64,000 nucleotides of DNA, taken from contig DATNNM010000018.1 of NCBI GenBank assembly GCA_035601835.1, positions 133,890-197,889 of the forward strand, written 5' to 3'. Numbering within the stretch: position 1 is the first letter of the stretch; each line of letters begins with the position of its first letter. The notes under the pieces are model-generated. The model worked only from the letters and a program-made list of their open reading frames with translations. It did no database searches and was not told where the DNA came from. Positions 1 to 64,000 of this stretch are shown piece by piece. Both the position numbers and the translations under genes were made by a program. This DNA is from Candidatus Tumulicola sp. (GTDB lineage Bacteria > Vulcanimicrobiota > Vulcanimicrobiia > Eremiobacterales > Eremiobacteraceae).

Positions 1-39
1 CGGCGGCGCCGGCCGACGCGGCGGCGGCTAGGGTCAACC

Positions 40-768
40 GTGACGAACGTAGGAAGAGCCGAAACGCCGGTCATCCGGGTCCGCGACCTCGTGAAGGTCT
101 ACCAGTTGGGATCGGAGCCGGTGGCTGCGCTCGACGGCGTGAGCGTGGACATCGCTTCGGGCGAGTTCGTCGCGGTCATGGGCCACTCGGGCTCGGGGAA
201 ATCCACGTTCATGAACCTGCTGGGATGCCTGGACAGCCCGACGTCCGGCACATATTGGTTCGAGGGCCGCGACGTCTCCGGGCTGCCGCCCGATGCGCTC
301 GCGGACATCCGTAGCCGGCATATCGGCTTTGTTTTCCAAGGTTTCAATCTGTTGTCGCGCACGTCGGCGCTGGAGAACGTTGAGCTGCCCTTGCTGTACT
401 CCGGCGCCCGTGCGGACGAGCGCGGCGAGCGAGCCGCTGCGGCGCTGCGGGCGGTCGGATTGGAGAACCGTTTCTCGCACGCTCCGAGTGAATTGTCCGG
501 CGGGCAGCAACAGCGCGTGGCCATCGCGCGCGCATTGGTCAACGAACCGTCGGTGATACTGGCGGACGAGCCGACCGGCAACCTCGACTCGCGCAGCAGC
601 CAGGAGATCTTGCAGATCTTCCGCGACTTGAACCACTCCAAAGGCATCACGATCGTGCTCGTCACGCACGAAGCCGACGTGGCGGCATGGGCCGATCGCA
701 TCATCGTCTTCAGCGACGGTAAGATCATCGAAGACCGCCAGGCTCGCTCCGCGGATATCGCGTCGTGA
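40..768 (+). CDS. ABC transporter ATP-binding subunit (MacB/LolD-like)
   Basis: GTG start at 40. Walker [13 protein letters not shown] signature LSGGQQQRV, Walker [12 protein letters not shown] overlap with the next gene. Confidence 0.9.
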
Positions 769-1982
769 ATTTCGCGAGTTTGGCGATCGTCGCGTGGCAG
801 GCGCTTCATCGCAACGCGATGCGCTCGTTCCTCACCATGCTCGGCGTCATCATCGGCGTCGCCGCCGTGATCACGTCCATGGCCATCGGTGCAGGCGCTC
901 GCGCAGCCGTGCAGCAGCAGCTCGCGCGCATCGGCAGCAATCTCATCATCGTCGAGTCGGGAAGCGTCACGACCGGCGGCGTGCGTCTTGGGGCCGGACA
1001 GCAGCAGTCGCTCAAGGCCGCGGATGCCGATGCCATCGCCCAAGTCATCCCAGAAGTCAGCGCGGTGGCCCCGCAATCGCAGACCTCGGGCCAGGCTGTG
1101 GCCGGCAACCAGAATTGGTATACCTCAGTGATCGGCTCGACGCCCGCGTGGACGACGACCAGCAACTGGACCATGGCGCAGGGCCGCTTCTTCGATCAGT
1201 CGGACCTGAACCAAACGGCGAAGGTGGCCGTGCTTGGCCAGACCGTGGCCAACAATCTGTTTCCGAACGGCCATGCTCTCGGCAGCATCGTCATCGTCAA
1301 GAACGTGCCGTTCACGGTCATCGGCGTGCTGCAATCAAAGGGCCAGAGCGGTTTTGGCCGGGACCAGGACGATCAGATCGTGGTGCCGCTGACGTCGTTC
1401 CAGTTGCGGCTCACCGGCAACAACTGGGTCAGCGAGATCATGATCTCCGCGAATAGTCCGGATGCGGTGGCGTCCATCATCACCTCGACGCAGCGCTTGC
1501 TGCGCTTGCGCCATCGCTTGGCTTCTTCTCAGGCCGACGATTTTCAGGTGCGCAATATCTCCAACATCCAACAGGCCGCCACCGCGACCGCGGGCATTCA
1601 GTCATTATTGTTGGCGATCGTGGCGACCGTGTCGCTGGTGGTCGGCGGCATCGGCATCATGAACATCATGCTCGTGTCGGTCACGGAGCGCACGCGCGAG
1701 ATCGGCATTCGCATGGCAGTGGGCGCGAAGCAGCGTGATATCATGTGGCAGTTCCTGGTGGAGGCGGTGACGTTGGCATGCGCCGGCGGCATCATCGGCA
1801 TCCTCACAGGGCTTGCCGTCTCAGGACTGACGTCGCATTTTGCGGGCTGGTCACTGCTCATCCCGCCGATGGCTATCGTGCTGGCGTTCGGATTCTCCGC
1901 GCTGATCGGCATCTCGTTCGGCTTCTATCCCGCGCGCCGAGCCGCGTTGCTCAACCCGATCGAAGCCCTCCGCCACGAATAG
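765..1982 (+). CDS. ABC transporter permease, MacB/FtsX-like
   Basis: 405-aa ORF coupled to the ATPase. It has an N-terminal TM segment, a large soluble middle region and a C-terminal hydrophobic bundle, as in MacB-type permeases. Confidence 0.85.
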
Positions 1983-1994
1983 AACCAACCCCGA

Positions 1995-2194
1995 GTGTAG
2001 TGCCGGGGCTTTAGCCCCGGTAATTGGAGCATTGCTGTGGAGCAGGACCTTTAGGTCCTGCTGACTCCCCGTGTAGTATCGGACCTTTAGGTCCGGTGCC
2101 CGGCGGCGGGATCTAAAGATCCCGCTCCACTCCTTTTTCGGGATCTAAAGATCCCGCTCCACACCTTCCCCGGGGCTAAAGCCCCGGCACTACA
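1995..2194. repeat. REP/BIME-like cluster: six GT(A/G)G-headed hairpin units, three forward and three inverted
   Basis: Forward units: GTGTAG-TGCCGGGGC-TTTA-GCCCCGG, GTGGAG-CAGGACC-TTTA-GGTCCTG, GTGTAG-TATCGGACC-TTTA-GGTCCGGTG. The mirror-orientation units end in CTCCAC, CTCCACAC and CACTACA. The cluster lies between convergent genes. Confidence 0.7.
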
Positions 2195-2204
2195 TAGACT
2201 TCCG

Positions 2205-3221
2205 TCAGTGCACCGCGATGCCGCCCACGCAACCGGAAGTCGTGATATTGGCATCGACGAACTTGACCGGCGCGAGCGTGGAAGTGAACGCTTGCGTTGC
2301 GGTCGGCCATTCATACACTCCGAAACCCCCAACCCCGCCGCAGTCGCCGTCGTAAAGATTGCCGGCGCCGTCGAAGGTGAGTTGCGACGGGAAAGCGCTT
2401 GCGCCCATCCCGGTGCCGTCGGTCACATCCGGCGTTGCACCGGAGGTCGGACCGGCGATTGCCGCAGCGACGGTCGCAGCGTTCCATCGCACGATGCCGA
2501 TATTCTCACTGCCGGCGTAAAGGTTCCCCGCGGCGTCGACCGCTATGCCCTCGGGGCGTATCGCTCCATCGAGGGTCACGCGAGAAAGCTGTCCGTTCGT
2601 GAAACCGGAGCCTTTGAGAAAGATCGTGATCGCTGCGGTACCGATGGAAACGCCTTCGTTGGCGACGTAGAGGTTGCCGGCGGCATCGAATGCGGCGCCC
2701 TCCGGAAAATTGAGGTTATTGGTCAGCGTGATGGCCGGTGTGATGTTCGCATTTCCGGTGAAGGGCCCGACATACTCCTGCATCTTGTTGCCGCTGTTGC
2801 CGCAGATCCACATGTTACCGGACGCATCGAACGAGATCCCAAACGCGCCGGTAATGCCGGTGAGCGTCAGGATGAACGCGGCCGAGCTCGTGGACGTGAC
2901 CGGCGGATTGAAGGCGGACACGGTGTTGGGCGGCGCACCCGCGTTGAAGTTCACAGCGAAAAGCCGCCCCGCGGAATCGGTGGCCACGTTATAGGCTTCC
3001 GACAGCCCGGTCCCCGACGAGTTCGACAAGATAGCGAATGGGACATTGCTGCCGGTGACGGGCGCGGTGATAGCTTCGAGAGCCGGCGGCGATGGTGAGC
3101 CGCCAAAGTAGACCGTGTAGTAGACCACGTGCGGAGGCAGGCCGAAGGTGGTCGAACCCGTGTTGCAGCCTACCACGCCGACCACCACAGCCGCGATTGC
3201 AAAACCGACGAGACCCTTCAT
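2205..3221 (-). CDS. NHL-repeat / beta-propeller lipoprotein
   Basis: Signal peptide plus Cys (VVGVVGCNTGS). Repeated AGNLYV/AGNLYA/AGNLYD and SGNMWI blocks are typical of NHL repeats. Confidence 0.7.
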   Translation of the reverse strand: MKGLVGFAIAAVVVGVVGCNTGSTTFGLPPHVVYYTVYFGGSPSPPALEAITAPVTGSNVPFAILSNSSGTGLSEAYNVATDSAGRLFAVNFNAGAPPNTVSAFNPPVTSTSSAAFILTLTGITGAFGISFDASGNMWICGNSGNKMQEYVGPFTGNANITPAITLTNNLNFPEGAAFDAAGNLYVANEGVSIGTAAITIFLKGSGFTNGQLSRVTLDGAIRPEGIAVDAAGNLYAGSENIGIVRWNAATVAAAIAGPTSGATPDVTDGTGMGASAFPSQLTFDGAGNLYDGDCGGVGGFGVYEWPTATQAFTSTLAPVKFVDANITTSGCVGGIAVH

Positions 3222-3334
3222 TTCAGGCTCCTTGCGGGCTTATGGAAAACTCTGTGCCCCAGGCTTTCGCATTTCCCGAGAGCACGCGCATCGCCCTGGC
3301 GTTCGCTGGTCACACGAATCTCAGGAAGGTTGAA

Positions 3335-3364
3335 TTGACACCGGGCCGAAGCTCGCGCTAGAAT
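3335..3364 (+). promoter_or_regulatory. Candidate sigma70-type promoter of the formate dehydrogenase operon
   Basis: TTGACA (3335..3340), an 18-nt spacer, then TAGAAT (3359..3364). The -10 element ends 47 nt upstream of the fdnG GTG. Confidence 0.35.
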
Positions 3365-3411
3365 TGCGCTAAGAATCTGCCGGGACGCGTGTCGGACGGG
3401 GGTGCACTGTC

Positions 3412-6400
3412 GTGCTCGAAGTCGGTCGGCGGGATTTCCTCAAATTAGCGGGCTTTGGCATCGGGACGGCCGGACTCACGGCGCTTGGTTTCGATAAGGC
3501 CAAAGCCGAAACGCTCAAGCAAAGCTTCCGCATCGAAGGGGCCACTGAGGCCCATTCCCTCTGCCCGTATTGCGCGGTGGGCTGCTCGCTCATCGCCTAC
3601 ACAAAGACCGGCGCCGACGGCAAGCGTCAGCTGCTCCAGATCGAAGGCGACCCGGACAGCCCGGTGAACGAGGGCCGGCTGTGTCCCAAAGGCGCCACCG
3701 CCATGCAATTGGCCGTGGCCGCCCGGCGCGTGGACACGCCCCAATACCGCGCCCCCGGCGCGACGGCATGGCAGGACATTTCGTGGGACGACCTGATGGA
3801 CAAACTCGCGCACCGCGTCAAGGCAGCGCGCGACGCCACTTTCGTGGCGGTAGACAAAAAGGGCAACACGGTCAACCGCACCGACGGCCTCGCCTTCGCC
3901 GGCGGCGCGGCCTTCTCGAGCGAAGAGGGCTACTACGCCACCAAAATGATGCGCGGCCTCGGGGTCGTGCATCTGGAGCAGCAGGCCAGGGTCTGACACG
4001 GTCCCACGGTGGCCAGTTTGGCCGCCTGCTTCGGTCGAGGCGCCATGACCAACCATTGGCGCGACATCAAGAACACCGATCTCATCCTGATCAACGGCGC
4101 GAACCCGGCTGAGGCGCACCCGGTCGGCTTCCAGTGGTTCATACGCGCCAAACTGGATCGCGGTGCGAAGATCATCCACGCCGATCCGCGTTTCACCCGC
4201 ACCTCCGCCCTCGCCGACATGTACGTGCGCATGCGCACGGGCACCGACGCCGCCTATTTCGGCGGGCTCATCAATTATGTGCTGAAGAACAAACTGTACC
4301 ACGAAGACTACGTGCGCAACTACACCAACGCGTCCTTCCTCATCAATAAGGACTTCGCGTTCACCGACGGCTTGTTCAGCGGTTACGATCCGGACAAGCG
4401 CCAGTACAAGTTCGACACCTGGACGTACCAATTGGACGCGGACAAATTCGCCCTGCGCGACATGACGTTGCAAGACCCGCAGTGCGTGCTGCAGTTGATG
4501 GCCAAGCACTTCTCGCGCTACACGCCGGAGATGGTATCGAGCATCACGGGCATCACCGTGCCGCAGTTCTTGGAAGTCGCCAAACTCGTCGGCGAGATGG
4601 GCAAGCCCGACAAGGTCATGACGATCGTGTATGCCGTCGGCCTCACCCACCATACCACGGGCGGCCAGTTGATCCGGTCGGGCGCGGTCTTGCAATTGCT
4701 GCTGGGCAACATCGGACGGCCGGGCGGCGGCATGAACGCCGAGCGCGGTCACGCCAACATCCAGGGCAACACCGACCACGCGATCTCTTGGGAGATATTG
4801 CCCGGCTACCTCAAGATCCCGGCCCCGGGTCAGACCGACGTCGACGACTATGTGGATAAGAGCGCTTCCAAGAAATTGCATCCCAACGCTTGGAACTTCT
4901 TTGGGACCAACTACAAGAAGTTCATGGTGTCGCTGCTCAAGGCATGGTACGGCGATGCGGCGACCGCCAAGAACGGCTTCGCGTTTGATTGGATCCCGAA
5001 GCCGGATGGCAACGCGTCGTGGATGGTCATCCATGACAAGGCGTTCCAGGGCAAGATGCACGGGCTCATCTTGTCGGGCATGACGGCCTCGAGCATCGGG
5101 CCGGACTCCAACCGCGTCATGCAAGGCTTGGGCAAACTGAAATGGCTTGCCGTCATGGACGCGTTCCCGACCACGAGTTCGGAGTTCTGGCACGCGCCGG
5201 GGGCGGACCCTGCAGCGATTCAGACCGAAGTCTTCATGATCCCGACGACGCACTGGATCGAGAAGGACGGCTCGTTCGTCAATAGCGGGCGCTGGTCGCA
5301 GTGGAAAGACCAGGTCATCGAGCCGCAAGGCCAGGCGCGCCACGACCATTGGATCCTTGCCGAGCTGTTCGATCGCGTCAAGAAGCTCTATCAAAAGGAA
5401 GGCGGCAAGTTCCCGGACCCGATCATGGCGCTCACGCACGCCTACAAAGATCCGCTCAAACCGGAACTCGACGAGATCGCGCGCGAGATCAACGGCAAGG
5501 ACCTGACCACCGGCAAGCAGATGGCGACGTTCGCCAAGTTGATGGACGATGGCACGACGACCGCCGGCGACTGGATATACGTCGGCAGTTACACCGACAA
5601 GGGCAACATGATGAAGCGCCGCAAAGGCGTACAGGACCCCGCTAAGAACGACCCGACCGGCATGGGCTTCTACGGCGAGTGGGCGTGGAGCTGGCCGCTC
5701 AACCGGCGCGTGCTCTACAACCGCGCGTCGGCCGATATGGCCGGCAAGCCGTGGGATCCCAAGCGTCCGGGCATCAAGTGGAACGGCGCCAAATGGGTCG
5801 GTGACGTGCCCGACTACCCGCCGAAGATGGACCCGGCGGACCCCAAGGCGTGGCTGCCCTTCATCATGACCGGCGAAGGCACCGGCCGGCTTTTCTCGGG
5901 CAGCTCGCTGCTCGACGGGCCGTTCCCCGAGCACTACGAGCCGATGGAATCGCCCGTGCTCAACCCGCTGCATCAAAAGCAGTCGGAATCGCCGGTCGCG
6001 TTCATCTATAAAGGCACGAAGAAGAGCTTCGGCAAGGTCGATGAGTTCCCGTACGTCGCGACGACGTACCGGCTGACCGAGCACGAGCATTACGTCACGC
6101 AAAACGTGCCGCTGCTCGTGGGTCTGCAGCCGGAAGCTTTCGTCGAGGTGCCCTCGGAACTCGCGAAAGAGAAGAACATCCAGAACGGCGATCGCGTGCG
6201 CGTGTGGTCGAAACGCGGAAAGATCGAGACGCTCGCGGTCGTGACCCCGCGGCTTGGCCCGCTCATGATCGCCGGCAAGAAAGTTTATCAGATCGGCATC
6301 CCGATCCACTGGGGCTTCGTCGGCATCAAGACGGGAGACCACTGGCTCGCCAACGCGTTGACGCCGTTCGTCGGTGAAGCGACGACGCGCACGCCCGAGT

Positions 6401-6438
6401 TCAAGGCCTTCCTCGTGAATATCGCGAGGCTCGGATGA
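3412..6438 (+). CDS. fdnG: Formate dehydrogenase alpha subunit, selenocysteine-containing (UGA at 3994..3996)
   Basis: ORFs 3412..3996 and 4009..6438 share one frame and are split only by TGA. The context QQARV-U-HGPTVASLAACFGRGAMTNHW matches the Sec site of FdnG/FdoG. Twin-arginine signal RRDFLK at the N-terminus. Confidence 0.9.
4008..4026 (+). promoter_or_regulatory. Candidate SECIS hairpin for fdnG UGA
   Basis: GGUGGCCA-GUU-UGGCCGCC: an 8-bp stem (one G-U pair) with a GUU loop, starting 12 nt after the UGA. Confidence 0.5.
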
Positions 6439-7223
6439 TACAACAAACCACGCAACTGAGCGATGGCCGGCGGCTGCGCAGTCAGGCGCTGCGCGAACGC
6501 TATCCGTTCGCGGCAGAAATGCTGACGCTCTACGAAGCGCTCCTCGACGCTCAGCTGAATTGTGGTATACCGGACTTCACCTCTGGCGCGACGGCTTCCG
6601 CGATCGCCGTGTACGCGGCCGAAGAAATGATGCCGCGCGTGGTGGAAGCCACAGCGGCCCATGGGCCTGCGCATCTCGCCGCGGCGGTGAGCGAGCGCTT
6701 CGCGCTTGGCGGACTGGTCGACATCACCGCGCGCTGGCTGACGGATGATGAGCTTTCACCGCTGGACCGCTACCTCGCCCGCGCGGCCACGCAACCCGTG
6801 CTCGAGGCGTTGGGCGGCGCGGCGTCGATCTGGCCGGAACAACCGGAAGACGAACGGCGCTGTCCTGTCTGCGGAGGTCTTCCGCAATTGGCCTACTTCG
6901 AGGTCTCCGGCGAAGCGCTCGTAACCGGACCTCGCCGTCTGCTGTGCGCGCGCTGCTCCAACGTCTGGACGGCGCAGCGCCTCACCTGCATTTCGTGCGG
7001 CGAACAGTCGTCTGAGCGTTTGCCCGTCTTCCGCGAAAAGGACAACTTCCCGCACGTCCGCGTCGACGGATGCGAGACGTGCAAGCGCTATGTGCTCACC
7101 ATCGATCTCTTAAAGGATATCCGAGCCGTCCCCGTCGTTGACGAACTCGCGGCGCTGCCGCTTGACCTCTACGCGCAGGAACGCGGCCTGACCAAAATCA
7201 TGCCGAACGTTCTGGGGAACTGA
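6435..7223 (+). CDS. fdhE: Formate dehydrogenase accessory protein FdhE
   Basis: Four CxxC pairs (CPVCGG, CARCSN, CISCGE, CETCKR) in an FdhE-like arrangement. 4-nt overlap with fdnG. Confidence 0.8.
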   Translation: MIQQTTQLSDGRRLRSQALRERYPFAAEMLTLYEALLDAQLNCGIPDFTSGATASAIAVYAAEEMMPRVVEATAAHGPAHLAAAVSERFALGGLVDITARWLTDDELSPLDRYLARAATQPVLEALGGAASIWPEQPEDERRCPVCGGLPQLAYFEVSGEALVTGPRRLLCARCSNVWTAQRLTCISCGEQSSERLPVFREKDNFPHVRVDGCETCKRYVLTIDLLKDIRAVPVVDELAALPLDLYAQERGLTKIMPNVLGN

Positions 7224-7225
7224 TC

Positions 7226-8014
7226 ATGGCAAAACAGGTCGGCTTCTTGACCGACGTCAGTCTTTGCATCGGCTGCAAGGCATGCGAGGTCGCATGCAAA
7301 GAGTGGAATCAGCTTGCCGGCAACGAGCCTGCCTTCAAGGAAGGGCTCGACAATACCGGAGACCTCGACGCCGAGAATTGGCGCCACGTCAAGTTCATCG
7401 AGCAAGAGACGCCGGAGAATCCCAACAAGCCGGTCATGCTGCACATGATGAGCGACGTGTGCAAGCATTGCGCGGATGCGCCGTGCCTCAACGTGTGCCC
7501 CACGAACGCGATCGTGCGCACGGAATTCGACACCGTCTACATCAAGCAGGACACGTGCAACGGATGCCGCGACTGCATCTCGGCGTGCCCGTACAGCGTC
7601 ATCGGCTTCAGCAAGGCGACCGGCACGGTGCACAAGTGCACGTTCTGCTACGACCGCCTGCAAGCGGATTTGAAACCCGCCTGCGCCACGGCGTGCCCGA
7701 CTCAATCCATCAAGTTCGGCGACTTGGCCGACATGCGCGCCGAAGGGGTGGCGCGAGCCGAGACTCTCAGAGCCCAGGGCCACGAAAAGGCGCAAGTCTA
7801 CGGCGACAAAGAGTACGGCGGCCTGCACTCCGTGTTCGTGCTGATGGACAAGCCCGAGGTCTACGGCTTGCCGAACGCCGCCAACGCGGTGACGTTGAAC
7901 AAAGGCAACAAGCCCGGCTACTTTGGGATGCTCGCCACGGCGGTGATCGGAGCGATCGTCGGGCTGGTCGCGCTGCGCAACAACGGCATGCGCAAGGACA
8001 AACAAGCCCAATGA
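7226..8014 (+). CDS. fdnH: Formate dehydrogenase iron-sulfur (beta) subunit with C-terminal TM anchor
   Basis: Multiple 4Fe-4S Cys clusters (CIGCKACEVAC, CKHCADAPC, CNGCRDCISAC, CTFC). C-terminal hydrophobic helix LATAVIGAIVGLVAL. Confidence 0.85.
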   Translation: MAKQVGFLTDVSLCIGCKACEVACKEWNQLAGNEPAFKEGLDNTGDLDAENWRHVKFIEQETPENPNKPVMLHMMSDVCKHCADAPCLNVCPTNAIVRTEFDTVYIKQDTCNGCRDCISACPYSVIGFSKATGTVHKCTFCYDRLQADLKPACATACPTQSIKFGDLADMRAEGVARAETLRAQGHEKAQVYGDKEYGGLHSVFVLMDKPEVYGLPNAANAVTLNKGNKPGYFGMLATAVIGAIVGLVALRNNGMRKDKQAQ

Positions 8015-8895
8015 TGCCCGAGCATTTCGTCCGGCCGCCCGATTGGGGCTGGTGGATCCTGCTCTACTTCTTCTTTGGCGGACTCAGCGGCGGATCGTAC
8101 ACGCTCGGGACGCTGCTGCGGCTGCGCGGATCGGCGCAAGACTCCGGCGTTGCGCGCACGGCGTTTATCGTCAGCTTTGTCACCCTGATCCTGTGCCCCA
8201 TCTTCCTGACCATTGATCTCGGCAGACCAGATCGCTTCTCGCACATGCTCTTCGGCGACAACGGCATCATGTTCAAAGCGTGGTCGCCGATGTCGGTGGG
8301 CGCGTGGGCTCTGCTCATCTTCGGCATCTTCTCGTTCTTCTCGTTCCTCGAATCGCTCGAGCAGGACGGCAAGCTGAAAACTCGCGTCTTCTCCGGATTG
8401 CTCGGCGGCGCGTTCGGCAAGCTGTTCATGCTCGTGGGCTCGGCTTTCGGCTTGTATATCGCAGGCTACACCGGCGTATTGCTCAGCGTCAGCAGCCAGC
8501 CTGTGTGGAGCGACACCTGGATGCTCGGCGCGCTGTTCATCGCTTCGGCGCTCTCGGGCGCCGCGGCCGCGATCGCGTTAGCGGCGCCCAAGCGCGCGGA
8601 CGCTGCCGCATCGGAAGACACGGTTCACCGGCTGGCCAGCGCCGACAGCGGCTTCATCGTCTTGGAATTGATCGTGCTGGCGTTGTTCCTCATCACGCTC
8701 GGCAGCGTGGCGGCACCGGTGATCGGCGGCGGCTACGGGATCCTGTTCTGGGTCGGGGCGGTGGCGCTCGGCATGCTCGTGCCGCTCATCGCGCACTGGT
8801 TCGCGCGCAGCACGTCGCCGGCTTTGATATTCTCACTCGTGCTGCTGGGCAACCTGGCCCTGCGCGCAGTCATCATCTTCGCCCCGCAAAGCTAG
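8011..8895 (+). CDS. NrfD/PsrC-type integral membrane subunit of the formate dehydrogenase complex
   Basis: ATG 8011 overlaps the fdnH stop (ATGA). Polytopic membrane protein starting WWILLYFFFGGLSGGSY, typical of the NrfD family. Only this 3' part of ORF 7264..8895 is taken as real. Confidence 0.75.
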   Translation: MMPEHFVRPPDWGWWILLYFFFGGLSGGSYTLGTLLRLRGSAQDSGVARTAFIVSFVTLILCPIFLTIDLGRPDRFSHMLFGDNGIMFKAWSPMSVGAWALLIFGIFSFFSFLESLEQDGKLKTRVFSGLLGGAFGKLFMLVGSAFGLYIAGYTGVLLSVSSQPVWSDTWMLGALFIASALSGAAAAIALAAPKRADAAASEDTVHRLASADSGFIVLELIVLALFLITLGSVAAPVIGGGYGILFWVGAVALGMLVPLIAHWFARSTSPALIFSLVLLGNLALRAVIIFAPQS

Positions 8896-11159
8896 CTTTG
8901 CAGGCTCGTTTGGGCCTGCAGGACGCGGCTGAGTTGGTCGCGGTCGACCGGCCTGCCGAACAAGTAGCCTTGCATGAGATCGCAACGCTCCTGTTCGAGG
9001 AACGTGGCTTGTTCTTCTAGCTCGATGCCCTCGCCGACGACCGCCATGCCGAGGCCGTGCCCCAGTCCGATCACGGCACGCGCGATCATGTTGGATTCCA
9101 TGCGCGTGCCGATGTCCTTGACGAACGAGCGGTCGAGCTTCAAGTGCGACGCGTTGTACTGCGTCAGATACGCGAGCGAGCTGTAGCCCGTGCCGAAATC
9201 GTCGATCGCGACGTTGGCACCCATGGCGCGCAGCTCGTTGACGACTTCGACGGTCTTCTCGGGCTTGCTCATCGCCTCGCTCTCGGTGATCTCAAACGTC
9301 AACTTGGAGAGATTGATGCCTGTCGGGTCGACGATGCGCTTGATCCTCTTGGTGAAATCTTTCTGCACGAACTGACGGCCGGAAAGATTGAGGGCCATGC
9401 CGAGATCCAAATATCCCTCGCTCTCGAACTCGCGAATCGTCGTGCATACCTGATGCAGCACCCACTCGCCGATTGGCTCGATCAGTCCGGTGTCGACTGC
9501 GATGCCGAGGAAGCGGGCCGGCGCCAGCAAGCCATGTCTCGGATGCTGCCAGCGCAAGAGCGCTTCAACGGAGTCGAACTCGCGCGTACCGCTCCGTACG
9601 ATGGGCTGGAACACCAAACGCAGTTCGTCCCTGTCGAGCGCTTGGCGAAGGTCGTGCTCGATCTCCAGATGTTCTAGGGCCTCGGAGTGCATGGATTGCG
9701 CGAAGAAGCGGAATGTGTCGCGGCCAATCTCTTTGGCCTTGTACATCGCCGCGTCGGCATTGCGCAGCATCGTTTCCGCGTCGGTGCCATCGAAGGGGTA
9801 GACGCTGACGCCGATGCTGACCGAGAGTTGGAACTTGCGCTCACCCAGTTCAAAAGGCTGACGGCATGTCTCCATAATGCGTTCAACGGCAGGAGTGATG
9901 TTGTCGACCGAGCCCGCATCCGAGAGGACCACGATGAATTCGTCCCCACCTGATCGCGCGACGGTGTCTTCTTGGCGCACGCTGCTCACCAAGCGGCCCG
10001 CGAGCGTGACGAGCACCTCGTCGCCGGCGCCGTGCCCCATCGTGTCGTTGATGCTCTTGAAATGGTCCACGTCGAGGAAGAGCAGCGCCACGTGGTCACT
10101 GCGCCGGGCCGCAAGAGCGATCGCCTTCTCCAAGCTGCGGCGCAGCAAGAGGCGATTGGGCAGATCGGTCAGAGGATCGTGGACCGCGAGGTAGCCCAGC
10201 CGCTCTTCGGCTCGCCGCTGGTCGGACATGTCGGTGATGGACACCACCACGCCGTTGAGTTTGCCGGAGTGGTCGTAGACCGGCGCGGCTGCGCCCGACA
10301 CGATGACGCGCGGACGCGTCGGCGTCTGGATGATGAACTCCTGATGGGGCGTGGCCTTGCCGGTGGAAAGCGCGCGCGTCAGAATGCCCTCGGTCGGCGG
10401 CATCGGCTCGCCGGTGATCTTGAAGAATTTCCAGGTCGACGGAAGTCCTTTCACGCCGATGGTGCGCTGCAGATCCACGCCGGCGATCGCGGCGGCCGCG
10501 CTGTTGGCTTGCCGAATCGTGCGATCGGCGGTGAAGAACAGCAGCCCTTCGCTTGCGCACTCGAATATACGGCTCAGTTTGTCCTCGCTCAGGTGCAACT
10601 CGCGCCTGGCCCTCAGCACTCCGATCGCCATGCTTAATTGGCCCGCGATCGCGCCGGCGAACAACGCTATGTGTTCTGCCGGGATTGCCTTTGCCGGCAC
10701 GGCCAAGAGCAATCCGACGAGTTGCTCGGCGATCCGCAGGGGCACGACCAACGCCGAGTCCAGCGATGCGGCGCGAAGCACGCTCTGAGCGGGTCCCTTT
10801 CCTTTAGCTCGCAGCGCTTTTGCAATTTTCACACGGCTGATGCTCTGCATCAAGCCCGCGTCGTGGACTGATTTGATCAACGCGGCCTTGTTCGCGAAGC
10901 CGTACTGGGCCAGGAGCTCGGAGTCGCCCTTCTCGTCGCGACTGAAGAGAGCCGCTTTGACGATGCCGCCCGAGCTGAGGCATTCCTCGAATGACTCGCT
11001 TGGTAATGCCGTGACGTCGGGATCCATCAGCCGTGCAGCGCATTGACCAAGCGCCGACAACTCGGCCTCGCGCAGCGACAAACGCTTCAGAAGGTCGGCG
11101 TTGAGGCCGGGGGGTCGCTTGCCGCGCTTGACGACTCGTCGAGCGCCGGGCGCTCTCAT
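8892..11159 (-). CDS. GAF-PAS-GGDEF-EAL c-di-GMP turnover protein
   Basis: GGDEF motif SGGDEFIVV. EAL motifs EALLRW, DDFGTGYSSL, KLDRSFV. Last gene of the coupled signalling operon. Confidence 0.85.
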   Translation of the reverse strand: MRAPGARRVVKRGKRPPGLNADLLKRLSLREAELSALGQCAARLMDPDVTALPSESFEECLSSGGIVKAALFSRDEKGDSELLAQYGFANKAALIKSVHDAGLMQSISRVKIAKALRAKGKGPAQSVLRAASLDSALVVPLRIAEQLVGLLLAVPAKAIPAEHIALFAGAIAGQLSMAIGVLRARRELHLSEDKLSRIFECASEGLLFFTADRTIRQANSAAAAIAGVDLQRTIGVKGLPSTWKFFKITGEPMPPTEGILTRALSTGKATPHQEFIIQTPTRPRVIVSGAAAPVYDHSGKLNGVVVSITDMSDQRRAEERLGYLAVHDPLTDLPNRLLLRRSLEKAIALAARRSDHVALLFLDVDHFKSINDTMGHGAGDEVLVTLAGRLVSSVRQEDTVARSGGDEFIVVLSDAGSVDNITPAVERIMETCRQPFELGERKFQLSVSIGVSVYPFDGTDAETMLRNADAAMYKAKEIGRDTFRFFAQSMHSEALEHLEIEHDLRQALDRDELRLVFQPIVRSGTREFDSVEALLRWQHPRHGLLAPARFLGIAVDTGLIEPIGEWVLHQVCTTIREFESEGYLDLGMALNLSGRQFVQKDFTKRIKRIVDPTGINLSKLTFEITESEAMSKPEKTVEVVNELRAMGANVAIDDFGTGYSSLAYLTQYNASHLKLDRSFVKDIGTRMESNMIARAVIGLGHGLGMAVVGEGIELEEQATFLEQERCDLMQGYLFGRPVDRDQLSRVLQAQTSLQS

Positions 11160-12610
11160 CCCCGTTTCCTCGGCGCTCTTCGCTCTCCAATACGTTCACC
11201 GGCACGACGCTGCCGGATAAGGCCCAGGGCGAGGGCGATGGCTTCGGAGACCAGTTCGATGAAGTGGTCGTAGTACTCGTCCACCGGTTGCATGGGCACC
11301 GTCACCAACGCGCCTGCCAGCGAGCCTTCGAGCAGCAACGGCGTCACCGTCATGCGCGCGCAGCCGGCGCCGCGCATCACCGCGGCGTCCGCGCCCTTAG
11401 CTCCCTCGGCCTTCAGCGTCGTCGGGCCGCTGCGGCGTGCGAGCTTCGACAGAAGATCCGGGTGGTTGAAGAACGTCGCGAGACCGGCGCGTTTTCCGAT
11501 CGGACCGAAGCGCGTGGTCAGCTCAAAAGAGTCGCCGCGAGAGAGCGCAAAAATGGCGCCTGATTCGATGCGTGCCGCGGTCATGCAGTCGGCCGCCAGG
11601 GCATCGGGAATCGCTTTTGCCTTGGTCGTCGTGACGAGCTTGGCGGCGCCCGCCAAAAACGCGAATCGGATCTCTTGAACGGCAAGGCGGCGTATGAGGC
11701 GGGCGTTCAACTCGGCTTGCAACTCGGCTTGGCGCAGCTTCCTCGCCGAAAAATCGCTCAGCTCGATCGGTTTGTCTGGAGCGCGCGCCCTGGATCCAGG
11801 CGACGTGATCGCACGAGCGACGGCGTTCACCAATCCTTGAGACTGCGTAGAGCGGACCACGAGCTCGCTTGCCCCTGCCCTCTTTGCGAGGTCTTGGTCC
11901 TCCGGGTCACCGATGACGGCGGAGTACAACAGCACGGGGATGTGCGAGAGTTTGGGATCGCGGAGCACGGCCTCGCACAAACCGAGCCCGTCAAGCCCGG
12001 GCATGAAGACATCCGAGACGACGGCTTGCGAAGGTTTCTCGCGCAAAGATTTGAGAGCCTCGAGTCCGTTGGCCGCCCCGCGGGTCGCAAACCCGGCGGC
12101 CTCGAGGCTGAAGCGCGTGAGCTTCAACTGGAGCGGGTTGTCGTCCACCACGAGGATGGTCTTCGCGCCGGCCACCACCCCGGCGAAGCCAAAGGAATGG
12201 GGTAGGTAGGTGCGCACGACCTCGATGAGCCGCGCGATTTCGACGGGCTTGGCCAAGAAGTCGACAAAGCCGACCTGCACGGCCTTCGCGAGGTCGAGCG
12301 CCGGCTGCAACCCGGACATCGCCACAACCGGCAGGCGATCGCCGCCAGGAATGGCGCGATAGTCGCGTGCGAGTTGAATAGCGTCCGTGTCCTCGATCAT
12401 GAGATCTTGGATGATGAGGTCCGGCAGGGATAACCGAGCGAGGGCCAGAGCTGTGGCTCCGCTGGATGCTTCCTTGACCAAAAAGCCTTCCTTCTCGAGC
12501 GCGATCCGGCAGAGCTTCCGGACGATAGCGTTCCCCTCGACCAGGAGGATGGTCGACGGCGCTGTTGTCTTCGCTTGCGACGCCACGTTAACTCGCCCCG
12601 GGCCCTTCAA
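11156..12610 (-). CDS. Tandem receiver (REC-REC) protein with C-terminal GAF-like domain
   Basis: Two CheY-like blocks (ILLVEGN...DLIIQDLMIED and ILVVDDN...AVVSDVFMPGLDG). 4-nt overlap with the downstream GGDEF-EAL gene. Confidence 0.75.
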   Translation of the reverse strand: MKGPGRVNVASQAKTTAPSTILLVEGNAIVRKLCRIALEKEGFLVKEASSGATALALARLSLPDLIIQDLMIEDTDAIQLARDYRAIPGGDRLPVVAMSGLQPALDLAKAVQVGFVDFLAKPVEIARLIEVVRTYLPHSFGFAGVVAGAKTILVVDDNPLQLKLTRFSLEAAGFATRGAANGLEALKSLREKPSQAVVSDVFMPGLDGLGLCEAVLRDPKLSHIPVLLYSAVIGDPEDQDLAKRAGASELVVRSTQSQGLVNAVARAITSPGSRARAPDKPIELSDFSARKLRQAELQAELNARLIRRLAVQEIRFAFLAGAAKLVTTTKAKAIPDALAADCMTAARIESGAIFALSRGDSFELTTRFGPIGKRAGLATFFNHPDLLSKLARRSGPTTLKAEGAKGADAAVMRGAGCARMTVTPLLLEGSLAGALVTVPMQPVDEYYDHFIELVSEAIALALGLIRQRRAGERIGERRAPRKRG

Positions 12611-12839
12611 CGGGGCCCAGCGTCGCGATGACCTCGCGCTGCGTCTCTTCGATGGTCGCGAGCAGTTGCCGGCCGCTCTTCAAGATATCGTCCAAAAACT
12701 CGCGTTGCTGATCCGTCAATGGCCCGGCCTTGCCATCGCGCAGCAGCTGGGCGAAACCGATGACGGGACCGAGCGGCGAACGCAAGTCGTGGAACATCTT
12801 GTGCAAGGATGCTCGGAGATCGGCCGTGCTATGACTCAC
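12588..12839 (-). CDS. Stand-alone HisKA/DHp-domain protein (no ATPase domain); candidate histidine phosphotransferase
   Basis: H-box FHDLRSPLGPVIGFAQLL followed by a second helix (REFLDDILKSGRQLLATIEE). A GTG at 12839 preceded by AAGGUGAGG is the preferred start. The ORF-track start at 12959 would overlap the upstream REC gene by 131 nt. Confidence 0.5.
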   Translation of the reverse strand: MSHSTADLRASLHKMFHDLRSPLGPVIGFAQLLRDGKAGPLTDQQREFLDDILKSGRQLLATIEETQREVIATLGPVEGPGAS

Positions 12840-13236
12840 GACCCTCACCTTTAGTGTTGGATCGCAGAGCGGCGGGCAAGTACTCGTCGACCTCCGCGAC
12901 AAAACGCTGCGGAACGATCGGTTTTGAGATGTAGCCGTCGAAGCCGGCGGCGAGCGCATGCTCTCGGTCGCCCACCATGGCGGCCGCGGTCACCGCGATC
13001 AAACGCAGTTTCTGCGTCGCAGGATCCGTTTTCACGCGCCGCGCCATTTCATACCCGTCGATGCCGGGCATGCGGACGTCGGTCAGCACGAGGTCGAACG
13101 ATCCGGCCTTGATCGCAGCGACGCCGGCCAGACCATCCATCACAGAGGTGGTGCTGTGGCCGAACGCCTGGAGCAGATACGTCATAAGATGCAGGTTCGC
13201 CTGATTGTCTTCGACGATCAAAATTCTGGCCGGCAT
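12829..13236 (-). CDS. Single-domain response regulator (CheY-like)
   Basis: ILIVEDNQ, DLVLTDVRMPGIDG and ISKP receiver motifs; 135 aa. Confidence 0.85.
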   Translation of the reverse strand: MPARILIVEDNQANLHLMTYLLQAFGHSTTSVMDGLAGVAAIKAGSFDLVLTDVRMPGIDGYEMARRVKTDPATQKLRLIAVTAAAMVGDREHALAAGFDGYISKPIVPQRFVAEVDEYLPAALRSNTKGEGRES

Positions 13237-14390
13237 CAGCGCTTACCGGTGATCGTCAACACGAACCTCGACCCTTTGCCGAACTCGCTCGTGAAATGTA
13301 TTTGGCCTCCCAGCAGCAAGGCGAGCTTGAGGCTCAGGTACAGCCCCAAACCGACGCCACCGAAACGGCGCGTGCTGGACGGATCGACCTGCTCGAAAAC
13401 TTGGAAGAGCCTCGCTTGGTCTTCCTTCTTGATGCCCACACCGGTGTCCGACACCGAAAGATCGACGAGCAGGCTTCCATTCACGCGTCTTTCTGCCAGC
13501 GCGAGTCCGACCGAGCCCTTCTGGGTGAATTTGATCGCGTTGTTGGTGAGGTTGATCAGTATCTGACGCACGGCTCGCCGGTCGGTGACGATCGGCGTGA
13601 TCACTTCCGGCAAGCGTGCCGAGAGTTGCAGGCCCTTCGCTTCGGCTTGCGAGCGCAGCGAACTGGCAACCTCGGCGATCACATCCCGCAGCACGACCGG
13701 TTGGAGATCGAGTTCCACCTTGCCGGACTCGATCTTGGCGAGGTCGAGAATGTCGCTGATCAACGAGAGCAAGTGCTGCGCGCTCGAATCGATGGTCCGC
13801 AACTGCCGCTCCTGCTCCGCGCTCAATGGGCCGGGTAGCTTCATGAGCAACGTGCCGGTGAAACCGATGATCGCGTTGAGCGGGCTTCGCAATTCGTGGC
13901 TCATCGAAGCCAGGAACGTGTCCTTCGCGAGATTCGCGCGCTCGAGTTCCACGTTCTTCTGCTGGAGCGCGTGCTCGACGCGCTTGCGATCCGTGATATC
14001 GCGAATAGCGGTTGAGACGATGGTGCCGTCCGCGGTTTCAATCGGGCTCAGGCTGACCTCAACGGGGAACTCGCTGCCGTCCTTGCGCACCCCGTACAGC
14101 TCCAAGCCGGTGCCCATCGGCCGAGGGTGGGGATCTCCGAAAAAACCGGTGCGGTGTGCCTGATGCTTATCGTCGAAGCGCTGCGGGACCAGCGTCTCGA
14201 CTTTTTGCCCGAGCAGCTCGTCGCGCCGATATCCGAAGATCCTCTCCGCTTGCGCGTTGACGAGCACGATGAGACCGCCACGGTCGACCATGAGCATCGC
14301 ATCAGGAGCAGAGTCGAGCACGGCGACAACGGATTCGTCGAGGACCTGAGCGCGAAGGGGCGTCACGTTGGTACTAGTCCTGCCCGCCAA
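13236..14390 (-). CDS. Cytoplasmic PAS sensor histidine kinase
   Basis: PAS region, H-box SHELRSPLN, N-box LTNNAIKFT, G-boxes DTGVGI and GGVGLGL. 1-nt overlap with the downstream REC gene. Confidence 0.9.
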   Translation of the reverse strand: MAGRTSTNVTPLRAQVLDESVVAVLDSAPDAMLMVDRGGLIVLVNAQAERIFGYRRDELLGQKVETLVPQRFDDKHQAHRTGFFGDPHPRPMGTGLELYGVRKDGSEFPVEVSLSPIETADGTIVSTAIRDITDRKRVEHALQQKNVELERANLAKDTFLASMSHELRSPLNAIIGFTGTLLMKLPGPLSAEQERQLRTIDSSAQHLLSLISDILDLAKIESGKVELDLQPVVLRDVIAEVASSLRSQAEAKGLQLSARLPEVITPIVTDRRAVRQILINLTNNAIKFTQKGSVGLALAERRVNGSLLVDLSVSDTGVGIKKEDQARLFQVFEQVDPSSTRRFGGVGLGLYLSLKLALLLGGQIHFTSEFGKGSRFVLTITGKR

Positions 14391-14679
14391 GAAACGAGTC
14401 TCAAAGGCATGTCCGACCTATGCCCACCGGTCGCTACTCTTCATTGTAGCACCGAGCCAAGCGCCGGGCCTGATACCTATGTACCAGGCGTCGCCTACTG
14501 CCATTCTCGGCATTTTCAGCCTTTGTTCTTAGCCGCGACCACAGCTCACAGGCCGCCTCGCTTCCAAAAAGGGGTTTCTCAGAATGAAGACGGCCTTAAT
14601 GGTAGCCTATCAAGAAAGGCGCTCGTGGCCATCGGTGAACTCCGCAATGTTAAGCCGCTCGCCGGCCCACGCCCGCGGG

Positions 14680-17424
14680 TCAGAAAGCTGTGGGGAACTC
14701 CCCGGCGGCTATTTTCGTCGCTATCTCGATCCGCGACTTCAGGCCGGTCTTGCTGAGAATAACCGACACGTGCAGCTCGATGGTGCGCCGGCTGACATGC
14801 AGGTCCTTGGCGATGTCGCCATTGGTCTTGCCACGCGCGATGAGGTGGGCGACCGCCGTTTCGCGTGGCGTCAGGAAGTTCTTCGGCGGGGTCTTGCGCC
14901 CGGGCCGTAACCCAAGTGATCGCGCGGCCGCCCGCCCCCGGTCGGCGGCTGAATGCGCTTCCATCGCTTCGAACTCGTTGATCGCGGCGACGATCGTCTG
15001 CCGGCTGATCAAACCGAGGCCGGCTTCCAGTCGAAGGTAGGCTCTCCAATACGGGTGTTGGCGCGCATCCGCAGCGCCCAAGAGTCGGGCGCAGCCCACA
15101 GCAAGATTGCCGTCGAAGCGCTTTTGCCAGGCCTCGGCTTCGGCGAAGAGCGGATCCGCGACGCCCCACCCCCGCGCCTTCACGAGGCGAAGCCGCTCAA
15201 GGGCGGCGAGACCTTCTTCGGGCAATCCGAGCCGGTAACTGGTGCGCACGAGCCCGGCGAGCGCCCGGATCTCATGCGCCTCTAGCTCGTCGCCGCCATG
15301 TCTTCCCTCCAGCGCTTCTTCGTATGAGGCGTGTGCGGCTTCAAAGTTCTCTTGGATCTCGCTGACGCTTCCGGCGGTGTAGGCGATGGCGCGCCGCCAC
15401 GTCGGGGGCGGCTCGAGCGATGCGGCCTCGCGCAGACTCGCTTCCGCGCTCTCGTAGTCGCCTAGGAAGGCGTTGAGAAATGCTTGCGCGCACAGCGAAC
15501 GGCACAGGTACACGACGTTGCCGCGATCCAGCATCTTTGACGCGCTGATGTTCAGTCCCAGCGCTTCGCGAAGGCGCCCGCCATCAGACGAAACGCTGGC
15601 GAGGTTGGATTGAAGCAGGGCAGTGATCGCCCGCGGCACTGGTCCGACGACTTGCAGCCCACGGCGGCACCAGCGTTCGTACGCTTCGGTGTCGCCGACC
15701 AGATCGCACAGGAAGCAAAGCTTGGTGCACGTCTGCGCCACTTCGTTGTCGAGCCGCAGCGCGGCGGCTTGCTCCACGACCTTTTCCAGGATGGCGATGC
15801 CCTCGCGCGGAGTCTTCATACGTCCGACCACCACGCCGAGCCACGCCTGCAAGCGCAGCATTTCTCGAGCCGCAGGAGCCGGGCTGCGCAAGCTTAGGCC
15901 CTCTTTCAAAACCGTGCGCGCGCGCTCCAACTCACCGCGACGTTCTCGGGCGGAACCGAGCGCGCACAGCAGCCTGGGGAGTAAGCCGCTATCGGCGGGG
16001 CGCGCTTCGGCGATGGCGCTTTCAAGCAGTGCGACCGCGGTCGTGTCGTCTTGTGCGTCAAACCAAATCGTTTCCGCGTGGCGTCCGTGGACGAGCGCCT
16101 GCACCTTCGCGGAACGGCCATCGGCTTCGGCGTCGAAAACAGCCATCGCCAGGGCCGCTTCCTCGCGCCGGCCAAGCGCGTAGAGCGCGATCGCCGCGCC
16201 GCCCTGGGCCTCCCACTTCTCAGCTTCACCGGGACTCAAGTCTCGCGCGCACACGAAGGCGTTGAGCGCTTCACGAGGTGCGTCGCGGTCAAGGCATTGC
16301 CAGCCGATGCGAATGTTGAGCGCGGCGGCTTCCGCAAAGCGGGCGGCGCTCTCGAGGTGCCGGGCGCGCACCCGCTCGTCGTCGGATTGAGCCGCGAGCG
16401 CCGAGTGGCGCGCGACGCGCTCCTGTTCGTTCATCATCTCGTAGCGGGCGTCGCGCAAGAGCGTGTGGCGGAAGGCGAGGCCGCCCGGCGAGCGGCGCAC
16501 GACGCGCGCCTCGATCAAGGTCGAAGCATGCGCTTTGATCGTGCCGACGGAGAGCCCGGCGAGTCTGGCGAGCCTTTCAAGGGGCAGCGGCTCGACGTTC
16601 GCCGCCAGCCAACCCGCGACGTTCAGCGCTCCTTCGGAGAGGATTTGGAAGCGCTCTGCGAGCGCTCTGCGAAGGTCGGGCGCGACGTCGCCGCCTTCCA
16701 GCGAGCGGTTATGCAGCACGAGTTCCGCGTAGAGAGGATTGCCGCCGGTGAGCGCGTGCAGGCGCGAAGCCGCGGCTTCATCGAGGCGAGCTTCCGGAGC
16801 TAGATGCGATGCGAGTTCGTAGAGGTGTTCGGGCGCGAGGCCGTCGACGTCGAAGCGCGTGGTAAGCTCCGCCCGCTCGAGGTCATTCGCCGTCTTGTCG
16901 ACGTCGTGATTGCCGAGCCGGCTCGCGGCGTGCCAGTGGATCGGCAGATCTTGGAGACGGTCGACCAGAAAGTGGAGCGCCTCCAAGCTGGCCGCGTCGG
17001 CCCAGTGGAGATCGTCGATCTGAACGACCAGCGGACCGCTTTGCAGCGCGATTTCCAAAACATCGCGGATATAGGCGAGTCGATCGCGCTCGCCGGCCTC
17101 CACGATCGCCCGCAGCATGGCCCGTGAGATGCGGCCACGTCGGCACAACAGCCTCGCGGTTTCGATGAAACATTCCAGCGGCTGGCCTTGACCGCTCGGC
17201 AAACAGGACACGTGATAGACGTCTGCCCCGACAGCTTCTAAGCGAGCCCTCGCCTCCCGCAGCAAACGCGACTTCCCGATCCCGGGCTCCCCGAACAAAA
17301 TGCCGGCGTTGCGCTGGTTTGAACACAAACTTTCCAGCAAAAAGGCGCGCCCAACCAGGGGGACCGCCTGTTGTTGCGGCCCCCGGATATGCTTAAGTTT
17401 GCGGAGTTCACTAATGGCTGCCAT
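14680..17424 (-). CDS. LuxR-family regulator with N-terminal AAA ATPase (LAL/MalT-like), TPR-like middle region
   Basis: Walker A GEPGIGKSRLL near the N-terminus. C-terminal LuxR HTH (LTPRETAVAHLIARGKTNGDIAKDLHVSRRTIELHV). Start set at ATG 17424 (MAAISELRK). Confidence 0.8.
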   Translation of the reverse strand: MAAISELRKLKHIRGPQQQAVPLVGRAFLLESLCSNQRNAGILFGEPGIGKSRLLREARARLEAVGADVYHVSCLPSGQGQPLECFIETARLLCRRGRISRAMLRAIVEAGERDRLAYIRDVLEIALQSGPLVVQIDDLHWADAASLEALHFLVDRLQDLPIHWHAASRLGNHDVDKTANDLERAELTTRFDVDGLAPEHLYELASHLAPEARLDEAAASRLHALTGGNPLYAELVLHNRSLEGGDVAPDLRRALAERFQILSEGALNVAGWLAANVEPLPLERLARLAGLSVGTIKAHASTLIEARVVRRSPGGLAFRHTLLRDARYEMMNEQERVARHSALAAQSDDERVRARHLESAARFAEAAALNIRIGWQCLDRDAPREALNAFVCARDLSPGEAEKWEAQGGAAIALYALGRREEAALAMAVFDAEADGRSAKVQALVHGRHAETIWFDAQDDTTAVALLESAIAEARPADSGLLPRLLCALGSARERRGELERARTVLKEGLSLRSPAPAAREMLRLQAWLGVVVGRMKTPREGIAILEKVVEQAAALRLDNEVAQTCTKLCFLCDLVGDTEAYERWCRRGLQVVGPVPRAITALLQSNLASVSSDGGRLREALGLNISASKMLDRGNVVYLCRSLCAQAFLNAFLGDYESAEASLREAASLEPPPTWRRAIAYTAGSVSEIQENFEAAHASYEEALEGRHGGDELEAHEIRALAGLVRTSYRLGLPEEGLAALERLRLVKARGWGVADPLFAEAEAWQKRFDGNLAVGCARLLGAADARQHPYWRAYLRLEAGLGLISRQTIVAAINEFEAMEAHSAADRGRAAARSLGLRPGRKTPPKNFLTPRETAVAHLIARGKTNGDIAKDLHVSRRTIELHVSVILSKTGLKSRIEIATKIAAGEFPTAF

Positions 17425-17649
17425 CGCAAAATCGCCTATTCTGAGTTCGGGGGAGTCGCAGATTCTCTTCGCACAGTGAGGGTGAAATGAAAAAATTTCG
17501 GAGTTTCGTCGTTTTGATGGCAGTTTGTTCGGCGCTTGGGAGCGCCATTGTGGGTTGCACGGGTGTGGGACCCGCTCTTCCAGTGCAGCCATCCCACGGC
17601 ACAGCGCTGCTTCCGGCTGACGTCGTGCCGCAACTGCCCGGTTCCATTC

Positions 17650-18228
17650 ATGTCAGAAAGCAATAGATCACACACCGAGTCGTTCCGAGTGATCGACGGC
17701 CCCCTGACTTTAACATCGGCAAAGCAAGCGCCGGCGGGTAGGCCATTGGATCGCCTGGATGCGATGCTTCTCGAGATGCTGCAGGCAGACGGCCGCGCGA
17801 CCTTCTCGGAGATGGGCGCGCGGGTCGGCCTCAAGCCCTCTACCGTTCACGAGCGGGTGAAACGGATGGAGGCAGACGGCGTCATCGTGCGCTATGCGGC
17901 GCTGATCGACGCACGCGCGGTCGGCATCGGGTTTGGCGCGTTTCTCACGTGCCATGTCGCCGGCGCCGGCCGCGATTTCTTGAAAACCGTTTCCATCATG
18001 CCCGAAGTATGCGAAGTCCACCGGGTGACCGGCGAAGATTCATTCATGCTGCGGGTCATGGCGAAGTCGGCGGCTCATCTCGACGAGCTGGTGTCGCGCA
18101 TCAAGTTGGCTCCGGAGCTGATCAGGACGAAGACGACCGTCGTACTTGCCACACCGTTTGAACGGCCGGGCTTCTCGATCCCAGAAATAGTGAGCGAACA
18201 CAGGCGAACGTTGCGCAGCGTGGGTTAG
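17650..18228 (+). CDS. Lrp/AsnC-family transcriptional regulator
   Basis: HTH block LDAMLLEMLQADGRATFSEMGARVGLKPSTVHERVKRME followed by an AsnC-type effector domain. The start is uncertain; ATG 17650 was chosen. Confidence 0.7.
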   Translation: MSESNRSHTESFRVIDGPLTLTSAKQAPAGRPLDRLDAMLLEMLQADGRATFSEMGARVGLKPSTVHERVKRMEADGVIVRYAALIDARAVGIGFGAFLTCHVAGAGRDFLKTVSIMPEVCEVHRVTGEDSFMLRVMAKSAAHLDELVSRIKLAPELIRTKTTVVLATPFERPGFSIPEIVSEHRRTLRSVG

Positions 18229-18231
18229 GCT

Positions 18232-19914
18232 ATGGCGATGCGACAACTCGCGAGCGGCTACCGCGCTCTGTTCGACTATTCTCCGCTTCCCATGTGGGTG
18301 TACGATCGTCAGACCCTGCGCTTCGTAGACGTCAACAGCGAAGCGTTGCGGCACTACGGCTATTCGCTCGAAGAGTTCATGGGGATGACGCTGCTGGACA
18401 TCCGCCCGGCCGAGGACGCCGCGCGTTTGAAACAGCTCCACGAATCGGCGCAGCTTCCCTTCCGGCGAGTCGGCGAATGGCGGCACCGGAAAAAGGACGG
18501 ATCGATCATCTCCGTTTTGGTGACCGCCAACGAGATCGAGTGGAACGGCCGGCCCGCACACGTAGCCGTCATGAACGACGTCACCGCGCAAAGGAGCGCC
18601 GAGCGCGTCGTCAAGGATGCCGAAGAGCAGATCGCCTTCGTCACCAGCCACGATCTTGTCACGGGCCTTCCGAATACGGCGCTCTTCCTAGACCGGCTTC
18701 ATCTCAGCGTCGTCCAGTCCACCCGTTCGCAAGGTCACCTGGCCGTGCTGTCGGTGCACATCGATAAGTTCAGCATCGTCACCGACACACGCGGCCCGGC
18801 CGTTGGCGATTCGGTGCTGCGCGAGCTGGCCAATCGCTTGAGGGGCGCGCTCAAAGAAGGCGACACGCTCGCGCGTCCGGGCGGCGGCGAATTTCTCATC
18901 GTCATTCCCGGTTTGGAGCGCCCTGCCGATGTGGCGGAAACGGCGCAGACGCTGCTCGCCGCCGTCCGAGCTCCCGTCAATAGAGGCGAGAGCCAATACT
19001 TCTTGACCGCCAGCATCGGCATCAGTCTCCATCATAGCGGCGATCCGCATTTGGACCACCTCATTCGGGATGCGGGCGCAGCAGCGACGCAAGTCAGGGG
19101 GGCGGGCGGCGACGGATTTCAGTTCTTCACACCGGAGATCCACGCGGAGGCCGTGCGCCGCCTCTCAATCGAAAGCGAGTTGCGCCAGGCGCTCCAGCAC
19201 GGCCGTTTCGAGCTCGTCTATCAACCCGTGCTCAACTCGACGACCAAGGCCACGGTGGGCGCCGAAGCGCTACTTCGGTGGAACCATCCGACCCGCGGCA
19301 TCATATCGCCGATGGACTTCGTCCCGGTCGCCGAAGCCGCCGGTCTCATCGTGCCGATCGGCACGTGGGTGCTTCGGCAGGCGTTCGCCATGGCCGGTCA
19401 GTGGCAGAGGCAGGGGCGAAAAGACGTCGGCATCGCCGTCAACGTGTCGCCGCGTCAACTCCAGCAGCCGGACTTCCCTAAGGTGGTCGAGGAGGCTATC
19501 GCCGACAGCGGCATCGCCCCGGAGCAATGTATTTTTGAGATCACCGAATCAACGCTTGCCACGGAGGGTGAGTCCAATCGCGTTCGTTTCCTGGCGGACC
19601 TCGGCGTGAGGCTGGCGATCGACGATTTCGGCACGGGCTACAGCTCGCTTGGGTACTTGAAACGTTTCCCGATCTACTCGCTCAAGATCGATAAGTCGTT
19701 CGTCGACAACATCGACACCGACAGCTCCAATCGGGCGATCACGCAGGCCATCATCAAGCTCGCCACGACGTTCGGATTCCATACCGTGGCCGAGGGCGTG
19801 GAGACGCGCGAGCAAGCGCGTATCCTTTCAGAGCTTGGTTGCACGATGATGCAGGGCTACTATTTCGGACGGCCGATGTCGCTGACGTCCTTTTTGGAGA
19901 CGCTTCAGGCTTAG
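18232..19914 (+). CDS. PAS-GGDEF(degenerate)-EAL protein
   Basis: N-terminal PAS. The GGDEF site reads GGGEF. Intact EAL motifs (EALLRW, DDFGTGYSSL, KIDKSFV). Confidence 0.85.
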   Translation: MAMRQLASGYRALFDYSPLPMWVYDRQTLRFVDVNSEALRHYGYSLEEFMGMTLLDIRPAEDAARLKQLHESAQLPFRRVGEWRHRKKDGSIISVLVTANEIEWNGRPAHVAVMNDVTAQRSAERVVKDAEEQIAFVTSHDLVTGLPNTALFLDRLHLSVVQSTRSQGHLAVLSVHIDKFSIVTDTRGPAVGDSVLRELANRLRGALKEGDTLARPGGGEFLIVIPGLERPADVAETAQTLLAAVRAPVNRGESQYFLTASIGISLHHSGDPHLDHLIRDAGAAATQVRGAGGDGFQFFTPEIHAEAVRRLSIESELRQALQHGRFELVYQPVLNSTTKATVGAEALLRWNHPTRGIISPMDFVPVAEAAGLIVPIGTWVLRQAFAMAGQWQRQGRKDVGIAVNVSPRQLQQPDFPKVVEEAIADSGIAPEQCIFEITESTLATEGESNRVRFLADLGVRLAIDDFGTGYSSLGYLKRFPIYSLKIDKSFVDNIDTDSSNRAITQAIIKLATTFGFHTVAEGVETREQARILSELGCTMMQGYYFGRPMSLTSFLETLQA

Positions 19915-19915
19915 C

Positions 19916-20542
19916 TCAGCCGCAACAAGAATCGATCAGCTTGGAGATGGTCTTCGCCTCCCGCCGGTACGCTTCGGCCTCTTCTTTCGCCACCCCGGCG
20001 GGCGTCAGCCATATGTAGGGCAGCGTGTTGTCCGGATGCTTGCGCATCACGCACTGCATAAAATGATACTTCTCGTGCGCTGCGATCAAGGCGCCCAGCT
20101 CCTTGCATGGGAGCGCTTTCTGTGCCGCTTTCAGCGCGTTGTTATCGATCAAGCATGTGACGGGGTTGGTCTTTGCCGTCGCAGAGACGGCCTTGCCGCA
20201 ATCGGGAGCAGCCGGCACCTCCTCGTATAGGTTGTTCTCGGCCTTCTCGTAGGTAGCTTTCTTGCTATTGATCTCATCAAGTTTCGCCTGACGTTGCGCT
20301 TGCGTCAGCTGGTCCATATCGATGAAGTCGACCGCCTTGCCCGAGTCGTCCTTGATCGCCAAATCAGGCAGCTGCGCGATCTTGTCATAACCCACGGCAA
20401 GCGCATTCCGCTGCTTGAGCAGCTGGAAGAGGCATTTCAGGTGCTGGCACGGACAGCTCTCGGCCGCGCCCGCGGGCATGACGGCGAGCACGGACGCAAT
20501 GGCAAGAAGAACCAGAGAGTACCAAAGCCTTGGTGTAGTCAT
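19916..20542 (-). CDS. Secreted Cys-rich protein of unknown function with an HExxH motif
   Basis: Signal peptide (LLAIASVLAVMPAGAAE), multiple Cys, and AAHEKYHFMQC. Confidence 0.5.
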   Translation of the reverse strand: MTTPRLWYSLVLLAIASVLAVMPAGAAESCPCQHLKCLFQLLKQRNALAVGYDKIAQLPDLAIKDDSGKAVDFIDMDQLTQAQRQAKLDEINSKKATYEKAENNLYEEVPAAPDCGKAVSATAKTNPVTCLIDNNALKAAQKALPCKELGALIAAHEKYHFMQCVMRKHPDNTLPYIWLTPAGVAKEEAEAYRREAKTISKLIDSCCG

Positions 20543-20557
20543 GATGCACCCAGTCGA

Positions 20558-20599
20558 AGCGGGAGACGGGTCTCGAACCCGCGACCCTCAGCTTGGGAA
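20558..20599 (-). repeat. 42-bp duplicate of the tRNA-Gly(CCC) 3' part (distal att repeat)
   Basis: Identical by eye to 22972..23013 (agcgggagacgggtctcgaacccgcgaccctcagcttgggaa). Confidence 0.85.
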
Positions 20600-20794
20600 T
20601 TTGATTCAACGATATTCCGCCGACATCCGCCAACATGTGCCAACACCCGCCCTGCGTGGCTTTGGCGGCAATCCGGATTCCGCCGACATCCGCCAACGTA
20701 CGCTGAGATTCGCCCATCAGGCTACAGTATGGCTACAGTTGGGGGATGGCAACTTTCAGCGCTTTTCTCTGCGCACAGCTCCGTTAGGCGCGAA

Positions 20795-21385
20795 CTATTT
20801 GGCGCCTAATAGGGACTCAAGTTCATGCTGTGTCACCTCGCGTGCAGCCTGTCCGAACAACCAGACGCCGTCCAGGATGAAAAGGGTGAAGGCCAGCGTG
20901 CCAAAGCTTAAGACGAGACTTGGGAACAAACCGCTCCCAAGAGCATGTTGATTAATCAGGAATGCGCCTATCAATAAAGGGGTCAGCCCGGCGAGCAACA
21001 CGAGGCTGTGCATACGAAACCGCCCGCGCAGCACTGGACCGAACTCGCTTTCCACAAACTTACCAGTAAAGGAATAGGGATTGAAAAGCAGCCTCCTACC
21101 TCCGCCAAGAAGCAGCGGGCCGGTCGCAGGGTAAAACAAGACGGAAATGTGATCCGGTTGTACTTCTCCCACGAAGCCCCCGGTCGCGCCGAAATAGTCG
21201 AAGTAGTCGCGTGTAGCCGAACGCAGCCGCTGAAATCCTACTTGCTCACCGCATGGGCACTGAAGGCGCATTTCGGCCGAGCCCCAAAACGGCGACAGAA
21301 CTTGTCTAAAGAACGAAAGCAGCGACCTGTCGCAAGGAAGGCCCATCTCCATCGGCCCGGGATTCAAGAAAAACCGCGCCCACAC
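20795..21385 (-). CDS. Hypothetical membrane protein (island cargo)
   Basis: 196-aa ORF with two C-terminal hydrophobic helices; no recognisable motif. Confidence 0.4.
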   Translation of the reverse strand: MWARFFLNPGPMEMGLPCDRSLLSFFRQVLSPFWGSAEMRLQCPCGEQVGFQRLRSATRDYFDYFGATGGFVGEVQPDHISVLFYPATGPLLLGGGRRLLFNPYSFTGKFVESEFGPVLRGRFRMHSLVLLAGLTPLLIGAFLINQHALGSGLFPSLVLSFGTLAFTLFILDGVWLFGQAAREVTQHELESLLGAK

Positions 21386-21680
21386 CCTCCAGGGTCAACT
21401 AAACAACACCCGCGCCCAACGCAACAAAGCGAGGCCGTGAGTTGCGAATCCGATTGTCAGGAGCAGTTGTGCGGTAGGGCCACGGAGCGTGGTGATTGCG
21501 TTGGATTCGCGGCAGCTGTACTCGCGAAAAGGTCTAACCAGCTTCTATCTCATGGGATCTCGGTCGAGCGGCCTGAATGTGGCACCGCTGTTGATCGGCG
21601 GTAACCGGCAAATGCCGTTTCAGCCTTGGTCAGTAACGTAGTCAACATGCATCTAGTCTACCGTGTGTAGTTTATACGGC

Positions 21681-22157
21681 TTAGTCCTTAAATGCAAAGG
21701 TAAGACTGTCGAAAGCCCAGCCTCTTCCGTTGTTGATGATCTCGACGGCAATGATCGCTGGCTGCTTTGTGCATTGCGCCTGAAACTTGAAGCGCGCGAT
21801 TTTGCTGGCGGTCAAGGTAAAATAGTCATACTTAAAGCTTTGATTACTCGTCATAAGCTGAAAGCTTCTTGCTTCGCCAAAGAGGCTATGGAATTGCCCA
21901 ATTACCTTTCGCGCCCGTTCCGGTGTATTCAGGGGTGGTGGCAGCGCCGTCATGCGGGCGAGCTGGGCGCCATCTCCAGCGACGAACGCCGTCCTGAGTA
22001 CGGACTCTGCAAAATCTCGGGCGTCTTGAGGGGGGGTGGTCACAGTGCATCCCTGGCATATCAGCACGCTCGCAGCTGCTAGCGCAGATGCCAACCGAAT
22101 CCGGAAGTCGTGATTTCTGGTAATTCTCAAGTCACCCAATTGAATCGAGAACAGCAA
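21681..22157 (-). CDS. Hypothetical lipoprotein (island cargo)
   Basis: 158-aa ORF in AT-richer DNA with a lipobox-like LICQGC after a hydrophobic stretch. Confidence 0.4.
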   Translation of the reverse strand: MLFSIQLGDLRITRNHDFRIRLASALAAASVLICQGCTVTTPPQDARDFAESVLRTAFVAGDGAQLARMTALPPPLNTPERARKVIGQFHSLFGEARSFQLMTSNQSFKYDYFTLTASKIARFKFQAQCTKQPAIIAVEIINNGRGWAFDSLTFAFKD

Positions 22158-22682
22158 TAGAGAGCCATTAGGTACCCGTCACAGGAGGAGCGCCCCAGAT
22201 GCTATCGGAGCCGACCTGACCAAAATGTACCAGTAATCCCAAATCCCCACAGGGGCCATGCAACCCCAACCTCCTGGGCAACATGGTTATTGCTGTCGAA
22301 AGTCAGCCCCTCGTTTAAGCCATAGACGGTCGCATTGACGTTCTTCGTGGTGTCGCTATCCAAGATGGCCTGCGCCGAGTTATTCTCTAATCCCGTAAAT
22401 CCATACACTCCAGACGCACCGGGTTCAAGCGTCAATCCGCTAAAACTGAGGTAGGTAGATGCTGTATCAACATTCAAAGAGACGGTAGCAACGACTCCAA
22501 AACCCACCGAGAGGCTTTGGTAGTTCGGTATCCGCTGGCCTGTTAAGAGCAAAACTGCGCAGCGCCAGCACGCATCGGCCAGCACCCGAGTGGCGAATAA
22601 GGATCGATCTATCCAGTTACCGCTCCCCGTTGCGCCGTTCTGATTCGTGAGGGCACCGCCTCCGGGCATTTGACTAGAAGGG

Positions 22683-22868
22683 GTGCTTCGGCACACCGCC
22701 GCAACGCTGATGCTGTCGCAGGGCATACACCCGAAGGTCGTCCAGGAGCGGCTTGGACATGCGAGTATCGCCCTCACGTTGGATACGTATTCGCATAGCA
22801 TTCCAACGTTGCAACGAGACGCCGCCGTCAAGATGGACGAGCTGCTTGGAGCTGCCTGTGAGGCCTGA
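22683..22868 (+). pseudogene. Tyrosine recombinase (phage-type integrase), C-terminal fragment only
   Basis: LRHTAATLMLSQGIHPKVVQERLGHASIALTLDTYSH covers box II and the catalytic Tyr. An in-frame TGA lies at 22671..22673, and no N-terminal part is present upstream. Confidence 0.8.
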
Positions 22869-22922
22869 ATTGGGGAGATTGGCTACAATTAGGCTACAGT
22901 AGGCTCTTTCTGCTAGAGCTCC

Positions 22923-22969
22923 AAAAAAATAAAACCCTTGCAAAGCCTTGTACTGCAAGGGTTTTGATT
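22923..22969. terminator. Bidirectional intrinsic terminator between the integrase remnant and tRNA-Gly
   Basis: 12-bp stem AAAACCCTTGCA/TGCAAGGGTTTT (22931..22965), flanked by an A-run and a T-run. Confidence 0.6.
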
Positions 22970-23044
22970 GGAGCGGGAGACGGGTCTCGAACCCGCGACC
23001 CTCAGCTTGGGAAGCTGATGCTCTACCAATTGAGCTACTCCCGC
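22969..23044 (-). tRNA. tRNA-Gly (anticodon CCC), CCA encoded
   Basis: Manual cloverleaf: GCGGGAG acceptor, anticodon loop UUCCCAA, T-arm GCGGG-TTCGAGA-CCCGT. Confidence 0.9.
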
Positions 23045-23066
23045 TCGGAGAGTTCGCGTTCGTCGG

Positions 23067-24047
23067 TTAGAGGAACGCCTCCCGCCACGCGGCGACCTCC
23101 TCGGACGTCACGTTGCCGCCGCATAGCAGCACGGCAGTTGTGCCGGCGGCCGCGCGGGGTATTCGGCCCAAACGAAGCGCGGCATTGCAACACGACGCCG
23201 CCGGTTCCACGCTCACGTTGAGTTGATCTTGGATCTCGAGAATCGAGCGCACCGCTTCCGCATCTGATACCACGACGACGTCTTCCGCCAGCGCCTTCGT
23301 GGCGGCCAGCGTCGTATCGCTGACGCTTGGTGCGCCGAGCGTACGGGCGATGGAGGTGATCGCGGGCAAGGTGACGGGCCAGCCTGCGTCCAGCGCCTTG
23401 CGCATCGCATCAGCGCCTTCCGTCTCGACGCCGTAGATCTTGACCTCCGGGCGCATCGCTTTGACGACCGATGCGATGCCGGAGATCAAGCCGCCGCCGC
23501 CGATCGAGATCACGAGCGTTGCGAGGTCGGGCAGGTCCTCGAGCAATTCCAAGCCGATCGTGCCTTGCCCGGCCATCACGTGCTCGTTGTCGAACGGATG
23601 GATCAAGGCCTGACCGTCAGCTTGTCGCTCGTGCGCCGTCTTGAACGCCTCGGCGATAGTGGCGGTGAGCACCACCTCGGCGCCGTCGGCGCGGGCGCGC
23701 TCCACCACAAAAGGCGGCGTGGTTTGCGGCATGAGCACGGTCGCGTGAATGCCCAGCCGTTTGCCGACATGGGCGATCGCGAGCCCGTGGTTGCCGCCGC
23801 TCACACCGACGATGCCGCGTTCGCGCGCAGCGGCATCCAGTTGCAGCGCGGCGTTGAACGCGCCGCGTGGCTTGAACGAGCCGGTGACTTGCTGAAACTC
23901 GAATTTGTACGCGGTGCCGCCGGCGGCAACCGTAGGAGTACGGCGCACGTAGTTCGCGATGCGCTGTCGCGCGGCGCGTGCGATCTCGGGCGTTGGCAGC
24001 GGAAGCACGCGGGTGTGGTTGGAGGTCGCCGGAGCAAAGTCCGGCAT
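23067..24047 (-). CDS. PLP-dependent threonine/serine dehydratase family enzyme
   Basis: PLP-lysine motif GSFKPRGA and the glycine loop SGGNHG. Confidence 0.8.
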   Translation of the reverse strand: MPDFAPATSNHTRVLPLPTPEIARAARQRIANYVRRTPTVAAGGTAYKFEFQQVTGSFKPRGAFNAALQLDAAARERGIVGVSGGNHGLAIAHVGKRLGIHATVLMPQTTPPFVVERARADGAEVVLTATIAEAFKTAHERQADGQALIHPFDNEHVMAGQGTIGLELLEDLPDLATLVISIGGGGLISGIASVVKAMRPEVKIYGVETEGADAMRKALDAGWPVTLPAITSIARTLGAPSVSDTTLAATKALAEDVVVVSDAEAVRSILEIQDQLNVSVEPAASCCNAALRLGRIPRAAAGTTAVLLCGGNVTSEEVAAWREAFL

Positions 24048-24081
24048 GCCCCACGCATGACATTAATGAAAGGGCACTAGG

Positions 24082-24145
24082 GTGTGGAGCAGGACCTTCA
24101 GGTCCTGCTAACCCGGGGTGTGGAGCGCGACCTTTAGGTCGCGCT
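24082..24145 (+). repeat. Two REP-like hairpin units
   Basis: GTGTGGAG-CAGGACC-TTCA-GGTCCTG and GTGTGGAG-CGCGACC-TTTA-GGTCGCG, in the gap between two minus-strand genes. Confidence 0.6.
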
Positions 24146-24149
24146 CGTG

Positions 24150-25022
24150 TTATTTTGGTGGCGGGACGATGTCGTAGTTCATCGCGGCCAGATCGAGGTT
24201 GCCGTGCCCGGCCTCGATCTGCCTTTGCAGCTTCTTCCGGATCGCTTCAAGCGCGGGGAGGGGCAGCCCGCCCAGCGCCGCAGCCTCGATCATCAAGCGC
24301 ACGTCTTTTTCCACCATGGCCAGCGTGAACGACGGAGCATAGTCCCCCTTGGCCATGCGCGCGCCGCGCAACTTGATCGTGCCGCTCGGATCGAACTGAT
24401 CGAAAAAACCGAAAGCGCGCTGCGCGTCGATGCCGCATCCTTTGGCGATGGTGTAGAACTCGTTGAGCGCGGACGTTATGCCGACGAGCATCGAGTTCCC
24501 CATGAGCTTGAACGCGTTGGCTTCGGAATTGTCCTCTGAGATGTACCAGTGGCGTTCGATGATCTGATGCAGCGTCGCAGCATCGCCGTCATACGCGGCC
24601 TTATCGCCGGCCACGAGCATCAGGCCCTCTCCCTTGCCGACATTTGCAGGCGATCCGAAGACCGGCGCGCTTAGGAACGAATGACCGAGCGACTTCAGTC
24701 GCGCCGCACGCGCTCGCGCCCCGGCGACCGAGACCGTCGAATGATCCACGATGAGCGCCTTGGTTTGTCCGGCTTGAGTGGAGCGCAGCGCCGCATCGAG
24801 CGCGGCTTCGACCGCTGCGTCATCTGCGAGCATCAGGTGAATCGCGCCGGCGCTGGCCGCCGCCTCGGCCGGCGTTGCGCACGCAGTGCCCCCATCTCGC
24901 GCCCACGCTTGCGCCTTAGAAAGAGTCCTGTTCCACACGCGCACGTCGTGGCCCGCGCTGCGCAAGCGCGCTGCCATCGGGGCACCCATCATGCCCATGC
25001 CGAAAAATGCGATCGTCGCCAT
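24150..25022 (-). CDS. NAD(P)-dependent oxidoreductase, 3-hydroxyisobutyrate/6-phosphogluconate dehydrogenase family
   Basis: N-terminal Rossmann motif IAFFGMGMMGAPMAARL; 290 aa. Confidence 0.85.
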   Translation of the reverse strand: MATIAFFGMGMMGAPMAARLRSAGHDVRVWNRTLSKAQAWARDGGTACATPAEAAASAGAIHLMLADDAAVEAALDAALRSTQAGQTKALIVDHSTVSVAGARARAARLKSLGHSFLSAPVFGSPANVGKGEGLMLVAGDKAAYDGDAATLHQIIERHWYISEDNSEANAFKLMGNSMLVGITSALNEFYTIAKGCGIDAQRAFGFFDQFDPSGTIKLRGARMAKGDYAPSFTLAMVEKDVRLMIEAAALGGLPLPALEAIRKKLQRQIEAGHGNLDLAAMNYDIVPPPK

Positions 25023-25340
25023 CTACTGCTCGCCTCCCTTAGGCCCATAGAACACGACCCACGTGCCGAAGTCGTCGCTGAAGTCCTCAAAACGATGCAC
25101 TGCCCGCGCTGCGATGAAAATCGCGTCGCCCGGACCTACCTGAACCCGCCCGTCGGGCGTCACGAACCAGCCTGAGCCGCGATCGACGATATACAACTCG
25201 TCTTGTTCGTGGGGCTGCTGCGTATCGGTTCCACGGGGTACGTAGTACATGACCGAGGCCGATCCGCGCGCTAAGAGCAGCGCGGCGTCGCCCGCCACGC
25301 GCGGATGATCCGCCGCTTTCGCGACAATGCTTGTTTCCAT
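25023..25340 (-). CDS. Cupin-domain protein
   Basis: 105 aa with a cupin-like pattern (HEQDELYIV...GDAIFIAARAVHRF). Confidence 0.65.
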   Translation of the reverse strand: METSIVAKAADHPRVAGDAALLLARGSASVMYYVPRGTDTQQPHEQDELYIVDRGSGWFVTPDGRVQVGPGDAIFIAARAVHRFEDFSDDFGTWVVFYGPKGGEQ

Positions 25341-25399
25341 GCGACTCCGGAGAAGGGCCGAGGCCCGGGCTTAAGGGCCAGGGCCTCGGGTTCCGAGTA

Positions 25400-25472
25400 T
25401 GCCGAGAGCCAGAATCGAACTGGCGACACCAGGTTTTTCAGACCTGTGCTCTACCAACTGAGCTATCTCGGC
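25400..25472 (-). tRNA. tRNA-Phe (anticodon GAA), CCA not encoded
   Basis: Manual cloverleaf: GCCGAGA acceptor, anticodon loop CUGAAAA, T-arm GCCAG-TTCGATT-CTGGC. Confidence 0.9.
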
Positions 25473-25687
25473 CGGCGTTTTTAGTAGCGCACGGGCATGC
25501 GAAGGGCCCTTTTTCTTGGCGCCGCCCCGCCCGGCCTCTCTAATCTTTCCCTGAAAAATGGCGGGGGTCGCCTAACAAATCCTCGGGGGTTTCTCGCCCG
25601 GCTTTGAGAACCAACGGCTCATTCCAGTGGTCTGCACGCTGTTGCGTGCAGCGCTGAACGCTATTTTTCAGGGCGAGGAGTCAGCCG

Positions 25688-28600
25688 ATGCGAGATCCAG
25701 TGCGGTTGGTGAGCGCCGTTCTTGTGGCGCTGTGCATGCTTGTGTGCGGATGGCAGTCCGCAAGCGCCGGTACGACAGGCGAGTTGGCCGGCAAGGTCAC
25801 GACTGAAAACGGCGCCGCCGTCGCCGGCGCAAAGGTGACGGCAACTTCGCCGTCGGGCAATCAATCGACGACGACCGACGCGCAAGGCAGATTTGCGATG
25901 ATCTCCATGACGCCCGATACTTACCTCGTCACCGCTTCGAAAGACGGCTTTGAGCCCACCAGCCAACCGGGCGTTACCGTCATCGCCGACAACACGGTCA
26001 CGCTCACGATAGCGCTTCGTCCGGCGATCCGAACCCTTGGCACGGTAACGGTGAGGTCCGCCGGCTCGCTGGTTAAACCGGGAACGACCGCCGACGTGTA
26101 TTCCGTCAATGCGGTCACGCAAGCAAAGGCATCGGCGCTCGGCGGCGGCGGCGGGCTCGACAGCGCGTACAGCGCCATCGCCGCTGTGCCCGGAGCGGTC
26201 GTGCCGCCGGGTCAGTCCGGCTGGTTCCAGGCGATCCATATCCGTGGCGGTGACGTGGATCAAGTCGGCTACGAATTTGACGGCGTTCCCGTGCTCCGTT
26301 CCTATGACAACTATCCGACCACCAACGCCGCGACGCTCGGGCAGCAAGAACTGCAGGTGTACACCGGCGCGACGCCCGCCAACTCGGAATCACAGGGTCT
26401 GTCAGGATTCATCAACCAGGTCATCAAGAGCGGGACCTATCCCGGTTTTTCGAGCCTCGACCTCGGTGTTGGTTCACCGGTGTTGTACAACAAGGCGAGT
26501 TTCGAAGTCGGGGGCGCGACGCCCGACCGCAATTTCGCATACTTCGTCGGCATCGGCTTGGCCGATGCGGATCAGCGCGTGGTCGACAACTCCAACGGCG
26601 CGGCTTTGAGTTCGCTTTGGGGTGCGCCCTACGGGCAAATGCCTTGCCCGGGCGATGCGACGAACTTGAATTTCGCTTCCTGCTACCCGACGGGCGTCGG
26701 GCCCGGAGGCTGGTTCCTGGGGCCGTTCAACGTGGCGCTGCAGAACAACCTAGCCGCCTCGCGCATCTCCGACCGCGAGAACATATTCAATTTCCACATC
26801 GGCATCCCGCATCACCGTGACTCGGGCAAGGACGATATCCAAGTCCTCTACGACGCCTCGGAACTGTTCACGACCTATTACGGCTCGGCGATGGACTGGG
26901 GCATCCCCTTCGTCCAGATGGTCAACGCCGCCAGTAGCCCCCCAGTTACTTGCCCAACCGAAAGTGGGGGTACGGCTCCGTGCGCGGGCTGGCCGTTGGT
27001 CCAAGGGATCGTGTACAAAGGCGCCGTTGATACGCAGCTGGCGACGAACTATCAAGCCTTGACGGTGAACTACGCCTTCCCCAATCAACCATTGACGACG
27101 CTCGTCGATCCGAGCCATCGTGACGGCGGTTCCAACGGTCAGGGCATCTACAAACTGCAGTATCAGCGCAACTTCAGTCCTTCTTCGTATCTACGGATCT
27201 ATGGTTATACCTACTACTCGGATTGGTATAACAACGGCCCCAACGGCGCGTGGCAGAGCTTCATCGCGCCGGCGAGCGCCGACTACGAACTCTCCAACCA
27301 CACGCACGGGGTGAGCGCGACCTTTGCGAACCAATTCAACTCGCAGCACCTGTTGACGCTGCAAGCCGCGGTCATCGGCGCGACCAACTATCGCATGAAC
27401 AACTTCACGATGTTCAACAATTTCGGTACGTTCCCGTTTGCCTACGTGGTCGATTCGACGCACCCGAAAAACGGCGTGTGCTACGACTTGACCACGGCGC
27501 CGGCGGCGACGCCGATTTCGTGCTATAATGCCAAGGCCGACGCCGGCGGCGCTGGCTCGTTCGATCTACTTCAATGGGCCTCGCTCAACGACGCGCAGAA
27601 CGGAGTGATCCCCAGCCTTGCCGGCGACACTTGCGGGTCGGGTCCGTGTCAATGGTTCGTCGCGGAGAACGGCTTTACGGGCGGCGCGAACAATCAGAAG
27701 CCGCTTTTCACCTCGGCATCCATCACCGACCAATGGCGCCCAAGCGACCGGCTGACGTTCAACTTCGGCCTTCGTTACGACCGCTTTGCCTTCAAAGGAA
27801 GCGACACGAGCGGCGGCGCTCGCGATTTCTGGTTCAGCGCGTGGAATAAAGAGGCGTGCGCGCCTCCGATCCCTGGCGTCTCCCCGACCTTCAAGACCGA
27901 CCCGACGGCGGCGTGCCCAGTCGGCCAGATCCCGGCGACGCTCTTCAACCAGCCAGGCGCCACTATCGCCAGCACGGTATGGCAGCCGCGTCTTGGCGGG
28001 ACGTACTCGCTGACGCCGGACACGGTCCTGCGCTTCTCGGCGGGCAAGTACGCTGAAGCCCCGAGCTCTGCCTACACGCAGTACAACATCCTCGACCAGG
28101 ACCTGCCGGGCTTCCTTGGCCCGACGTTCTACAAATATGGATTCACCGGCACGAGCCACCCGGTCGGACCGGAGGTCTCCTACAACTACGACGTCTCCCT
28201 CGAGCACCATTTCCGCAACAGCGACGTCAGCTTCAAACTGACTCCGTTTTATCGCAAGACGAACGGGCAGCTCGCCAACTTCTTCTTGGACCAAAAGACC
28301 AACTTCGTATCCGGCCTGAACGCCGGCAGTCAAGTGGCGACCGGTGTGGAGTTCGAACTCAACAAGGGCGACTTCAGCCGCGACGGTCTCTCCGCCATAT
28401 TCTCGATGGCGTTCACGCACAGCTACGAGACGTTCAGCAAGCTGTCGAGCGGCGGGACCGTCCTCGACACGATCAATCTCGCGATTTCCGGCGATGCTCA
28501 AACCCCTGGCTACAATCAGTACACCAAATTCTGCTCGACGAACTTCGCAGATGCGCGCTGCGGCAACTTGGCGGCGCCGGCGCCCTTCGATGTGGCGTGT

Positions 28601-29359
28601 TACGATGGAGCGTCTCCGGGGACGCCCGATCCGACGTGCGCCACCCCCAATGCGATCGCCAATCCGTACTGGAACGCCCCGGCTCAGCCGCTCTTCGATC
28701 CGAACGCGCAGTACGAACCGTACAGCACGCTGCCCGGAGGATTCCAGTCGTCCGCGAATGGCTATGTCTGGCCGACGACGGCGACGCTGCTGCTCTCCTA
28801 CAAGCACGACCGCTTTGCGATCACGCCGTCACTGCAGTACTTCACCGGAACACGTTACGGCGCGCCGCTTGAGACATCGGGCATCGACCCGGCCACGTGC
28901 GGTATCTCCGCCGTTGCCACACCCATCGCCACCGATCCACGCTATCCCTACGGCGCGCCTGGCGGCGCAGCATTCGACGCCCTGAATTGCTCGGGGACGC
29001 TGACGTCGATTCCAAACCCGTACACGAAGGTGTTCGACAATCTCGGAGCGTTCCGCAATCCAAGCCAACTGCTCGGACACCTGCAGTTGAGCTATGAGAT
29101 GTCGGCGCACATGTCGCTCACGCTCAACGTCGCCAACATCATCGACACGTGCTTCGGCGGCGACGTGCGCCCGTGGACGGCGCTGGCGGATCATCGCGTG
29201 TGTTCGTACAGCTTGCCTGGATACGGCGGATTGGTGCCCTCGGTAGGCAACGTCTACAATCCGGGCGCGACCTTCCAGCCGTTCGTGCAATACCCGTATC
29301 AGCAGTACTTCGGCACGTCACCGACGGCGTACTACTTGGCCCTGAAGATCAAGATGTAG
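25688..29359 (+). CDS. TonB-dependent receptor-like outer-membrane protein with N-terminal carboxypeptidase-regulatory-like domain
   Basis: Signal peptide. CarboxypepD_reg-like block (GKVTTENGAAVAGAKVTATSPSGNQSTTTDAQGRFAM). Plug-like region (IHIRGGDVDQVGYEFDGVPV). Long Gly/Tyr/Asn-rich barrel. Confidence 0.75.
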   Translation: MRDPVRLVSAVLVALCMLVCGWQSASAGTTGELAGKVTTENGAAVAGAKVTATSPSGNQSTTTDAQGRFAMISMTPDTYLVTASKDGFEPTSQPGVTVIADNTVTLTIALRPAIRTLGTVTVRSAGSLVKPGTTADVYSVNAVTQAKASALGGGGGLDSAYSAIAAVPGAVVPPGQSGWFQAIHIRGGDVDQVGYEFDGVPVLRSYDNYPTTNAATLGQQELQVYTGATPANSESQGLSGFINQVIKSGTYPGFSSLDLGVGSPVLYNKASFEVGGATPDRNFAYFVGIGLADADQRVVDNSNGAALSSLWGAPYGQMPCPGDATNLNFASCYPTGVGPGGWFLGPFNVALQNNLAASRISDRENIFNFHIGIPHHRDSGKDDIQVLYDASELFTTYYGSAMDWGIPFVQMVNAASSPPVTCPTESGGTAPCAGWPLVQGIVYKGAVDTQLATNYQALTVNYAFPNQPLTTLVDPSHRDGGSNGQGIYKLQYQRNFSPSSYLRIYGYTYYSDWYNNGPNGAWQSFIAPASADYELSNHTHGVSATFANQFNSQHLLTLQAAVIGATNYRMNNFTMFNNFGTFPFAYVVDSTHPKNGVCYDLTTAPAATPISCYNAKADAGGAGSFDLLQWASLNDAQNGVIPSLAGDTCGSGPCQWFVAENGFTGGANNQKPLFTSASITDQWRPSDRLTFNFGLRYDRFAFKGSDTSGGARDFWFSAWNKEACAPPIPGVSPTFKTDPTAACPVGQIPATLFNQPGATIASTVWQPRLGGTYSLTPDTVLRFSAGKYAEAPSSAYTQYNILDQDLPGFLGPTFYKYGFTGTSHPVGPEVSYNYDVSLEHHFRNSDVSFKLTPFYRKTNGQLANFFLDQKTNFVSGLNAGSQVATGVEFELNKGDFSRDGLSAIFSMAFTHSYETFSKLSSGGTVLDTINLAISGDAQTPGYNQYTKFCSTNFADARCGNLAAPAPFDVACYDGASPGTPDPTCATPNAIANPYWNAPAQPLFDPNAQYEPYSTLPGGFQSSANGYVWPTTATLLLSYKHDRFAITPSLQYFTGTRYGAPLETSGIDPATCGISAVATPIATDPRYPYGAPGGAAFDALNCSGTLTSIPNPYTKVFDNLGAFRNPSQLLGHLQLSYEMSAHMSLTLNVANIIDTCFGGDVRPWTALADHRVCSYSLPGYGGLVPSVGNVYNPGATFQPFVQYPYQQYFGTSPTAYYLALKIKM

Positions 29360-29361
29360 GC

Positions 29362-30660
29362 TTACGTACCTCTGAGCGTCTGCCAGATCAACACGAGATT
29401 GAGGCCGATGATGACGACTGCAGCGGCGATGCCGAGCGTGCGCATCAGCGGCCTCGTGATCGCGTCGCCCATGATCGACCTCTTGTTGGTGAAGAGCAGC
29501 AAAACGACGATCGGCAGCGGCAGGACCAGACTGAGGACCACCTGGCTGAGCACCAGCGCCTGAGTCGTGTTGACGCCGATGGCGACAACGATGACAGTCG
29601 GAATCATCGTAACCAGCCGGCGAACCCACATCGGGACCGTGAACCCTACGAAGCCCTGCATGATGACCTGACCGGCCATCGTGCCGACGACCGAACTGGA
29701 TATCCCCGAGGCCATCAACGATAACAGAAATACTGCCGCCGCCGCCGATCCGAGCAGCGGCGTCAGCGTTTGGTAGGCTGATTCGATCGTCGCAACGCCG
29801 GGGTGGCCGCCGAAATGGAACACCGCGGCGGCCATATACATCATCGCAAGATTGACGATGCCCGCGATCCCGAGCGCGATGAGCACGTCGATGTTCGAGA
29901 ATCTGATGACCGTCGCCATCTCGTCTCGATTGCCGGGGACGATCCGGTCCTGCGTCAAGCTTGAGTGCAAGTAGACGGCGTGGGGCATGACGGTCGCGCC
30001 GATGATGCCGACCGCGAGGAGCAAAGCGGTGGGACTTCCCAGCCACGGCACGACCGAGTGATACGCGATCTGGCCCCAGTCGGGTCGCGCGAGCAAGGTC
30101 TCCACGACGTAGCAGACCGCGATGATCCCGACGAGCCCTGTGATGAGCGCTTCGATCCTGCGAAAACCCGTCGACTGCATGAGCAGGATGGCGTAGGTCG
30201 CGATGCCGGTGATGATGACGCCGACGAGCAGCGGGATGTGGAACAAGAGGTTGATCCCGATGCTCGCGCCGAGGAATTCGGCAAGATCGGTCGCCATCGC
30301 CCCGACCTCGCTCACGAGCCACATCGATATCGCCGTGGGCTTGGAGAAGCGCTCGCGGCAGACTTCGGGCAGGTTTTTGCCGGTCACGATGCCGAGCTTC
30401 GCGGAGAGGGCTTGGAACAGCATCGCTGAGAGATTCGCGAACACCACCACCCATAGCAGCTTGTAGCCGAACGCCGAGCCGCCTTGAACGTTGGTCGCGA
30501 AGTTGCCGGGATCCATGTATGCGACCGAAGCGATGAATGCGGGTCCTGCAAACGGCAGCAAGGCCATGAGCCCTTTGCGGCGACCCTCCAAGACTTCTCT
30601 GGCGGCGGCGCGCGTGCGCTCGCTCAGCGGATCGAGCGTGGCAAGGTCCGCGCCGCTCAT
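29362..30660 (-). CDS. mntH: NRAMP-family divalent metal (Mn2+/Fe2+) transporter
   Basis: DPGNFATN signature and about 11 TM segments. 4-nt overlap with the upstream DtxR-family regulator. Confidence 0.9.
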   Translation of the reverse strand: MSGADLATLDPLSERTRAAAREVLEGRRKGLMALLPFAGPAFIASVAYMDPGNFATNVQGGSAFGYKLLWVVVFANLSAMLFQALSAKLGIVTGKNLPEVCRERFSKPTAISMWLVSEVGAMATDLAEFLGASIGINLLFHIPLLVGVIITGIATYAILLMQSTGFRRIEALITGLVGIIAVCYVVETLLARPDWGQIAYHSVVPWLGSPTALLLAVGIIGATVMPHAVYLHSSLTQDRIVPGNRDEMATVIRFSNIDVLIALGIAGIVNLAMMYMAAAVFHFGGHPGVATIESAYQTLTPLLGSAAAAVFLLSLMASGISSSVVGTMAGQVIMQGFVGFTVPMWVRRLVTMIPTVIVVAIGVNTTQALVLSQVVLSLVLPLPIVVLLLFTNKRSIMGDAITRPLMRTLGIAAAVVIIGLNLVLIWQTLRGT

Positions 30661-31358
30661 CGCGTGGACTTTCGCGGCTTTTCGATCGCGATCATGATCG
30701 AGGCGGCTACGCTTGGCGCTATCAGGCTGGCGCCTCGTGCGCTAAGGATCCTGATCGAGCCTTTCTCGCGGCCGGTGACGGTCGCTTTGTGACCGGGCAA
30801 CACACCCTGCGCGGACAACTGCCGGACGACGCTTGCGTCTCGATCCGGAATGCTGTCGACTCGGATGCGGGTTCCCGGTTTGACGTCGGCCAGCGACTGA
30901 CTCCGCGAGCGGCCCGCACCCTGGCCGGCAGTCACGATGGGATGCCCGTGCGGATCAACGCGAGGATTGCGCAGGAAGCGTGCCAGCCGCTCGGCGACGT
31001 CATCGGAGATGACGTGCTCGATCGCTTCGGCTTGGGGGTGCAGGTCGTCCAAGGGCACGTGCAGCGTTCGGTGGAGAAACGTCTCGATCAGGCGATGCCG
31101 CCGCATCAAACTAAGCGCCAAGCGCCGGCCACGCTCGGTGAGCTCGATGCGCTCGACGCGCGACGCGGCGCGCTTCACGAGCCCTTCTTTTTCTAACAGG
31201 CGCCGCGACTTCGTGACCGCGGCGCGTGAGACGGTCAGGTAGCGCGCGAGATCCGCACCGGCCACCGGCGAGTCGTTGCCGAGCTGATAGATCGCCTTGA
31301 CATAGTCTTGGCGTGCTCGTTCCGGGGATCTATCCGGCCTCGCCCCAGGTGTTAACAT
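30657..31358 (-). CDS. mntR: DtxR/MntR-family metalloregulator with C-terminal FeoA/SH3-like domain
   Basis: N-terminal wHTH (DYVKAIYQL...ADLARYLTVSRAAVTKSRRLLEKEGLV), a metal-binding helix region, and a C-terminal FeoA-like tail. Confidence 0.85.
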   Translation of the reverse strand: MLTPGARPDRSPERARQDYVKAIYQLGNDSPVAGADLARYLTVSRAAVTKSRRLLEKEGLVKRAASRVERIELTERGRRLALSLMRRHRLIETFLHRTLHVPLDDLHPQAEAIEHVISDDVAERLARFLRNPRVDPHGHPIVTAGQGAGRSRSQSLADVKPGTRIRVDSIPDRDASVVRQLSAQGVLPGHKATVTGREKGSIRILSARGASLIAPSVAASIMIAIEKPRKSTR

Positions 31359-31382
31359 TGGTTAACAAGAAATACGGACGCC

Positions 31383-32045
31383 TTGGAACAAGCTCCTGCC
31401 GCCCCGTCCACGGCGGTCCTTCAACGGCGCGCGCCGGCGCTGCGTCAGGCGCTGGTTTTGGAATGGATCACCCTAGCGTGGATGGTGGTCGAAGCCGGGG
31501 CGGCGCTGTGGGCCGCCCTCACAGCGGGTAGTCTCTCGCTCTTGGCATTCGGGCTTGACAGCGGCGTCGAACTCGCTTCGGCGAGCGTGCTCGTATGGCG
31601 GCTGCGCAGCGAACTCGAGCATCACTGCGAGGATGCCGAATGTCAGCGCACCGAGCGGGTCGAGCGCAGCGCTGCGCGCATCACGGCCGTTCTGCTCTTC
31701 GCCTTGGCGGTGTACGTCGGCGTCGCGGCCGTGCTGAAACTGTTTGCTCACACCGGCGAAGCCGTATCCGTGCTCGGACTGGCGGTGACGATCGTCTCGA
31801 TACCCATCATGATCGCCTTGGCGAACGCCAAACGCAGATTATCCGCGGCGCTCGATAGCGGCGCCCTGCGCGCTGACGCCGCGCAGGGAACCGCCTGTTG
31901 GTATCTGGCTGTCGCCGTGCTTGGCGGAATTGCGCTTCAAGCTTGGTTCGGAGCGTGGTGGGCAGATGCCGTGGCATCGCTCGCAATCGTCGCGTTCCTG
32001 GTTCAAGAGGGCCGCGAGGCGTGGCAAGGCATCCGCTGCTGCTGA
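31383..32045 (+). CDS. Cation-diffusion-facilitator-like membrane protein (TM domain only)
   Basis: Six hydrophobic segments, acidic/His-containing loops, and a C-terminal CC. Divergent from mntR. The start codon (TTG) is uncertain. Confidence 0.55.
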   Translation: MEQAPAAPSTAVLQRRAPALRQALVLEWITLAWMVVEAGAALWAALTAGSLSLLAFGLDSGVELASASVLVWRLRSELEHHCEDAECQRTERVERSAARITAVLLFALAVYVGVAAVLKLFAHTGEAVSVLGLAVTIVSIPIMIALANAKRRLSAALDSGALRADAAQGTACWYLAVAVLGGIALQAWFGAWWADAVASLAIVAFLVQEGREAWQGIRCC

Positions 32046-32054
32046 TCGATGGAG

Positions 32055-32468
32055 TTATTGCTCCAACTGGCCATTGACCATCCAGTCAATGCCGTATTTG
32101 TCGGTGAACATGCCGAACATCGCGCCCCAGAAAGCCTTCTCCAACGGCACCTCGACCTTACCGCCTTGAGAGAGAGCGTCGAAGAGTCGCTTGGCTTCGC
32201 TCACGTCTTTCGTGCCGAGCGAGAGGGATATGGCGCCATCGCCGTATTGCGTAGTCGGCTGAGCGTCCGACGCCATGAATTTGACAGCGGGCGAGGTGAA
32301 GGTGGAATGCATTATCCTGTTGCCCAGCTCTGCCGGCAGACCCATTTCCGCCGGCGCTTCTTTCCAACGCATGATTTGGCCGATCTCCCCGCCGAAAATG
32401 CGCTTATAGAAATTGAGGGCCTCTTCGCATCGGCCGCCGGTGATGAAAAGATAGGGCACGAATTCCAT
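32055..32468 (-). CDS. PhnB/YjdN-like VOC (glyoxalase-fold) protein
   Basis: MEFVPYLFITGGRCEEALNFYKRIFGG...FGMFTDKYGIDWMVN. AGGAGA SD upstream of ATG 32468. Confidence 0.75.
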   Translation of the reverse strand: MEFVPYLFITGGRCEEALNFYKRIFGGEIGQIMRWKEAPAEMGLPAELGNRIMHSTFTSPAVKFMASDAQPTTQYGDGAISLSLGTKDVSEAKRLFDALSQGGKVEVPLEKAFWGAMFGMFTDKYGIDWMVNGQLEQ

Positions 32469-32577
32469 GCGTGGTTCTCCTGTTCGGTTTTGAGTGAGGG
32501 ACGTGCGGGTTCCGCGCCCATTCACCCCGTGCCTCTATGAAAAGTTGCTCATCAGCACAAAGGCGAATATATTTCAC

Positions 32578-33093
32578 ATGAGCACCTTCGAAGAGAAGCC
32601 GGAAACGGGGCTGGGGCGCGCGCTTTTTGAAGAGCTGGTGTGGATCCACGGTATGATCCGCCATGATCTTGCAACGGTACGCCAGCTTGCGGCCGACATC
32701 GCGACCAGCATGCCGGCTCACGAGGTGACGGCCGAGATTAAGGACCTTAAGCGGGATAGCAAGCTATGGCAGCTCAAGGTGGGATGTCTGCGCTACTGCC
32801 GTTTTGTCCACTCGCACCACAACCTCGAAGACGCTGCCTTTTTCCCGTCGCTGCGAGCCGCCAATCCTGCCCTTAATCCGGTAGTCGACAAACTTGAAGA
32901 CGACCATCGCAAGGTTTCCGATTTATTGGATGCAGTCGAAGAAGGCGCCGACGTCCTCACCAAGATCGATAGCGATGCCGTGCGGCGCAGCATCGCCGAC
33001 ACGCTGACCGTGCTCGGCGAACGTCTCCTCGAGCACCTCGACTACGAGGAACTGAACGTCGGCCCGACATTGCGCCGGACGCAAGGGATCTAG
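32578..33093 (+). CDS. Hemerythrin-like domain protein
   Basis: His/Glu/Asp ligand pattern (HHNLEDAAFFP, LEDDHRKV). Start set at ATG 32578. Confidence 0.6.
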   Translation: MSTFEEKPETGLGRALFEELVWIHGMIRHDLATVRQLAADIATSMPAHEVTAEIKDLKRDSKLWQLKVGCLRYCRFVHSHHNLEDAAFFPSLRAANPALNPVVDKLEDDHRKVSDLLDAVEEGADVLTKIDSDAVRRSIADTLTVLGERLLEHLDYEELNVGPTLRRTQGI

Positions 33094-33479
33094 GTGTCGT
33101 CCGTTTCGACGCTGTCCACGCGCTCGGGATAGAAGGCAAGGTGCCCCCTGATCGCGGCCACGGCGGGAAACGGGTTTTCATAAGTCCACACTGCGTTTTT
33201 CGAGCGCAATCCGCCGATTACAATGTCGAAGTACGAGCAATCGCCTTTGTACGGGCAGTACGTAACATGGGTGGACCGCTCAAGCAGCGACATGTTCACG
33301 TCTTTCCGCGGAACGTATTGGACCGCCGGATAATCCGCTTCGCAAAGCTCTAGGCCCGCATTTGAATCTGCGATCACCCTGCCGTTCATCCTCACGACCA
33401 CGCGCCCCGGGGTGGGTTCGATTGCTATGGGATGATCGGGGCTAGGTTCCTTCTGAACCTTGACGCCTTCGGCTGCCAT
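33090..33479 (-). CDS. DUF427-family protein
   Basis: YCPYKGDCSYFD and AVWTYENPFPAVAAIRGHLAFYPERV are typical of DUF427. Confidence 0.7.
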   Translation of the reverse strand: MAAEGVKVQKEPSPDHPIAIEPTPGRVVVRMNGRVIADSNAGLELCEADYPAVQYVPRKDVNMSLLERSTHVTYCPYKGDCSYFDIVIGGLRSKNAVWTYENPFPAVAAIRGHLAFYPERVDSVETDDT

Positions 33480-33569
33480 AGCAGGACTGTACCAGCAATA
33501 CTAACTTATCGCAAGTACGCACCTAAAGGTTAGTGCTCGCTAGGCGCACGCCCGCTGGTGCGTTGTGCG

Positions 33570-34949
33570 TTAAGGGCCGGTGATGAATTGTGGATTCTTG
33601 ACGCTTAGATGGAAGCGCAGGAGGGCTTGGCCCGCATGCGTGCCGCGCATCTGTACTATAGCAACTCCGTTGATGACCGGAGCCGAGGCGGTCGTACTTC
33701 CGTCGAGCATCGTCGCTGCGCCGCCAACTTCAAAGAACATCGTTGCTTGTGCGCCGGGAGCGAGCCCTTCGACATGCACCTTCACCGTTTGCACGACGCC
33801 GGGTGTAGACGGCGCAACCGGCTCAGATGTGAGCTTGACGATAGCTAGGTTCAGGGCCTTGCTTTGCTGACCGCCCGATTCCATAACGAGCGCATGATTC
33901 GCGAGCGATGTGCCGACTGGAATCTGAAAGAGCGCGCTGTTGTCGGAAACGCCGAGCGGGGTGATCTGCCGGCCGTCGAGCGAGAATTGCGTCGTTAGCG
34001 GATCGTTGCGAGCGATGTGCACGGTTACGAGGTCACCGGGTTGTGCCGAAGATGTGCACTCGAGAATGCTCGGCCCGCTGGAAGACGGATTCGCAACCAC
34101 GTCGGTGCCCGGAATATGTACCGGGTTCCCGACGGTGCTACGGGAGAGGACGTCCGGTGCACCGTGCTCGTCGATGCGCTTCACCAATTCGACCGCCGCA
34201 GTGCCGATCGCGACGTCGATGAGAAGTTGTCCAATGGTATTTGGTTTGTGGCGTTGGTAGTTCTTATTGTGCTGCTGGTCTTCCGTCACCACTAAGACGC
34301 CTTGCGCGCCACCTTCGCCGGGCGTGAGCTGAACGGCGATGAGCGAACCTGAGCCAGCGTACGGAGGCAGCATCGTCACGCCTGGTCCGTAGCCGCCATC
34401 CTCACCAGCGACAGGCGTGACGGGACACGCGCTGCCGCCGCTGCGCGGCTGAGCGGGTCCGCCGCCGCTCACCGTGACCCACTTGCCGTTCTTGTAGATC
34501 GCTCGGCTGGGAGGCTGTGCGACGCCGCTTAGGACCTTCGTGATCGTCCGTTGTCCAGTGATCTCTTGGGTTCGCACGAAGTCGCCGGACTCGATGTGGG
34601 TAAGGCTCGAACACGTCGACGGGTCGTTGTCCATGGACTGCTCGTCTTTGTGGTTTCTCCCGTTTGCGATCGCCGCAAGTGTCGAATGGAACGTGTACGT
34701 ACGCGTGCCGCATGTGGTCGCGATGCTGCGGATATTCTTCACGAACGCGCCGAGATGCGTGTATCGCGAGTTATCTTCGTGAAGATGACAGTCCCCGGCG
34801 ACGTAATCCCATATCGTCGTCTCGACGTCGTATGCGCCCTCTTTGTGCGTCTCGTGGCGCGCAGTTGGTGGAGCGTCCGCAGTGGCCGGAATTGCCGTCA
34901 CCAAGAGCAGGGCCGCCAGTGGAATCGCGAGAGGTAATCTCATCGACAT
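33570..34949 (-). CDS. Secreted protein of unknown function (C-terminal Ig-like repeats)
   Basis: Signal peptide MSMRLPLAIPLAALLLVTAIPATADA. Its start lies 2 nt downstream of the stop of the preceding large secreted protein gene. Confidence 0.6.
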   Translation of the reverse strand: MSMRLPLAIPLAALLLVTAIPATADAPPTARHETHKEGAYDVETTIWDYVAGDCHLHEDNSRYTHLGAFVKNIRSIATTCGTRTYTFHSTLAAIANGRNHKDEQSMDNDPSTCSSLTHIESGDFVRTQEITGQRTITKVLSGVAQPPSRAIYKNGKWVTVSGGGPAQPRSGGSACPVTPVAGEDGGYGPGVTMLPPYAGSGSLIAVQLTPGEGGAQGVLVVTEDQQHNKNYQRHKPNTIGQLLIDVAIGTAAVELVKRIDEHGAPDVLSRSTVGNPVHIPGTDVVANPSSSGPSILECTSSAQPGDLVTVHIARNDPLTTQFSLDGRQITPLGVSDNSALFQIPVGTSLANHALVMESGGQQSKALNLAIVKLTSEPVAPSTPGVVQTVKVHVEGLAPGAQATMFFEVGGAATMLDGSTTASAPVINGVAIVQMRGTHAGQALLRFHLSVKNPQFITGP

Positions 34950-34951
34950 TG

Positions 34952-37231
34952 CTACTTGACCTTCGTGATCTTGAACTTTATATCAAAGCAGGGACAACCG
35001 CTGCTCCACTCATCTTTACCAAGGTGGCCGGCAAGGTCCGCGCTGCCAGTCAGCGTGGGGTCCTGCGTGGCCGACAGCAAGCTTGGATCGTAGAACTGGG
35101 AGGCCGTTCCCGCGGAATCGCCACCGCCACAGCTGGTGCACAGGAAGCGCGACGCGTTGAAGTACGTCACGCGGAACGAGATGTGGAGCGGTTGATTGTC
35201 GACCACCGTCACCTCGAACGGAGCTGTGCTGCTCAAATCGATGTCATCTTTGTTGTGCACGTCCATGTACGATTCGTGATTGGAGTTGAAGCCACCGCCG
35301 AAGAGCAGACTGCCGCGCTGCTCCTCATTCACGTAGGCGTATAGTCCCCACGGTGCCGATCCGATCGTCGCGAGGTTTTTAATGACGTGCAGCGAGAGCG
35401 GTTGGACTTTGAAGATGTGGAGATTCTTGATGGCTGGCGCGTTCTTATCGGTCCACCTCACGCTGATTCGAGCGCCGAAAACCTCCGAAACGGAAACGGC
35501 ACCCCCGCCCGAAACGACAGTCCCTGTGCTCGACGGGAATTTTAGTGTGAAGGTATAGCCTCGCCCGTCGGGTGTCGGCGTCCAGGTGAGCGGTCCAGGA
35601 GCGCCTTGCATCTGCTTCACGCCAGGAGGTGCAAGCACGGCGGTCGCGCTGGGCCTGGGCGGCGCCATCACGTCGAATGTGTAGGTGGGGACGCTGACGG
35701 GTTGATGCGTTAGTCCGGGGTGGCCGAACTCGATTCCGAACGCGCCGCCGCCGTAGCTCGAGGCAAAGACATCGACGTGCGTCGCCTCGTGATTGTCTGA
35801 GGGGTCAGAACTTCCCAGCCGCCCGTTCCAGCCGCCGAGCGGCGCGAGCGCCGCATTTCGATACGTGGCGACGAACAGCGGGGGGTGAATCTCAGTTCGG
35901 TAGTTGGGCTTGCCGTGGCTGCAATCGAGGATGTGCCAGCCGACGACCTTGACTTTGTCTCCGACGGTCGGCCATGCCCACTCAGGCAACCCATCATGCC
36001 CATGGCCGGCGCGCTCCCATTCCACCTCGAGGCGTCCGACTTCACTCGGCGTGTACTCGCTGGTCACCAAGAAGTTGCCGTGCTTCAGCAGTTTTCGGTA
36101 GCCTTGGTCGGGGTAGACGAAGAAGTTGTAGTCCGCTGCGAAGTGCAAGGAGTCCGGTCCCAGGACCGGTACATGCGTCGCGTCTTCGGTTGCGATGTGC
36201 CCTTCGACAACCTGACCTTCGAGCGTTTCCGGCGCGACAACCGGCGGGGGAGAGAGAAGCCCCCAACCGACCGTCTTGCCGAAAATGACGGTATGCGCTT
36301 TGCATGGGCTGGTCAGGGGATAGTGTGAGCCTTGTTCCTCGCCGACCTGACCATCGAGCAGATTGTGCAATGTCGTAGTGCCGCGTAGCGATACGTATTG
36401 CGGGCTATCGGTAGCATTGTCGGTGAGAGTCAGCTCGCCGGTCTCTTCGACCAGACCCATGTGCGTCGCCGTGAAAGAGACTTGAATGGTGCACGAGTCA
36501 TCAGGATCGACGGAAACAACCGTTCCGCTTGCGTTGACGCACGTGGTACTCGGACCCAGCACGACTTTGAAGACGCTGCCGGGTATTGTGGCGCTGCTGA
36601 TTTTCAGCGGTGTGTTGCCGCCGTTGGTGATTGTCAGCGTCTGCTCGTGCATCAACCCGGATTCCAGGTTTCCGAAATCCAGGCCGCCGTGGTCTGTGTT
36701 GGGAGTGACGTCCAAGTGGTCGAGATTGCTTGGATGGACGACGACCCATGGAACAAACGGCGTTGGGCCTTCCAGTGAGAAGTACGTGCTTGCGCCAGGG
36801 GCGAGGCCGCCTGGAAAATTGACGAAACCGTCGCTTGCGTCCGTGACGGTGAATGTGTTCTTCGGTCCTTCGTACCCCGTCGGATTCGGCCATGTGCACA
36901 AAATGTACGTGCACAGTCCGTCGCCGTCGAAACCGAAAATATCAGGGCCGCTCAGTGGAATGCTTGTCACGGTGGCGTGCGATTTGTTGATGATGCCGAC
37001 GAGCGTGTCGTCGCCGCCGTCATATGGTCCCTGGCTGGGATCGTAGTAACCTGTGACGCGCCCCTTATCGTCGATCACGACGAGCACGCCACAGCTCAAG
37101 TCGGCGCCGATGGCAGGGCATTGGGTAAAAGGCGGGGTCGGACCGGATGCGAGGGCGTTCGCCGGAGCAAGAAATAGCAAGGGACCAACAACAGCAAAGG
37201 CGAGTGCGTAGCACCAAATCAGACGTCGCAT
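34952..37231 (-). CDS. Large secreted protein of unknown function with a choice-of-anchor-D/ASH-like beta-sandwich
   Basis: Start set at ATG 37231 (MRRLIWCYALAFAVVGPLLFLAPANALA). Block LDFGNLESG..TLTITNGGNTPLKISS...SCTIQVSFTA. No catalytic motif recognised. Confidence 0.6.
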   Translation of the reverse strand: MRRLIWCYALAFAVVGPLLFLAPANALASGPTPPFTQCPAIGADLSCGVLVVIDDKGRVTGYYDPSQGPYDGGDDTLVGIINKSHATVTSIPLSGPDIFGFDGDGLCTYILCTWPNPTGYEGPKNTFTVTDASDGFVNFPGGLAPGASTYFSLEGPTPFVPWVVVHPSNLDHLDVTPNTDHGGLDFGNLESGLMHEQTLTITNGGNTPLKISSATIPGSVFKVVLGPSTTCVNASGTVVSVDPDDSCTIQVSFTATHMGLVEETGELTLTDNATDSPQYVSLRGTTTLHNLLDGQVGEEQGSHYPLTSPCKAHTVIFGKTVGWGLLSPPPVVAPETLEGQVVEGHIATEDATHVPVLGPDSLHFAADYNFFVYPDQGYRKLLKHGNFLVTSEYTPSEVGRLEVEWERAGHGHDGLPEWAWPTVGDKVKVVGWHILDCSHGKPNYRTEIHPPLFVATYRNAALAPLGGWNGRLGSSDPSDNHEATHVDVFASSYGGGAFGIEFGHPGLTHQPVSVPTYTFDVMAPPRPSATAVLAPPGVKQMQGAPGPLTWTPTPDGRGYTFTLKFPSSTGTVVSGGGAVSVSEVFGARISVRWTDKNAPAIKNLHIFKVQPLSLHVIKNLATIGSAPWGLYAYVNEEQRGSLLFGGGFNSNHESYMDVHNKDDIDLSSTAPFEVTVVDNQPLHISFRVTYFNASRFLCTSCGGGDSAGTASQFYDPSLLSATQDPTLTGSADLAGHLGKDEWSSGCPCFDIKFKITKVK

Positions 37232-37449
37232 CGCGTAACCCCCGCTACACGTAGTGCTTAGAGGCGCCGATGTCCTTGGACCTGACGTCGTCTTGAAACG
37301 CTGGGCGTGGGAATCCCTCCCGCGGTGATGGGCGAGCGTTGAGAGGACACTCGGCGGCTCCAGGCGCGGGATCAGCAAATCGTGGAAGGACGTCGGCCCG
37401 CAGCCAGGAGTTGGACACGGTGTCTCCAGTTCAAAACGTGCAAAATCGT

Positions 37450-37481
37450 AAAAAAAACCCGCAACGCTTTATGCGATGCGG
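37450..37481 (-). terminator. Intrinsic terminator after tRNA-Asp
   Basis: Minus strand reads CCGCATCGCA-TAAA-GCGTTGCGG followed by a U-run (A-run 37450..37457 on the plus strand). Confidence 0.6.
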
Positions 37482-37488
37482 ATTTGAG

Positions 37489-37566
37489 TGGCGACGCTGA
37501 TCGGGCTCGAACCGACGACCTCCTGCGTGACAGGCAGGCGCTCTAAACCAACTGAGCTACAGCGCC
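37489..37566 (-). tRNA. tRNA-Asp (anticodon GUC), CCA encoded
   Basis: Manual cloverleaf: GGCGCUG acceptor, anticodon loop CUGUCAC, T-loop TTCGAGC. Confidence 0.9.
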
Positions 37567-37655
37567 ACGAAGCAATCTGGGGCGCTTGAATCTAATACGG
37601 TTTCCGCCGCGAGATGCCTGCCCGAGACGCGCCGAGTCACATGGCCATCAGTACG

Positions 37656-38159
37656 TCAGGGCTTTACTACGATCGCCCCGCGCATGCCGTCACCCAAGTG
37701 GTAGGCGCAGCCGAAGTAAAAGATGCCGACGGTCTTCGCGGTGAGGATCTGCGATTTTCCGCCATGTGACCGCAAAACGCCGCTACTCCACTCGCGCGCA
37801 TCAAGCTGGCTGCCGGATCGCTTGGTTGGATCGCCGGCGAATCGATAATTCTTCGGGACAGTTTGACCGCCGACAGCAAATCCCGTTGCGGTGTGGATCG
37901 AGTCGTCGGTGTTGACGAATTGGATGCGATCGCCGACGCGCACGGTGGCTACGGCAGGATCGTATCCGCGAAGTTTTCCTTGTATTGGCCGAACCTTCGG
38001 ACGAAAATCAAGGTCTGCGTTGATGATCTGCAACCGAGGTCGATGAGCGGCTGACGCCGCGAGAACCGCGGTGGCGGGGATGTGGTACGCTGCAGGCGCT
38101 GGTGCGAGCAGCGAAAACAGGACCAGGCCCAGCAGCGTCCGCAAGACACCTTTCAGCAT
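37656..38159 (-). CDS. Exported cupredoxin (plastocyanin/azurin-like type-1 copper protein)
   Basis: Signal peptide. Copper ligands: His in DSIHTATG and C-x2-H-x4-M in GCAYHLGDGM. Confidence 0.75.
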   Translation of the reverse strand: MLKGVLRTLLGLVLFSLLAPAPAAYHIPATAVLAASAAHRPRLQIINADLDFRPKVRPIQGKLRGYDPAVATVRVGDRIQFVNTDDSIHTATGFAVGGQTVPKNYRFAGDPTKRSGSQLDAREWSSGVLRSHGGKSQILTAKTVGIFYFGCAYHLGDGMRGAIVVKP

Positions 38160-38231
38160 ACGATGCCTCCTTAAGAGGGTACGGCCTTGACTATGTACCC
38201 GCCAAGCAGGCGCTCTAAAACCGAGCTGTGC

Positions 38232-38594
38232 TTAGGGTGCGGGCGCGTCGACGTAGGTGAGCGGAACCACGCGCGATATCCCCGTGAGTTCGAAGATCCG
38301 CTGCGCAGCGCTTCCGGATGCCGCGATGACGCGCACGGCGAGATGCGGTCGTTCGGCGATCTGGAGCAGCGTATTGACGCAATACGAGTCCAAGTACGTG
38401 CACCCGGTCATGTCGATGACCACCGGACGGCCTGCCTGCGCTGCTTCCGCGATTGCGTTTCGAAAGAGCGGCCCGTTGAACAAATCTATCTCGCCCCTGA
38501 CTTTGATCAGCTCCTGATCTTCAAGGGAGATGCGGTCGAAAGCGGCCTGGGGTTGAATGCTGGGTTCGCGCTTCTTGGTCGGCATTAGGGCCAC
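38232..38594 (-). CDS. STAS-domain protein (anti-sigma-factor antagonist-like)
   Basis: SpoIIAA-like pattern (IKVRGEIDLFNGPLFRNAI...VVIDMTGCTYLDSYCVNTLLQ). Confidence 0.7.
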   Translation of the reverse strand: MALMPTKKREPSIQPQAAFDRISLEDQELIKVRGEIDLFNGPLFRNAIAEAAQAGRPVVIDMTGCTYLDSYCVNTLLQIAERPHLAVRVIAASGSAAQRIFELTGISRVVPLTYVDAPAP

Positions 38595-38658
38595 GATTCA
38601 CGAAAGCGGGCAGTTCTCCCCGCAATCGAACACCTGTTGCAGGTCGGGGCCTCGTTGG

Positions 38659-39168
38659 TCAGGGCTTGGCGGCGATCAGGTCCATTTCGGTCTTGATCTC
38701 GCGCTCGGTCATCGGCCCGATCTGCGCCGCCTTGATCTTTCCGGACGGTGCGATGAAAATGTGCAGCGGCAGGGCATTGACCCCGTAGGTGGCGCCGACG
38801 CGGCCGTCAGTGTCGGAAAGGATCCCATACTGCAGCCGGTACTTCTTCACGAATGCGAGCGCCGGCTGTGTCTGGTCGAGTTCGTCGATGCCGACCACCA
38901 CCACGTTACGCTTGGCGTAGACGCGCGCGATCTTGCTCAGCCACGGCGCTTCTTCTTTACACGGGTCGCACCAGGACGCGAAGAAGTTCAGATACACGCC
39001 GTGACCTTTGAAGGAAGACAGCGCGATCTGACCGCTGCCGTTTGCGATGACCGGCAACGTGAAGTCCGGAGCCGGCTGGCCCGGCATCGGCGGTTGATCG
39101 GCGCGCGACGGTGCGAACGCGGCGAAGCTCAGCGCAAGCGCGACGAGCGACCCCAGCGCGCGTTTCAC
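38659..39168 (-). CDS. Exported TlpA/ResA-like thiol-disulfide oxidoreductase
   Basis: Signal peptide and the thioredoxin motif FFASWCDPCKEEAP. 4-nt overlap with the upstream peroxiredoxin gene. Confidence 0.85.
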   Translation of the reverse strand: MKRALGSLVALALSFAAFAPSRADQPPMPGQPAPDFTLPVIANGSGQIALSSFKGHGVYLNFFASWCDPCKEEAPWLSKIARVYAKRNVVVVGIDELDQTQPALAFVKKYRLQYGILSDTDGRVGATYGVNALPLHIFIAPSGKIKAAQIGPMTEREIKTEMDLIAAKP

Positions 39169-39728
39169 TGCTGTTGGTGAGCCTCGAGCCAGTCTAGCGT
39201 CTTGTTGACGTTGCCGAGCGGACTCCAGTCGAACACCATGTGGGCTACCTTGCCGTCGCGACCGATGATGAAGGTCGTGCGTTTGGCGTAGATCTTGCCC
39301 GCGTCTTCGAGCGTCACCCCATAGGCCTTGATCGCCTCGGCCTTGGGATCGGATGCAAAGCGCTGGGGCGCCTTTTCTTCCTTTTGAAAGCGGGCGAGCG
39401 TGTCGATGGGGTCCGGGGAGATGCCCACGACCTCGGCGCCGAGCTTGTCGAAGTCCGCCAGCCTGGCGGCGTAGGCTTTCGCCTCCACGGTTCAGCCGGC
39501 GCTGAAGGCTAGGGGGAAGAAATACAGGACGACGATCTTCTTCGATAATTCGTTCTTGAGATTGAAAGGAACGGTCTTGCCGTCAAGGACCGATTGACCG
39601 ACGATGTTGGGCGCGACCGAACCCTCCGGCAAGATGCCGGCGGATTCGTCCGCGGCGGCAAAAACGGGGGCTGCGGCCAAGATCGCAGCCGCGGCGGCGG
39701 CTCCTATGAATCGACTGAAGGAATGCAT
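39165..39728 (-). CDS. Exported PrxQ/BCP-type peroxiredoxin with in-frame UGA (Sec) at the peroxidatic position (39492..39494)
   Basis: ORFs 39492..40088 and 39165..39488 share one frame. Read-through gives KIVVLYFFPLAFSAG-U-TVEAKAY...GAEVVGISPD, the Prx active-site block. Start set at ATG 39728, followed by a signal peptide. Confidence 0.7.
39455..39469 (-). promoter_or_regulatory. Candidate SECIS hairpin for the peroxiredoxin UGA
   Basis: CCGCCA-GGC-UGGCGG on the mRNA strand, starting 23 nt after the UGA. Confidence 0.35.
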
Positions 39729-39785
39729 GCTGACAGGATTTGAAGATATGCTCAGAGTTTCCCGTCGCGCAACCTTGGAAAAAGC

Positions 39786-40832
39786 ATGAACGTTTTCATC
39801 TTCAGCCTCGCAGCGCTCGCTCTCTACGCCGCTCCGGGCCCTACGATCGCGCCTTCCGGGGCGACTGATCTCGAAACGCTGCGCGTGCGCAGCGCGGCGG
39901 TGGCGGCCGACTGCAAGTCGCACTTCGTCGACATCGACGCGCGCTCGGGTTTGGGGGCAGCGCTCTACTCGCGCGTGCAAAGCGACGCGGCGCGCATCGA
40001 CGCGGCTGCGCTGGGAAAAACCGACGCTCGTTTCACCGCCGCTGATCTCACGATGCTCGTCGATCTCGACCGCAGCGTGATCGATCAACTTTCGACCGGA
40101 GTCTATCGCGATCTCGGCTCCGTGCGTGGCGCCGGCGCGGTGTTGTTGCGTTTGAGCGACGCCGGCAAGCCGCAGCCGGTGGCTGTCTTCGTGCCGCCGT
40201 CATATGGAGTTTCCGAGAAGGTCCCGTCGCTGATCATCTATCTCCACGGCAAAGACGAGCACGAGGGCGAAGTCATCGCATCGCATACGATCCGCCAGCT
40301 CGCCACCGACTCGGAGAGCGTAGTCGTCGCGCCGTTCCTCAACGGCAAGGACCTGATGTCGGACCGCAGCGTCACCGAACTCTACCGGCTCGTCGATCTC
40401 GTCGAGCAATCGTTCAGGATCGACCGGCGCTCCGTGTACCTGGCCGGCCACTCGCTCGGCGGCTTCGCGACGTTTAAAGCCGCAACCGTGCATCCGGATC
40501 GGTGGACCGCGTTGCTCGTGGCTGCGGGCGCGGTCGCGGAAAGCGACAGCGACTCGGTCGCGCAGCACCTGCGCGGCAAGCCCGTCTACTTGGTGGCCGG
40601 CTCAGCGGACAAGCAGGTCACGGCGACCTACATGCGCCAGCTTGCCGCCTGGCTCGCGCTCCACGGCGCCTTGCCCAGCTACTACGAGCAGGCGGGTGCA
40701 GCGCACGACTTCGCCATGCTTGCTCCCGCGCTGGGCCGAGCATGGCGCGATATGCTCGCCGGGGTACGCAGCCCCGTGCCCGACACGTTCGCGCAGCCAA
40801 GCGTGCCCCCGCAGACGCCGAAGCCGTTTTAG
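39786..40832 (+). CDS. Secreted alpha/beta hydrolase (esterase/peptidase S9-like)
   Basis: Signal peptide and the nucleophile elbow GHSLGG. Confidence 0.7.
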   Translation: MNVFIFSLAALALYAAPGPTIAPSGATDLETLRVRSAAVAADCKSHFVDIDARSGLGAALYSRVQSDAARIDAAALGKTDARFTAADLTMLVDLDRSVIDQLSTGVYRDLGSVRGAGAVLLRLSDAGKPQPVAVFVPPSYGVSEKVPSLIIYLHGKDEHEGEVIASHTIRQLATDSESVVVAPFLNGKDLMSDRSVTELYRLVDLVEQSFRIDRRSVYLAGHSLGGFATFKAATVHPDRWTALLVAAGAVAESDSDSVAQHLRGKPVYLVAGSADKQVTATYMRQLAAWLALHGALPSYYEQAGAAHDFAMLAPALGRAWRDMLAGVRSPVPDTFAQPSVPPQTPKPF

Positions 40833-40891
40833 ACCCTCCGCGCCTGCGGCGGACAAGGACGCACGGCCGCCGCGGCAAATTGCTCAATGTT

Positions 40892-43800
40892 ATGAACAAC
40901 GCGGGCTATTATCGTCACCCGACGTTATCGGGGGATGTCATCATATTTGTCTGTGAAGATGATCTTTGGTCGGTGCCGACCTCCGGCGGCGTTGCGCGGC
41001 GCTTGACCGCCGGGCTGGGCGAATGCTCGAGCCCGCGCCTGTCGCGCGACGGAAGACTCGTCGCCTTCGTCGGCCGTGAAGAGGGGCACCCCGAAGTTTA
41101 CGTCATGCCTGCGGACGGCGGACCCGCGAAACGCCTCACGTTCATGGGCGCAGAGACCTGCAGCGTCGTGGGGTGGACGCCCGACGGCAAGGACATCCTG
41201 TTCGCAAGCGACGGTCGCTCGCCGTTTTTCCGGCACACCGAAGGCTTTCGCGTGAGCGGCTCCGGCGGCGCGCCGCGAGCGCTCGGCCTCGGCCACATGC
41301 TTTCGTTCGATATCCGGCGCGACGGCGCGACCGTGCTCGGCCGCAACAACAACGATCCCGCCCGCTGGAAGCGCTATCGTGGCGGCACCGCCGGCGAGCT
41401 GTGGATCGACGCGCATGGAACTGGCACGTTCCGGCGGCTGATCTCCTTGCCTGGCAATTCCGTCACCCCGATGTGGCTCGGCGACCGCGTTTTCTTCCTG
41501 TCCGATCACGAAGGCGTCGGCAATCTGTACTCGTGTCAGCCCGACGGCGGCGACCTGCGCCGGCACACCGACCACGCTGAATACTACGTGCGTTTTCCAT
41601 CGACCGACGGCAAGCGCGTGGTCTACGGCGCAGGCGCCGAGCTGCATGTATACGACCCCGCGAGCGACACGGCGACGCGGCTCGAGGTCACCTGTCCCTC
41701 CACGCCGACGCATACCGCGCGGCGTTTCGTCGATGCCGCACCGCACCTCGAACACTTCGCGCCGCATCCGGACGGACGCTCGCTCGCTCTTGTGGTGCGC
41801 GGGCAGCCGTACACGATGCCGTTGTGGGAGGAAGCTGCCGTCCATCACGGAGTCGGCAGCCGCGTCCGCTACCGAAACACGGAATGGCTGCGCGACGGCG
41901 CGCGCTTCGCCGTGGTCGATGACGCCTCGGGAGCCGACCGGGTGGAGATCATCGAGGAGACCTTGATCGCTCCGACCTCGGCCGCGGGATCGAACGCGGC
42001 TCTCGACGTCGATCTCGGGCGCGTGGTCGAGATGGTGGCCTCGCCGGCCGCGGATCTGCTCGCGATCGCCAATCATCGGCACGAGTTGTTGCTGCTCGAC
42101 ATCGGCACGAAAACGGCGCGCGTCATCGACCGCAGTCCGGCGGCTCGCGTGCGCGACGTCGCTTGGTCGCCTGACGGCCGCTGGATCGCCTACAGCTGGG
42201 CTCCACAGCAGGACCAGGCTATCATCAGAGTGGCGGAGGCCGAAACGGGGCGGGTGCACGATGTGACGACTCCCCTGCGCATCGATCGCGCGCCGGCGTG
42301 GGATCCGGAAGGCAAGTATCTTTATTTCCTGTCGACGCGCGACTTCAATCCCGTCTACGATGCGCTGCAGTTCGATCTCGGTTTCCCCTACGCGGTCAGA
42401 CCTTTTCTTGTGACGCTGCGCGGCGACGTGGCCTCTCCCTTCGTGCCCAAGCCGCGCGCCTTCAACGGCGTCTCCAAGAGCAAAGAGGATGAGTATCCGA
42501 GCGTTTCGATGCCCGGACTCGTCGCGCCGCCGGCCGAGGCCGTGGCCGCGCGGGTGAGCGATGCTCCGCCTGCCGCCGCGCTCCCGCCGACGATGGCGGA
42601 GGCGGTGCGGCCGCCGCTCGACATCGACATCGACTTCGATGGCATCGCCGGGCGCATCGTCGGCTTTCCCGTGGAGGAAAGCCGCTACGAGCAGATCGCC
42701 GGCGCTGTGGGCCGAGCGCTGTTCACGCAATTCCCGGTGCGCGGCAGTTTGGATCGCAACATCTTCAAGGACGAGCCGCGAGATGACGGCACCCTCATCG
42801 CGTTCGATTTCGGCGAGCAGCGCGCCGCGCCGATCGCGCACGAGGTGGGGGCGATCAGGCTCGCGGCGGATCATCACACGTTGGTGTACCTGTCCGGCCA
42901 CAAGCTGCGCGCCATGGATGCGCTCGAACCGCTGACCGACGAGTTCAAGCCGCCGCTCGCCGGCGAGGCGAATCGCCGGACCGGCTGGATAGACTTGGGG
43001 CGCATCAGCGTGCCGGTCGAACCGCGCGAGGAATGGGCGCAGATGCTCGACGAGGCGTGGCGCTTGCAGCGCGAGCAGTTCTGGGATTCCGCGATGTCGC
43101 AGGTCGACTGGGAGCTGGTGCGTGCGCGCTACACGCGCCTGCTGCCGCGCGTGCGTTCGCGTTCCGAACTCTCCGACCTGTTCTGGGAGATGCAAGGCGA
43201 GCTGGGCACGTCGCACGCGTATGAGTATTTTGGAGACTATCGCAGACCGCCGCAGTACAAGGTCGGCTTGCTCGGTGCCGACCTCGAGTTCGACGAGCGC
43301 AGCAACGGATACCGGATCGCGCGCATTCTGCGGGGAGATTCGTGGGATCGCGATGCCGACTCGCCTTTGGCGGAGCCGGGTCTGCGCGTGCGCGAGGGCG
43401 ATGTGATCCTGACCGTCGGCGGGCAGCCGGTGCGCAGAGATCGCTCGCCCGAAGAACTGCTGGTGAACTCGGCGGGCCGCGAAGTGGCGCTCGGAGTTAT
43501 CGATCCGAAGGGCGAACGGCGTCGCGTCGTGGTCAAGGCGTTGCGCGAAGAGCGCAAGCTGCGCTATCGCGAATGGGTCGAGACGAACCGCCGGCACGTG
43601 CGCGAGCGCACGCAAGGCCGGGTCGGTTATCTGCATATCCCCGACATGGGTCCCTTGGGTTTCGCGGAGTTCCACCGCGGATTCTTGGCGGAGTTGAACC
43701 GCGAAGGCCTCATCGTGGATCTGCGCTACAATCGGGGCGGCCACGTCTCAGCGCTGCTGTTGGAAAAATTGGCGCGGCGGCGGGTCGGCTATGACGTCTC

Positions 43801-44242
43801 GCGTTGGGGTTTGCCGCAGCCGTATCCGTCAGAATCCGTGGCGGGTCCGCTGGTCGGCATCACCAATCAGTTCGCAGGCTCCGACGGCGATATCTTCAGC
43901 CATTGCTTTAAGCTCTACAAGTTGGGGCCGCTTGTCGGCAAGCGCACGTGGGGCGGGGTCATCGGCATATGGCCGCAGCATCCGCTGGTGGACGGCACCG
44001 TCACGACGCAGCCCGAGTTCTCGTTCTGGTTCATGGACGTGGGCTGGAACGTTGAGAACTACGGCACCGATCCGGACTACGAGGTGGACATCCCGCCGCA
44101 CGACTATCGCGACGGCCGCGATCCGCAGATGGACAAAGCGTTGGAGTTGGTCGAGCAAGCGCTGGCGCAAAACCCGGTGAAGCTGCCGACGTTCGACGGG
44201 CGCCCGAACCTGGCGCATCCAAAACTCCCACCCCGCAAGTGA
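40892..44242 (+). CDS. Tricorn protease homologue (S41 family)
   Basis: N-terminus YYRHPTLSGDVIIFVCEDDLWSVPTSGGVARRLT is typical of tricorn. Propeller repeats and a C-terminal S41-like region. ATG 40892 chosen instead of the 130-codon Arg-rich extension. Confidence 0.85.
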   Translation: MNNAGYYRHPTLSGDVIIFVCEDDLWSVPTSGGVARRLTAGLGECSSPRLSRDGRLVAFVGREEGHPEVYVMPADGGPAKRLTFMGAETCSVVGWTPDGKDILFASDGRSPFFRHTEGFRVSGSGGAPRALGLGHMLSFDIRRDGATVLGRNNNDPARWKRYRGGTAGELWIDAHGTGTFRRLISLPGNSVTPMWLGDRVFFLSDHEGVGNLYSCQPDGGDLRRHTDHAEYYVRFPSTDGKRVVYGAGAELHVYDPASDTATRLEVTCPSTPTHTARRFVDAAPHLEHFAPHPDGRSLALVVRGQPYTMPLWEEAAVHHGVGSRVRYRNTEWLRDGARFAVVDDASGADRVEIIEETLIAPTSAAGSNAALDVDLGRVVEMVASPAADLLAIANHRHELLLLDIGTKTARVIDRSPAARVRDVAWSPDGRWIAYSWAPQQDQAIIRVAEAETGRVHDVTTPLRIDRAPAWDPEGKYLYFLSTRDFNPVYDALQFDLGFPYAVRPFLVTLRGDVASPFVPKPRAFNGVSKSKEDEYPSVSMPGLVAPPAEAVAARVSDAPPAAALPPTMAEAVRPPLDIDIDFDGIAGRIVGFPVEESRYEQIAGAVGRALFTQFPVRGSLDRNIFKDEPRDDGTLIAFDFGEQRAAPIAHEVGAIRLAADHHTLVYLSGHKLRAMDALEPLTDEFKPPLAGEANRRTGWIDLGRISVPVEPREEWAQMLDEAWRLQREQFWDSAMSQVDWELVRARYTRLLPRVRSRSELSDLFWEMQGELGTSHAYEYFGDYRRPPQYKVGLLGADLEFDERSNGYRIARILRGDSWDRDADSPLAEPGLRVREGDVILTVGGQPVRRDRSPEELLVNSAGREVALGVIDPKGERRRVVVKALREERKLRYREWVETNRRHVRERTQGRVGYLHIPDMGPLGFAEFHRGFLAELNREGLIVDLRYNRGGHVSALLLEKLARRRVGYDVSRWGLPQPYPSESVAGPLVGITNQFAGSDGDIFSHCFKLYKLGPLVGKRTWGGVIGIWPQHPLVDGTVTTQPEFSFWFMDVGWNVENYGTDPDYEVDIPPHDYRDGRDPQMDKALELVEQALAQNPVKLPTFDGRPNLAHPKLPPRK

Positions 44243-44264
44243 CTGTGTAGCGACCCGATCGCGG

Positions 44265-44290
44265 ATGTAGTGCCGGGGCTTTAGCCCCGG
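44265..44290 (+). repeat. REP-like hairpin unit
   Basis: ATGTAG-TGCCGGGGC-TTTA-GCCCCGG; from TGTAG onward identical to the first unit at 1996..2020. Confidence 0.55.
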
Positions 44291-44483
44291 TTGTGATATG
44301 CTGATGCGACGTCTTTTTATCGGCGTGCTCCAAGGTCTGGCTGCGGCCGCGATCGTCGGCGCAACGCTGTTCAGCTGCGCTTGGCGACTCGATATTCCGC
44401 AGTTCTGGATCTAGGCCGGGATCATCGCCGCGACAACGGTCGCGAGCGTTCTCCTGGTCGACCCTTCCCTCTACGCCGAACGA

Positions 44484-44966
44484 TTGCGGCCCGGCGGGCA
44501 GCCGCTCGATCCGCGCTACTGGCTGTTGAACGTGCTCATCGCCGCGCACTGGGTCGTGGCCGGATTCGACGTCGGACGTCTTCATTGGAGTCCGCCGCTG
44601 CCGCCCGTCGCGTGGATCGTGGGGAATCTGGTCCTGGCCGGCGGTATGGGGTTGATCTTGTGGGCGATGCACGTCAACCGCTTCTTCTCTTCTGTGGTGC
44701 GTATCCAGACCGACCGCGGCCACGTCGTCGTGACCCAGGGGCCATATGCTTTCATACGCCATCCGGGTTACGCAGCCGGCGTTGTCATGGCCATCGCGAG
44801 CGGTTTTGCGCTCGGGTCATTGTGGTCTGTCGCGGTGGCGCTCGCCGCCTTGCCGTTGCTCTACGTTCGCGTCGTTCACGAAGACCGCACGTTGCATGAC
44901 GAGCTGCCGGGCTATGCCGACTACGCGAAGCGCGTCCGCTGGCGCATCATCCCCGGCATCTGGTAG
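44484..44966 (+). CDS. Isoprenylcysteine carboxyl methyltransferase (ICMT)/PEMT-family membrane methyltransferase
   Basis: RHPGYAAGVVM and HEDRTLHDELPGYADYAKRV are typical of the family. See the finding on the upstream in-frame TAG. Confidence 0.7.
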   Translation: MRPGGQPLDPRYWLLNVLIAAHWVVAGFDVGRLHWSPPLPPVAWIVGNLVLAGGMGLILWAMHVNRFFSSVVRIQTDRGHVVVTQGPYAFIRHPGYAAGVVMAIASGFALGSLWSVAVALAALPLLYVRVVHEDRTLHDELPGYADYAKRVRWRIIPGIW

Positions 44967-44967
44967 C

Positions 44968-45948
44968 TTAGTGGATGATCGTCCCCGTCTGCACGACCTC
45001 GAACTGGCTTGCCGGCACTGACTTGAGCTGATTCAAGTCGGTGTCATCCCAGCCCGTGTCGGTGGCGCCGGTGATGAACCAATCGCTGCCATTATCGGCC
45101 ACGAACATCCCGTATTTCTTGAGCGCGACGAGGATGACTTTTGACGCTCCGGTGAATCCGCTGATGTCGTAGCTCGCTTTGAGGCGCACGCGCAGGCCCA
45201 TAGGCGGGTCGTTCGCATCGGTCGACGAGCTCGCGAAATGCGTCGCGGGGTGGATGAAGCCGCGCTGGGTCTGGTGGACCGTGAAGCGCAGGGCATGGTT
45301 GATGACGCCGGCGTTGGTCTCGTCGCGCCGTGCGAGGCCCGGAAAGATCGGCAAACCGGCGGCATCGGCCGACGTCCAGTAATCCGGCCGCAGCGCGTTC
45401 GAGTTGAAATGGAAGACGGCGCCCGAATACGCTTGCCAGCCCGGATTCGTGTAGTACGACAGGCCCGTCTCGTACAGCACGCAGTTGTCTTGATCGATGA
45501 CGAGCACGTGCCGGTCGCCGGTCGAACTCGAGCCGCCTTCGATCGGCGCGCTAGGTGGATAGGGATAAGGCCCCGGATCACTTTCCGTCGGGACGGTGAA
45601 CGACATCGCGACTTTGGCCTGCGTGCCAGATACCAAGATGAATGGGATGCCGTAGGTGGGATTTGACCCGAAGTCAGGATGGAGGTTCGTGGTGCCGGCG
45701 TTCATGTGCGAGAGATAATTCGTAGAGTTGGCATCCACCGGCAATCCCGAGATATCCTGATTCCACGGATTGTCGGTCGGAAAGACCTGGCACGAGGCGA
45801 TCGTCGGAACCCCGCCCGAGCCTGGTGTCGGTGTCGGCGTTGGATGTCCGCCCGACCCGGAACCGGGTGCCGGCGCCGCTCCGCCACCCGAACACGCGCT
45901 TACGACTGCGCCAAGCAACGCCGCAAGAGCCAAACAAATGCTTCGCAT
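44968..45948 (-). CDS. Lipoprotein of unknown function
   Basis: MRSICLALAALLGAVVSACSGGG, a Gly/Pro/Thr linker, then a block (GLPIFPGLARRDE..INHALRFTV) that looks conserved by eye but was not searched. ATG 45948 has an AAGG upstream. Confidence 0.6.
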   Translation of the reverse strand: MRSICLALAALLGAVVSACSGGGAAPAPGSGSGGHPTPTPTPGSGGVPTIASCQVFPTDNPWNQDISGLPVDANSTNYLSHMNAGTTNLHPDFGSNPTYGIPFILVSGTQAKVAMSFTVPTESDPGPYPYPPSAPIEGGSSSTGDRHVLVIDQDNCVLYETGLSYYTNPGWQAYSGAVFHFNSNALRPDYWTSADAAGLPIFPGLARRDETNAGVINHALRFTVHQTQRGFIHPATHFASSSTDANDPPMGLRVRLKASYDISGFTGASKVILVALKKYGMFVADNGSDWFITGATDTGWDDTDLNQLKSVPASQFEVVQTGTIIH

Positions 45949-46064
45949 ATCTACCTTAGACATCGGTAGGGTTCGGCTAAGACGCCTGAAAGTGAGAGGT
46001 GCGTCACGGGGATGCACGGAGCTAAGACGCACGGAGCTAAAGCTCCGTGGCTACGAGGGTTAGT

Positions 46065-49000
46065 TCACATGCCGGGGGAGGGGGAACCCGCGAGTTCTTC
46101 GTCCGGCTCCGCGATCGCGAGGCGGCGCGCCATTCGTTTGGCATGGATGCGCTCCACCCAGCCGACCAGCACCACATACCAGACCGGAACGAGGAAAAGC
46201 GTGAGCAGCAGCGAGCTGATCAAGCCGCCGATGATCACCGTGCCCATCGACTTGCGGAACTCGGCGCCCTCGGTGATGCCGATCGCGAGCGGCAGCATTC
46301 CCAAGATCATCGCGGCGGTGGTCATGACGATCGGGCGGAAACGGACCACGGCAGATTCCCTCATCGCCTCGACGAGCCCCAGGCCCCTGGTGTGCAGCGT
46401 GTTCGCGTAATCCACGAGCAGGATGCCGTTCTTTGCGACCAGCCCCATCAGCATCACGATTCCCAGCATGGAGAATATGTTGAGCGTCTGTCCGGCGAAG
46501 TAGCGAACGTCCGGCAGGACGCCGTGGATCAGGTTGCTCACCGTGAGGATGCCGAGCGCGCCGATGAGCGCGACCGGTATGCTGAACATGATGACCCACG
46601 GTGTCAGATAATTGCGATACAAGATCACCAGCAGCATATAGATCAGCACGAACGACGTCAGGAGCGCGATGCCGATCTTATTGACTGTATCGCCCAGGAA
46701 TTGAGCCTCGCCCTCGGCCTTGACGCTGACGCCGGGGGGCAAGAAGCCGGGCTGCGCCAGCACCTTCTTCACCTTCTCGTCGATGGGCCCGATCGGAGCG
46801 CCGCCTACGGTGCTCGCGAACACGCGAACGATGCGCTGGCGATCCTGCCGGCGTAGCGTCGGAGGCTCGCTTACCCAACGGAAATGTGCCACGTCCGCGA
46901 GCGGCACTAGGGTGCCATCGCTGGCTCGCACCTGCGCAGTGCGAATTTGCGACTCGTCGTTGCGGACCGCGGGAGAAAACTGCACGAGGGTGTCTACGAG
47001 CCCATCGGGCATGCGCAACTTGGTCGCGATGACGCCTGCGACCGCTGCGCGGGCCGTTGTCGCTGCCGCCTGCGGCGATACCCCGAGCAACGCTGAGCGA
47101 TCGCGATCGATGTTCACTTCAAGACGCGGTCCGACAATAGCGCTCGTCGCTTTCACGCCAATGGTGTTCGGGATCTTCTTTATGTACGCGGCCAGCTTAT
47201 CGGCCGCGGCGAACAGCTCGTCGGCCTGGCCGCTGAGCGTGTAGACCAGGTCTGCACCGCCGCCGTTTTGCGCGCCGCCCGCCTCGATCAGTCCGCCCGG
47301 TACCAGATTACCCATTCCGCGTATGGCCTCGACGACCTGATGCTCGTTGTGGCGCTTCGACGCTTTGAGGTTGACCTGCAGATTGGCGACATAACCGCCG
47401 TTGACGTCGTTGTTGTCCTGGCCGACGTTGACGATGACGTCTTGAACATCATCGCGCTTGAGCAGTTCGCGCTCCAAGCGGTGGGCGCCGGCCGACGTCA
47501 CGTCGATCGGCGTGCCCACCCGATACGTCAGGCTCGCGACCGCCCAACCGTATTCGGTGTTCGGCTGGAACTCGAAGGGCACGATTCCGCTTGCTACGGT
47601 CGCAAGCGAAGCCACCACCAGGCCGACCGAACCGAAGATCACGAGATATGGGTGACGCTGCGCCCATGGCAGCAATTTGTCGTGATAGTTCACGCGCACG
47701 CGATCGAACCAGGCGGTAAAAGCGCGCACGAAACCCCAGCGGCTCGGCTTCGGTTTGCGTAACACGGCCCACTTCGCCGCCAGCAGAGGCGTGAGCGTAA
47801 AGGAGACCAACAGCGAGAACATCGTGGCGGTGACGATGACGAGCCCGTACTCACGCAAGAACTGCCCAACGATGCCGCCCATGAACGCGATGGGCGTGAA
47901 CACGACGACGTCCACGAGCGTGATCGCGATCGCCGCGGTGCCGATCTCCGAGCGGCCGACGATGGCCGCCTCCTCGGCGGGTTTGCCCATCTCTCGATGG
48001 CGCGTGATATTCTCGATGACGACGATCGAGTCGTCGACTAAGATGCCGATCGTCAGTGACAGCCCCATCAGCGAGAGCAGGTCGATGGAGAACCCGAGGA
48101 TCCACATCAGCAGGAAGGTCGCCAACAGCGAAGTCGGGATCGCGACCATCACCACCAACGCGCTGCGCCACAGATGCAGGAAGAATAGCAAGACGAGAGC
48201 CGTCAGCAGGATGCCTTCGCCAAGGTTTTGGAACACGCCCGAGAGAGCCTCGCCGAGGAACGTCGCGTCCGCCACGAGTTCGTTGAATTGCACGTCGGGG
48301 TACTTGGCCTTGAGGATCTTGAACTCGTCGCGCACGCGCGCGGTGGTGCGTGCCGTGTCGGCGTCTGAATCGTGGGCGATATTGAGCACGACCGCCACAT
48401 TGTTGTTCACATCCGAAGCGAGGCGGTGGTCCTGATACGAATCCACCACCTTCGCCACGTCGCCTACTCGCAGCTGGGTCATCGAGGCGCCCGGCACGGA
48501 CAGCGACAGTTGTGCGATTTGCGCGGGATCGGTGATGTCCGCGCGCACGCCCATGGTGGCCTCGCGGTATTGGTCGAGACGGCCGCCGGGCAAGCTGACA
48601 TTGCCTTGCGCGACGGCACTGCTGACGTCGAGCAGCGTTGCTCCGAGTATCTGCAAGCGCGCCGGGTCCGGGTTCACCGTCACCTGTCGAACGTATTGAC
48701 CGCTCTCGGCGACGAAGCCGACGCCTTGCACGCCCTTGAGCGCCGGGACGATCTGGTATTGAACGAGATTCGAAAGTTCGACCGGTGACAGCTTTGAGGA
48801 AGTGATCGTCTCGGTCATGATCGGCTGGGCGTTCGGGTCCTCCCGCGTGACGATCGGCGGAATGAGGTCGGAGGGCAGATTGACCCGTGCCGCGTCGATG
48901 GCTTGCTGCACGTCGATGGCGCCGAAATCGACGTTGGCGCCCAACTTGAGCTGCACTCCGATAATGCCGGAGCCTTCTTGAGCGCGAGCGGTGATTTTCT

Positions 49001-49232
49001 CCACATGGCGGACGCCTTGCAACTCGTCTTCAATGGGCCGGATGACGAGCCGTTCGATCTCCTGCGGGCTCGCGCCGGGATACACCGCGAAGACGTTGAT
49101 GAACGGGAATTGAACATTGGGGTTGATGTTGACGCCCATCGAGAAATAGCCGATGACGCCGAACAGCGCGATCGCCACGAAGAACAACGTGACGATGGTC
49201 GGCTGTTTTATGGCAAAGCGTGTCAACCACAT
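46065..49232 (-). CDS. RND efflux transporter permease (AcrB/HAE1-like)
   Basis: 1055 aa with a 12-TM RND layout and two large periplasmic loops. N-terminus MWLTRFAIKQPTIVTLFFVAIALFG. Confidence 0.9.
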   Translation of the reverse strand: MWLTRFAIKQPTIVTLFFVAIALFGVIGYFSMGVNINPNVQFPFINVFAVYPGASPQEIERLVIRPIEDELQGVRHVEKITARAQEGSGIIGVQLKLGANVDFGAIDVQQAIDAARVNLPSDLIPPIVTREDPNAQPIMTETITSSKLSPVELSNLVQYQIVPALKGVQGVGFVAESGQYVRQVTVNPDPARLQILGATLLDVSSAVAQGNVSLPGGRLDQYREATMGVRADITDPAQIAQLSLSVPGASMTQLRVGDVAKVVDSYQDHRLASDVNNNVAVVLNIAHDSDADTARTTARVRDEFKILKAKYPDVQFNELVADATFLGEALSGVFQNLGEGILLTALVLLFFLHLWRSALVVMVAIPTSLLATFLLMWILGFSIDLLSLMGLSLTIGILVDDSIVVIENITRHREMGKPAEEAAIVGRSEIGTAAIAITLVDVVVFTPIAFMGGIVGQFLREYGLVIVTATMFSLLVSFTLTPLLAAKWAVLRKPKPSRWGFVRAFTAWFDRVRVNYHDKLLPWAQRHPYLVIFGSVGLVVASLATVASGIVPFEFQPNTEYGWAVASLTYRVGTPIDVTSAGAHRLERELLKRDDVQDVIVNVGQDNNDVNGGYVANLQVNLKASKRHNEHQVVEAIRGMGNLVPGGLIEAGGAQNGGGADLVYTLSGQADELFAAADKLAAYIKKIPNTIGVKATSAIVGPRLEVNIDRDRSALLGVSPQAAATTARAAVAGVIATKLRMPDGLVDTLVQFSPAVRNDESQIRTAQVRASDGTLVPLADVAHFRWVSEPPTLRRQDRQRIVRVFASTVGGAPIGPIDEKVKKVLAQPGFLPPGVSVKAEGEAQFLGDTVNKIGIALLTSFVLIYMLLVILYRNYLTPWVIMFSIPVALIGALGILTVSNLIHGVLPDVRYFAGQTLNIFSMLGIVMLMGLVAKNGILLVDYANTLHTRGLGLVEAMRESAVVRFRPIVMTTAAMILGMLPLAIGITEGAEFRKSMGTVIIGGLISSLLLTLFLVPVWYVVLVGWVERIHAKRMARRLAIAEPDEELAGSPSPGM

Positions 49233-49299
49233 GATTAAAGGTGCCTACTGCGCCCGCGGGACGAAAGTTACAATGGGTTCGTTTCGGGGCTTTCGGACG

Positions 49300-50463
49300 C
49301 TAGTCCGGCTTTTTTAGGCCCGAGCCCGTGTTGATCAGCAGCACGCGCTCTTCGGGGTGGATCCAGCCTTGGGCCAGCAAAGATTGGGCGGCTGCGAGCG
49401 TGGCGCCGCCTTCCCGGCACGCGGAGATGCCTTCGGTCGTAGCGATGCGCTGCTGCGCTTTCAGGATGGCCTCATCATCGACCGCCACCGCGGCGCCGCC
49501 GCTTTCGTAGAGGGCATGCAAGATCAAGAAATCACCGAGCGCCTTTGGGACGTTGATGCCGAAGGCGATCGTCTTCGAGTCTTTCCAGAACGTAGAAATT
49601 GCGGCGTGCTTCTGCCACGCTTTCACGATCGGGGCGCAGCCCGTCGCCTGAACCGCCACGAAGCGCGGCATGCGTTCTTCGAGCAGACCCATCTCGCGCA
49701 GTTCGCGCAGCGCCTTATGAATGCCGATCAGGCCCACTCCGCCGCCGGTCGGATAGATGATCACTTCAGGCACGTCCCAATCGAATTGCTCGACGAGCTC
49801 GAAACCCATCGTCTTTTTGCCCTCGATCCGGTAGGGCTCTTTCAATGTCGAGGCGTCGTAGAGGCCGCGTTCGGCGACGAGCTGCGCCACCACGCGGCCG
49901 GCGTCGCTGATGACGCCCTCAACCAGCTGCACGCGCGCGCCGGCCATCTCGCACTCCAGTCTGTGGATGCTCGGCGCGCTTTTCGGCATCACGATGTGGG
50001 CGGCGATGCCGGCTCGGGCTGCGTACGCCGCCCAGGCGCCCCCCGCGTTGCCGTTGGTCGGCATCGCGAACGCCTTGACGCCGAGTTCTCTCGCGCGCGA
50101 CACACCGACGCACGCGCCGCGCGCCTTGAACGACGCCGTCGGCAGCTGCCCTTCATCCTTTAGATACAAGTTGCGCAGGCCTGTGGCGTTGCCAAGCCGC
50201 TCCAGCTTGTGCAGCGGAGTGAACTGCTCGCCGAGCGAGATCGCCTGTTCGGGATCGCGCAGCGGCAGCAGTTCCGTGTAGCGCCACAAACTGCGCTGGC
50301 GGGTCGCCAGAGTCTCTCGGGAAAGCGTCGACGAGGCGGCATGAAGATCGTAACGCGCCAAGAGCGGCCCGCCGCACGTGCATAGCTGCTGGATGCGGTC
50401 CGCGGCGTAGCGCGCGTCGCACTTGGAACAAGCAAGTTCTGCGAGCGCGGAGCGCGGCGCCAT
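49300..50463 (-). CDS. thrC: Threonine synthase-like PLP enzyme with N-terminal zinc ribbon
   Basis: CSKCDARY...CTCGGPL ribbon and PLP-lysine motif PTASFKARGA. Confidence 0.75.
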   Translation of the reverse strand: MAPRSALAELACSKCDARYAADRIQQLCTCGGPLLARYDLHAASSTLSRETLATRQRSLWRYTELLPLRDPEQAISLGEQFTPLHKLERLGNATGLRNLYLKDEGQLPTASFKARGACVGVSRARELGVKAFAMPTNGNAGGAWAAYAARAGIAAHIVMPKSAPSIHRLECEMAGARVQLVEGVISDAGRVVAQLVAERGLYDASTLKEPYRIEGKKTMGFELVEQFDWDVPEVIIYPTGGGVGLIGIHKALRELREMGLLEERMPRFVAVQATGCAPIVKAWQKHAAISTFWKDSKTIAFGINVPKALGDFLILHALYESGGAAVAVDDEAILKAQQRIATTEGISACREGGATLAAAQSLLAQGWIHPEERVLLINTGSGLKKPD

Positions 50464-50473
50464 TCTTATGACC

Positions 50474-50785
50474 TCAACCCAGGACCGTGTACAACCACCA
50501 ACGCGGTTGATTCTTGCCGCCGCGCGCGATCTGGCGCATGCAGTACAAGGTCATGCGCTTCCCATTGGTCGTCTCGACGTCGAACCAGTGCTTATGGATG
50601 TATGTGTCGCCGCGATCGGTGCGCGTCGTCTTCCAGGTCTTATGCACGTTGGCGACCTCGAACTGTTGATCTCGCCATGTGAATAAGCGCGGTAAACCCG
50701 GTTCGCCACGCGACATGGCGGTGAGATCCGCCGATCCGGGCGCCGGCACGATCGGTTCGCTGACGAACTGCGGTTTCGAGGTCAT
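50474..50785 (-). CDS. Small conserved protein of unknown function (DUF6504-like pattern)
   Basis: ATG 50785 overlaps the upstream stop (ATGA). Motifs FTWRDQQFEV..V..W and WWLYTV. Family assignment is from memory only. Confidence 0.5.
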   Translation of the reverse strand: MTSKPQFVSEPIVPAPGSADLTAMSRGEPGLPRLFTWRDQQFEVANVHKTWKTTRTDRGDTYIHKHWFDVETTNGKRMTLYCMRQIARGGKNQPRWWLYTVLG

Positions 50786-51345
50786 CGCAGCAGCGGCGCG
50801 AGAGCGCGCGACAGCTCGTCCGTGTGGCTGATCACCGGTGAACCGTAACCCCGCAGTGGTCCGGGTACTTCTTTCCAGCGCGCTTTGCCATCGTACACGA
50901 AAAAGGCGTCCCAGCACAAAGCATTAGTGCCGAGGACGCGTCGTCCGAACCAATCGCCTATGGACAGGTTAGCGACCCAATAGTTTGTCACGCGTTTGTC
51001 GGTAAGGATGCTCGAGTCCCACCCGCTCTTGCTGTCAGATGCCAAGACCGAAAACCAGATCGCTTGAATGCGCAGATCGGTACGCGGATGCTTTGCGAGG
51101 ACCTCTTGCTGCACCCAACGGGCGCCGGCTTGGCACACCGCTCAAGTCGGCGAAAGCAGGAGCACGACCCGCGGTTTACCTGTATCGCGGTTGAATGCCG
51201 CGGCCAGTTGATCGACGCCACCAAGGTCATGCAAACCGGTGACGGCACTGGAGTGCCTGCTCTGAACGAAATAGATCGCCGAAATGATGACCACGGCAGC
51301 GGCGGTAGCCAACCCGATGAATAGACGAACGCGCGATAGCGACAT
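50782..51345 (-). CDS. Membrane-anchored thioredoxin-fold protein with in-frame UGA: SPT-U-AVC redox motif (UGA at 51142..51144)
   Basis: ORFs 51142..51459 and 50782..51138 share one frame, split by a single TGA. N-terminal TM helix, then PRVVLLLSPT-U-AVC. Start and stop overlap the neighbouring genes. Confidence 0.65.
51111..51125 (-). promoter_or_regulatory. Candidate SECIS hairpin for the thioredoxin-fold selenoprotein
   Basis: GCGCCC-GUU-GGGUGC (6-bp stem, one G-U pair, GUU loop), starting 17 nt after the UGA. Confidence 0.4.
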
Positions 51346-52397
51346 CACGTGGACAACGCGCCAAAGAGGCTGGTTTGCTTCGTCGCGCCCTCCACCAGTG
51401 AAGCGACGCGCACGCCGACCAATCGAACCGGTTTCCCGTCGAAGGCGCGCTTGAGACAAAACACCGCGGCCGCGGTGATGATGCGCGCGTCGTCTGCAGG
51501 CTCGGCGAGCGTGGTCTGCTTGCCGTGAATTGCGAAATCCGCCAGTTTGATCTTCACCCCCACGGTGAGCGCGCGCAGCTTGCGCCCGGCAAGGCGCTCT
51601 GCGAGTTCCGCCGCTTGCTCGCGGACGGTCTGGGCGAGCACGTTGATGTCCGCCACATCGCGCTCGAAGGTCTGCTCGCTTGAAATGGATCGCATCCGAT
51701 CATCTTGATGCACGCGCCGGCTGTCCATGCCCCGCGCGAGATCGCGAACTTCAACGCCCCAACGGCCGAAGAGCTCGAAAGCCTGCGCGTCGCTCATGGA
51801 AGCGAGCTGCTCGATCCGCTCGATGCCCTTGCGCTGCAGTCGCGCCTGCGTCTTCGGGCCGATGCCCCACAGTCTGCCCACCGGTTTGCTTGCGAGGTAT
51901 TCCGCCTCGCGACCCGGCTCGACGCAGACCAAGCCATCCGGTTTGCCGTCGTCGCTGGCGATCTTGGCGACCATCTTTCCCGACGCCACGCCGATCGAGA
52001 TCGTCAACGAGGTCGCCGCGCGCACTTCTTCCTTGATCCGCCGGGCGATTGCTTCGGCCTCTTGTAGCGTGGTGTCGCCGACGTCGAGGAACGCTTCGTC
52101 CAAAGACATGCGCTCGACGACCTTTGCATGGCTGCGAAGGATCGCGACGACCGCCTTGCTCGCCTCGTGATACTTCTCGAAGTCCGGCTGGACCACGATC
52201 AAATCCGGGCACGATTCCCGCGCGCGATAGAGCGGCGTGGCGCTGCGGATACCGTACGGCCGAGCCTCATACGAGGCGGTCAGCACCACGGCACGGCGGC
52301 TCGACCCGGCGACGACCAGCGGCTTGCCACGCAGCGAAGGGTCGTCGCGTTGGGCCACGCTCGCGTAGAACGCGTCGAGATCGGCGTGCAAAATCAC
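51345..52397 (-). CDS. dinB: DNA polymerase IV (Y-family)
   Basis: GTG 52397 gives VILHADLDAFYASV. Catalytic blocks DLDAFYASV and SLDEAFLDV are intact. The ORF-track N-terminal extension was discarded. Confidence 0.85.
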   Translation of the reverse strand: MILHADLDAFYASVAQRDDPSLRGKPLVVAGSSRRAVVLTASYEARPYGIRSATPLYRARESCPDLIVVQPDFEKYHEASKAVVAILRSHAKVVERMSLDEAFLDVGDTTLQEAEAIARRIKEEVRAATSLTISIGVASGKMVAKIASDDGKPDGLVCVEPGREAEYLASKPVGRLWGIGPKTQARLQRKGIERIEQLASMSDAQAFELFGRWGVEVRDLARGMDSRRVHQDDRMRSISSEQTFERDVADINVLAQTVREQAAELAERLAGRKLRALTVGVKIKLADFAIHGKQTTLAEPADDARIITAAAVFCLKRAFDGKPVRLVGVRVASLVEGATKQTSLFGALST

Positions 52398-52487
52398 TGC
52401 AGGCCAATCTTCTTCGCGTCGCCCGCACAGCCCCGCGAGGGGCCGGCCGCGGCCGCCCTGAACAGCAAGCCCGTGCCGGACGCCCGC

Positions 52488-53546
52488 GTGTATCCCTACC
52501 TGCTCGAACCGCAACTCAAACCGCTCATCTGGGGCGGCGACGCTTTGGTCCGGCACTACTACAAGACGGGCGACCCGAACGCCAAGTACGGTGAGTCGTG
52601 GGAGTGCTGGGATCAGAACCGGACGCTCAATGGTCCGCTGACCGGGAAAACGGTGGCTGATTTGCGAGAGCGGCTCGGCGCGGAGCTGATGGGGCCGCTG
52701 GATCCCAGCCGCATTTTTCCGGTGCTCACGAAGATCATCGATGCGCGCGACTCGCTGTCGGTCCAAGTGCATCCGGGCGATGCCCACGCGCGAGCGCACG
52801 AGCACCAGCCAAACGGCAAGACCGAGTGCTGGTACATCCTTTCGGCTGCCGCGGGCGCGCATCTCATCCTGGGCTGGAAGCGCGACACCACCCGCGATGA
52901 GTATTTACAGCGCGTGGCTGACGGCTCGCTCACCGAGCTCCTGCGCCCCGTCCCCGTCAAGCCCGGCGACGTCTTTTACCTGCCTGCCGGCACTTTACAC
53001 GCCATCGGCGCCGGCATCCAACTCTTCGAGACGCAGCAAGCCAGCGACCTCACCTATCGGATCTTCGATTGGAATCGCGTTGACGCCCAAGGCCGGTCGC
53101 GCGAACTGCACGTCCAAAAAGCCGCAGACGTTTTGGATTATCGCCGATCTGAGGCTGGCGCGCTCAACCCGCTGGAATACCGTACGGGCGGACTGAACCG
53201 CGCTGCGCTAGTAGCGGATCCGCGCTTCACCCTTGAGCGCATCGTTGTGACAAAAACTGGGGGCCAGATCGACCTCGACGGCATGCCGCTCATTCTGTGG
53301 GCGCTTGACGGTGGAATCGAGATTTCAGCCGGCGCTGAGTTGGTGCATTTGCCGCCTTACGCGACGGCGCTGATCCCGGCCGCTGCCGGAAGTGTCAAGG
53401 TGCGCTCCGGTGACGCAGATGCTAAGCTGCTCGCCGCGGCCGTTCCCGCGGACGCCCGTGCCTTAGCGCGAAGGTTTGCAGCGGCCGGCGTGGATGGCGC
53501 AAGCGTCGATAGGTTCGCGGCCCAGTTCTCTACGATCCAGCCTTGA
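52488..53546 (+). CDS. manA: Class I mannose-6-phosphate isomerase
   Basis: YPYLLEPQLKPLIWGG, LSVQVHPGD and ECWYIL motifs. GTG 52488 (or 52473) taken as the start. Confidence 0.75.
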   Translation: MYPYLLEPQLKPLIWGGDALVRHYYKTGDPNAKYGESWECWDQNRTLNGPLTGKTVADLRERLGAELMGPLDPSRIFPVLTKIIDARDSLSVQVHPGDAHARAHEHQPNGKTECWYILSAAAGAHLILGWKRDTTRDEYLQRVADGSLTELLRPVPVKPGDVFYLPAGTLHAIGAGIQLFETQQASDLTYRIFDWNRVDAQGRSRELHVQKAADVLDYRRSEAGALNPLEYRTGGLNRAALVADPRFTLERIVVTKTGGQIDLDGMPLILWALDGGIEISAGAELVHLPPYATALIPAAAGSVKVRSGDADAKLLAAAVPADARALARRFAAAGVDGASVDRFAAQFSTIQP

Positions 53547-54171
53547 CAAGCGCGGGGAACTGCTCGCGCAAGTGCTTCAGCTTCGGCATGTCGTTGAAGA
53601 CGATGTACGGGTTGTAGGGGTTGTGCGCAAGGAAGTGCTGGTGGTAGTCCTCGGCGGCATAGAAAGCCTTGAGCGGCACGACCTGCGTCACAATCGGATT
53701 GCTGAACTTCTTCTCGCGCTCGAGCTGCTTGATGTATGACTCGGCCGCGAGTTTTTGCTGCGGGGTCGTGTAGAAAATCGCCGAGCGATACTGCGTTCCC
53801 GTGTCCGGGCCTTGGCGGTTGAGTTCGGTCGGGTCGTGCGCTACCAGGAAATACACCTGCAGCAACTGGTTGAACGAGATCTTTGAGGGGTCGTACGTCA
53901 CCTCGACGGATTCGGCATGGCCGGTCTCGCCGGTGCTAACGATCTCATAGTGCGCGGTGGCGGCATTGCCGCCGGCGTACCCGGAGACCGCGTTCGAAAC
54001 GCCCTTCAGCGACTCAAAGACCGCTTCCACGCCCCAGAAGCACCCGCCGGCGAGCACCACTTTTTCGCTTCCGCTTGGCGTCGTGGTGGCCTGGCCCGCA
54101 GCCGTGCATCCGAGCAGCAGGCCCGCGAGCACGGCAGCTGCTAGGCTAATTCTTCTTCTCATCATGTCCAT
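53530..54171 (-). CDS. msrA: Peptide methionine-S-sulfoxide reductase, exported lipoprotein form
   Basis: GGCFWGVEAVF active-site motif and N-terminal lipobox LLLGCTAAG. Confidence 0.9.
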   Translation of the reverse strand: MDMMRRRISLAAAVLAGLLLGCTAAGQATTTPSGSEKVVLAGGCFWGVEAVFESLKGVSNAVSGYAGGNAATAHYEIVSTGETGHAESVEVTYDPSKISFNQLLQVYFLVAHDPTELNRQGPDTGTQYRSAIFYTTPQQKLAAESYIKQLEREKKFSNPIVTQVVPLKAFYAAEDYHQHFLAHNPYNPYIVFNDMPKLKHLREQFPALVKAGS

Positions 54172-54205
54172 TACTACGTACGCGGCACCGGCTTGGATGC
54201 CCCAA

Positions 54206-54231
54206 TGTAGCGTTCCGAGCGAAGCTCGGAA
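54206..54231 (+). repeat. REP-like hairpin unit
   Basis: TGTAG-CG-TTCCGAGC-GAA-GCTCGGAA, next to the tRNA-Val(CAC) 3' end. Confidence 0.45.
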
Positions 54232-54238
54232 TCGAACC

Positions 54239-54310
<72 letters not shown>

Positions 54311-54311
54311 T

Positions 54312-54337
54312 TGTAACAGCGGACCTTTAGGTTCGCT
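54312..54337 (+). repeat. REP-like hairpin unit (degenerate head TGTAA)
   Basis: TGTAACA-GCGGACC-TTTA-GGTTCGC. Confidence 0.4.
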
Positions 54338-54392
54338 CGGCCTTAAATCTTCCTTCGTTGACGGGCATTTCCTGTGATGCTACACTCTGGAG

Positions 54393-54896
54393 GTGGCCGT
54401 GCAGCCTTCATCTGCGCCGCAGATCGATCCGTTCAAATTCCAAGATTTCGTTCGCCGTATGCGCGACGGTCAAAATCTCGGATTGGGATTTTTGGGCGGG
54501 CTCATCGGCGGCTTGATCGGCGCCATCTTGTGGGCGATCATCACCGCGCTCAGCAACTACGAACTCGGCATCATGGCCATCGGCGTCGCGTTCCTCGTCG
54601 GCTTCGGCGTTCGCACGCTCGGCAAGGGCGTCGATAAGACGTTCGGCTACCTCGGCGCTGTCTTGTCGCTTCTGAGTTGTGCCGCCGGCAGCTTCTTAGC
54701 GGCTGTAGCGATCGCCTCGCGCCAACAACACGTCGACTTCCTGTTCGCCCTGGCGCGACTCACGCCGCATGCGTTCGATATTTTGAAGGACAGCTTCACC
54801 TTCATCGATCTTATCTTCTATGCCGTGGCGCTCTACTTCGGCTACCGTTACTCGTTCCGGCAGATCACGCATGCGGAGCTGGCCAACCTCACCTGA
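54393..54896 (+). CDS. Hypothetical integral membrane protein
   Basis: 167 aa with four Gly-rich hydrophobic segments; no motif recognised. Confidence 0.55.
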   Translation: MAVQPSSAPQIDPFKFQDFVRRMRDGQNLGLGFLGGLIGGLIGAILWAIITALSNYELGIMAIGVAFLVGFGVRTLGKGVDKTFGYLGAVLSLLSCAAGSFLAAVAIASRQQHVDFLFALARLTPHAFDILKDSFTFIDLIFYAVALYFGYRYSFRQITHAELANLT

Positions 54897-54935
54897 AAGG
54901 GCCCATTCTTGAGCGGCGCGAAACCGCTCGTCCGC

Positions 54936-55010
54936 GGGCGCGTAGCTCAGGGGTAGAGCACTACATTGACACTGTAGGGGTCAGAGGTTCGAGACCTCTC
55001 GCGCCCACCA
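54936..55010 (+). tRNA. tRNA-Val (anticodon GAC), CCA encoded
   Basis: Manual cloverleaf: GGGCGCG acceptor, anticodon loop UUGACAC, T-arm AGAGG-TTCGAGA-CCTCT. Confidence 0.9.
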
Positions 55011-55265
55011 TCGGAAACCTTGATGCCGCGGACCTCCGTGGCTTTTTCATCCGGTGTGGTACCCTTACCACTATCCGAAAATGCTGACAGATGCTGACCG
55101 AATTTTGACCGCATTGCGGCGTCGACTTTGGTCGCCGCGCTCACGTCTAGCGCCGGCACGACGTGACTGTAAACGTCAAGCGTCATACGAGTTGTGCTGT
55201 GGCCAAGGCGATCCGCAACTACTTTGGGGTGAATGCCTTCGCTCAGCATTTCAGTCGCTGCGGTG
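55011..55265 (-). pseudogene. Tyrosine recombinase C-terminal remnant (copy 1)
   Basis: AATEMLSEGIHPKVVADRLGHSTTRMTLDVYSH (catalytic Tyr region). Homology to copy 2 stops at 55265, where Rhs sequence begins. Confidence 0.75.
55025..55047 (+). terminator. Intrinsic terminator after tRNA-Val(GAC)
   Basis: GCCGCGG-ACCT-CCGTGGC followed by TTTTT. A perfect-stem copy recurs at 60613..60635. Confidence 0.6.
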
Positions 55266-58200
55266 GATGCCAACAATCGGATCAAGACCGTGACGAGCAA
55301 TCCGACCGGCGTCTCACTGGTTTTTACCTACGACAGCGGGACCAACTGCGGCACGGGTGATCTCTGCTCGGCTCAGGAGTCAGACGGAAAGATTTGGAGC
55401 TATCAGTATCAGGATTTGGGGCCAAATCCGGGTGATCAGCACAACCTCACTCGGGTCACCGATCCGCTCGGGCACGTAGTAGAGCAAACCGCTTTCGCGC
55501 AGGTTCTGCAGTTCGGCAACTACTGTTGCATTAGCGTTCCGACGAGCCAGTCGACCGATGGCGGCCAGAATACGCTGACCTTCTCCTACGCCCTTTCGAA
55601 CAATGGGTATAAGACGTGGCTTCATACCACGGTTACCGATGGGCTGAATCGAACGACAGTTTATTATTCCGACAGCATACGCTTTGTGCTCATTAGCGTC
55701 ACGGGGACCATGACCGGCGGTGGCAATCAATCTGTCACCTACAACTACGATCCATACTTCCGCTTGATTTCGCGTGCCGATGGCAATAGCCACGCGACCA
55801 CATATGGCTATGGGCGCGACACAACCGCAAGCGGTCTTGGTTACTCATACATCATCCAAGCCATTCCCGGTCCGAACTCGATCACGGAGCAACTGGCGAG
55901 TGGGCTTAACCGCGTAACGAATATCTCATACTACGCGCTCGGTGACCTGCGACAAGATCTCCCAAACACCATTTCAGTCCCATCCGTCGACACCCCGGGC
56001 AACACGGAAACGATAACGGACACATTCGGCACCAACGGACTACTCACATCGCAAGCGACTCAGGGTTACATCGGGGGTTCCGCAACGACCTACACCACTG
56101 GATTTTCCTACGATACCAAGGGTCGACTTCAGCAGATTACGGGTCCGCGGACCGACGTCGTTCAGCACACCACTGTCGCATACTACCCAGACACTGACTC
56201 CGACATGGCGCGCCGCGGCCAACCCCAAACCATTACCGATGCACTCAGCCATGTCACCACGCTTGCAGCCGATGCAGCTCCTAACAATACGTACAACGTT
56301 TTTGGGAACCCTCTGAGCGTGGCGGACCCCAACGGTGTCGTTACCGACTTGAGCTATGATGCGCGCGGGCGAACGCTTTCCTCAACCATCAAAGGAGTGA
56401 CGGGCGATCCGACAGCGCTGACAACCTCTTACGTTTACGACGCCGCCGGCAGGCTCATCAAAATCATACGACCGTTGCTCAACGGGTTGAGTCTAACCTA
56501 CGATACGAGCAATCGGTTAACGGACATGACCCGGTTCACCGCCAGCACGAATCTCCTGGAGGAACAAATCGTGCTTGGCTACGATGTCATGAGCCAGTTA
56601 ACTTCCCGGCTCGCTCAGGCATGCACGACGCCGGCAGTTTCGTGCAGCGCGTGGAGTACAAAGCAACAAGAGAGCTTCCAGTACGATAGCTTCGGGCGTG
56701 TGAAAGAAATCGACCACCCGGTCCCGAGCGGATCAAAAATACTCTACGGCTACGATTTGGCGGGCAACCTTAACTCAATCCAAGACGAAAATCACAGCAC
56801 GGCGAACTCGACATACAACTATGATTTTGCCAACCGCCTCACCAGCGTCGTGCAGACGTTAGCGGGCGCGCCGGGCAATCAAATTACGACCAGCTTTGGG
56901 TACGACCTACACGACAATCTGAACTCGCTTATCGACCCCAACAGCAATCAGACCACGTACGCCTTCGACGACTTCGATCGGGTAAGGCAGCAGACGTCGC
57001 CGGTGAGCGGAGTCAGCACCTATGCCTATGATCCTGACGACAACCTGCTGACGTTCTCAGACGCCAATGGAGCGATGACCACGCGCAGTTTCGATGCGCT
57101 AGACCGCGTGCTGTCGGCGATGTCTGTGCGCAGCGGGCTCACGACAGAGACCGTGAATTGGGCCTACGACGACGCCACCAGCGGCAACTTCGGCATTGGG
57201 GTCTCAAGAACATCACAGACCCCTCGGGATCGACGACCTATACCTACGACCGGCGCGGGCTGCTCAAAACCGAAGCGCCCACTATCTTGGGCAACGCGTA
57301 TTCTCTGGCCTATGCTTACGACGGCAACGCCAACCGCACGAGCATTACATACCCGGACGCCAACGCCGTCATGTATACCTTTGATTTTGCCGACCGGCCT
57401 CTCTCGGCGACTTTGGGAAGCACGACCTTTGTGTCGAGCGCTACATACGCGCCGTTCGGGCCGCTGACCACCCTTTCGTTCGGGAACGCAAGGACACAGA
57501 CGCTTACTACGACCTCCGCTATCGCCCGACCGAGAACAAGTTGTGTTGCGCGAGACACGGAGCGTCGCTCGCGGACTACACGTATGCCGAGGACGGGGTT
57601 GGCAATATCACGGGAATCACCGACACCGTGAGCACGGGATTCAACCGGACGTTTGCCTACGACGACCTAAATCGGCTGATCACGGCCAATTCTGGCGCCT
57701 CCCTGTGGAATTCCGGCTCCTACACCTACGATTCCATGGGCAACATGAAGACCTTGGGGTTGGGCAGTGCTCGGACGGCGACATTTAGCTATTCAGGCAC
57801 GCTTCCAAAACTAACGTCGGTGACAGAGAACGGCACGCCGCGATCTGTGGCCTACGACGCGGTGGGCAACGAGACGGCTGTGGGCACGGCGACGTATGCC
57901 TATGGCACGCGCAACCAGCTCGAATCGGGCGACGCGCTCACCTACACCTACGACGGTTGGGGGCGGCGGCTTGTGACCTCTGGCAGTTTGGGCACCCGCT
58001 ACTCGTTCTTTACTCCTGGCATGACGTTGCTCTCGGAATCAGCACTGACGATTTCCGGAAGACCTGCGATCGCTTACAAATACATTTGGTTCGCGGGCAG
58101 GCCCATCGCGCAAGTGGACGGCGCGGGCACGCACTGGACCTTCTCCGATCACTTGGGAACGCCTGAGATTCAAACCAATAGTAGCGGCGCGATCGCTTAC

Positions 58201-58848
58201 CAGGCAGAGTACGAACCGTATGGAAAAGTCTTCGCGTTGCGCTCGGGCGACGTGCACCAGCCGCTACGACTGCCAGGCCAAGTGGCGGAACAATTCGACA
58301 CTGGGGCGAATGGTGCGACCGAGCGAAACTATAATGTGTTTCGGTGGTATCGGCCGGGATGGGGTAGGTATTCGCAGGCAGATCCGATTGGGCTAAACGG
58401 CAATTATAATCTTTACCGGTACGTGGAGGACGATCCTGTATCTCTTGATGACCCCTTCGGTCTCAGGCATCTCACGCCGTGCGAAAAGTTAGTGCTCCGT
58501 CCCTACATTCCGCAAATCGACTTGAACAATGCGAATATTCACGAGGGTGAGGTTCCTTGGTGGCTCGGTAAAGACTATGGGGGAGTCACGCTAGAAAATA
58601 ACATCTATTTTCGTCCCGGCGTATATGACCCCACGACCTCTTATGGGTTGGCTCTGCTCGGGCACGAATCGTTTCATGTTGGTCAATACCGAACGGGGAT
58701 GACGCGTGCCGATTATCTGTGGGAAGGATTCTGGCATGGCGGTGGTCAGGAAAATAGGTACGAAAAACCGGCGTACGCCTTGCAACGACGCATCTATTCA
58801 GATTTGGTCAAAGCAGGATTTGAGGGCTGCGAACTATGCGGACGATAA
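55233..58848 (+). pseudogene. Rhs/YD-repeat polymorphic toxin, N-terminally truncated, two frameshifts, DUF4157-like HExxH C-terminal domain
   Basis: YD repeats throughout (YDARGR, YVYDAAGRL, YAYDPDDNL). Reading frame changes at about 57200 and about 57506 relative to copy 2. Core ends at DPVSLDDPFGL (58464). Confidence 0.8.
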
Positions 58849-59312
58849 AATACGCGGCTGCAGCATGTTTGGCAGCGGCGCTGAGTTTCATGGGATGCGC
58901 GCCATCTGTCAACGAGAGTCCTTGGCAGGGGCACGAACCCGTTATTGACGCCTTCTTCCAGCAACCGAGCAAAATTCAAATGTTGACATTCAAGTCCTAT
59001 TCGCTTGACGACCAGTATGCGATATTCTTGTACGGCAACCAAGTCCTCGAACCTCCCGCGATACAGTTAGCGACGGCGTTTGGTGCGGAAGGCCAGCAGG
59101 TTGTCCCATATCTGTCCGCTCATCTTGAGCGCACGTCCCGTGACCTAACAGTCAGGGATTTGGTTTTCGTATTTCGCGAGATGGATCGCCAGAGAGCATA
59201 CAATGTCGGCAAAGACACGACACTGATGAATCTCTTGAGGGAGGCCGTTTCCAAAATGAAGGATCCGGTTTGGAAACGGATTGCTGAGAGAGACTTAGCT
59301 GTTCTCAGATGA
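58836..59312 (+). CDS. Lipoprotein; candidate cognate immunity protein for the DUF4157-like Rhs tip
   Basis: Overlaps the Rhs stop by 13 nt. Lipobox LSFMGC. AT-richer than the Rhs core. Confidence 0.5.
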   Translation: MRTIKYAAAACLAAALSFMGCAPSVNESPWQGHEPVIDAFFQQPSKIQMLTFKSYSLDDQYAIFLYGNQVLEPPAIQLATAFGAEGQQVVPYLSAHLERTSRDLTVRDLVFVFREMDRQRAYNVGKDTTLMNLLREAVSKMKDPVWKRIAERDLAVLR

Positions 59313-59343
59313 GAAAGTTCCATCGCAAAAATTCATCAGGGCG

Positions 59344-59470
59344 GTCTCCGGGTACGACGTCGTGGGTAATCTGCAGACCGTTCAAGACGAGAACCCCTCG
59401 AGCGCCAACACGAAGTACGCGTATGACGCGGCGCATCGTTTGCTCTCAGCCACCCAAACGCTTACCGGCA
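59344..59470 (+). pseudogene. Short Rhs-core fragment (third, diverged copy)
   Basis: VSGYDVVGNLQTVQDENPSSANTKYAYDAAHRLLSATQTLTG parallels YGYDLAGNLNSIQDENHSTANSTYNYDFANRLTSVVQTLAG of the two long copies. Confidence 0.5.
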
Positions 59471-59830
59471 CGTTCAAACTCTTCCTCTCGCCGTATGGCG
59501 GCTTTCGCTCGATGCAGCTTGTCCGTTCCCTAGCCTTCGTTAGCAGTGAGGGCCACCACCGAATTGCGTATGTGTATCATGCCACCTTCGAGAACGGTGA
59601 CTTGCTGTACACCTTTTCCTTTGACAGCGACGGCTTTGTGGGGGGTGTGGCGGCTGGCAGACAAAAGAAGGTCAGTATATTTTTACCGTTAGCGCCTATC
59701 TAAACTCAACACATCGACCCTTTCGGTAACACGGTGTTCAAATCTGTACCGGGCAGTCGAGCTTGTCGCGGGTTTCAACGACCTGCCCTCTTATTGTGAA
59801 TGTTCGCGTTGAAGCGAGAGCGGTAGCACC

Positions 59831-60367
59831 TTGAAGCTGCGAATAGTGGGCCAAACGTCGCTCGGCCTTATGCTGGGGTTCATTCCAGTTGCTCTGTTTT
59901 GGTGGTACTGCACACAGATTAAGGTGCATTATGTCCTAAGTTCGAACATCGAGGGCGAGGGAGTCCTGTGGACATCTTTCTTAATGACGGCGTCATGGAT
60001 GCTGTGTGCCACGCCGGCATATATCGTCGTCTTCAAGCGTCCGGAGAAAGTTTCGCGCTTGGTTGCCCCGTTGCTCTTGGTACTATTGTCGCCCCTATTC
60101 GTGATATCGGCGTTTAACAGCATCGAGCAGATCGTTTGTTATGGAGCCATCGATCACCCGAGGTTGCTCTCTTGGTTTAGAGCGATGTCAGGCGATGTCG
60201 TTTACCTGCTGCTCGCATCTGTGCTAACTTGGCTAATTGGATTCGCGGCGGCAGGTGTTCGCTGGCGAGGTACGCGTGCTGAGCCAGTCCTTGGAATATT
60301 AGCCATGTTGCTAGTCCTCGGCTATGTGATTTTTTGGATCTGGTCCTTGAACCATATCCGTTGGTGA
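59831..60367 (+). CDS. Hypothetical polytopic membrane protein (possible orphan immunity gene)
   Basis: 178-aa ORF with 5 or more hydrophobic helices in AT-richer DNA. Start uncertain (TTG 59831 or ATG 59870). Confidence 0.45.
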   Translation: MKLRIVGQTSLGLMLGFIPVALFWWYCTQIKVHYVLSSNIEGEGVLWTSFLMTASWMLCATPAYIVVFKRPEKVSRLVAPLLLVLLSPLFVISAFNSIEQIVCYGAIDHPRLLSWFRAMSGDVVYLLLASVLTWLIGFAAAGVRWRGTRAEPVLGILAMLLVLGYVIFWIWSLNHIRW

Positions 60368-60553
60368 GGTCACCTTGCCCAAGAGGCGATTTGGCCGGAA
60401 TCGAGGGTTGTAGCATCACAGGAAGGGCGCCCAGATTAACCGAGATAAGTGCTGACCAAATGCTGACCAACAGTCGGATACGGGGGCGAATTCAATAGCA
60501 CTCAACAACACGGGGGCTGCCGCAATCACTCGAAAAGTGTCTTCTTCCGCTCT

Positions 60554-60598
60554 TTGACACTGTAGGGGTCAGAGGTTCGAGACCTCTCGCGCCCACCA
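60554..60598 (+). repeat. 45-bp copy of the tRNA-Val(GAC) 3' part (att repeat)
   Basis: Identical by eye to 54966..55010 (ttgacactgtaggggtcagaggttcgagacctctcgcgcccacca). Confidence 0.85.
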
Positions 60599-60900
60599 TC
60601 AGAAACCATGATGCCGCGGACCTCCGCGGCTTTTTCATCCGCTCCAGCACCCCTATCACTACCCGAAAATGCTGACAGATGCTGACCGAATTTGGACCGC
60701 ATAGCGGTATCCAACTTGAGCGCCGCGCTCGTTTCTAGCGCCGGCACCACGTGACTGTAAACGTCGAGCGTCATGCGCGTTGTACTGTGGCCGAGGCGAT
60801 CTGCTACTACTTTGGGATGAATGCCCTCGCTCAGCATTTCTGTCGCTGCGGTGTGGCGAAGCGAATGTGGGCCGATACTGCCAATGCCAACCCTTACAGC
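60599..60900 (-). pseudogene. Tyrosine recombinase C-terminal remnant (copy 2, longer)
   Basis: GPHSLRHTAATEMLSEGIHPKVVADRLGHSTTRMTLDVYSH (box II plus catalytic Tyr). No N-terminal domain. Confidence 0.75.
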
Positions 60901-60903
60901 TAG

Positions 60904-63900
60904 AACGGGCTCAATCGCTTGACGAATATCTCGTACTACCCGCTCGGTGACCCGCGCCAAGATCTCCCAAACATCATCTCTATCCCGTCCGTCGACACCC
61001 CGGGCAACACGGAAACGATAACGGACACGTTCGGCTCTAACGGACTACTCGCATCGCAAGCGACTCAGGGTTATATCGCGGGTTCCGCCACCGCCTACAC
61101 GACCGGATTTTCCTACGATACCAAGGGTCGGCTTCAGCAGATCACGGGTCCCCGGACCGACGTGGTGCAGCACACGACTGTCGCCTATTACCCAGACAGC
61201 GACACCGACATGGCGCGCCGCGGTCAACCCCAAACAATCACCGATGCACTCAGCCATGTCATCACGCTTGCAGCCGATGCAGCTCCTAACAATACGTACA
61301 GCATTTTTGGGGATCCGCTGAGTGTGGCGGATCCCAACGGCGTCATCACCGACTTGAGCTATGATGCGCGCGGGCGAACGCTTTCCTCAACGATCAAAGG
61401 GGTGACAGGCGATCCGACACCGCTGGCAACCTCCTACGTCTATGACGCCGCGGGCAGGCTCACCAAAATCACACGACCGCTGCTCAACGGGTTGAGCCTG
61501 ACGTACGACACGAGTAATCGGCTGACCGACGTGATACGGTTCACCGCCAGCACGAATCTCCAGGAGGAGCAAATCGTGCTTGGCTACGACGTCACGAGTC
61601 AGTTGACTTCCCAACTCGCTCAAGCATGCACGACGCCAGCGGTTTCGTGCAGCGCGTGGAGTACAAAGCAGCAGGAGACCGTCCAGTATGACAGCTACGG
61701 GCGCGTAAGAGAAATTGACCACCCTTTCCCGAGCGGATCGAAGATCTTGTACGGCTACGATTTGGCCGGGAACCTAAACTCAATCCAAGACGAGAATCAC
61801 AGCACGGCGAACTCGACATACAACTATGATTTTGCCAACCGCCTCACCAGCGTCGTGCAAACGTTGGCAGGTGCGCCGGGCAATCAAATCACGACTAGCT
61901 TCGGGTACGACCTGCACGACAATCTGAACTCGGTTATCGACCCCAACAGCAACCAGACCACGTACGCCTTCGACGACTTTGATCGGGTAAGACAGCAGAC
62001 GTCGCCTGTGAGCGGGGTCAGCAGCTACGCCTACGACCCCGACGACAACCTCCTGACGTTCGCAGACGCCAACGGAGCGATGACCACGCGCACTTTCGAT
62101 GCGCTGGACCGCGTGCTTTCTGCGATGTCTGTGCGCAGCGGTTTCACGACAGAGACCGTGAATTGGGCCTACGACGACGCCACCAACGGCAACTTCGGCA
62201 TCGGGCGCCTCAGGAACATCACCGACCCCTCGGGATCGACAACCTACACCTACGACAGGCGCGGTCTGCTCAAGACCGAAGCGCCCACGATCTTGGGGAA
62301 TGCGTATTCGCAGGCCTATGCGTACGACGGCAACGCCAACCGTACGAGCGTCACCTATCCGGACTCCTCAGTGGTTAATTATACCTTTGATTTCGCGGAC
62401 CGGCCACTATCGGCGACCCTGGGAAGCACGACCTTTGTGTCATCGGCGAGCTACGCGCCGTTTGGGCCGCTGACCAGTCTTTCGTTCGGGAATACAAAAA
62501 CGCAGACGCTCAGCTACGATCTCCGCTATCGCCCGACCGAGAACAAATTGTGTTGCGGGAAACACGGAGTAGCGCTCGCAGACTACACATATGCCGAGGA
62601 CGGGGTTGGCAACATCACGGGCATCACCGACACCGTGAGCACGGGATTCAACCGGACGTTTGGCTATGACGACCTCAATCGCTTGATTACCGCCAATACA
62701 GGCGCTTCGCTGTGGGTCACGGGCTCATACACTTATGACTCCATGGGCAACATGAAGACCTTGGGGCTGGGCGGTTCTCGGACTGCGTCATTCAGCTACT
62801 CAGGAACACTTCCAAGACTCACGTCCGTGACGGAGAACGGCACGCCGCGATCTGTGGCCTACGACGCGGCGGGCAACGAGAGCAACGTGGGCACGGCCAC
62901 GTACGGCTACGGCACGCGCAACTTGCTCGAATCGGGCGACACGCTCACCTACACCTACGATGGCTGGGGGCGGCGTCTTGTGACCTCTGGCAGTCAGGGC
63001 ACCCGCTACTCGTTCTTTAGTCCTGCCACGGCGCTGCTCTCGGAATCGGCGCTGACCATGTCCGGAAGACCTGCTATCGCTTACAAATACATTTGGTTCG
63101 CGGGCAGACCCATCGCGCAAGTGGACGGCGCGGGCACGCACTGGGCCTTTGCCGATCACTTGGGAACGCCGGAGATTCAAACCAATACCAGCGGCACGAT
63201 CACTTACCAAGCAGAGTACGAGCCGTACGGAAGAATCTTTTCGTTGCGCTCGAGCGACGTGCACCAGCCGCTTCGACTGCCGGGCCAGGTGGCGGAGCAA
63301 TTCGACACTGGGGCCAATGGCGCGACGGAGCGTTCATACAACAATTTCCGCTGGTATCGGCCGGGCTGGGGAAGGTATTCTGAGGCGGATCCGCTTGGGT
63401 TGGTCGCTGGAGCGAACGGATATCCTTACGTTTTGGATAATCCCGGCGGGAGAATCGACCCTCTGGGGTTGCACCCCGGACCGAGTATTACGGCGGTGGG
63501 CTATTTCCAGTATGCCCTCGATCCCGTCTACAGGCAGCAGTACAACGACTTGCTACTTGGGGCGGGTATTGTTGGGCTAAATGTGGTTCCCGTCGTTGGT
63601 GAGGTCTTGGATGTCGTTGCCGCGGCCCGGATCGCCGGCCTGGGCGCAGCACTCCTTCGTTTGGAACAATCGGCGCAAGAGGAAGAACCTGGTCCGCTGT
63701 GTCCGAACTCTCCAATTGTAATCGGCGAAAACATGAATCGCGTCCGTGCGGCCGCCGCCGAATTAGGAGCTAGGACCTACTCGGGATTCCCAAACGCAGA
63801 GGGTCTAGCCGGTTCAAACCTTGCGGAGGCGCAACTTTCCCATAACGCCGAGTGGCTTCTTGGAGAACTTCGGGGAGGAAGCACTGTAATAGACATCGGG

Positions 63901-64000
63901 CCGGACATCCGCGGGTTAAATTACCCGGGAATAACCAGTGACAGTTACAGTTTGGAGCTGCAGCTCCTCGAGCAGTTTCCCAACACGCTAATGTTTGGGG
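60904..64000 (+). CDS. Rhs/YD-repeat polymorphic toxin cassette, 5'-truncated, open to the window end, distinct C-terminal domain
   Basis: Frame with codons starting at 60904, 60907 and so on, open from the TAG at 60901 to 64000. The track lists no stop-bounded ORF in this frame, and a hand translation of 63472..64000 found no stop. Collinear with copy 1 from about 55902. Core ends at GRIDPLGL (63471). Confidence 0.7.

Follow-up and report, generated by a model that had tools for sequence, protein, structure and literature searches.

Orphan rhs-CT/rhsI modules are placed downstream of a main full-length rhs gene with a near-identical core (PMC3967940). The locus described here raises the question of how truncated Rhs toxin tips came to stand in tandem behind a tRNA gene of Candidatus Tumulicola, each parted from the next by a copy of the 3' part of that tRNA. 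We studied it in a window of 64,000 nucleotides (the whole stretch of DNA analysed); coordinates refer to this window, and features lie on the plus strand unless stated otherwise.

The tRNA-Val(GAC) gene and its att array

The integration target is a tRNA-Val(GAC) gene, which both ARAGORN and Rfam place at 54936..55010, as the initial annotation had done. A repeat search recovered its 3' portion, starting at the anticodon loop, as att copy 0 (54966-55012) and again as a 47-nt att copy 1 (60554..60600), which forms the boundary between units 1 and 2. The 45-nt tRNA 3' part already reported at 60554 is an exact repeat that occurs exactly twice in the window (54966 and 60554), against a chance expectation of zero. 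Following the same metagenomic contig 15 kb further shows that the series goes on, with a third Rhs tip, two small units of 0.84 kb (unit 4) and 0.41 kb with one gene each, and six direct copies of a 44-47-bp tRNA part in all (at 54966, 60554, 64760, 69789, 70630 and 71046 in window-extended coordinates). At least five units are thus in tandem at one tRNA, three of them with an Rhs tip. The final att copy (71046) is degenerate, lacks arm repeats and has its own terminator, which fits the displaced end of the original tRNA gene.

The surroundings of the array differ on its two sides. On the 5' side of tRNA-Val(GAC) lie a membrane protein gene, tRNA-Val(CAC), MsrA and further housekeeping genes, and GC content falls from 60-67% before the tRNA to 51-61% after it, a drop that we count as a sign of foreign DNA. 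The immediate upstream genes and the large upstream ORFs examined included no recombinase gene. An integron is headed by an intI gene with attI and a promoter, and its cassettes end in attC hairpin sites; with no such recombinase found, and with repeats made up of tRNA parts and arm sites, that label was rejected.

The terminator and the arm-type repeat that had been described after the tRNA are present in both units, and a second arm repeat can be added to them. A hairpin scan located a terminator-like hairpin with a T run at the left end of unit 1 (55025..55050, hairpin 55025-55042) and a terminator-like hairpin in unit 2 (60613..60635, hairpin 60613-60630); such a hairpin recurs after att copies 1-3. 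The P' arm-type direct repeat AAAATGCTGACAGATGCTGACCGAA was found by repeat search at 55078..55102 in unit 1, within the integrase coding tail, and at 60666..60690 in unit 2, and it is also present in units at other metagenome loci. The second arm repeat, GCTGACCAAATGCTGACCAAC, precedes every internal att copy; in unit 1 this P arm occupies 60451-60471 (pattern search, zero expected by chance), inside the conserved right end of the unit (60431..60553), which was recognised by comparison with other loci. With the P arm ~100 nt before the internal att copies and the P' arm ~110 nt after them, these conserved direct repeats keep a fixed distance on each side of the core and are candidate arm-type integrase binding sites. 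Units 1, 2, 3 and 4 have retained both, and an orphan P arm without a core lies at 66121 (window-extended coordinates). About 20 metagenome loci with different cargo share the conserved 125-nt right end, and several of them have 2-4 att copies each.

Integrase remnants, intact relatives and a shorter array

Integrase remnants on the minus strand adjoin the att copies. By sequence comparison, the one in unit 1 (55016..55265) corresponds to residues ~320-405 of a 405-residue integrase reconstruction (L005) and is non-functional, while the one in unit 2 (60604..60906) aligns with residues 307-421 of the 427-aa P0221 at 82% identity; it keeps the HxLRH and tyrosine region and has lost the first 306 residues. 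What is left in units 1 and 2 is the C-terminal third of a tyrosine integrase, and in unit 4 only about residues 373-405 persist. The minus-strand C-terminal remnant proposed from the first reading also matches Pfam Phage_integrase (positions 121-168 of 172), and no att copy of this array has a functional integrase gene beside it. A first search, which returned proteins of at most 202 aa, had suggested that only integrase remnants exist; this idea was dropped once a full-length query retrieved intact relatives of 427-431 aa. The full-length P0221 and P0222 overlap tRNA-Val(GAC) and belong to prophage-like elements, with either a terminase gene or an HTH_17 gene, RecQ and toxin-antitoxin genes as neighbours.

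None of these relatives led to an Rhs-bearing parent. In the 80 loci with related integrases kept from a survey of one genome per species, the window's own genome not among them, the tRNA-Val(GAC) sequence of this locus was found once and Rhs within 10 kb not at all. Rhs was also absent from the 33 other metagenome loci, and viral contigs scanned with the Rhs protein and with the full-length integrase yielded nothing useful; across all three sets, no intact element combines this integrase with a complete rhs.

A comparison of strains revealed a much shorter array. The related strain L099 has the order tRNA, unit 4, degenerate att and flank; apparently it carries only the 0.84-kb unit at this tRNA, without units 1-3 and 5. 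Unit 4 is identical to its L099 counterpart at 834 of 835 positions (99.9%), against 480 of 503 (95%) in the flank. A single nucleotide is missing from the L099 att, 13 nt into its core; this speaks against a k-mer mis-join at that end.

Could the truncated units themselves be the mobile entities? They might be integrase-less mini-elements that a phage-type integrase from the same family mobilises in trans, with the tRNA acting as an integron-like cassette platform. Units 1-4 have kept both arms while nearly all else of their parents is gone; no stretch is better conserved among the roughly 20 loci than the 125-nt right end, and many units there hold only 1-3 genes; and unit 4, without an integrase, is far closer to L099 than its flank is. 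[quoted passage not shown] However, the Rhs-bearing units occur in only one genome population and always in the same arrangement, neither a circular junction nor a second insertion site was found, and no intact integrase of the family is among the matches listed on this organism's contigs. Moreover, three apparently illegitimate junctions, one of them seemingly spanning a former unit boundary (that of the orphan P arm), look like decay in place. We consider this reading possible, with a chance clearly on the low side. A bolder version sees tRNA-Val(GAC) in Eremiobacterota as an integron-like capture site, where mini-elements of 0.8-6 kb, integrase-less and defined by the 125-nt right end, the tRNA core and the P' arm, are taken up, released and passed between hosts through prophage-type integrases in trans. 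The Rhs tips and immunity genes would then be mobile cassettes without a main rhs, and unit 1, which takes its ATG from the antisense of the integrase remnant, could offer an expression slot after core recombination. This version we think unlikely.

Truncated rhs genes and their toxin tips

The rhs cores of units 1 and 2 were delimited from ORFs, Pfam matches and alignment with full-length relatives. In unit 1 (55266..58464) the core has lost ~295-420 residues from its N-terminus. Compared with unit 2 it also misses single nucleotides near 57200 and 57506, and the resulting frameshifts are found again in an independent JGI assembly; the start that ORF callers assign to this core, an ATG at 55233, lies inside the antisense of the integrase remnant. 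The core of unit 2 (60907..63471) lacks ~510-630 N-terminal residues, and its frame is open from a stop at 60904-60906 to 64014, with no in-frame start upstream. A promoter scan, run with a consensus that may not suit this phylum, detected nothing sigma-70-like ahead of the rhs frames. RHS_repeat (PF05593) matches with E=1e-39 in unit 2 and 1e-32 in unit 1, the RHS core family PF03527 is matched in the Rhs units, and the cores are 50-60% identical to full-length RHS proteins. Compared with six such relatives (P0077-P0085), the three tips miss from 295 to about 1050 N-terminal residues, the latter in unit 3. They are gene fragments of the Rhs/YD-repeat family from which the N-terminal export/trafficking and DUF6531 region is absent.

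Units 1 and 2 are collinear over the two stretches that the initial annotation had singled out: 300 nt without gaps at 88.7% identity (54966-55265 versus 60554-60853) and about 2.5 kb at 88.1% (55902-58392 versus 60907-63399). The idea that the units might prove unrelated outside the Rhs core fails, for they are homologous there too. DNA homology ends at the ADP(I/L)GL segment (58378-58395, one base from where it was first put), and beyond the second DPxGL motif (DPFGL ending at 58464, DPLGL at 63471) the C-terminal domains are unrelated, in agreement with the first reading.

Such collinearity, with two blocks of homology flanking a variable segment of tip and immunity gene, is what could be expected if one ancestral unit had been duplicated in place, by unequal crossing-over at att or rhs repeats, and the tips swapped later. 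The Rhs cores of the array, however, are only 85-88% identical to one another, with dS of 0.43-0.63 and dN/dS of 0.07-0.16, the dN/dS estimates including 0.12, 0.07 and 0.10. They therefore diverged under purifying selection over a long separation as working genes, and represent separate acquisitions rather than local duplicates. In addition, the breakpoints between integrase remnant and rhs differ on both sides, unit 3 has a different fusion partner, and the units group differently by left-end than by right-end similarity. Duplication in place was rejected on the dS and dN/dS values, which largely refute it, and we hold it to be very improbable.

The junctions bear on what was delivered to this site. 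Unit 2 keeps ~50 bases more of the integrase gene and unit 1 636 bases more of rhs, whereas in unit 3 the third Rhs tip is fused to a truncated 5'-3' exonuclease gene, the fusion point coinciding exactly with the end of homology to an intact exonuclease gene. Three tips are hence cut at three positions of the core and joined to three partners, the integrase remnant at two different codons and the exonuclease gene; no clear microhomology is seen at the junctions shown, and one internal deletion appears to have crossed a unit boundary. Different cut sites and partners, together with cores that evolved as functional genes, fit better with complete modules that were truncated later. The initial annotation had taken a toxin tip plus an immunity gene as the cargo of the elements: a tip with a linked putative immunity gene is indeed there, whereas the notion that the tip travelled as such calls for revision, given the three differing junctions and the earlier function of the cores.

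Beyond the cores, toxin tip CT1 (58465..58848) contains a HExxH domain of the eCIS_core/DUF4157 type according to Pfam. Its stop is overlapped by the ORF of putative immunity gene 1 (58836..59312), which encodes 158 aa with a lipoprotein-like signal (…SFMGC). Tip CT2 (63472..64000 in the window, running to 64014) was delimited by its ORF and by comparison with homologues; its domain forms the C-terminal end of many unrelated proteins of 150 to 4135 aa, which supports a real toxin tip. Neither CT2 nor CT3 nor any of the three immunity candidates (imm1-3) matched Pfam, PHROGs had no match for the candidates, and PDB sequence searches with CT2 and CT3 gave none either; these putative immunity genes overlap or abut the toxin stops. 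The partner of CT3, like that of CT1, looks like a lipoprotein. Unit 1 holds two further ORFs. One (59341..59703) fuses a diverged short piece of Rhs core (59341-59460) to a DUF3887-like sequence, as judged from Pfam and sequence, and is the remnant of another module. The other, a hydrophobic ORF of 178 aa (59831..60367) with no Pfam or PHROG family match, is probably a membrane protein and possibly an orphan immunity gene. The Rhs tips are probably silent, since the signal peptide and N-terminal domains are gone, unit 2 has no start codon and unit 1 is frameshifted.

Could a main rhs have been overlooked? The 5'-truncated cores and linked immunity genes have the classical look of orphans (PMC3967940), and the array might be an ordinary one behind a main rhs, or an assembly artefact might hide the main gene. 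Yet the genes upstream of the tRNA are those listed above, and att copies, arms and integrase remnants stand between successive tips. The unit junctions read the same, at 100% identity, in the ENA assembly, two JGI assemblies and the Logan assembly, and exact protein matches also occur in an NCBI MAG; the agreement of four independent assemblies indicates that the arrangement is not an artefact, and in none of the four does a full-length rhs lie upstream of the array, as a corrected assembly might have shown. Among about 15 billion proteins, no full-length Rhs exceeds 60% identity (the best reaches 60%), and the 90% cluster, all seven members of which were read, contains only fragments and two protein-level assemblies. 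The closest full-length proteins, P0077 and P0078, are in an ordinary chromosome context without integrase calls. An array behind a main gene, seen or hidden, is accordingly hardly credible, and recombination of the tips with a full-length rhs, as suggested earlier, is so far without support, the nearest full-length protein found being 60% identical. The SRC proteins P0200 and P0201, which join sequences of units 1, 2 and 3, were not counted as recombinants because they may be assembly chimeras; we take SRC to be a protein-level (Plass) assembly, able to create such chimeras.

Probable accretion and decay, and what they would imply

That related elements integrated site-specifically, one after another, at a single tRNA, as first proposed for this locus, is well supported: by the six att copies, the arms on both sides, the adjacent integrase remnants, the intact relatives at tRNA-Val(GAC), the shorter L099 array and the divergence of the cores. 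On balance, the locus probably arose when at least five integrating elements accreted in tandem at the tRNA-Val(GAC) gene in the chromosome of Candidatus Tumulicola, an uncultured soil bacterium of the Eremiobacterota. Deletional decay would then have followed, and none of the five retains its integrase. Elements would have entered by tyrosine-integrase recombination between attP and the tRNA 3' part (anticodon loop to CCA end), every integration adding one direct repeat of 44-47 nt. The parents would have been larger elements, at least three of them probably with a complete Sec-type rhs toxin gene and immunity gene close to the right end. Internal deletions may then have taken out the whole stretch from the integrase C-terminus to the middle of rhs (in unit 3 starting in the exonuclease gene of the neighbouring unit) while sparing att, both arm repeats, toxin tip and immunity gene, so that the units would come to resemble cis-mobilisable elements. 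The anatomy, the homologies, the pattern of selection, the prophage-like intact relatives and the match between assemblies are observed directly, whereas we infer how the events followed one another, that rhs was once complete, what the immunity genes do and whether any unit still moves today. Some observations sit uneasily with accretion and decay: three deletions that end inside rhs need an assumed selection for the downstream immunity gene, and the 3.1-kb frame of unit 2 is still fully open, which is unexpected in a long-dead fragment. Arms in almost every unit and the 99.9% identity of unit 4 next to its less similar flank hint, against pure decay, at ongoing mobilisation.

Accretion and decay have parallels elsewhere. 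In the ICESt1/ICESt3-related islands of Streptococcus thermophilus, repeated integration at the 3' end of an RNA gene likewise leaves one repeat per element, residents decay to integrase-less att-flanked units and newcomers join alongside (PMC5704250). The tandem ssrA islands of Dehalococcoides, as far as the available part of their description goes, also grew by tandem accretion at an RNA gene 3' end (PMC3146451). The present array differs from these islands in its uncultured Eremiobacterota host, in intact relatives that are prophage-like rather than conjugative, in three units with truncated rhs tips and in a cis-mobilisation that is putative here. With the orphan rhs-CT/rhsI modules of Enterobacteriaceae, e.g. 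Salmonella LT2 STM0292, it shares a 5'-truncated core, a distinct tip after DPxGL, a linked putative immunity gene, the lack of export signals and several modules in a row (PMC3967940). Unlike them, it lacks a main rhs, both upstream and, as far as found, elsewhere, its modules are parted by att and integrase remnants instead of directly abutting, and its less similar cores are each fused to unrelated DNA.

Defence arrays offer further comparisons. The rAID-1 arrays of Bacteroidales (bioRxiv 10.1101/471110) are horizontally acquired arrays of immunity genes with a link to a tyrosine recombinase, low GC and inter-unit repeats, and their proposed benefit is protection from the toxins of others. 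These are headed by an intact XerD-like recombinase, followed by co-oriented immunity genes, and have short intergenic repeats. The present array lacks an intact recombinase, its repeats consist of a tRNA 3' part with arm sites and it retains large toxin fragments; the rAID-1 label was rejected, as only low GC and several putative immunity genes are common to both. In Vibrio cholerae T6SS effector displacement, judging from the accessible portion of the source (PMC5361080), successive acquisitions similarly leave a row of older immunity genes; those arrays lie downstream of T6SS structural genes, unlike the present units, which are att-joined at a tRNA with no secretion locus nearby.

Two familiar phenomena meet in this array, in a combination that is uncommon but can be explained. 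It shows that orphan Rhs tips and immunity genes can come to form arrays by a second route, in which mobile elements repeatedly integrate site-specifically and decay, and not by displacement behind a resident main gene. It also defines an element family by its integrase, 47-nt core, two arm repeats and 125-nt right end, which forms multi-unit arrays at one tRNA; since the family recurs in about 20 metagenome contigs, trans-mobilisation of integrase-less units becomes testable. Eremiobacterota is a phylum known mainly from metagenomes, and this is, as far as we know, an early look at its traffic in polymorphic toxins. The likely selected function of the locus is its set of putative immunity genes, which would guard against neighbours that deploy these toxins. 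If the immunity genes do protect, the locus would represent, in soil, the equivalent of the acquired interbacterial defence clusters known from gut Bacteroidales.

A tandem array at tRNA-Val(GAC)

Downstream of tRNA-Val(GAC) (54936-55010, plus strand; ARAGORN and Rfam) five units succeed one another, bounded by copies of the tRNA 3' part (att copies). Over its first 45 nt the repeat matches the tRNA without a mismatch, from the anticodon loop through the CCA end, and this part occurs exactly twice in the window and never in shuffles. Both att copies in the window are followed by a G+C-rich hairpin with a T run and by the direct repeat AAAATGCTGACAGATGCTGACCGAA, while a second arm repeat, GCTGACCAAATGCTGACCAAC, lies ~100 nt upstream of the second copy. 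The initial annotation, whose description of tRNA, repeats, collinear blocks, integrase remnant (int') and Rhs frames was recovered to within a base or two, had proposed that the units are homologous outside the Rhs core; repeat finder and BLASTN agree, aligning 54966-55265 with 60554-60853 at 88.7% identity (300 nt, no gaps) and 55902-58392 with 60907-63399 at 88.1%. GC content falls from 60-67% upstream to 51-61% within the array.

A 375,842-bp ENA metagenome contig, which encodes the putative immunity protein of unit 1 and shares 15,165 identical bases with the window, allowed us to follow the array further, with a second look-up extending the sequence to window-equivalent 79,087. Besides the att copies at 54966 and 60554, further copies, for which the annotation had advised looking beyond the window, were found at 64760, 69789, 70630 and 71046. 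Internal copies are accompanied by arm repeats (P arm before, P' arm after) at fixed spacing. The copy at 71046 lacks one base, does not match the CCA end and has its own terminator; we read it as the original tRNA end, pushed away by the first integration. Unit 1 (54966-60553) carries int', a frameshifted rhs core, the toxin tip CT1, its putative immunity gene and remnants, and unit 2 (60554-64759) int', an open rhs core, the tip CT2 and a 167-aa partner. Unit 3 (64760-69788) is composite and contains a third Rhs tip. Unit 4 (69789-70629) holds a single 137-aa cupin-like ORF, and unit 5 (70630-71043), devoid of arms, a single DUF2277 ORF.

Assembly error does not account for the array. Across the unit 1/unit 2 junction and those that follow, from unit 2 as far as the flank, the ENA assembly, two from JGI and one from Logan agree at 100% identity, and an NCBI MAG named Candidatus Tumulicola sp. 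has exact protein matches (HXM19604 to HXM19613). Nor does a full-length rhs upstream explain the truncations, since neither the upstream ORFs examined nor a self-comparison of the window revealed any rhs 5' of tRNA-Val(GAC). That region encodes a membrane protein, tRNA-Val(CAC), MsrA and a mannose-6-phosphate isomerase-like protein and, farther upstream, an AcrB-type pump, a TonB-dependent receptor and further ordinary genes. The two tRNA genes form a divergent pair, with tRNA-Val(CAC) at 54239-54310 on the minus strand and the small membrane-protein gene in between; the same pairing occurs, at varying spacing, in two more distant metagenome loci (L103 and L107).

The integrase family and related loci

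The minus-strand int' behind each att copy of the window represents the C-terminus of a tyrosine recombinase. It aligns with positions 121-168 of the 172 in Pfam Phage_integrase and shares 82% identity with residues 307-421 of a 427-aa integrase. A relative at metagenome locus L005 is full length save for one frameshift, and its reconstruction, used as query, retrieved intact integrases of 427-431 aa. In loci L126 and L127 the integrase 3' ends overlap tRNA-Val(GAC); the neighbours are a large terminase gene, or an HTH_17 gene with a RecQ-like helicase and toxin-antitoxin genes, so the parent elements look like prophages or islands. The integrase frame stays open into the att core, traversing the terminator hairpin and the tRNA 3' part (…GGRERSRTSDLYSV), as seen at 54947-55300 and 60554-60906 (both minus strand) in the window, and at 10001-11284 in L126 and 10001-11296 in L127. 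With no stop before the core, the gene end overlaps tRNA-Val(GAC). The P' arm repeats are themselves part of the integrase coding tail (FGQHLSAFS). Successive att copies, arms and int' here, and intact integrases at tRNA-Val(GAC) in other loci, together support the proposal of serial integration at one tRNA.

A pattern scan of JGI metagenomes for the P arm returned 34 loci, in ~20 of which the tRNA core follows at the same distance. Several have two to four att copies, with units of 1.3-6.6 kb holding one to three unrelated genes. Among these loci Rhs was present only in L116, from the same organism as the window, and the family integrase occurred as partial matches, none intact. The ~20 loci share a conserved right end of ~125 nt (P arm … CACGAGAAGTACCGTAATTACTCG … CTTCTTTCGCTCT), which stands before the tRNA-Val core in many soil metagenome contigs with unrelated cargo (L096, L097, L100, L101, L103, L104, L106, L107, L112, L113, L115, L120 and L122). 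From another sample (ERZ795073), loci L004 (1465-1977, 8589-8638) and L005 (157-1571, 5837-5928), of equal coverage, show the same pattern: each has a truncated or frameshifted family integrase together with a second att copy, and guanylate cyclase, NB-ARC/TPR and cupin genes are among their cargo. Additionally, three JGI contigs overlap (L107 4915-7881, L112 389-4798 and, in reverse complement, L096 364-2701) and seem to belong to a single array of a divergent host. In the third unit of that array the 5'-3' exonuclease gene is intact, with 86.6% identity to its truncated counterpart in unit 3 of the window's genome.

Rhs cores, tips and their origin

The frames on the plus strand encode Rhs (RHS_repeat matches with E=1e-39 and 1e-32, and RHS core matches). 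DNA homology between units 1 and 2 ends at ADP(I/L)GL, and beyond the second DPxGL the two are unrelated. Compared with unit 2, the rhs of unit 1 has two 1-nt deletions, near 57200 and 57506, splitting it across frames 0, 2 and 1; these are not random sequencing errors, because both sites read the same, at 100% identity, in an independent JGI contig. Gene callers start the unit 1 ORF at ATG 55233, antisense to int'. The frame of unit 2 begins right behind a stop (60904-60906) and runs for 1031 open codons to 64014. CT1, an HExxH domain, is of the eCIS_core/DUF4157 type. The adjacent gene encodes a 158-aa protein that has a lipoprotein-like signal, and farther downstream lies an ORF for a hydrophobic, probably membrane, protein. 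Unrelated proteins ranging from 150 to 4135 aa have the CT2 domain at their very C-terminus, as would be expected for a polymorphic toxin domain. Unit 3 contains ORFs of 330 and 153 aa, a 5'-3' exonuclease gene broken off after ~190 codons and, at 66121, an orphan P arm that has no att core behind it. From 67637 it has a 0.8-kb Rhs core piece (86% identical to unit 1) terminating in the third tip (CT3); this tip contains an AHEVTHA motif, and its partner is lipoprotein-like. Finally, at 59341-59703, 3' of the putative unit 1 immunity gene, a 40-codon diverged Rhs core piece is fused to a DUF3887-like ORF; its protein divergence far exceeds that among the three main cores, and it looks like the remnant of a fourth, older toxin module.

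Core differences are largely synonymous, with dS 0.43 and dN/dS 0.12 for units 1 and 2, 0.63 and 0.07 for units 1 and 3, and 0.61 and 0.10 for units 2 and 3 (int' of units 1 and 2: 0.33 and 0.28). The units thus diverged as working genes in separate lineages, and these core values rule out duplication in place. Against six full-length relatives (50-60% identity; 1429-1728 aa, some beginning with signal-peptide-like sequences, in plain chromosomal context) the N-termini of the three tips are short by about 295-420, 510-630 and 1050 residues. A full-length rhs sharing the core had been suggested as a recombination partner; among ~15 billion proteins none above 60% identity was found. Of the seven members of the 90% cluster, all of which were read, five correspond to these fragments or to variants of them, and two are SRC proteins of run ERR1700674. 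P0201 (1268 aa) combines the unit 1 N-terminus, unit 2 core and unit 3 tip, and P0200 is a mosaic of units 1 and 2; being either real population recombinants or chimeras of protein-level assembly, they were treated as uninformative. The int'::rhs junctions are unequal: int extends ~50 nt further in unit 2, and rhs 636 nt further in unit 1. The junctions have no clear microhomology. The exo'::rhs junction falls at the exact end of homology to the intact exonuclease gene of the related unit in the other host (L096).

Probable accretion and decay, and possible mobility

The simplest account of the array is accretion and decay, a scheme known for integrative elements (PMC5704250). Elements of one integrase family would have inserted serially at the same tRNA, each newcomer bringing a new tRNA 3' end and pushing older copies away, and subsequent internal deletions would have removed most of each element. 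Such a deletion would have run from inside int to inside rhs in units 1 and 2. In unit 3 it would have started in one unit's exonuclease gene and reached the rhs of a second, probably the following one, with the loss of an att copy. Deletions ending in rhs may persist where there is a benefit in retaining the downstream immunity gene and where the gene directly before it is a large rhs. The remaining tips are probably silent, as are classical orphan Rhs modules (PMC3967940); for these tips, in contrast, no main gene was found as a recombination partner. As an immunity island the array would resemble the acquired interbacterial defence clusters of Bacteroidales (bioRxiv 10.1101/471110).

The strain comparison bears on mobility. 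A 2.6-kb JGI contig (L099) runs from the upstream flank through the intact tRNA, unit 4 and the degenerate last att copy into the downstream flank, thus having unit 4 alone, without units 1-3 and 5. Its upstream flank matches the window genome at 480/503 positions and its downstream flank at 97%, while unit 4 (0.84 kb, no integrase) is identical at 834/835 (L099 534-1368 against L007 12004-12844, window-equivalent 69789-70629). A k-mer mis-join is unlikely at the unit 4/last att junction, because the 1-nt deletion of the last copy is present there, only 13 nt into the core; the tRNA/unit 4 junction spans 47 identical bases, so assembler collapse is possible at that point. Near-identity between diverged flanks suggests a recent transfer of the integrase-less unit. 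It could be, then, that such units are still mobilised in trans and that Rhs tip plus immunity gene is a travelling cassette: arms and right end are kept in almost all units, unit 4 is almost unchanged between strains with ~5% flank divergence, and the unit 2 rhs frame remains open. We consider this rather unlikely. The annotation had likewise proposed tip and immunity gene as cargo; such modules are present, but seeing the tip as cargo probably over-reads products of decay.

Under accretion and decay, the locus unites orphan Rhs modules with tandem accretion and decay to att-flanked remnants. Each is known on its own; their combination was not found in the literature searched, and it occurs here in a little-studied phylum. 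If L099 is real, variation at this locus would consist of whole att-bounded units, and an integrase-less unit would be far younger than the divergence of its hosts.

Follow-up and report, generated by a model that had tools for sequence, protein, structure and literature searches.

Zhang et al. (2012; PMC3482391) reported DUF4157, the PVC-metallopeptidase family, as a toxin domain at the C-terminus of polymorphic toxins with RHS repeats, with an example in Pedosphaera parvula. Members of the same family were characterised by Wood et al. (2019; PMC6899460) in the Tpe/Tpi type VI pairs, namely VgrG2b-Cter (6H56)/PA0261 of P. aeruginosa and Tpe1/Tpi1 of A. baylyi. These peptidase toxins are toxic only when periplasmic, and the immunity proteins of VgrG2b-Cter and Tpe1 are periplasmic, lipoprotein or membrane-anchored, with lipoproteins in Enterobacteriaceae (PMC6899460). 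A DUF4157 'core' domain has also been associated with eCIS (Geller et al. 2021; PMC8213781). Another Rhs effector with a metallopeptidase tip is SED_RS06335 of Salmonella Dublin, whose tip belongs to family M91 (PMC13556075). Orphan immunity genes occur in the rAID systems, recombinase-associated arrays that, in the account of Ross et al. (2019) given in PMC12247911, were defined in Bacteroidales.

Positions 58465-59312 of the DNA analysed here, a stretch of 64,000 nucleotides from Candidatus Tumulicola sp. (the window), in all probability hold an orphan Rhs toxin/immunity cassette, composed of a DUF4157 peptidase with a predicted periplasmic site of action and a lipoprotein immunity protein, behind a dead carrier. 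DUF4157 had been recognised in 2012 as a toxin at the C-terminus of Rhs proteins; what is new is the lipoprotein immunity family and the association of the cassette with primase-integrase elements in other loci, and these are modest points.

In the reading frame that ends at 58848, DPIGL (58381-58395) is followed by DDPVSLDDPFGL (58450-58464) and then by RHLTPCEK..., which begins a tip of 127 aa. An earlier note, made from the letters of the window, had placed a 127-residue DUF4157 tip directly after the Rhs core-terminal DPFGL, and the tip is indeed found there (58465-58848, forward strand). We assign it to PF13699 as a gluzincin toxin tip based upon the Pfam match, its homologues, invariant residues, an AF2 model and the Cys pattern. 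The PF13699 search that the note had proposed gave E=5.9e-8 and 33.2 bits, above the gathering score of 22; the match is local and spans no more than half of the model (profile positions 40-78 of 79). Relatives of the tip align to profile positions 2-78, and PF13699 is carried by all of its database homologues (49/49). Other peptidase-toxin Pfam families (Tox-MPTase etc.) gave no match to the tip at E<=1, nor did NCBIfam return one.

The zinc motif of the tip, HESFH, lies at 58663-58677 within HESFHVGQ (residues 67-74), and E100 (58762-58764) is the candidate third zinc ligand. In an alignment of 44 homologues, H67, E68, H71, Q74 and E100 are invariant, and the tip thus carries the HExxHxxQ...E signature of Zhang et al. 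(2012). Two of 43 conserved columns depart from the family. Every relative has HEL[VT]H where this tip has HESFH, and a near-invariant Tyr is replaced by Gly (Y94G); these deviations could reduce the activity of the tip. The tip has Cys6 and a C-terminal CxxC, as members of the Rhs-linked subfamily typically do, and the conserved cysteines are present in Rhs-linked tips and not in stand-alone relatives. The same Rhs end precedes the domain in 18 of the 44 homologues. As the note had also reported, both genes are richer in A+T than the core, with G+C falling from ~0.58-0.60 in the Rhs core to 0.50-0.55 over the tip and immunity genes; the flanking chromosome stands at ~0.64.

The AF2 model of the tip (pLDDT 92) comprises strands at residues 24-27, 40-43 and 46-49, a helix at 59-76 that bears HExxH, and a helix at 100-116 that starts at E100. 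This predicted arrangement of three strands, an HExxH helix and a Glu helix resembles the one that PMC3482391 sets out for the family. When the model was compared with the PDB using Foldseek, the top matches were all minimal zincins (abylysin, selecase) and were weak (E ~0.2, TM ~0.4). A profile of the tip aligned with VgrG2b-Cter (6H56) at a sub-threshold E=0.52, colinear over 87 positions including HExxH; this match was gone with a trimmed profile, and 6H56 lay outside the Foldseek top 50. Neither the tip nor the immunity protein had a significant match among solved structures in sequence and profile searches or in Foldseek against the PDB.

The next open reading frame (58836-59312, forward strand) encodes a lipoprotein of 158 aa that is predicted to be the cognate immunity protein on the basis of the ORF, its linkage to the tip, lipobox counts and an AF2 model. 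Its ATG at 58836 precedes the TAA stop of the tip gene (58846-58848), giving an overlap of 13 nt. The N-terminus reads MRTIKYAAAACLAAALSFMGC and places lipobox Cys21 at 58896-58898, satisfying a PROSITE-PS51257-type pattern, for which we required a basic N-terminus, a hydrophobic stretch and [LIVMFWSTAG](2)-[LIVMFYSTAGCQ]-[AGS]-C, with the Cys at positions 15-35. The segments MRTIK-YAAAACLAAAL-SFMG-C21 fit this pattern, and lipidation is predicted. Both the overlap and the lipobox had been recognised in the earlier note, and all of the sequence features that it described were confirmed where it had placed them.

Exhaustive phmmer searching recovered 508 cluster representatives of the immunity family. 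The ORF had been a candidate ORFan, because a word-index search found it alone; this was rejected when the neighbours of tip homologues, a profile search and phmmer led to a large family. A strict lipobox is present in 20/26 homologues from genome loci and in 73/118 full-length representatives, and the rest are mostly near-matches. The protein encoded here departs from the family at none of 24 conserved columns. Its mature form is modelled as an all-alpha helical repeat (AF2 pLDDT 89), for which Foldseek against the PDB returned weak HEAT-like helical-repeat matches only. We found no Pfam, NCBIfam or PDB relative of the protein, and Pfam gave no match for 12 of its homologues. These searches likewise linked it to no immunity family known so far, with PA0261 and Tpi1 compared by their published description. 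PA0261 relatives depend on conserved cysteines and DsbA (PMC6899460), whereas the immunity family found here has no conserved Cys apart from that of the lipobox, which argues for a family other than PA0261/Tpi1. Helical lipoproteins of ~155 aa form an immunity family that lacks a Pfam model, yet is widespread.

Linkage between the two genes is strict. The lipoprotein homologue lies immediately downstream of the tip in 19/19 evaluable Rhs-linked loci of other genomes, and directly downstream also in five metagenome loci (L004, L005, L009, L010 and L013), with overlaps of 1-13 nt. It is absent from 10 tip relatives that are stand-alone or differently built. Such strict adjacency, together with a near-universal lipobox, indicates that the two genes are a genuine toxin/immunity pair whose immunity protein resides in the envelope, and the earlier suggestion that the downstream lipoprotein is an immunity candidate is upheld by its presence in every evaluable Rhs-linked locus and by the lipoprotein nature of almost all its homologues. 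Intact carriers of the tip were found in Dokdonella (an open frame that spans 1501 aa or more), Edaphobacter aggregans DSM 19364 (1404 aa; locus L022, 6170-10381) and the Fibrobacteres (a teneurin-like protein of 2294 aa). The N-termini of these carriers are DUF6531 or teneurin-like, with no PAAR and no VgrG. The cassette described here is a silent, ordinary member of this widespread soil-bacterial toxin/immunity pair.

The carrier in the window is broken. An island of Rhs fragments begins at a tRNA-Val(GAC) gene (54936-55010, forward strand; identified by ARAGORN), the 3' 45 nt of which are repeated at 60554-60598 with 45/45 identity. The tRNA gene is followed by the C-terminal remnant of a tyrosine integrase (55011-55265, reverse strand), recognised from ORF translations and the repeat and fused to a truncated Rhs core. 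A second and slightly longer copy of this remnant lies at ~60599-60906 (PF00589, E=3.2e-11; repeat 89% identical). Frame maps, an alignment of the two copies and domain matches delimit copy 1 of the Rhs/YD-repeat core at 55266-58464 (forward strand), which is truncated at its 5' end, has no N-terminal delivery domain and is 88% identical to copy 2 (60907-63399). The domains matched in the core are RHS_repeat, RHS, TEN_YD-shell and TIGR03696. As is the hallmark of Rhs polymorphic toxins, YD/RHS repeats and a core ending in DPxGL stand ahead of a variable tip. The core-end motif DPIGL-x18-DPFGL (58381-58464, forward strand) marks an aspartyl autoprotease region, supported by the sequence and by TIGR03696 Rhs_assc_core (57.3 bits, residues 224-308 of a 435-aa ORF). 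By analogy with established Rhs biology, cleavage after the Leu at 58462-58464 is predicted to release the tip. Directly 3' of the immunity gene, a frame map reveals an Rhs core scrap of 40 aa, GYDVVGNLQTVQDENPSSANTKYAYDAAHRLLSATQTLTG (59350-59469, forward strand; RHS_repeat E=6e-4, below threshold), which is debris of earlier recombination.

Frame maps and the alignment of copy 1 with copy 2 located two 1-nt deletions that break the core, at 57200/57201 and 57506/57507. Sequencing error was rejected as their source: neither site is a long homopolymer, and independent assemblies agree, the deletion region being 100% identical in assemblies from other samples (ENA ERZ27313981 and JGI 3300001593; loci L001 and L002) and the locus sequence recurring unchanged in assemblies of three samples besides this one. 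The locus holds no single intact Rhs reading frame with an N-terminal delivery/plug region, and its surroundings are free of full-length Rhs genes out to 10 kb. No T6SS or eCIS genes were found in the 10-kb flanks or among the 30 large ORFs of the window. With its carrier truncated and twice frameshifted, the toxin is very probably not deployed in this genome, and the cassette is very probably a silent orphan with both the tip and immunity ORFs intact. The breakage of the carrier had been passed over in the earlier note, an omission and not an error.

These same observations could be taken to mean that the whole cassette, the 158-aa ORF included, is evolutionary debris with no present function. 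The truncated and frameshifted carrier, the island strewn with integrase, tRNA and Rhs scraps, and the departures HESFH and Y94G from the family all agree with decay, as does the lack of a promoter-like site upstream in a scan of 57000-60600, in which predicted promoters and terminators were no commoner than in shuffled sequence and which is therefore uninformative. However, both ORFs are full-length and stop-free, and deviation at 2/43 and 0/24 conserved columns is no greater than that of other members, from which we conclude that the cassette itself has not decayed. Orphan immunity genes are also known to be kept and to be protective, as in rAID systems (PMC12247911). We therefore regard debris as unlikely, while granting it the largest share of doubt among the alternatives.

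The orphan state of the cassette resembles that of other orphan Rhs/CDI cassettes and of rAID, with a partial core, a tip and an immunity gene that lack a functional 5' part, several fragments in tandem, and tyrosine recombinase genes adjoining the cassettes in related loci. It differs from rAID in that the recombinases of the window are dead remnants of a tRNA-targeting integrase from another lineage and in that no parent full-length rhs is nearby; moreover, the rAID arrays outlined in PMC12247911 retain immunity genes but mostly lack intact toxin tips. Elsewhere, the cassette is found with small elements that combine a primase with a tyrosine integrase; of an rhs core they have just the last 20-60 codons, placed immediately 3' of the integrase gene, and one such element was assembled as a circle of 6.8 kb. 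No tRNA-derived attachment sites were found in the integrase-linked loci. The integrase remnant of the window was considered as a relative of the cassette-linked integrases of L004, L005 and L009, and this was rejected because the match was a generic 40% over 40-49 residues, which indicates a different lineage. Two linked proposals are offered as speculation that we ourselves think rather doubtful: that the ~155-aa lipoproteins constitute a so far undescribed family of immunity proteins that serve only against Rhs-delivered DUF4157 peptidases, and that the cassette is spread by primase-plus-tyrosine-integrase elements, which could use the conserved 3' end of the rhs core as an attachment site, so that tips would be swapped by site-specific integration or inversion and not by homologous recombination.

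Compared with the RHS toxins of PMC3482391, the tip shares the family, the HExxHxxQ...E signature and its place as the last domain after RHS repeats. The 2012 catalogue gives no immunity protein for the domain, whereas a conserved lipoprotein partner is present here, and the copy in this genome sits on a truncated, frameshifted orphan. The likeness to Tpe/Tpi lies in a DUF4157-annotated gluzincin with two His and a downstream Glu, in a small downstream immunity gene with a periplasm-facing product, and in a modular toxin domain found on varied carriers. Unlike Tpe/Tpi, the carrier here is Rhs and not VgrG, PAAR or cargo, and T6SS genes are absent from the window and its 10-kb flanks. The spacing to the third ligand is also shorter (29 vs 44 residues), and the relation to VgrG2b-Cter is sub-threshold in sequence (E=0.5) and unmatched in the fold search against 6H56. 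SED_RS06335 shares the Rhs carrier and a C-terminal HExxH peptidase, and is antibacterial; its family is M91/NleD-like, and it is T6SS-encoded and experimentally active.

Agreement with VgrG2b-Cter and Tpe1 suggests that the tip would act in the periplasm. The pair could be real and the toxin still be cytoplasmic, or act on the membrane from inside, the lipoprotein protecting in some other way, such as by an entry block. Among the Rhs tips studied to date, the majority work in the cytoplasm, as nucleases, ADP-ribosyltransferases or deaminases. The stand-alone relatives of the tip without signal peptides also occur in housekeeping contexts (L011 and L012). Immunity proteins, however, are normally located at the site of their toxin, and nearly all members of this family are lipoproteins or exported proteins; furthermore, the DUF4157 toxins characterised to date are all toxic from the periplasm and innocuous in the cytoplasm (PMC6899460). 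The conserved cysteines of Rhs-linked tips, which stand-alone ones do not have, point the same way, although they could bind a second metal instead of forming periplasmic disulfides. We consider a cytoplasmic target improbable.

Least credible of all, and very improbable in our view, is that the DUF4157 domain is a processing ('releasing') peptidase or an eCIS loading marker with an unrelated lipoprotein beside it: although DUF4157 is N-terminal in the effectors of eCIS loci and viewed there as a marker or maturation domain (PMC8213781, PMC3482391), and the Pfam name of PF13699 is now 'eCIS_core' or 'eCIS core domain', the tip follows the Rhs cleavage motif at the very C-terminus, where no further part is left that it could release, no eCIS genes lie in the window or its flanks, linkage to the lipoprotein is strict among Rhs-linked loci, and Zhang et al. 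explicitly class the C-terminal RHS-linked versions as toxins (PMC3482391). The eCIS domain shares the Pfam family and the HExxH motif with the tip; it stands N-terminal to, or beside, diverse toxins in eCIS operons, usually without an immunity gene, whereas the tip is C-terminal, Rhs-linked and immunity-linked.

The proposed periplasmic toxin/immunity pair would work as follows. In an intact Rhs protein, the tip would be held inside the YD-repeat shell until the aspartyl autoprotease at the core end cuts after DPFGL and frees it. The freed zinc metallopeptidase would be delivered into a competing diderm bacterium, where it is expected to attack an envelope protein substrate in the periplasm. 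The host itself is a diderm, as judged from a TonB-dependent receptor and AcrB. Translation of the downstream gene would be coupled to that of the tip, and its product, if expressed, would be a lipid-anchored, periplasm-facing helical-repeat protein that binds the peptidase and so keeps the producing cell and its kin safe. Here, behind a dead carrier, the toxin is very probably a silent reserve or a relic, and the intact immunity gene may still shield the cell against neighbours that fire an active version.

The locus in this genome is a relic, then, and of little consequence beyond possible orphan immunity. The wider gain is that a cognate, envelope-anchored immunity family has been assigned to the Rhs-linked branch of DUF4157. 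The idea of periplasmic 'Tpe-like' toxins is thereby widened from proteobacterial T6SS spikes to Rhs/teneurin-like carriers in Acidobacteriota, Xanthomonadales, Fibrobacteres, Elusimicrobia and Eremiobacterota, with Edaphobacter aggregans DSM 19364 as a cultured strain that has an intact gene and is a place to seek the substrate of the peptidase.

The reading frame that ends at 58848 translates as ...YSQADPIGLNGNYNLYRYVEDDPVSLDDPFGL, then RHLTPCEKLVLRPYIPQIDLNNANIHEGEVPWWLGKDYGGVTLENNIYFRPGVYDPTTSYGLALLGHESFHVGQYRTGMTRADYLWEGFWHGGGQENRYEKPAYALQRRIYSDLVKAGFEGCELCGR, and its last 127 residues (58465-58848, + strand) directly follow the DPFGL motif, as had been read from the sequence. Upstream of this tip the protein is Rhs, with matches to RHS_repeat, RHS, TEN_YD-shell and the Rhs-associated core model TIGR03696 (57.3 bits), the last of which stops exactly at DPFGL. 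The tip itself matches Pfam PF13699, the former DUF4157 now named 'eCIS core domain', with E=5.9e-8 and 33.2 bits versus a gathering score of 22, the local alignment covering the second half of the model only; the proposal of a DUF4157-like HExxH tip is thus borne out. A search of 5.8 billion proteins returned 49 relatives with 45-67% identity, all carrying PF13699. Aligning 44 of these relatives shows H67, E68, H71, V72, G73, Q74, Y75 and E100 to be invariant. These residues correspond to HExxHxxQ...E, the defining signature of the 'PVC-metallopeptidase' of Zhang et al. (PMC3482391).

An AlphaFold2 model of the tip, built on the family alignment (pLDDT 92, pTM 0.87), comprises three strands, a long helix (residues 59-76) bearing HExxH and a later helix that begins at E100. 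Foldseek found no significant match to this model in the PDB, but each of its best sub-significance matches was a small zinc peptidase (proabylysin 4JIU, selecase 4QHF, PprI, deuterolysin and PPEP-3; E ~0.2-0.7, TM ~0.4). The tip-family profile aligned weakly (E=0.5) and colinearly with the VgrG2b effector domain (6H56, a P. aeruginosa crystal structure), running from an 'R-x-L-[ST]-x-x-E' start through 'IYF' to 'HE[LM]xHVxQ'. Membership of the tip in the DUF4157 family is established; its placement in the VgrG2b/Tpe1 branch specifically is not.

The next ORF (58836-59312, + strand; 158 aa) starts 13 nt ahead of the end of the toxin stop codon, which agrees with the overlap described earlier, and its N-terminus, MRTIKYAAAACLAAALSFMGC, fits a PROSITE-type lipobox pattern with Cys21, as had also been claimed. 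A single-sequence search with this ORF returned only the ORF itself. In five metagenome loci (L004, L005/L006, L009, L010 and L013), the gene directly 3' of the tip homologue shares 1-13 nt with the tip gene and is clearly homologous to the window ORF (34-37% identity), with FF..P, QY.IF.YGN...PP, T.RD...VF.EM and MKD..W as common motifs; locus L007 retains only a C-terminal fragment of an immunity-type gene. When a single genome from each GTDB species was scanned with the tip profile, 49 loci came up, the closest 36 of which were analysed. A DPxGL Rhs end lies directly upstream of the tip in 20 of the 36, and an immunity homologue follows immediately 3' in all 19 of these whose contig continues. 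The immunity gene also accompanies tips on non-Rhs proteins at 5 or 6 further loci, and is absent at 10 stand-alone or differently built tip relatives. The gene that follows the tip is predicted to encode its cognate immunity protein, and the earlier note's immunity candidate is upheld by the recurrence of homologues at 19/19 evaluable Rhs-linked loci.

Exhaustive phmmer searching places 508 cluster representatives in the immunity family at E<=1e-3, a number that falls to 242 when the cut-off is E<=1e-10, with a typical length of 145-175 aa. None of 12 members matched any Pfam model, and a PDB sequence search with the immunity protein gave no match; its AF2 model (pLDDT 89) shows an all-alpha fold of repeated helices, for which only weak HEAT-like or designed-repeat matches were obtained. 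Of 118 full-length representatives, 73 carry the strict lipobox pattern, as do 20 of the 26 members from genome loci, and in most of the others the signal peptide ends in a near-lipobox Cys. Predicted lipoprotein signals are the rule across the family, whose only conserved cysteine is that of the lipobox. Three proteins, P0062 (472 aa), P0063 (295 aa) and P0065 (302 aa), have two or three tandem immunity domains each, which suggests fused immunity arrays.

In eCIS loci, DUF4157 lies at the N-terminus and is regarded as a domain for marking or maturation (PMC8213781). The window tip is the extreme C-terminus past the Rhs cleavage site and is paired with an immunity gene, and neither eCIS nor T6SS genes were found in the window or its flanks; we therefore rejected a marker or maturation role. 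By analogy with characterized relatives, the tip is most likely a periplasmic proteolytic toxin. Among DUF4157-type toxins, experiments exist only for VgrG2b-Cter and for Tpe1 of A. baylyi. Both are harmless in the cytoplasm, are lytic when targeted to the periplasm, need the catalytic Glu, and are neutralised by forming a complex with immunity proteins that are periplasmic, lipoproteins or anchored in the membrane; their proposed action is the freeing of lipoproteins from membranes (PMC6899460). TonB-dependent receptor and AcrB-type pump genes indicate that the host has an outer membrane, and the immunity protein would be anchored in the envelope. The suggestion that an envelope-located immunity protein fits a periplasmic toxin thus matches the precedent of VgrG2b-Cter and Tpe1, by analogy.

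Every feature observed in the earlier note was correct and its toxin/immunity interpretation is supported, the omission being that the Rhs carrier is truncated and twice frameshifted. The copy bearing the tip (copy 1, 55266-58464) passes from ORF 55233-57467 to the frame of 57158-57631 and on to that of 57541-58848, and alignment of the two Rhs copies locates two 1-nt deletions in it (57200/57201 and 57506/57507), and there is no long homopolymer at either site. Because assemblies of other samples (ENA ERZ27313981, JGI 3300001593) are 100% identical over both sites, the frameshifts are real, and sequencing error is ruled out. Copy 2 extends from 60904 to 14 nt past the window end (12084-15179 of L001, an independent assembly), is 88% identical to copy 1 over 2.5 kb and has an uninterrupted frame of >1030 aa; its tip, which follows DPLGL from ~63490, differs from that of copy 1 and has no Pfam match. 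Both copies are without the entire N-terminal part of an Rhs protein, and no full-length rhs was found within 10 kb either side. The carrier gene is dead. As had been noted, the tip and immunity genes are AT-richer than the core (G+C 0.50-0.55 versus ~0.58-0.60; neighbouring chromosome ~0.64). The cassette itself has not decayed, since departures from family consensus at strongly conserved columns (2/43 in the tip, namely L69S, which makes the motif HESFH, and Y94G; 0/24 in the immunity protein) fall inside the spread seen among other members. The window copy is a silent orphan; the toxin likeliest has no present role, and the lipoprotein possibly serves as orphan immunity.

Both Rhs copies begin abruptly beside a C-terminal tyrosine integrase remnant (PF00589) on the opposite strand, cut to ~60-80 codons and fused head-to-head with the 5'-truncated core. 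One remnant adjoins tRNA-Val(GAC) (54936-55010) and the other a perfect 45-nt (45/45) copy of the tRNA 3' end (60554-60598). Within 54936-55265 and 60554-60906, the remnant DNA adjoining the tRNA repeat is only ~89% identical between copies, and the fusion junctions differ (55265/55266 versus 60853-60906). The perfect tRNA repeat is an att-type duplication and points to two related islands integrated in tandem. Directly after the immunity gene lies a 40-aa Rhs core scrap (59350-59469), followed by a fragment with below-threshold similarity to DUF3887 (ORF 59362-59703). The next ORF (59831-60367) encodes 178 aa with several transmembrane segments and has no Pfam match; it may have been the immunity gene in a cassette that is now lost. 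A third core-end fragment within a 433-aa ORF (L001 18802-19606, ~4.8 kb past the window end) is 85% identical to 62594-63398, and the orphan array extends downstream past the window. Given the integrase remnants, the tRNA and its copy, the scrap, the third fragment and the lack of a nearby full rhs, the locus is a tRNA-associated island made up of orphan Rhs cassettes.

In four independent loci (L005/L006, L009, L013 and L004), the cassette lies directly 3' of a tyrosine integrase gene, with a short rhs core end (about 20-60 codons) ahead of the tip and lipoprotein. In three of the four, an HTH regulator and a DnaG-type primase stand ahead of the integrase; in the small elements (L009, L005/L006, L013) the order is HTH regulator, DnaG-type primase, tyrosine integrase, rhs core end (about 20-40 codons), tip, immunity and cargo (HicAB or methylase). 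Compared with one another, the L004, L005 and L009 integrases are orthologous (44-49% identity). L009 (JGI 3300072660; 6,949 bp) assembles as a 6.8-kb circle because its ends overlap exactly over 127 bp, and its attachment site may be the rhs core end. In Acidobacteriota, integrases of one lineage, with 83-90% identity to the L004 enzyme, flank orphan cassette arrays converging on a full rhs (L004, L016, L023, L026); in L004 (1-8476), inverted repeats of 56-101 nt (73-91% complementary) join core ends on two strands, and the layout of these four loci is rAID-like or shufflon-like. The integrase-linked loci, in which no tRNA genes were found, resemble the recombinase-associated orphan immunity arrays termed rAID (PMC12247911), which suggests that integrases may mobilise or shuffle Rhs tips. 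The window remnants belong to another, tRNA-targeting lineage, so these loci do not directly explain the window.

Close stand-alone tip relatives of ~120-146 aa (e.g., P0034, P0024, P0040) occur in housekeeping neighbourhoods (L011, L012, L032-L036, L044) with no Rhs end or lipoprotein gene. Rhs-linked tips usually have Cys6 and all have a C-terminal CxxC, CxC or CC; these cysteines are missing from most stand-alone relatives. As the stand-alone relatives show, the domain does not serve in every case as the tip of a polymorphic toxin. In a Candidatus Eisenbacteria MAG (L043 9290-11845), a tip relative lies mid-way in an 852-aa open frame, followed by Peptidase_M48, and an adjacent immunity gene is absent.

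The PVC-metallopeptidase was described in 2012 as a C-terminal toxin after RHS repeats in Pedosphaera parvula, the same position as the window tip, and on a T6SS baseplate protein, with no immunity protein listed (Zhang et al., PMC3482391). The periplasmic effector/immunity logic was set for VgrG-, PAAR- and cargo-borne forms (Wood et al. 2019, PMC6899460). An Rhs protein with an M91 metallopeptidase tip is antibacterial by experiment (PMC13556075). DUF4157 as a C-terminal Rhs toxin is therefore already known; what we add is its partner immunity family, unnamed and widespread. Besides 'Candidatus Tumulicola', the GTDB species scan found the tip in Dyella, Rhodanobacter, Dokdonella, Massilia, Edaphobacter and other Acidobacteriota, and in delta-proteobacterial, Fibrobacteres, Elusimicrobia and Rickettsiales MAGs. 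Our findings add the near-universal, predicted lipoprotein nature of the immunity family, the existence of intact carriers whose N-termini are of DUF6531 or teneurin-like type and not PAAR or VgrG, and the wide taxonomic reach of the tip family.

Follow-up and report, generated by a model that had tools for sequence, protein, structure and literature searches.

The question raised by this locus is what kind of domain is encoded by the tip of its second Rhs gene (Rhs2), which is cut by the end of the window, that is, of the whole 64,000-nucleotide stretch of DNA analysed (C18:133890-197889 on the genome contig). The earlier note had taken this tip for an unassigned C-terminal toxin domain behind a Gly-rich hydrophobic stretch resembling PT-TG pre-toxin modules, and had placed its end and its immunity gene beyond position 64000. 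Our analysis makes it quite probable that tip 2 serves an Rhs polymorphic toxin as its exchangeable C-terminal toxin module, and that the gene overlapping its stop codon is the cognate immunity gene, with a predicted protective function.

Reading frame and layout of tip 2

We found that Rhs2 occupies a 1027-codon ORF (60919-63999), which is still open at the window end. Translation of 63400-64000 in frame 1 reproduced exactly, at 63472-64000, the peptide quoted before, and since the final DPLGL ends at 63471, tip 2 begins at 63472. When the sequence was extended along the genome contig, the reading frame closed four codons beyond the window (…LMFGVKYP, followed by the stop), so that next to nothing of tip 2 is missing. 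Close homologues of tip 2 terminate at the same point. A stop directly after 64000 had been named beforehand as a sign against a toxin domain; a stop does lie there, but it marks the natural end of the domain and not a truncation.

As listed in Table 1, the 180 residues of tip 2 fall into four parts: a short leader, for which no homology was found, a hydrophobic Gly/Ala-rich segment, an acidic and Pro-rich linker, and an alpha/beta core of about 100 residues that starts at PIVIGE. The shell ahead of it matches RHS_repeat (PF05593, 1.4e-39) in nine stretches and TIGR03696 at Rhs2 residues 767-851 (50.9 bits, cut-off 32.5), and the joint between Rhs core and tip (…GRIDPLGL/HPGP) lies at residue 851. 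After delivery, the tip would be freed by Rhs self-cleavage after DPLGL. The Rhs cores ahead of tips 1, 2 and 3 are 84-88% identical, and the tips themselves are mutually unrelated, with no similarity of tip 2 to tip 1 or tip 3 (E>0.6). This bears out the contention that tip 2 has nothing in common with tip 1, and it fits a polymorphic toxin system.

Table 1. Features of the Rhs2 region, in window coordinates unless marked otherwise
Feature	Position	Strand	Basis and remarks
Tyrosine integrase C-terminal remnant	60526..60960	-	Pfam Phage_integrase 3.2e-11; abuts Rhs2 start
Att-like copy of tRNA-Val 3' half and terminator	60543-60634 (L002 4433-4524), inside integrase remnant		92-nt direct repeat
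Rhs2 YD-repeat shell, 5'-truncated	60919..63471	+	RHS_repeat, TIGR03696; ends in RHS-associated core and DPLGL self-cleavage motif (63457-63471)
Tip leader HPGPSITAVGYFQYALDPVYRQQ	63472..63540	+	First residues after predicted cleavage site; sequence only
Hydrophobic Gly/Ala-rich pre-toxin segment YNDLLLGAGIVGLNVVPVVGEVLDVVAAARIAGLGAALL	63541..63657	+	Hydropathy; PT-TG likeness at motif level only
Acidic/Pro-rich linker RLEQSAQEEEPGPLCPNS	63658..63711	+	AF2 pLDDT below 50-57; not conserved among homologues
Toxin core (PIVIGENMNRV … IDIGPD … SYSLE … TLMFG)	63712..64000, on to 64011; stop 64012-64014	+	phmmer, conservation, AF2
Candidate immunity gene, 167-aa ORF	64011-64514 (L002 7901-8404), outside window	+	ATGA overlap with toxin stop codon

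A cross-phylum core family and its partner gene

A phmmer search of 1.84 billion proteins was performed with tip 2, and matches were counted as representatives of clusters formed at 50% identity. The core (query residues about 78-170) matched 141 cluster representatives at E<=1e-3 and 13 at E<=1e-10, far beyond chance. In nearly all members it forms the very C-terminal end of the protein, preceded by RHS repeats, PT-HINT or TcB-like modules, or is found in orphan fragments; its partner domains are RHS (9/145) and PT-HINT (7/145), and also SpvB/TcdB-mid/FG-GAP/RHS and Big_7. The toxin begins 1-20 residues ahead of the VIGE strand in HINT-linked members, which sets the N-terminal boundary of the core. 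Family members were also found in orphan arrays beside EndoU, ParE and PIN genes. In a few proteins the domain is internal or N-terminal, for example before a calpain-like protease, and the core domain is therefore not strictly a terminal toxin. Family alignments revealed the conserved residues G-E, R-V, N..W, D-I-G-x-D and S..Y.[ML]E, and no conserved His or Cys.

Pfam gave no match on the core of tip 2 and none that recurred among 145 homologues at E<=0.01, and no NCBIfam or PHROGs model matched. Against PDB sequences, both the single sequence and the profile yielded chance matches only (E<=10). A word-indexed homologue search with full Rhs2 recovered only the query itself over the tip region, and tblastn with the core found nothing in the plasmid and phage collections. 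The motif strings of the core were found neither in a full-text literature search nor in the supplements of two toxin-discovery papers. These results demonstrate that the core represents a large cross-phylum family without a curated model or solved structure. The description of tip 2 as an unassigned C-terminal toxin domain holds on all these searches, on the lack of any significant Foldseek match (see below), and on the C-terminal position in RHS, PT-HINT and TcB-like proteins; the profile searches assigned no non-toxin housekeeping family either.

Past 64000, where the immunity gene had been expected, a 167-aa candidate ORF overlaps the toxin stop codon. Its product (P0004) is 29% identical (E 4e-19) to a protein from another phylum: in a Dormibacterota MAG (L003), the homologous toxin gene has its stop codon overlapped by the ORF for this protein. 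A locus search with a close-subfamily alignment of the toxin returned one locus, and a word-indexed homologue search with the 167-aa protein recovered only itself. Directly 3' of six further family members we found ORFs of 138-170 aa that are mutually related (E down to 1e-14). These match P0004 weakly (E 6e-4 to 6e-3; hhalign E 5e-4, probability 30%), and the putative link of P0004 to the immunity candidates of distant subfamilies is a weak one. Taken together, sequence comparison indicates that a small partner protein co-varies with the toxin across phyla. No signal peptide or lipobox was detected in the sequences of P0004 or the other immunity candidates, and a cytoplasmic toxin target would therefore be expected. 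The candidates are soluble and lack hydrophobic helices. The model of the immunity candidate reached a pLDDT of 87.5, and Foldseek against PDB returned nothing for it at E<=1e-3. The immunity protein would block the core by direct binding.

Predicted activity, expression and the pre-toxin segment

Structure prediction with AF2 gave an alpha/beta core (pLDDT 77.4, pTM 0.68) of four strands and three helices with the topology b-a-b-a-b-a-b. Foldseek of this model against PDB and BFVD returned nothing at E<=1e-3, and the best TM-scores, about 0.43-0.44, were to generic Rossmann-like folds; no sequence or structure search ties the core to any enzyme family. We propose that the core would act in the cytoplasm as an enzyme, with an active site formed by the near-invariant Glu that ends strand 1, the Asp-x-Gly-x-Asp that ends strand 3, and Arg, Asn and Ser/Tyr/Glu residues of neighbouring helices. 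The likeliest activity would be metal-dependent hydrolysis of a phosphate- or nucleotide-containing substrate (a nucleic acid or a nucleotide cofactor); stated as a best guess, the core would be a metal-dependent enzyme with a nucleotide-containing substrate.

Three specific assignments found no support. For a Toprim-fold nuclease, hhalign against a home-made RecR Toprim alignment, a low-power test, gave a probability of 0.5%; the core motif is DxGxD and not DxD, and a Toprim Pfam match was absent. An SLOG/LOG-like Rossmannoid (the PGGxGTxxE-type motif class) scored a probability of 0.2% in hhalign against a home-made LOG alignment, and the Foldseek resemblance was non-significant. The PT1/PT7 DNase toxins (Nachmias et al.) were set aside on the lack of a conserved His and of PDB matches beyond chance at E<=10, on the assumption that their structures are in the PDB copy searched.

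Tentatively, and as a substantial minority possibility, the core could belong to a superfamily of enzymatic toxins that is so far undescribed, and would be the first of its members to be recognised: a Rossmann-like domain reduced to four strands, whose active site would be E/R/N/D-G-D/S-Y-E and whose biochemical activity would have no known counterpart in toxins used between bacteria. Its immunity partner would then have a fold that is likewise undescribed (a helix, a four-stranded meander and a helical bundle), and both would occur in several lineages, at the least in Bacteroidota, Dormibacterota, Eremiobacterota and actinobacteria-like ones. It is rather unlikely that the core is instead a nucleotide- or NAD-processing glycohydrolase, an SLOG/deoxyribosyltransferase/TIR-like Rossmannoid and not a phosphodiesterase. 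The conserved Glu residues and the cytoplasmic immunity would suit such an enzyme, as would viral Foldseek matches to SLOG, nucleoside 2-deoxyribosyltransferase, molybdenum-cofactor-carrier and 'Rossmann-fold nucleotide-binding' models (TM 0.41-0.44, E 0.09-1.1). However, all of these matches are weak and non-significant, the LOG comparison given above was negative, and Pfam models for such families match 0/145 members at E<=0.01.

The anatomy of Rhs2 bears on its expression. Its start is in register with about residue 228 of Rhs1. Pfam finds RHS only, with no N-terminal trafficking or plug domain, and the genome (97.9% complete) holds no longer or full-length Rhs copy. The sole start codon is a TTG that abuts the antisense integrase remnant downstream of a terminator-like hairpin (L002 4503-4520), and a scan for sigma-70-type consensus sites only found no promoter-like site in the 4.8 kb upstream. 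Because the 5' part and the trafficking domain are missing, the start lies against an integrase remnant behind a terminator, and no promoter-like site precedes it, Rhs2 is probably an orphan, silent cassette in this genome. This 5'-truncation and probable silence are observations additional to the earlier note's reading. That Rhs2 is an active, expressed toxin gene starting at or near 60919 seems unlikely to us. In its favour are an ORF without interruption over 1031 codons (Rhs1, by contrast, is frameshifted), translational coupling between toxin and immunity genes, and the prediction of one and the same 1031-aa product by the gene callers of several assemblies; yet, relative to Rhs1, it begins in the middle of the shell, and at the start just described.

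As a silent cassette, Rhs2 would be a stored tip, movable onto an expressed gene by homologous recombination in the Rhs core. A 1268-aa protein of the same 90% cluster combines the Rhs1 N-terminus with tip 3, which we count in favour of cassette exchange. In line with the orphan status, the toxin was not found in 60 related genomes, and the core and the immunity gene have a GC content of 0.50-0.54, down from about 0.60. Rhs2 is part of a tRNA-Val-linked array, in which the 92-nt direct repeat of the 3' part of tRNA-Val(gac) recurs at L002 8639-8730. The Rhs array in this genome is decayed, and tip 2 is one of its stored cassettes.

The hydrophobic segment of tip 2 has a Kyte-Doolittle 19-residue mean that peaks at 1.92 around residues 36-43, in agreement with the Gly-rich hydrophobic stretch described before. 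Its likeness to PT-TG would be confined to the motif level, and it failed at the level of the family model. PF14449 (family cut-off 23.5 bits) gave no match on the tip at E<=1, on the isolated segment at E<=10, or in the whole genome at E<=10; for the genome scan, B. subtilis served as positive control. However, P0134, which bears the same toxin, has a PF14449-positive segment (35.8 bits), and LNVVPVVGEVLDVVAAA shares 11/17 identical residues with the core of that segment. In VPVVGEVLDVVAAAR, a G, a D and an R fall inside a stretch of 11 residues, and the pairwise E against the P0134 core is 5e-5 over 17 residues. Similar modules occur in P0020 and P0047. The segment is missing from L003, from HINT-linked members and from orphan fragments, all of which carry the same core, and PF14449-positive members make up only 2 of about 146 in the family. 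With the diphtheria toxin translocation domain, the segment gave weak and non-significant matches (Pfam E 0.21; PDB E 1.1), and this assignment was rejected as compositional. By pure inference, the segment would help the tip to cross or engage the inner membrane of the target.

It is very unlikely that this segment is itself the killing part, a pore-forming or depolarising module as in glycine-zipper Rhs or CDI toxins, with the alpha/beta domain as an accessory. The hydropathy would be enough for a membrane helix, GxxxG/AxxxA-like spacing is seen in the sequence, and the weak diphtheria toxin matches point the same way; but the segment is not conserved along with the core, and conservation rests on polar residues of the alpha/beta domain. 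Immunity to pore formers is usually conferred by a membrane protein, and the immunity candidates here are soluble. Finally, a housekeeping or structural domain fused to Rhs by chance is barely credible: the few internal or N-terminal occurrences would agree with it, but the domain is joined almost solely to modules for the delivery and processing of polymorphic toxins, it occurs in orphan arrays beside EndoU, ParE and PIN genes, a small conserved gene lies directly 3' of it, and its distribution is patchy, with none found in the 60 relatives.

Comparison with known toxin systems

An exchangeable toxin module, as we read tip 2, can be compared with several described systems. Like enterobacterial Rhs and the Serratia/Pseudomonas T6SS Rhs effectors (Zhang et al., 2012, PMC3482391), Rhs2 has a YD-repeat shell, an RHS-associated core with DPxGL at its end, and a variable tip that is unrelated to the others. 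It shares with Rhs polymorphic toxins that carry orphan tip/immunity cassettes the small candidate immunity gene directly 3', displaced tandem tips with a partial core, and the drop of GC over the tip (PMC3482391). In contrast to those toxins, none of the copies in this genome has a trafficking domain at its N-terminus (PAAR, VgrG-binding or signal peptide), tRNA-Val att-like repeats and remnants of integrases alternate with the cassettes, and the toxin family lies outside the curated ones.

The hydrophobic segment may resemble PT-TG (PF14449; Becerra Soto et al., 2026, PMC13483458) in its position between delivery module and toxin and in a Pro-x-x-Gly … Asp … Arg motif within about 15 residues. 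Unlike PT-TG, it has Gly-Glu in place of Thr-Gly or Gly-Thr, and it is far more hydrophobic than the loop-like PT-TG. Two homologues, P0022 and P0130, match the N-terminal half of Ntox10 (PF15520; profile positions 2-95) in the region between the Rhs end and the core. Both matches are below the cut-off (25.5 and 20.5 bits vs 26.8) and outside the toxin core, and tip 2 itself has no Ntox10 match; the matching region of the two proteins appears to be a shared pre-toxin helical module. Similar to PT1-PT9 (Nachmias et al., bioRxiv 10.1101/2021.10.19.465003) and the W10XG-associated toxins (PMC13483458), the family consists of short domains at the C-terminus that were recognised from their architecture, had not been annotated before and have an immunity gene in synteny. 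It differs from PT1 and PT7, for which crystal structures and a catalytic His are described, in lacking a conserved His or Cys and a PDB sequence match.

In summary, the tip 2 cassette is an ordinary kind of bacterial weapon cassette, and as a feature of this genome it is less remarkable. The widespread toxin core family to which it belongs is absent from Pfam, NCBIfam and PDB. Time and again, polymorphic toxin tips have led to novel enzyme activities and to tools; deaminase base editors, (p)ppApp synthetases and RNA ADP-ribosyltransferases are examples. The core is compact and modelled with confidence, its candidate catalytic residues are clear, and its partner gene is conserved. The family is thereby a well-defined and easily testable target, and tip 2 reveals it as a large one, with 141 clusters at 50% identity behind several delivery types.

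Boundaries of tip 2 and the family of its core

The peptide quoted by the earlier note was reproduced exactly by translation of window 63400-64000 in frame 1. The window spans C18:133890-197889 in a genome of 18 contigs (2.57 Mb, 97.9% complete), and its end was followed in L002, a fetched stretch of the same contig (C18:190000-209999; L002 position = window position − 56110). There, the Rhs2 stop codon lies four codons past the window end (…NTLMFGVKYP*). The earlier note had named stops directly after 64000 as evidence against a toxin tip; such a stop is formally present, but it does not count as a refutation, because the closest homologues terminate there too, give or take a few residues, and the stop is therefore the natural end of the domain. 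Upstream, the Rhs2 core carries RHS repeats (1.4e-39) and an RHS-associated core domain. The resulting four-part anatomy is given in the table. As had been claimed, tip 2 shares nothing with tip 1, a DUF4157/eCIS_core HExxH domain; neither tip 1 nor tip 3 was related to it (E>0.6), whereas the Rhs cores are mutually 84-88% identical.

Features of the Rhs2 end and the region 3' of it
Feature	Window position	L002 position	Description
Rhs2 ORF	60919-63999		1027 codons, open at window end
RHS-associated core domain (TIGR03696)			residues 767-851, 50.9 bits
End of Rhs2 core (…GRIDPLGL)	63471		residue 851
Tip 2	63472-64011		180 residues, four parts
Tip 2, part 1			leader, 23 residues
Tip 2, part 2			hydrophobic Gly/Ala-rich stretch, YNDLLLGAGIVGLNVVPVVGEVLDVVAAARIAGLGAALL; Kyte-Doolittle 19-residue mean up to 1.92
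Tip 2, part 3			acidic/Pro linker, RLEQSAQEEEPGPLCPNS
Tip 2, part 4			core, ~100 residues, PIVIGE to end
Immunity candidate	64011-64514	7901-8404	167-aa ORF, ATG overlapping Rhs2 TGA (ATGA)
ORF opening third unit	64944-65945 (equivalent)	8834-9835	333 aa, hydrophobic N-terminus, no Pfam match

In an exhaustive phmmer search against 1.84 billion cluster representatives, 141 proteins matched the core at E<=1e-3, 13 of them at E<=1e-10. The best matches (5.9e-20 and 2.0e-19) were 51-53% identical, and matches spanned query residues ~78-170, that is, the core only. On profile re-search, the domain ended at most ~10 residues from the C-terminus in nearly all family proteins (63 to 4135 aa). Upstream it was joined to RHS repeats plus RHS core or to PT-HINT, and further to a TcB-like SpvB/FG-GAP/TcdB-mid/RHS protein, a 4135-aa Big_7/RHS protein and a Peptidase_C39/RHS protein. 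Where the link is to HINT, the toxin starts 1-20 residues before the VIGE strand (e.g. …LLVHND|CPIIIGENM), and this sets the N-terminal limit of the domain. The call of an unassigned toxin domain held: Pfam has no model for the core, either in the query or in any of 145 homologues, NCBIfam and PHROGs gave no match, and every source naming family proteins labels them hypothetical. No sequence relative was found in PDB by single sequence or profile, and none in plasmid and phage collections. By sequence, the core belongs to a large and uncurated family of toxin domains.

In a few high-GC, actinobacteria-like proteins (P0050, P0054, P0067, P0036) the domain is not C-terminal; it is internal, preceding a calpain-type cysteine protease in P0050, or forms the N-terminus of proteins of 217-362 aa. 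This subfamily may use the domain differently from Rhs tips.

The hydrophobic segment

The earlier note called this segment pre-toxin-TG-like. The likeness stood only as a motif, and not as formal membership of PF14449 (PT-TG), which gave no match on tip 2 (E<=1), on the isolated segment (E<=10) or in the whole genome (E<=10). The same search was run on 14 control genomes: PF14449 exceeded its cut-off in one, and Bacillus subtilis is among the five that gave a signal. P0134, a 2775-aa homologue sharing the toxin core, does have a PF14449 match (35.8 bits), as does one more of the 145 members. The centre of the P0134 match, LSFVPVVGTAIDVVSAA, is identical at 11 of 17 positions to LNVVPVVGEVLDVVAAA of the query. 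P0020, P0047, P0120, P0198 and P0248 contain similar-looking modules (…GDY/W-x-GAGL…-P-x-x-G…D…R), and these too are missed by PF14449. The best-conserved part of PT-TG is Gly, Asp and Arg within 15 residues, according to a 2026 survey (PMC13483458); the query segment holds G, D and R inside 11. From this motif-level likeness we conclude that the segment is probably a PT-TG-like pre-toxin module. It lies outside the toxin domain, since many carriers of the core are without it. Weak, non-significant matches to the diphtheria toxin translocation domain were also seen at window 63541-63657 (Pfam Diphtheria_T, E 0.21; PDB 7rb4, E 1.1); this resemblance is probably compositional.

Immunity candidate and cassette array

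An immunity gene had been expected beyond 64000, and a candidate ORF overlapping the Rhs2 stop was indeed present there. Within the genome collection, a close toxin homologue (50% identity) occurs at only one locus, L003, in a Candidatus Changshengia MAG (phylum Dormibacterota). This homologue likewise forms the end of an RHS protein. A 159-aa ORF overlaps its stop and shares 29% identity with the 167-aa candidate over the full length (E 4e-19). In distant subfamilies, an ORF of 138-170 aa lies immediately 3' of the toxin at six loci. These six are interrelated (E 1e-14 to 1e-3) and, sharing its N-terminal register, weakly resemble the window's candidate (BLASTP E 6e-4 to 6e-3; hhalign E 5e-4, with a probability of only 30%). 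All of the immunity candidates lack signal peptides and hydrophobic helices and are therefore expected to act in the cytoplasm; the partner of tip 1, by contrast, is a lipoprotein. AlphaFold2 modelled the candidate as a helix, a four-stranded meander and helices (pLDDT 87.5, pTM 0.84), with no Foldseek neighbour in PDB and no Pfam family by sequence.

Rhs2 is truncated at its 5' end: it starts with TTG in register with Rhs1 residue ~228, right against the C-terminal remnant of an antisense integrase. The 3' part of tRNA-Val(gac), together with its terminator hairpin, recurs as a 92-nt copy both just upstream and 3' of the immunity gene. A scan of L002 4200-9000 revealed no sigma-70-like site. 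Every other Rhs sequence of the genome is also partial: Rhs1 is frameshifted, and Rhs3 comprises only the final ~290 residues of the core and tip 3. GC drops from ~0.60 to 0.50-0.54 across the core and immunity gene, and none of 60 related genomes from the same family and class carries the toxin domain. Judging from gene anatomy, tip 2 and its immunity gene are probably a stored orphan cassette that is not expressed.

P0265, which comes from another source and shares a 90% cluster with Rhs2, is a 1268-aa protein with a Rhs1-like start (MPSLSISVAAVDANN…) and, at its end, tip 3, which is HEVTH metallopeptidase-like (compare window 55233.. and L002 11676-12977 with P0265). A related assembly therefore fuses the Rhs1 core in frame to tip 3, at a joint that leaves out tip 1 and the entire Rhs2/tip 2 unit. 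Thus cassettes do recombine in related assemblies, and P0265 is direct evidence for cassette recombination or deletion in the array.

The third unit, after the second att-like repeat, opens with a 333-aa ORF that is not Rhs core. A fourth orphan fragment lies outside the window (C15:35471-36697, a 409-codon open frame); over the first ~200 residues it shares 66% identity with the end of the Rhs2 core, and another unrelated tip follows. Integrases also adjoin displaced tips elsewhere. On JGI metagenome contig Ga0453977_0000089 (L004:381-1175), a 264-aa ORF with a signal-like N-terminus and YD repeats runs in frame into the C-terminal catalytic region of a tyrosine recombinase (…HLFRHTCATLML…EIYTQV). 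Downstream of this ORF lies an orphan toxin/immunity array in which the family of the tip 2 core is represented. The Rhs-integrase junction of the window is thus matched by one on an unrelated contig. A further case is Flavobacterium fontis FQVQ01000001.1 (L008:1-5401), where the reading frames after an RHS/DUF6443 protein of >2256 aa are, in order, a 123-aa ORF, an orphan 190-aa fragment bearing the toxin domain, a 139-aa immunity candidate and a complete tyrosine integrase.

Predicted fold and possible activity

Conserved residues of the core comprise Gly-Glu (vIGE) at the end of strand 1, Met-x-Arg-Val in helix 1, Asn-x-x-Trp in helix 2, a Gly before strand 3 and Asp-Ile-Gly-x-Asp after it, and Ser-x-x-Tyr-x-[Met/Leu]-Glu in helix 3; no conserved His or Cys was found in the family alignment. 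AlphaFold2, with an 83-sequence alignment, predicted a strand-helix-strand-helix-strand-helix-strand topology (pLDDT 77.4, pTM 0.68). Foldseek returned nothing at E<=1e-3 from PDB and BFVD; the best TM-scores, ~0.43-0.44, came from Rossmann-like domains of a generic kind (PTS EIIA-Man, nucleoside deoxyribosyltransferase, SLOG, molybdenum-cofactor carrier). Low-power hhalign comparisons with home-made Toprim (RecR) and LOG alignments were negative, at probabilities of 0.5% and 0.2%.

Modular anatomy, family membership by sequence, the partner gene with its conservation and the predicted fold class are shown here. Self-cleavage is established for Rhs proteins in general, and tip 2 would be released in this way after DPLGL. 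The hydrophobic segment may have a membrane-related role, and the core would act in the cytoplasm. Catalysis would fall to acidic residues clustered where strands 1 and 3 reach their C-terminal ends, with neighbouring helices adding Arg, Asn, Ser, Tyr and Glu. Four acidic residues clustered on a Rossmann-like sheet edge mostly mean metal-dependent phosphoryl chemistry, and a nuclease or phosphodiesterase is therefore our leading, if tentative, guess. A nucleotide or NAD glycohydrolase ranks second and is clearly less probable; a large share of the probability remains with some other activity. A pore-forming toxin is unlikely, because conservation of the core does not extend to the hydrophobic segment and the immunity proteins are soluble.

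Compared with Rhs polymorphic toxins (PMC3482391), tip 2 is, as a system, a standard tip with an immunity gene and orphan cassettes. It differs in that both families are widespread yet absent from curated libraries and solved structures. The toxin-discovery papers that were searched, with comparison to their crystallised families, gave no match to either family. Tip 2 and its partner are not surprising, and provide a clean experimental target.
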